This document shows, piece by piece, positions 1 to 11,192 of a DNA stretch of 11,192 bases. Both the position numbers and the translations under genes were made by a program. Position 1 is the stretch's first letter. Each line of letters starts with the position of its first letter. The notes beneath the pieces are model-generated. The model did no database searches. It was given only the letters and a program-made list of their open reading frames with translations, and was not told the origin of the DNA. Source of the stretch: Deinococcales bacterium (GTDB taxonomy: Bacteria; Deinococcota; Deinococci; Deinococcales; JAAFIG01); the NCBI GenBank assembly GCA_031414595.1, contig JANNVX010000043.1, positions 1 through 11,192 on the forward strand, read 5' to 3'.

Positions 1-5
1 TCACA

Positions 6-31
6 GGGCGGACACGGGGGTCCGCCCCTAC
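6..31 (-). repeat. GTAG-type REP-like palindrome, copy 1 (GTAGGGGCGGACCCCCGTGTCCGCCC on the - strand)
   Basis: GTAG tetranucleotide followed by a perfect 8-bp stem GGGCGGAC/GTCCGCCC with a 6-nt loop. This is the architecture of RAYT-associated GTAG REPs. A related inverted copy lies at 54-79. Confidence 0.75.
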
Positions 32-53
32 CTGACGTATTTTTATGATTTTT

Positions 54-79
54 GTAGGGACAGACCCCTGTGTCTGTCC
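54..79 (+). repeat. GTAG-type REP-like palindrome, copy 2 (GTAGGGACAGACCCCTGTGTCTGTCC)
   Basis: GTAG plus a perfect 8-bp stem GGACAGAC/GTCTGTCC with a 6-nt loop. Same length as copy 1, with compensatory base changes in the stem. Confidence 0.75.
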
Positions 80-110
80 TGCTAGGAAATGATATTTCGT
101 CGTTTCCAAT

Positions 111-524
111 TTGGGAAGTTATTTCAGGACAAATCCTAAGCGCCTGAACTGGGCAGTGCGGATACAGGGGACGAACGCGGTTGCTGGGCGAATTTCGTAC
201 TCAGAAATCAACGAAGCTAATAAATGGCTCGAGATTGGCACGATGCTGATGCCCGCCTTTTGGGGCAGCATGGCGAATCCAGAAGGGAAATTGTTGCTGA
301 TGACTAGGGCTTTTGAAGTCTTGCAAGTCAATCGGGTGCAATTTAAGGTGGATGTGCGTAACGAGCGCAGCCAAGGCAGTATGGCTAAAATGGGGGCAGT
401 GCGTGAAGGAGTCTTGCGCCAATATCAAATTCGTGCCGATGGTTTTGTGCGTGATAGCGTGATGTACAGCGTATTAAAGTCTGAATGGTTGGGCGTAAAG
501 CACAGGCTCGAGGCTCGAGTATGA
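111..524 (+). pseudogene. RimJ/RimL-family GNAT N-acetyltransferase, 5'-truncated or interrupted paralogue of 1166..1759
   Basis: Motifs WAVRI..VAGR, EIGTMLMPAFWG, NRVQFKVD.RNERS, GAVREGVLR and RDSVMYS are colinear with the 197-aa paralogue. About 60 N-terminal residues are missing, there is an in-frame TGA at 90-92, only a TTG start is available, and REP-like DNA lies upstream. Confidence 0.65.
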
Positions 525-528
525 CTTG

Positions 529-537
529 TGGTAGTAT
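529..537 (+). promoter_or_regulatory. Extended -10 element (TGnTAGTAT) for a probable leaderless TA transcript
   Basis: TGGTAGTAT ends 6 nt before ATG 544, and there is no Shine-Dalgarno sequence. Confidence 0.55.
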
Positions 538-543
538 CATGGT

Positions 544-780
544 ATGAAAGTTGCTATTTCAATTCCCAATAAAACTTTTGAGGCACTCGAAAAAATCGCC
601 ATAGAACGCGATTTATCACGCAGCGCTTTGTATACTCAGGCACTTGAAAAAATGTTGTTTGAACTCGAGCAAAATGCCTTGACCGAGCGTATTAACCAAG
701 CCATTGAAAATGGTGCTATTGACCAAGACACTGCATGGCAAGCTCATGCTGTACAGATGTTGGAGCGGGTTGAATGGTAA
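544..780 (+). CDS. Ribbon-helix-helix (CopG/MazE-like) type II antitoxin
   Basis: 78 aa. The N-terminal MKVAISIP...LSRSALYTQAL fits the RHH pattern, the C-terminus is acidic, and the gene overlaps the toxin start (ATGGTAA). Confidence 0.85.
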   Translation: MKVAISIPNKTFEALEKIAIERDLSRSALYTQALEKMLFELEQNALTERINQAIENGAIDQDTAWQAHAVQMLERVEW

Positions 781-1124
781 TTGAACGTGGCGAAATCTGG
801 TGGGCGCAACTCAATTCTAATCCTGTGGGTTCGAGTCCTGGTTTTCGTCGTCCAGTGCTGATTATTCAAACCAACGCAATCAATCAAAGTAACTTAAATA
901 CAGTTATTATTGTGGCTATTACGTCTAATCTTGCCTTGACAAGTATTCCTTTGAATGTACAACTCGAGCCGCTTGAATCAGGATTACCGCAAGTTTCGGT
1001 AGTCAATGTTTCGCAAGTGCAAACCATTGATAAATCTCAACTCGAGCAACGAGTCCAGAAATTACCAAGTGGAACGTTCCAAAAAATTATTCAGAATTTA
1101 CGTCATGTTTTGGAAATGCAGTGA
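774..1124 (+). CDS. mazF: PemK/MazF-family endoribonuclease toxin
   Basis: 116 aa with RGEIWWA, GSSPGFRRPVLIIQ, TVIIVAITS, SGL..VSVVNVSQVQTIDK. A GGAG SD is present and the gene is coupled to the antitoxin. Confidence 0.9.
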   Translation: MVIERGEIWWAQLNSNPVGSSPGFRRPVLIIQTNAINQSNLNTVIIVAITSNLALTSIPLNVQLEPLESGLPQVSVVNVSQVQTIDKSQLEQRVQKLPSGTFQKIIQNLRHVLEMQ

Positions 1125-1165
1125 GTTTTACTTGTCCAGCTTGTGGTTTTATGGCAGACTAAGCC

Positions 1166-1759
1166 ATGACCAACCAAGAAACTTGGCTCGAGCCTGTGCT
1201 AATTAAAGGCAAATACATTCATCTCGAGCCGCTTGACCCTGCGCTTCACGCTGCACCGATGTTTGAGTTTTTTGAGCCTCGAGTGACGACTTTTTTGGGT
1301 CCAAGCAGCAGTATCCCAATTGAATCAGTAGAAGCCATGCAAGCCCATCTCGAGCAACAAAAAACACGTCCTGGTTGTGTTCATTGGGCAGTGCGGATAA
1401 TCAAAACTGGGGCTGTGGCTGGACGGGTTTTATTTGCTGATGTGCAGGTAGCCAATGCTTGCCTAGAAATTGGTACGGTCTTAATGCCCGCCTTTTGGGG
1501 TGGTTTTGCCAATGCCGAATCTAAGTTATTATTGCTGACTCGAGCCTTCGAGTTACTTGGAGCAAATCGGGTGCAATTTACAGTGGATTCGGAAAACTCG
1601 CGTTCAATGGCTGCCTTACAAAAAATCGGGGCAATCAAAGAGGGTCTGCGTCGGCAGTGCCGAATTCGCTCGGATGGTTCGGTGCGTGACCATCTGGTGT
1701 TTAGTGTCATTAAGTCCGAATGGGCTATGGTCAAAGCAAATCTCGAGGCTCGAATTTAG
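1166..1759 (+). CDS. RimJ/RimL-family GNAT N-acetyltransferase
   Basis: 197 aa with L.GKYIHLEPL, EIGTVLMPAFWG, NAESKLLLLTRAFE, NRVQFTVDSENSRS, KIGAIKEGLRR and RDHLVFS. Confidence 0.9.
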   Translation: MTNQETWLEPVLIKGKYIHLEPLDPALHAAPMFEFFEPRVTTFLGPSSSIPIESVEAMQAHLEQQKTRPGCVHWAVRIIKTGAVAGRVLFADVQVANACLEIGTVLMPAFWGGFANAESKLLLLTRAFELLGANRVQFTVDSENSRSMAALQKIGAIKEGLRRQCRIRSDGSVRDHLVFSVIKSEWAMVKANLEARI

Positions 1760-2910
1760 CGCATTTGCTTGCTACTGATTCGGTTTTTACCCCGACGCTT
1801 GGCTTGGTACATGGCTTGGTCAGCACTGGTGAAGAAATCCTCGAGTTGCTGAGCAGCCGTTGGTACGCCACTGGCAATTCCAAAACTTGCTGTGACTTGA
1901 ATGTTGCCTTTTGCAGTATCAAAAGGTGTGTTGGCAATGGCTTTTCGGATGCGCTCAGCTACTTTTTTGGCTTGGCTTAGATTGGTTTCTGGTAGGATTA
2001 GCATAAATTCTTCGCCGCCAAACCGTGCAATCACATCTCCATGACGGCTATTCTCGAGCAGAATCAGGGCGGTTTTTTGTAGGACAGCATCGCCGATAGA
2101 GTGTCCGTAAGTGTCATTGATATTTTTGAATGAATCAAGGTCAAGGCTGATGACGCTAAAATTCGATTGGCTTCGTTTGTGCCTAGCTAGGGTAAGTTGA
2201 CCAAATTGTTGTAGTAAACGCCGATTGGATAATCCTGTCAGTGTATCGGTGTTGGCATGTTCGTACATATCGGCAAAGTGCTGGGTTAATCGGATGGCGG
2301 CGGCGGCGCGGCGGGCAAGAACATGTAAGAAATTGAGGTCGTCAGGTGAGATTTGTAGCACTTCCAGACTCAAGCAGTACAGCACCCCAAGCACTTGACG
2401 TTCATCTTTAATCGGTGTACCAACATAGCCTTTGAGATTATAGCTGTGCAGTAATGAATTGGCATTAAAAGGATCGTCTATGATGTTTGGAACGATAATG
2501 TCAGCAGCATTATCCACTACCCAACGGGTTGCCCCACCCGATGTACGAATTTTATGAACCACTTCATCGGGATTTTGTTTTGGCACGGTAGTTGCTGCCA
2601 CATCAAACGTTTGTGTTTTTGCATCCCATAAAATTGCACTCACCCCACCTGTGGCAGGCAGTAATTGCGAAGCGACTTCGCAAATTCGTTTCAGCATTTG
2701 TGTGATATTGACAACGCTCGGATCAAACATCTCGAGTTCTGCAAGTAATTCCATGCGACGCTGACCGAGTAACATTTGACTGTTTTGTAACGTTAGTAAT
2801 TCCTGCATGTCAATTTGATCAGAAAAAAAGTTGTTTTCTGTATTTATATTGGTATTGTAGACCTGAAATGATTGACGTGCAGCCATCAACATTTTTTTCT
2901 TTGCGTCCAT
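1756..2910 (-). CDS. GAF + GGDEF diguanylate cyclase
   Basis: DTLTGLSNRR, DLDSFKNINDTYGHSIGD, RFGGEEF with an RxxD I-site (RHGD), and ADQAMYQAK. A GAF-like segment lies upstream (GYVGTPI...LGVLYC). Start placed at ATG 2910 after AAGGGA; the ORF is open to 2991. Confidence 0.88.
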   Translation of the reverse strand: MDAKKKMLMAARQSFQVYNTNINTENNFFSDQIDMQELLTLQNSQMLLGQRRMELLAELEMFDPSVVNITQMLKRICEVASQLLPATGGVSAILWDAKTQTFDVAATTVPKQNPDEVVHKIRTSGGATRWVVDNAADIIVPNIIDDPFNANSLLHSYNLKGYVGTPIKDERQVLGVLYCLSLEVLQISPDDLNFLHVLARRAAAAIRLTQHFADMYEHANTDTLTGLSNRRLLQQFGQLTLARHKRSQSNFSVISLDLDSFKNINDTYGHSIGDAVLQKTALILLENSRHGDVIARFGGEEFMLILPETNLSQAKKVAERIRKAIANTPFDTAKGNIQVTASFGIASGVPTAAQQLEDFFTSADQAMYQAKRRGKNRISSKQMR

Positions 2911-3022
2911 AAATCCCTTTTTGAATTTTTGGTACTGATTCCAACAAGACAATGTCATATTGTTTTTCTTAATTGTGCAGTTCTCCATCATTGGTACGAC
3001 GACAAATCCCAGTTAAACCGCG

Positions 3023-3028
3023 TAAAAT
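3023..3028 (+). promoter_or_regulatory. -10 box TAAAAT, probable leaderless start of the ABC operon
   Basis: TAAAAT lies 6 nt upstream of ATG 3035 with no SD. Confidence 0.55.
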
Positions 3029-3034
3029 ACGTTC

Positions 3035-3982
3035 ATGAGTGTTGTTCTCGAGGTTAATCACCTCTCTAAAAAATATGGGACTCGAGCGGCGGTAGACGAT
3101 GTTTCGTTTACCTTAAATTCGGGTGAAGTGGTCGGGTTTCTGGGTCCTAACGGGGCGGGTAAAACCACAACCATGCGAATGATAGCTGGCTTAATTAGCC
3201 CAACCGGTGGCAATGTCAAACTGCTTGGTAAGTCCGTGCCAAGCGATGCCTTAAAGCACATGGGCGCAATGATTGAAGAGCCTTCATTTTATCCCTATCT
3301 TTCTGGGCGCGATAATTTGCGTTATGCTGCCAAATTACACGGTGGCATTTCTGAATCCCGCATCGAAGAAACCCTCGAATTAACCGGTATGAAAGCCAGA
3401 GGCGCAGACCGTGTTGCCAAATACAGCCAAGGAATGCGGCAACGCCTTGGATTGGCGCGGGCGCTTTTGTCCAGCCCCAAATTACTGATGCTCGATGAAC
3501 CCGCTAACGGGCTTGACCCCGAAGGAATTGCCGAACTGCGCGAAGTGATTAAGAGCTTTGGCGACCAAGGCATCACCGTCTTTGTCTCGAGCCATATTCT
3601 GTCCGAAGTCGAAAAATTTGCGCCTCGGGTGCTGATTATCAACAAAGGCAAGTTACTGCGTGATAGTAGTACCCATGATTTACGCCCGAGTGCTGGCGTA
3701 GATGGCTTAGACAGCACCTACCACCTCGAGACCACCGATGCAAGCAAGGCGCTTGAAGTGCTGCGCCGCGAACCCTACATTCAAAGCCTCGAGTTAATGC
3801 AAAGCGGTCTGTCTTTTCGTGTGCCGAAAGCCGCCGCTTACCGACTTGCGCCGCTTTTGGTGCAGGGCGGGGTGATGTTCACCCAACTCAAACGCCATGA
3901 ACAAATTGGCGCATCAACGGACTTAGAAAGCCTGTATTTAGAAGTGATTGGCGACCAAGGCAACGCTGGAGGGGTGAAATAA
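3035..3982 (+). CDS. ABC transporter ATP-binding protein (ABC-2/BcrA-like exporter)
   Basis: Walker A GPNGAGKT, signature YSQGM, Walker B LLMLDE and H-loop SSH. Confidence 0.95.
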   Translation: MSVVLEVNHLSKKYGTRAAVDDVSFTLNSGEVVGFLGPNGAGKTTTMRMIAGLISPTGGNVKLLGKSVPSDALKHMGAMIEEPSFYPYLSGRDNLRYAAKLHGGISESRIEETLELTGMKARGADRVAKYSQGMRQRLGLARALLSSPKLLMLDEPANGLDPEGIAELREVIKSFGDQGITVFVSSHILSEVEKFAPRVLIINKGKLLRDSSTHDLRPSAGVDGLDSTYHLETTDASKALEVLRREPYIQSLELMQSGLSFRVPKAAAYRLAPLLVQGGVMFTQLKRHEQIGASTDLESLYLEVIGDQGNAGGVK

Positions 3983-4908
3983 TGCTCGAGATGATTGGGG
4001 CTGAGGTTTTTAAGGCATTTAAGAAGAAGCGTTTCTGGGTTTTAATTATTTTATTTGGCATCATTGCGCCGCTCATTCAGTTAGTCACAGCAGGTTTTGT
4101 GACCAGCCGAGTTTCGGGAACAGTCGTGGACACAGGCGACGCAGTGGCAAAAGCCATTTCCGAGATTGCCTCGCCGTACAGTTTGGCACGCAACGGTATT
4201 GGCGGTTTACTGCCGCTCATGCTGCTGCCCTTAGCCGCCGTAGTTGGGATTTTCTTGGTCGGTGAAGAACGCACCTTTAAGATGTGGAAAACCATTTTGG
4301 TGGCAAATCCAGACCGAATGCGGGTTTTGGCAGCAAAATTTATAACAGGAATGCTGATTCTCGGTTCAATTATTCTGGCTGGAATTCTTGGTGGGGTTGT
4401 TTTTGGGGCAATTGCTATTCCGCTTGGGTTTGCCTCGAGTTTTGCTGGGGATTGGGGTAGTTTTTTCCTGATTGCCTTTTTGCAATGGCTGGTTTTGGCT
4501 GCGCCGCTTGCCCTTGGGTTTTTAATCAGTTGGTTATTTGCTTCCCCAGCCCTCGCCGTGATTGGTGTAGTGGTGCTGCCTTCTTTAATCGAAGGGATTT
4601 TAACCGCCAGTATCGTTTTTCAACTCAACCGTGTCTCGCCCTTAAATGCTGCCTTTCAAGCCGATAGACTGCGCCAAACCCTCGAGGAATGGACACGCTT
4701 TTTCTTTACCCCAAACCTAAACTTAGGACAGCGTTTAATTGGGCAATCCTTACAAAATTCTGGCTTAGGTGAATTTATTCCCAGTAATGTGCTACCTGTT
4801 CTCGAGTGGGATAAAATCTGGTGGTCGGTTGGCGCGGCGGGTGTGTACGGGCTGGTGTTCGCCGCAATTATGGTTTGGAGTTTTAGAACAAGGGACATTC
4901 ACGAATAA
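3982..4908 (+). CDS. ABC-2-type transporter permease
   Basis: Several hydrophobic TM segments and a GEERTFKMWKTILV...R.RVLAAK motif. It has a GGAGG SD and a TAATG stop/start overlap with the ATPase. Confidence 0.88.
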   Translation: MLEMIGAEVFKAFKKKRFWVLIILFGIIAPLIQLVTAGFVTSRVSGTVVDTGDAVAKAISEIASPYSLARNGIGGLLPLMLLPLAAVVGIFLVGEERTFKMWKTILVANPDRMRVLAAKFITGMLILGSIILAGILGGVVFGAIAIPLGFASSFAGDWGSFFLIAFLQWLVLAAPLALGFLISWLFASPALAVIGVVVLPSLIEGILTASIVFQLNRVSPLNAAFQADRLRQTLEEWTRFFFTPNLNLGQRLIGQSLQNSGLGEFIPSNVLPVLEWDKIWWSVGAAGVYGLVFAAIMVWSFRTRDIHE

Positions 4909-5885
4909 ATAAACTCAAAAGCGGCTTGGTACTGCCCAACTTCTAAGCCAGCATGATTTTTGAGGATTGGGGCTTGCCATGCAGCTAAGGCTTCGGGGTG
5001 ACTCAGTACACCTAATTGCGTCAGGACCCTATGCAGTGCTACTTCTAAGACCCGTTCCGAACCATCCTCTATTTTTGTAGCAATGCCAATGTTGCCATGT
5101 TGAGAATCACGCACCGCCATTAAGTTAATTGCTTCTGCCCCAATTTTAGAAACCAAGTTGTTCTGGCTCTGCATCAAGACCGTATCGGTGCGGTTTGTTC
5201 CAGCAATCAAATGCGGATGCGCTCGCATGGCGTTGTATGCCAACTCGAGACCACCTTCGTACTCGGGTAAACTTTGTGGTTCGGACAATCGCGCCATGCC
5301 AAGCGCTGCCTTCTCGAGCGAGACTTGATAACACGGCACACTGCAACCATCTATACCAATGCCCAGTTCTGGGGTGTCAAAACATTTTTGTACAACGCTT
5401 AGAATTTCTTGTTGCAACGGGTGTTCGGGTAAAAAATACGTTTGGGTTGGTAAGCCCTTGACCACACAAGCCGCCAGCATTGCCGCGTGTTTACCACTGC
5501 AATTATTTTGCAGCACAGAAGGTTTAATCCCAATCACCCGCATTTCTTTACGGGTAGCTGCGTCAAATGGCGTGTGCGTGCCACATTTTAGCCATGCCGA
5601 ATCCACTTTGGCTCGAGCCAGTAATTCTAAGACCGTTTCGACATGGGTGGCATCGCCAGCGTGGGAAGCCATGGCAATGGCTAAGTGCCTAGACTCGAGA
5701 CCTAAAGATTCTATAAATGGAATTAAAGGCTGAACCTGAAATGCCTTGGCGCTCGAGCGCAAAAAACTAAGAAACTGTGGATTGCCGACTGAAGCGATTA
5801 AACGCCCGTCGGCTGATACTACCGCCACATGAACTTTATGCCGAGACTCGAGCAGACCGCCACGCAAAACATGAACAAAAGACAT
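4899..5885 (-). CDS. L-asparaginase II family protein (Rhizobium-type, class 3 asparaginase)
   Basis: Family motifs RGGLLESRH, RSSAKAFQ, ASHAG, NNCSGKH, DGCSVP, KIGAEA and KIEDG. Confidence 0.88.
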   Translation of the reverse strand: MSFVHVLRGGLLESRHKVHVAVVSADGRLIASVGNPQFLSFLRSSAKAFQVQPLIPFIESLGLESRHLAIAMASHAGDATHVETVLELLARAKVDSAWLKCGTHTPFDAATRKEMRVIGIKPSVLQNNCSGKHAAMLAACVVKGLPTQTYFLPEHPLQQEILSVVQKCFDTPELGIGIDGCSVPCYQVSLEKAALGMARLSEPQSLPEYEGGLELAYNAMRAHPHLIAGTNRTDTVLMQSQNNLVSKIGAEAINLMAVRDSQHGNIGIATKIEDGSERVLEVALHRVLTQLGVLSHPEALAAWQAPILKNHAGLEVGQYQAAFEFIYS

Positions 5886-5891
5886 AAACCC

Positions 5892-5897
5892 AGTTTA
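5892..5897 (-). promoter_or_regulatory. -10 box TAAACT before the asparaginase gene
   Basis: 6 nt upstream of ATG 5885, within a 14-nt intergenic gap, with no SD. Confidence 0.5.
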
Positions 5898-5899
5898 TC

Positions 5900-6727
5900 T
5901 TACTGCTGGGCTTGAATGGTCACAGACACATCCAACGTCTCGAGTCCACCACCTCGGCGCAAGCCATGAAGCGGCGGAATATCGTCGTAATCGCGTCCAA
6001 AACCAATCCGAATATGGTTCTCGGTCTCGAGCAGGTTATTGGTCGGGTCAAACCCAATCCAACCGACACTGGGAATAAAAGCCTCGAGCCACGCATGGGT
6101 GGCTTCTGCCCCAAGAAAATCTGTACCCGCATAAACATAGCCACTGACATACCGCGCTGGAATACCTTGTGAACGACAGACCGCCAACATGGCATGGACA
6201 AAATCTTGACAAACCCCTGTGCCGTGCTGCACAAATTCAATCAGGGGCGTGTTGACCACCGTCACCCCTGCTTGAAACAAAAAACGATTTTTTAAGTGCG
6301 AATTTAAGCCCATTAAATACTCGAGCAGGTCATCTTCGGGCTTAATTGTGCGGTACTCGAGCAGGGCAACCCAATCGGAATCTAAGGAAACCCGTTTACA
6401 ACTGCTTAAAAATTCAAAGTATTCGGCTTTGTACGGTATTAAACTCAAAGCAGGAGCGCTGTTGGGAAATGGCTTTGGGTGCTTAACCACGACACTGTTG
6501 GTCTCGATTTTAAGACGCTGATGGGCTTCGAGAAGATGAAAATGATGGACGGTTGTGCCAAAATAATCTTTATTTACCGTCACTGCCACATCTGGAGCAA
6601 GCGACAGACGAAACGACAATAAACTCTGGAAATCATCGTGGGCGGGTTGCAAACGCAATTGATTAAACGAATCCGTAGCTGGAATCGGATACGAATACTC
6701 GGTGATATGGCGAATCTGCGCTCTCAT
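5900..6727 (-). CDS. Transglutaminase-like protein (bacterial transglutaminase N-terminal domain + core)
   Basis: N-terminal I.H.TEYSY...LRLQP and catalytic triad motifs GVCQDFVH, THAWLEA and GFDPTN, plus GRDYDD. Start re-assigned to MRAQIRH (6727) because the longer ORF start overlaps comF. Confidence 0.9.
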   Translation of the reverse strand: MRAQIRHITEYSYPIPATDSFNQLRLQPAHDDFQSLLSFRLSLAPDVAVTVNKDYFGTTVHHFHLLEAHQRLKIETNSVVVKHPKPFPNSAPALSLIPYKAEYFEFLSSCKRVSLDSDWVALLEYRTIKPEDDLLEYLMGLNSHLKNRFLFQAGVTVVNTPLIEFVQHGTGVCQDFVHAMLAVCRSQGIPARYVSGYVYAGTDFLGAEATHAWLEAFIPSVGWIGFDPTNNLLETENHIRIGFGRDYDDIPPLHGLRRGGGLETLDVSVTIQAQQ

Positions 6728-6734
6728 GGCTACT

Positions 6735-6740
6735 ATGCTA
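6735..6740 (-). promoter_or_regulatory. -10 box TAGCAT before the transglutaminase gene
   Basis: 7 nt upstream of ATG 6727 with no SD. Confidence 0.45.
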
Positions 6741-6750
6741 ACCCACAAAA

Positions 6751-7353
6751 CTAAGCCCGAGCTAAAACCGCCAAACGCACCCGTTTTGCACCTGCTTCGA
6801 TTAAACATAAACTGGCTTCGGTCAGGGTTGAACCACTGGTATGCACATCATCTATCAGCAGCACCTCGAGACCCGCCACAGATTGTTGTACTGCAAAGGC
6901 ATCCTCCAAGTTTTTTAAGCGCTCGCTTTTCTCAAGCCGCGCTTGTTGCTTGGTGGCTCGGGTACGCTCTAATGCCAGCAAGCACGGCACGCCCAACTCG
7001 AGCGCCACAGCTTGGGCTAATAACTCGGCTTGGTTATAGCCACGGTGTCTGACCCTCGAGCCATGCAATGGAATCGGAATAATTGCATCAAAAGACCATG
7101 CTGATTCTCGGGTTGCCAAAGCTAAACGCATCCCAAGTGGTTTAGCCACGGCTCGAGCTTCGGCAAATTTTAGGGCGCGAACCGCTTTCTCGAGACCCCC
7201 TTGGTATTTCCCAAAATGCAGGATGTTACCCTCGAGAACGGGCTTAAGGCTGCTTAGGCATTTGGTGCAAATACCACGTTCAGAACCACTCAAGTGCGCC
7301 TTGCACATGGCGCAGCGCATCGGCAGAATAACGTTCAGGATAGCCTCGAGCAT
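6751..7353 (-). CDS. comF: ComF family protein (zinc finger + phosphoribosyltransferase fold)
   Basis: CAMC...CTKC zinc finger, PIPLH, RGYNQAELLA and PRPP-binding LLIDDVHTSGSTL. Start at MLEAIL (7353) or MPMLE (7359). Confidence 0.9.
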   Translation of the reverse strand: MLEAILNVILPMRCAMCKAHLSGSERGICTKCLSSLKPVLEGNILHFGKYQGGLEKAVRALKFAEARAVAKPLGMRLALATRESAWSFDAIIPIPLHGSRVRHRGYNQAELLAQAVALELGVPCLLALERTRATKQQARLEKSERLKNLEDAFAVQQSVAGLEVLLIDDVHTSGSTLTEASLCLIEAGAKRVRLAVLARA

Positions 7354-7359
7354 GGGCAT

Positions 7360-7365
7360 AGTATA
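7360..7365 (-). promoter_or_regulatory. -10 box TATACT before comF
   Basis: 6 nt upstream of ATG 7353, just after the stop of the R-M gene. Confidence 0.55.
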
Positions 7366-7366
7366 A

Positions 7367-10300
7367 CTAGCTCGAGTACCGCCCATCCAACAACCGAATC
7401 TGCCCCAGCCCCACCAGCAACTCGAGCAATTCGGCAACTCGAGCCGCTTTAGCCCCCTTAAACCGCTTGGTAATTTCAGTGCTGCTCATCGGGTTTGCGC
7501 CGCGTATGGCGTTGCGAATGGCTTGGCTTTGTTCCCCAAGACTTTTAGGAAAAACCACTGGCTCGAGAACAACTGCCGCGCTTTCTGCTTCGGGCAATTC
7601 GAGGGCGGAATCTCGAGGGTTAGCCTTTGGGTTTTGGTATTCGGGGCGTAAATACAAAATTGTGCCGCGAGCTTCTTCTTGGTTGCGTTCTAAGTTTAAG
7701 CCCACTAAATTCTCGAGAATCTGAGCTTCGGTCAAGTCTGTGCGCCAACCATACGCCGTCGCAACCAGTGCATCCAAGCTGTTGTGCATCTCGAGTAAGC
7801 TGCTGATTAAACCAAGGCGATTGATGCGTTTTTCTTTTTCGTTAAGCGGTAGATTATTTTTTAGTTGCTCGAGAACATTGTACATTTCGGTTAGGGTCAG
7901 TTCTGAATGCGTTTCAAGTTGTCGTTTGCGGTGCGTGTCCAAACGTTCGGCAAGTTCACGGATTTGCTTTTTTTGCTCGAGATTTGCGTCTGGGAATGGG
8001 AATTTTTCAAAGCAAACAGTTTTCACATACACAGGTGTTGGACCGAGGATACTTCCTGTAGCCAGTGTCCAAACAAGATGAATTTGACTCGAGAGAACAC
8101 CTAAATAAAATGCGTCCTCGAGAGCAATGTTGACCAATTTATTATCTGGCAAAATGGTTTTGTCTAAGAATTGGAAAATACGGTGTTTCATGGTTTCGAC
8201 AGTTGAAATATAGCGCGATAATCCAATAAGTGCTGGTCGAAAAGCGCTACGAGGTTCGCCAAAAATCCACCAGTTATCCCGATATATCGCCCGATTATTG
8301 GTGTCTCGTTCGGGTTTCACATGAACCAAAAGATGCTGATAAACTTCTGGAAAACGTTCTTGTAATTCTGTTACCGACAATCCAAAAGCATCAATCACCA
8401 AGACATCCCGTGACTTTGACGTTAAATCCCGTCCGTTGCGATAAATTCGGATATGCTGCTCGAGTCCCGCAATTCTTCCCAAACCCAACAAAGCGGCTGT
8501 TTCTCGAGTCACAATAAAACCAGCCCCATGAAGTTTCACGCCCGGATTTGAAATTTCTAGGTTCGCAAGTAATTTTTTTGCACTGCTTAAATCTGCGCCA
8601 ATACTCAAATCGCCATGTATTTTTCCTCGAGATTCTTTGAACGTAACATCAAATTCGCCATCTTTATTTTTTTGTTCTGTGGTCACAAGAAGTTGTTGCC
8701 CCTCGAGTTCGCCTTGGGTAGCAACGGTCATGGCAATCCGCACGGCTGCACCATCGGCACTGTCCACCCACGGATGGTCTGGAATGGCGTACAACACACT
8801 GATGGGGTTCTTGGCGCTAAGGTGCGCCTCGAGAACCCGACGATTAAAGGTTTGTTTGATGCTGTTGGTGGTGATAAATCCAAAACGCTCGATTTGTTTT
8901 TCGCGCAATAATTTGGCTGCTGTGTTCCACCAGTACATCACAAAATCGCTGGATTCAGAAACATCATCATGGATTGCCCGAATTGTCTTGGTGTAGCCGT
9001 CGCCCAGTGTTTCACGCATTGGACCCGCCCCAATAAAAGGCGGATTGCCAATGATAAAATCGGTCTCGAGCCAAGTTGCTTTTTTTGGGTTCAGGTAGGC
9101 TTGTTCTGCCACCCGAGCCGTTTGGTCTGGGACTTCTAAACCTGTGGCTGGATTTATTTTTTTACTCACTCCGTCCCAACGGGTTATTGGCTGCCCGACA
9201 CTATCCAATTTGGCTTGGACACTTTCATACTCGAGGATTGCATCGCGGTTTTGGATGTTCTGGAAGGCTTTTAGCACCGGCGAAGGCGGATTGACATTGC
9301 CATGGGTCTTAAAATGCCATTGTAAATAGCCAATCCAAAGCACCAATTCGGCAATCTGGGCGGCTCTGGGGTTAATTTCGATGCCTAAAAACTGGTGTGG
9401 GTCTACGGTGTTTAAGTCCATCTCGAGGCGGCGGTCTCCGCCTACCAGTTCAAGCGCATCTAAAACCTCGCCCTCGAGCCGCTTGATCATCTCGAGCGCC
9501 ACATACAAAAAATTTCCACTGCCACAAGCTGGGTCGAGGACTTTCACTTGGCAAAGATACTGATGAAAGGTTTCGATTTTGCCAATTGCGGCTTTTTTTG
9601 CCGCCTGAATTTTTGGGCTTGTACCAGCAAAATCTTTTTTTTCTTTGGGGTCAAGTTGTAAACGCGCCACTGTCTCGAGGTCGGCACTAAATTCGATTTG
9701 CACGGCTGCCCAATGCTGGCGCAACGGCTCGAGAATTGTCCAATTGACCAGCCGCTCGACGTATGCCCGTGGGGTGTAGTGTGCGCCAAGTTTATGGCGT
9801 TCTTTGGGGTCAAGCGCCCGCTCGAGCAACGTGCCAAAAATAGCGGGTTCGACCTCACCCCATTCTTGCTGACTGGCTTCTATCACCAAACGCAATTGTT
9901 CTTCGCTTAAATTTAAGGCGCTCGAGTCCAAAAATAATCCGCCATTAAAATGCAGAATCTGGGCTGCAAATTGTGGACTGAATCCGCCCGTGTTCATGGT
10001 CGCCCAGAGCGGTTCGATAAAGGCTTTGAAATGCTGCGCGTTGCCAATAATCCCCTCGAGATAGCCCGTGAATTTACCTTTGGGCAATAAGCCCATGTCC
10101 TCGGCAAACATCGTAAAAATTAGGCGCATTAAAAACCCACTGACCACCTCGGGCGAATGTTCTCGCTCGAGTAAACGGCTTAGCACCGCCAAACGGTCGG
10201 CAATGGCTCGGGTGGCTTTGGCACTGCGCCGGCTTGGGTCAAGGCTGAGTGGGTCAAGCCAAACAGCCCGTAAGCGCTCGAGAACACTTGGGTCGTGCAA

Positions 10301-10828
10301 ATCCTCAAGCATGATGCGGTAATTGCTCGGGGTTGGAAAAGGCACATAAACCCCGCCGCTTTGGGTGAATTCGCTAAACAACTCGAGACTAAAACCAACG
10401 TCTGCCACAATAATAAACGGCGGACGACCCTCGGCAATGGGTAAGCTCCTCGCGTAGCCTTCGGCTTGGGCTTTGGCTTTGACCATGGCTTTATCCCAAG
10501 AAGCCGTGCCACGTTTTGCCGTACCAGATTTGACTTTGGGGGCAGCAAATAATTCGGTGGCGGCTACAGCTTGGCTACCTTGTTTGGCTTCAAAAACAAA
10601 AGCGCTGCGTTTATAGCAATCAATAAAATTGGTGCTGCTCGAGCCATCCAAATGGGTGATGGTCAGGCTTTTTTCAAAAACATATTCGTTTTCGGTATTG
10701 ATGCCACTCGAGGGGTTTGGGCTTGGGACGTTTAATAAAGCACAAAGGTCAGTGATGAAAAGCTGGTAATTGGCGCGTTCACTGGCGGCGCTGTTCGCCC
10801 AACGGGTGATAAAATCAGTTGCGGTCAT
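7367..10828 (-). CDS. MmeI-like (Type IIL/IIG) fused restriction endonuclease / N6-adenine DNA methyltransferase, about 1153 aa
   Basis: N-terminal ERANYQLF and PD-(D/E)xK-like FIDCYK....FEAKQ, then FNGGLF, IFGTLLE and LGAHYTP. MTase motif I is [12 protein letters not shown] and motif IV is IIGNPPF, followed by a C-terminal TRD region (FEKFPFP). Start re-assigned to MTATDF (10828). Confidence 0.88.
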
Positions 10829-10833
10829 GGGGT

Positions 10834-10839
10834 ATTGTA
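10834..10839 (-). promoter_or_regulatory. -10 box TACAAT before the R-M gene
   Basis: 5 nt upstream of ATG 10828 with no SD. Confidence 0.55.
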
Positions 10840-10843
10840 CTTC

Positions 10844-11192
10844 GGTAGTTAAGTGGAATGATTCCGCGCAGCCAAAGCCCAAACAGTCGTGACCACCAAC
10901 TCAGCCCAAGACCAGACTCGAGAAGTAATACCAATTGCCATAGCAGGAGTACGTTGTTCAAATCGTTTACGCCCAATCGATTCTACCAAAGGCACGCGTA
11001 AACTCCGATTTGTGCGAACCCAATTATAAGCCAAACGAGTAATTTCAGCCGCGTAAACTCGAGACCGAGGAAGCCGAGCAAACAATAAGCCTTTACGACC
11101 CATGAACATGGTGCTTTCGCGGGCAGAACCATTGTATCTCTCAATTGCACTGGTATTGGCAATATTGTACCCAAGTCGGGTATTTTCGAGTT
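10844..11192 (-). mobile_element. Right end of a probable IS1-family insertion sequence (continues beyond the window)
   Basis: Transposase C-terminus whose stop abuts GGTAGTTAAGTGG at 10844. GGTRRT is typical of IS1-family terminal inverted repeats. The partner IR is outside the window. Confidence 0.6.
10849..11190 (-). CDS. IS1-family DDE transposase, C-terminal part (5' end outside the window)
   Basis: The frame is open to the window edge: ...NTSAIERYNGSAR...RK..F.R...AYNWVRTNRSLR...RTPAMAIGITSRVWSWAEL. This matches the NT..IER.N...R and YN..R.H.SL...TPA motifs of IS1-family transposases. Confidence 0.78.
   Translation of the reverse strand, partial: LENTRLGYNIANTSAIERYNGSARESTMFMGRKGLLFARLPRSRVYAAEITRLAYNWVRTNRSLRVPLVESIGRKRFEQRTPAMAIGITSRVWSWAELVVTTVWALAARNHST

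What the first reader, a model, noticed from the sequence alone, without database searches (positions are those of the whole stretch)
228..11063. CTCGAG is a highly iterated palindrome (about 75 copies, roughly 25-fold excess) embedded in every gene: candidate HIP1-like genome-marking system
Seen: about 75 exact CTCGAG by hand count (about 6.7 per kb against about 0.25 per kb expected). Per-gene counts: GNAT1 3, antitoxin 1, mazF 2, GNAT2 6, GGDEF 3, ATPase 5, permease 4, asparaginase 6, TGase 5, comF 7, R-M 31, IS 2. The motif occurs in all three frames: Leu-Glu CTC GAG (e.g. 3985), x-Arg-x xCT CGA Gxx (e.g. 514, 1539, 3081) and x-Ser-Ser xxC TCG AGx (e.g. 3586, 4434, 5752). It is therefore not simply Leu-Glu codon bias. 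The TCGA core outside CTCGAG is not enriched (roughly 25-30 copies), so the full 6-mer is favoured. Known: cyanobacterial HIP1 (GCGATCGC) behaves this way and has been linked to cognate DNA methyltransferases. Neisseria/Pasteurellaceae uptake sequences are also over-represented but are not palindromic. CTCGAG is the XhoI/PaeR7I site. Inference: this lineage has a mechanism that creates or retains CTCGAG, such as methylation-directed repair or conversion, chromosome-organising protein binding, or a self-DNA/uptake mark. I cannot say from the sequence alone whether this has already been described for this clade.
Basis: partly seen in the sequence, partly recalled or inferred. Interest (0 to 1): 0.88.

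Follow-up and report, generated by a model that had tools for sequence, protein, structure and literature searches.

The report
Hyper-abundant CTCGAG palindrome in Deinococcales
The six-letter palindrome CTCGAG occurs about once every 190 bases throughout this uncultured Deinococcales genome and its whole family, is actively kept and re-created during evolution, and even reshapes the proteins, making it a denser, unexplained counterpart of the cyanobacterial HIP1 repeat.

Summary
The window holds exactly 75 CTCGAG, against 1.4 in dinucleotide shuffles. The genome holds 23,235 copies (5.2/kb), 24x composition, and it is the commonest hexamer.

- **Not codon bias:** shuffles that keep protein and codon usage leave a 10-fold excess. 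Coding and non-coding densities are equal, 5.15 and 5.34/kb.
- **Proteins reshaped:** Leu-Glu is 2.2x over-represented.
- **Range:** all 19 of 19 sampled genomes of the family carry 4.3-6.8/kb. Other Deinococcales families show a milder excess or strong depletion.
- **Conserved sites:** 66-87% are retained in congeners, against 22-66% for matched hexamers.
- **Gains and losses:** new copies arise 9x more often than expected. Copies with a close neighbour are lost more often.
- **Islands:** low-GC accessory islands lack the word.
- **No enzyme found:** I found no methyltransferase shared by the whole family, no XhoI-type nuclease and no Vsr.

I read it as a self-DNA signal set by local density; its reader protein is unknown. 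This scan has noted the same word before in other Deinococcales genomes. I found no paper describing it.

The parts
228..11063 (.). 75 exact copies of the palindrome CTCGAG (6.7 per kb), all inside ORFs of this gene-dense contig
   Evidence: positions; 0 of 200 shuffles reach 75; frames 52/13/9 plus one copy at 664; the copy at 664 lies in ORF 544-780.
507..519 (.). Two copies 7 bp apart (CTCGAGNCTCGAG). The genome has 101 such pairs, against 17 and 20 at 8 and 9 bp.
   Evidence: middle base unbiased, contexts all different.
3035..4908 (+). ABC ATPase and ABC-2 permease genes with 9 copies. Example of copies retained in congeners at 75-93% DNA identity.
   Evidence: Pfam; orthologous stretches in G005, G001, G007, G003, G006; retention statistics.
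4899..5885 (-). L-asparaginase II gene with 6 copies. It was used to place the organism among uncultured Deinococcales.
   Evidence: (best 7 loci are Deinococcales/Deinococcota MAGs at 69-94% identity; the next are at about 40% in Acidobacteriota).
7367..10882 (-). MmeI-family type IIL restriction-modification gene carrying 31 copies (8.8 per kb)
   Evidence: MmeI_N, MmeI_hel, MmeI_Mtase, MmeI_TRD, Eco57I domains; positions.
1..140 (.). Dispersed repeat without any CTCGAG. It lies outside the finding but is relevant as mobile DNA that lacks the word.
   Evidence: 98 BLAST hits in G000, several at contig ends; many copies in congeners; first CTCGAG at 228.

Best explanation
CTCGAG is a highly iterated palindrome of a family of uncultured Deinococcales. 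It is a DNA-level word, not a peptide, codon or RNA signal.

Shown:
- It is held at about one copy per 150-230 bp in genomes of 47% and 59% GC.
- Its density is equal in genes and spacers.
- A fixation bias both preserves existing copies and creates new ones. Most new copies arise by recoding Leu-Glu, and some by changing residues.
- The bias weakens where another copy lies nearby.
- Low-GC accessory islands and a mobile repeat lack the word.

Inferred:
- Local density, rather than each individual site, is what is read.
- My preferred version is a signal used during DNA uptake, recombination or repair. Segments that carry the word would then be more likely to be fixed, as in the molecular drive of uptake sequences and as now proposed for HIP1.
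- The reader protein and any methylation are unknown.
For: **Abundance**
- 23,235 copies make it the top hexamer: 24x zero-order, 43x first-order Markov and 18x second-order Markov.
- Flanking positions carry at most 0.026 bits.
- Coding density is 5.15 per kb and non-coding 5.34 per kb.
- Synonymous shuffles give 1,938-2,027 copies against 20,420 observed.
- Leu-Glu counts 20,173 against 9,074 expected, while Glu-Leu is 0.98x. 60% of Leu-Glu pairs are CTC-GAG.

**Range**
- 19 of 19 family genomes carry 4.3-6.8 per kb.
- G033, at 58.7% GC, has 4.5 per kb.

**Retention in congeners**
- G005: 440 of 504. G001: 407 of 471. G007: 217 of 287. G003: 336 of 433. G006: 203 of 307.
- Local same-phase controls are 0.66, 0.60, 0.24, 0.26 and 0.22.
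- Non-coding copies are also kept, for example 39 of 47 in G003 against a control of 0.28.
- Third-codon-position identity is 0.78-0.93 inside the word and 0.53-0.84 outside.
- 98 of 197 copies are shared by four deep lineages, against 3,004 of 36,180 control hexamers.

**Gains and losses**
- 41 gains were observed against 4.56 expected. 300 random words reach at most 3.09x and the 50 most abundant other words at most 2.59x.
- The lost fraction falls from 0.31 with a neighbour at 13-30 bp to 0.18 at 121-250 bp (p = 0.005).
- 21 of 23 copies with a neighbour within 12 bp are lost, and 19 of 41 gains lie within 30 bp of a copy in another lineage. That points to relocation.

**Spacing and islands**
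- Gaps under 20 bp are 0.4-0.5x Poisson and gaps of 400-1000 bp are 0.67-0.86x.
- Motif-free stretches are low-GC islands (35-42% GC) with surface-polysaccharide and defence-type genes.
- Windows under 36% GC hold 1.3 per kb.

**Competence**
- ComEC is present in 18 of 19 family genomes, and a ComF-like gene lies in the window.
Against: - No reader protein was identified.
- Known uptake sequences are longer, asymmetric and about 1 per kb (recalled). I also recall that uptake in Thermus and Deinococcus is not sequence-specific.
- ComEC is nearly universal, so its presence discriminates nothing.
- The neighbour effect on loss is moderate. Control hexamers show a small gradient in the same direction (0.60 to 0.53).
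- Copies are still lost at about half the control rate, so single sites are only weakly held.
- In the G000 lineage, losses exceed gains: 32 sites are absent only there and 10 are present only there.
- One-off ancestors give only 4 gains against 2.2 expected. The excess lies in 2-3-step recodings, and my baseline does not model faster synonymous sites. The control words share this flaw.
- The comparison covers 131 kb of G000 (2.9% of the genome). It uses BLAST projections, parsimony and my own longest-ORF gene calls.
Confidence: 0.55

Rival explanations
1. Strict HIP1 analogue as in Elhai's model. A CTCGAG-specific DNA methyltransferase marks the sites. A methyl-directed process such as mismatch-repair strand choice, replication control or methyl-dependent transformation makes a density of several sites per kb advantageous.
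For: - In cyanobacteria, HIP1 and the alternative HIPs go with methyltransferases (PMC4390886, passages).
- Methylated HIP1 raises transformation more than 100-fold (Kamoku and Nielsen 2024 preprint, abstract).
- G000 encodes at least 23 methyltransferase ORFs.
- CTCGAG methylation is reported as shared among genomes and phages of one hot-spring host-phage network, whose taxon is not named in the passages I read (preprint 10.64898/2026.06.24.734251).
- The density is close to that of GATC in E. coli (recalled).
Against: - No methyltransferase tracks the word.
- The BseCI/CamA-like enzyme on C89 is in 3 of 18 other family genomes. The C4 enzyme is in 2 of 18. TaqI_C is in 6 of 19.
- m5C enzymes were not found in G010 (91% complete) or G002.
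- N4/N6 enzymes were not found in the single-contig G033, nor in G012, G050 and G002.
- D12 enzymes split into at least three non-orthologous groups, and G006 and G007 lack all three.
- The gamma-class and type I enzymes of the five best genomes share no evident orthologue.
- Losses show no single deamination hotspot: C1-to-T 10 against C3-to-T 8.
Confidence: 0.2
2. Binding array for an abundant nucleoid-structuring protein. A dimeric protein binds the palindrome every 150-230 bp and compacts or organises the chromosome.
For: - The density is uniform and independent of GC, genes and frames.
- The profile across gene starts is flat.
- There is a deficit of very close and of long gaps.
- Loss depends on neighbours.
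- Xu et al. 2018 argued for a chromosome-structure role for HIP1 (abstract).
Against: - No candidate protein was found.
- Spacing is close to Poisson overall (CV 0.99; variance-to-mean ratio 1.01 in 1-kb windows).
- Absence from accessory islands would leave them unorganised.
- The large-scale periodicity reported for HIP1 could not be tested on 120 contigs.
Confidence: 0.12
3. Function-free mutational drive. A biased short-patch repair or conversion activity turns near-matches into CTCGAG and repairs damaged copies, with no benefit to the cell.
For: - Conservation and excess gains are what a conversion bias would also give.
- Density is equal in coding and non-coding DNA.
- New DNA lacks the word.
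Against: - Vsr was found in 0 of 19 family genomes, while the control rang in 3 reference genomes.
- One-off sites, the expected substrates, are neither depleted (transition neighbours at 1.07-1.23x) nor converted much above expectation (4 against 2.2).
- Loss depends on neighbouring copies, which a site-autonomous repair bias does not predict.
- The excess forces about 11,000 extra Leu-Glu dipeptides on the proteome.
Confidence: 0.1
4. By-product of codon usage, Leu-Glu-rich proteins, a dispersed repeat family, or an assembly or cloning artefact.
For: 59% of coding copies are in frame as CTC-GAG (12,102 of 20,420).
Against: - A 10-fold excess remains after synonymous shuffles, and it is 9-15-fold in each frame.
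- Non-coding density equals coding density.
- CTC is only 15.5% of Leu codons and GAG 33% of Glu codons, yet 60% of Leu-Glu pairs are CTC-GAG.
- Flanks are not conserved.
- The same excess occurs in 19 independently assembled genomes.
Confidence: 0.01

Closest known systems
HIP1 (GCGATCGC) and the alternative highly iterated palindromes of cyanobacteria (GGCGCC, GCsGC, rCCGGy). Sources: Elhai 2015 PMC4390886; Xu, Lawrence and Durand 2018 PMC5861425.
   Same: - A short palindrome that is hyper-abundant genome-wide, in all frames and between genes.
- It is lineage-wide.
- Sites are conserved between genomes beyond background.
- It is not explained as a peptide or codon signal.
- Its function is unresolved.
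   Different: - A different word and a different phylum: CGATCG occurs only 3 times here.
- It is a 6-mer, not an 8-mer.
- The density of 4.3-6.8 per kb exceeds the 0.3-2.7 per kb quoted for HIP1.
- No methyltransferase shared by the whole family was found.
- The proteome is visibly reshaped (Leu-Glu 2.2x).
- Palindromic extension to 8 bp is disfavoured (0.19 against 0.26 expected), whereas HIP1 is often extended.
DNA uptake sequences (USS of Pasteurellaceae, DUS of Neisseriaceae); features recalled, not read here
   Same: - Over-represented words spread through genes and spacers by a fixation bias.
- Positions are conserved among relatives.
- Spacing is more even than random.
- They are rare in newly acquired DNA.
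- The competence channel is present (ComEC in 18 of 19).
   Different: - USS and DUS are 9-12 nt, asymmetric and about 1 per kb.
- No uptake bias is known in Deinococcota.
- A 6-bp palindrome gives only about 20-fold discrimination by density.
Dcm/Vsr very-short-patch repair, which raises CCWGG in E. coli (recalled)
   Same: A repair bias tied to a palindromic methylation site that shifts word frequencies.
   Different: - That effect is small, not 24-fold.
- Vsr was found in 0 of 19 genomes.
- m5C methyltransferases are not universal.
- The deamination products CTTGAG/CTCAAG are not depleted (1.07x).
XhoI/PaeR7I-type restriction-modification (recognition site CTCGAG)
   Same: The same hexamer.
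   Different: - Restriction pressure depletes a site, as seen in family f3 of the same order (0.01-0.27 per kb) and for 31 other palindromic hexamers in this genome.
- Here the site is enriched.
- No XhoI nuclease domain was detected (that control was silent, so the result is inconclusive).

Membership tests
Highly iterated palindromes (HIP1 type) | A short palindrome at least about 15-fold over expectation genome-wide | tested here: met
   23,235 copies; 24x zero-order, 43x first-order and 18x second-order Markov; the commonest hexamer.
Highly iterated palindromes (HIP1 type) | Present in all reading frames and between genes, and not explained by codon or peptide usage | tested here: met
   Frames 12,102/4,005/4,313; non-coding 5.34 against coding 5.15 per kb; synonymous shuffles give about 2,000 against 20,420 observed.
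Highly iterated palindromes (HIP1 type) | Sites conserved between related genomes beyond matched controls (criterion of Xu et al. 2018) | tested here: met
   Retention 0.66-0.87 against 0.22-0.66 for local same-phase hexamers in five congeners; non-coding sites also retained.
Highly iterated palindromes (HIP1 type) | Shared by a whole lineage | tested here: met
   19 of 19 family genomes in 5 genera carry 4.3-6.8 per kb. A milder excess occurs in three sampled genomes of other families.
Highly iterated palindromes (HIP1 type) | A cognate, often orphan, DNA methyltransferase present wherever the word is abundant (Elhai 2015) | tested here: inconclusive
   No orthologous methyltransferase is shared by all carriers. 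Specificities cannot be read from sequence here, non-orthologous enzymes could do the job, and no methylome is available.
Highly iterated palindromes (HIP1 type) | The HIP1 word itself, or its GATC/CGATCG core | tested here: not met
   CGATCG occurs 3 times and GATC is at 0.14x in G000. This is a different word.
Highly iterated palindromes (HIP1 type) | Periodic distribution at the 10-90 kb scale | not testable with these tools
   The assembly has 120 contigs and the largest is 305 kb. Only short-range spacing was analysed.
DNA uptake sequences | Preferential uptake or transformation by DNA that carries the word | not testable with these tools
   This needs a culture and uptake assays. Only ComEC (18 of 19) and a ComF-like gene were seen.
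DNA uptake sequences | An asymmetric word of 9-12 nt at about 1 per kb | tested here: not met
   A 6-bp palindrome with uninformative flanks at 5.2 per kb.
Vsr-type very-short-patch repair | Vsr endonuclease together with an m5C methyltransferase of the same site | tested here: not met
   Vsr in 0 of 19 genomes. PF00145 was not found in G010 or G002.
XhoI/PaeR7I restriction-modification | A CTCGAG-cutting nuclease with a protecting methylase | tested here: inconclusive
   PF04555 was not found in G000, but it rang in none of the 14 control genomes either. The PaeR7I nuclease family was not searched.

The most novel reading that the evidence does not exclude
CTCGAG is the recognition word of an undescribed self-DNA recognition system that does not depend on a methyltransferase and works by site density. 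A protein of the uptake, recombination or nuclease-control machinery reads the palindrome from either direction, acting like an uptake signal or a symmetric Chi. Resident DNA, with one site per 150-230 bp, would then be favoured over foreign DNA, with one site per about 4 kb. The system would be old within Deinococcales, strongest in this family, milder in several others, and reversed into avoidance in family f3. The net loss of sites in the G000/G001/G005 lineage would mark its weakening there. Comparing that lineage with G003, G006 and G007 could point to the gene responsible.
Probability: 0.25. Interest if true: 0.9.

Novelty: new variant of a known kind. Interest (0 to 1): 0.8.

Why it matters
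Highly iterated palindromes have been an open puzzle for about thirty years and are described in print only for cyanobacteria.

- **A second case:** this is an independent and denser case in another phylum, with a different word and graded intensity across related families. Comparative tests become possible: which genes rise and fall with the word, and whether methylation is required.
- **Strength of the pressure:** a DNA-level pressure has recoded a proteome here, adding about 11,000 extra Leu-Glu pairs.
- **What is kept:** evolution conserves local site density as well as individual sites. That narrows the class of mechanisms to ones that read density.
- **Practical uses:**
  - The word is a strong marker for binning and for spotting foreign DNA in these genomes.
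  - XhoI would cut this DNA into fragments of about 190 bp unless it is modified.
  - If the word governs DNA uptake or recombination, it may matter for genetic tools in Deinococcales.

Tried and rejected
**Longer or degenerate motif: rejected**
- Flanks carry at most 0.026 bits.
- CYCGRG is not enriched: CCCGGG is at 0.3x, and CCCGAG/CTCGGG at 1.11x.
- Extension to an 8-bp palindrome is disfavoured.

**TCGA as the real target: rejected**
- TCGA outside the word is at 0.59x.

**RNA element: rejected**
- There are no Rfam hits in the window or in the motif-free stretches.

**Promoter or operator site: rejected**
- The density profile is flat, with a dip at starts and only 1.3x around stops.

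**Ribosomal RNA operons as the cause of the long motif-free stretches: rejected**
- No rRNA was found there. The stretches are low-GC accessory genes.

**Candidate methylases**
- The C89 enzyme, the C4 enzyme, the D12 class, TaqI_C, m5C enzymes and N4/N6 enzymes were each traced.
- Each is sporadic in the family.

**Phages of the family**
- The 80 loci returned include only GC-rich contigs (55-71% in the 25 densest), at up to 6 per kb.
- None resembles this genome, so the scan says nothing about the family's phages.

**Recombination import as the source of gains**
- Lineage-specific differences in the flanks are 0.060 against 0.050, which is not significant (p = 0.16).

**Compensating gain within 100 bp of a loss**
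- 14 of 150 losses against 20 of 406 kept sites (p = 0.07), on the smaller data set only.

**Literature**
- Four searches found no description of CTCGAG hyper-abundance. One search listed nothing relevant among the 10 shown.
- The library lacks most subscription journals, and supplements were closed.
Full report
**1. The observation**

The window, which is the whole contig C43 of assembly G000, holds exactly 75 CTCGAG between 228 and 11063.
- 200 dinucleotide-preserving shuffles give a mean of 1.37 and at most 7.
- The zero-order expectation is 2.5.
- All three frames are used: 52 CTC-GAG, 13 xCT-CGA-G and 9 xxC-TCG-AG. The copy at 664 is in frame as Leu-Glu in a 78-aa ORF upstream of the MazF-like gene.
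- TCGA outside the word numbers 27, against 43.5 TCGA expected in total.

**2. Genome-wide picture**

G000 has 4,488,778 bp in 120 contigs at 47.2% GC, and it holds 23,235 copies (5.18 per kb).
- CTCGAG is the commonest hexamer. Apart from words that overlap it, the next is AAAAAA with 5,616 copies.
- The excess is 24x over base composition, 43x over a first-order Markov model and 18x over a second-order one.
- Every contig above 2 kb has 2.3-8.6 per kb. No flanking position carries more than 0.026 bits, so the word is the bare hexamer and not part of a repeat family.
- Extension to an 8-bp palindrome is rarer than expected (0.19 against 0.26).
- By contrast, 31 of the 64 palindromic hexamers lie at or below 0.08x. 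Examples are GAGCTC with 6 copies and CGATCG with 3. GGCC has 152 copies (0.01x).

**3. Not codon usage or protein content**

I called 3,866 ORFs with my own greedy longest-ORF procedure, covering 88% of the genome.
- Coding DNA has 20,420 copies (5.15 per kb) and non-coding DNA 2,852 (5.34 per kb).
- Shuffling synonymous codons within each gene keeps every protein and each gene's codon usage. It gives 1,938-2,027 copies in five runs.
- A 10-fold excess therefore remains, and it is 9-15-fold in each frame.

The word has changed the proteins:
- Leu-Glu occurs 20,173 times against 9,074 expected, while Glu-Leu is at 0.98x.
- 60% of Leu-Glu pairs are written CTC-GAG. CTC is only 15.5% of Leu codons and GAG 33% of Glu codons.
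- 52% of all CTC codons are followed by GAG.

The density profile is flat across gene starts, with a dip to 4.1 per kb at the start codon. It rises modestly around stop codons (6.6-7.4 per kb).

**4. Who has it**

The asparaginase gene places the organism among uncultured Deinococcales or Deinococcota MAGs.

In a sample of 151 genomes of the order:
- All 19 genomes of the window's family (five genera) have 4.3-6.8 per kb.
- Family f3 (36 genomes) has 0.01-0.27 per kb.
- Genus g9 of family f5 has about 0.6-1.1 per kb, and its genera g13, g22 and g24 have 1.4-3.4.
- Family f2 has 0.3-2.6 per kb and family f4 has 0.7-2.9.

In 100-kb samples:
- A family member of 58.7% GC (G033, single contig) has 4.5 per kb, 6.4 per kb in spacers, and a 5.0x excess over synonymous shuffles.
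- Three genomes of other families (61-64% GC) have 2.1-2.3 per kb. There the word ranks second or third among hexamers, 2.7-3.4x over synonymous shuffles.

The trait is therefore extreme in this family, milder elsewhere in the order, and reversed in f3. Its density does not follow GC content.

**5. How the sites evolve**

I projected seven G000 regions (131 kb) onto five congeners with BLAST (loci; scripts 80-83). Pairwise identity to G000, measured on the first four regions, is about 92% for G005 and G001 and 77-80% for G003, G007 and G006.

| Congener | G000 copies retained | Fraction | Same-phase hexamers within 60 bp |
|---|---|---|---|
| G005 | 440 of 504 | 0.87 | 0.66 |
| G001 | 407 of 471 | 0.86 | 0.60 |
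| G007 | 217 of 287 | 0.76 | 0.24 |
| G003 | 336 of 433 | 0.78 | 0.26 |
| G006 | 203 of 307 | 0.66 | 0.22 |

Further results:
- Non-coding copies are kept too, for example 39 of 47 in G003 against a control of 0.28.
- Third codon positions inside the word are 0.78-0.93 identical, against 0.53-0.84 outside.
- In 36,377 columns aligned in four deep lineages, 98 of 197 G000 copies are shared by all four, against 3,004 of 36,180 control hexamers.

I took the hexamer shared by at least two of the other three lineages as ancestral:
- Copies are retained in 557 of 760 lineage-sites (0.73), against a baseline of 0.44.
- 41 new copies arose where 4.56 are expected from the average substitution pattern (9x).
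- 300 random target words reach at most 3.09x. The 50 most abundant other words reach at most 2.59x.
- Most gains are two- or three-step synonymous recodings, such as TTA-GAA to CTC-GAG or NCA-AGG to NCT-CGA.
- My baseline understates such paths, which is why the control words matter.
- Single-step gains are 4 against 2.2 expected.

Loss depends on neighbours:
- 21 of 23 copies with another copy within 12 bp are lost.

| Nearest other copy | Fraction lost |
|---|---|
| 13-30 bp | 0.31 |
| 31-60 bp | 0.26 |
| 61-120 bp | 0.26 |
| 121-250 bp | 0.18 |
| over 250 bp (n = 32) | 0.22 |

- The Mann-Whitney test gives p = 0.005.
- Control hexamers show a much weaker gradient (0.60 to 0.53).
- 19 of 41 gains lie within 30 bp of a copy in another lineage.

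Short-range spacing agrees with this. Gaps below 20 bp are 0.4-0.5x Poisson, 50-200 bp are 1.1-1.27x and 400-1000 bp are 0.67-0.86x. Overall dispersion is Poisson-like (CV 0.99).

I read this as conservation of local density, with sites relocating.

Gains and losses balance in G003, G007 and G006: 22/14, 18/19 and 38/31 sites present only there or absent only there. The G000 lineage loses more than it gains (10/32). This fits its lower genome-wide density of 5.2 per kb, against 5.9-6.4 per kb in those three.

On the three close genomes, in the smaller data set, 46 of 454 ancestral copies were lost. Ordinary hexamers changed at 21%. The losses comprised 21 single transitions, 5 single transversions and 20 multi-base changes, with no single deamination hotspot.

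**6. Where it is missing**

- The longest motif-free stretches (1.8-4.9 kb) have 35-45% GC and no rRNA.
- They encode glycosyltransferase, flippase, acetyltransferase, Wzy-type ligase, SUKH immunity, DUF2326, NOV_C and similar accessory functions.
- Windows below 36% GC hold 1.3 per kb, and their excess over their own composition drops to 14.5x from about 24x.
- The 140-bp dispersed repeat at the window's start has 98 hits in G000. The window copy holds no CTCGAG.
- Resident DNA carries the word and recently arrived DNA does not.

**7. Search for an enzyme**

- G000 has at least 23 methyltransferase ORFs.
- The best a priori candidate is a 564-aa gamma-class adenine methylase related to M.BseCI and CamA. 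It occurs in only 3 of 18 other family genomes.
- A second candidate, on contig C4, occurs in 2 of 18.
- TaqI_C domains occur in 6 of 19 genomes.
- m5C enzymes were not found in G010 or G002.
- N4/N6 enzymes were not found in G033, G012, G050 or G002.
- The gamma-class and type I enzymes of the five best genomes share no evident orthologue.
- D12-class enzymes are in 18 of 19 genomes but fall into at least three unrelated groups, and G006 and G007 have none of the three.
- Vsr is in 0 of 19 genomes.
- The XhoI nuclease domain was not found, but that search rang in no control genome.
- ComEC is in 18 of 19 genomes.

No enzyme tracks the word. Non-orthologous methylases of the same specificity remain possible.

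**8. Mechanism**

Shown:
- The pressure acts on DNA.
- It is family-wide and old.
- It preserves and creates copies.
- It is weaker where a neighbour exists, and it is absent from new DNA.

Inferred: a sequence-specific reader, common to the family, for which site density distinguishes resident from foreign DNA.

I prefer a role in DNA uptake, recombination or repair. That view rests on three things:
- the parallel with uptake-sequence drive (recalled);
- recent HIP1 results, in which HIP1 sites raise natural transformation, strongly so when methylated (preprint abstract);
- the finding that HIP1 abundance co-varies with type IV secretion system proteins (PMC13756078 abstract).

The rivals are methyl-directed marking, nucleoid-protein binding and function-free biased repair. 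The last fits worst with the neighbour effect, the missing Vsr and the undepleted one-off words.

**9. Novelty**

- Elhai 2015 (passages) describes HIP1 and alternative palindromes only in cyanobacteria. Xu et al. 2018 (abstract) shows conservation and periodicity of HIP1.
- Searches for CTCGAG with 'highly iterated palindrome', with 'over-represented' and 'palindrome', with Deinococc-, and for 'iterated palindrom' with Deinococc- found no description of this excess.
- Two papers mention CTCGAG only as a methylated motif.
- This scan had already noted the same word in other Deinococcales genomes, in a Truepera-like genome, in a Heimdall archaeal family and in a phage. My results agree with those notes. 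They add the gain, loss and neighbour analysis, the negative methylase tracing and the net loss in this lineage.

**10. Caveats**

- Gene calls are my own ORF heuristic.
- The evolutionary sample is 2.9% of the genome.
- Ancestors were inferred by parsimony on a near-star tree.
- The genomes are MAGs of 57-94% completeness, so 'not found' is not 'absent'.
- Family names behind the handles are unknown.

Noticed in passing
window 1-140: A dispersed repeat of about 140 bp with 98 BLAST hits in G000, several exactly at contig ends. It has dozens of copies in congeners. The window copy contains no CTCGAG. It is probably a MITE or an IS end that breaks the assembly.
   Followed up: partly
whole genome G000: Extreme avoidance of other palindromes. 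31 of 64 palindromic hexamers are at or below 0.08x, for example TGCGCA with 2 copies, CGATCG 3 and GAGCTC 6. GGCC has 152 copies (0.01x) and GATC is at 0.14x. This fits the 23 or more methyltransferase ORFs.
   Followed up: partly
whole genome G000: Within the TCGA context, all four RTCGAY words are nearly absent: ATCGAT 89, GTCGAC 26, ATCGAC 63 and GTCGAT 59, against about 1,000-1,200 expected. TTCGAA has 29 copies. The non-palindromic members suggest pressure from a degenerate RTCGAY specificity.
   Followed up: no
window 7367-10882 (-): An MmeI-family type IIL restriction-modification gene (1,171 aa) with 31 CTCGAG, or 8.8 per kb. Orthologous stretches lie in G005 and G001 (90-91% DNA identity) and G003 (65-68%), so it is a long-resident gene.
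   Followed up: partly
window 10839-11192: The contig end has a 99% identical second copy on contig C73 and a 100% match in G005. The ORF 10849-11190 has no Pfam match.
   Followed up: partly
G000 against G003, G006, G007: The lineage of G000, G001 and G005 is losing CTCGAG sites: 32 are absent only there against 10 present only there. Its density is 5.2 per kb against 5.9-6.4 per kb in the three sister lineages, which are in balance. This contrast could help find the responsible gene.
   Followed up: partly
order survey: Family f3 of the same order (36 genomes) is strongly depleted in CTCGAG, with 37-1,193 copies per genome. Several other genera hold 2-3.4 per kb. The same word is favoured or avoided depending on the family.
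   Followed up: partly
G000 genome-wide; window 507-519: Pairs of sites exactly 7 bp apart (CTCGAGNCTCGAG) occur 101 times, against 17 and 20 at 8 and 9 bp. The middle base is unbiased and all contexts are unique.
   Followed up: partly
L239, L255, L276, L282, L310 and others (IMG/VR loci): GC-rich viral contigs (55-71% GC) carry 3-6 CTCGAG per kb, which is 8-18x their composition. They were selected by a pattern that demands clustered sites, so they are not a fair sample.
   Followed up: no
G000:C14:27187-38127: A 3,646-aa ORF is followed by small ORFs, one of them with a SUKH/SMI1 domain, in a low-GC stretch free of the motif. It looks like a polymorphic-toxin and immunity locus.
   Followed up: no
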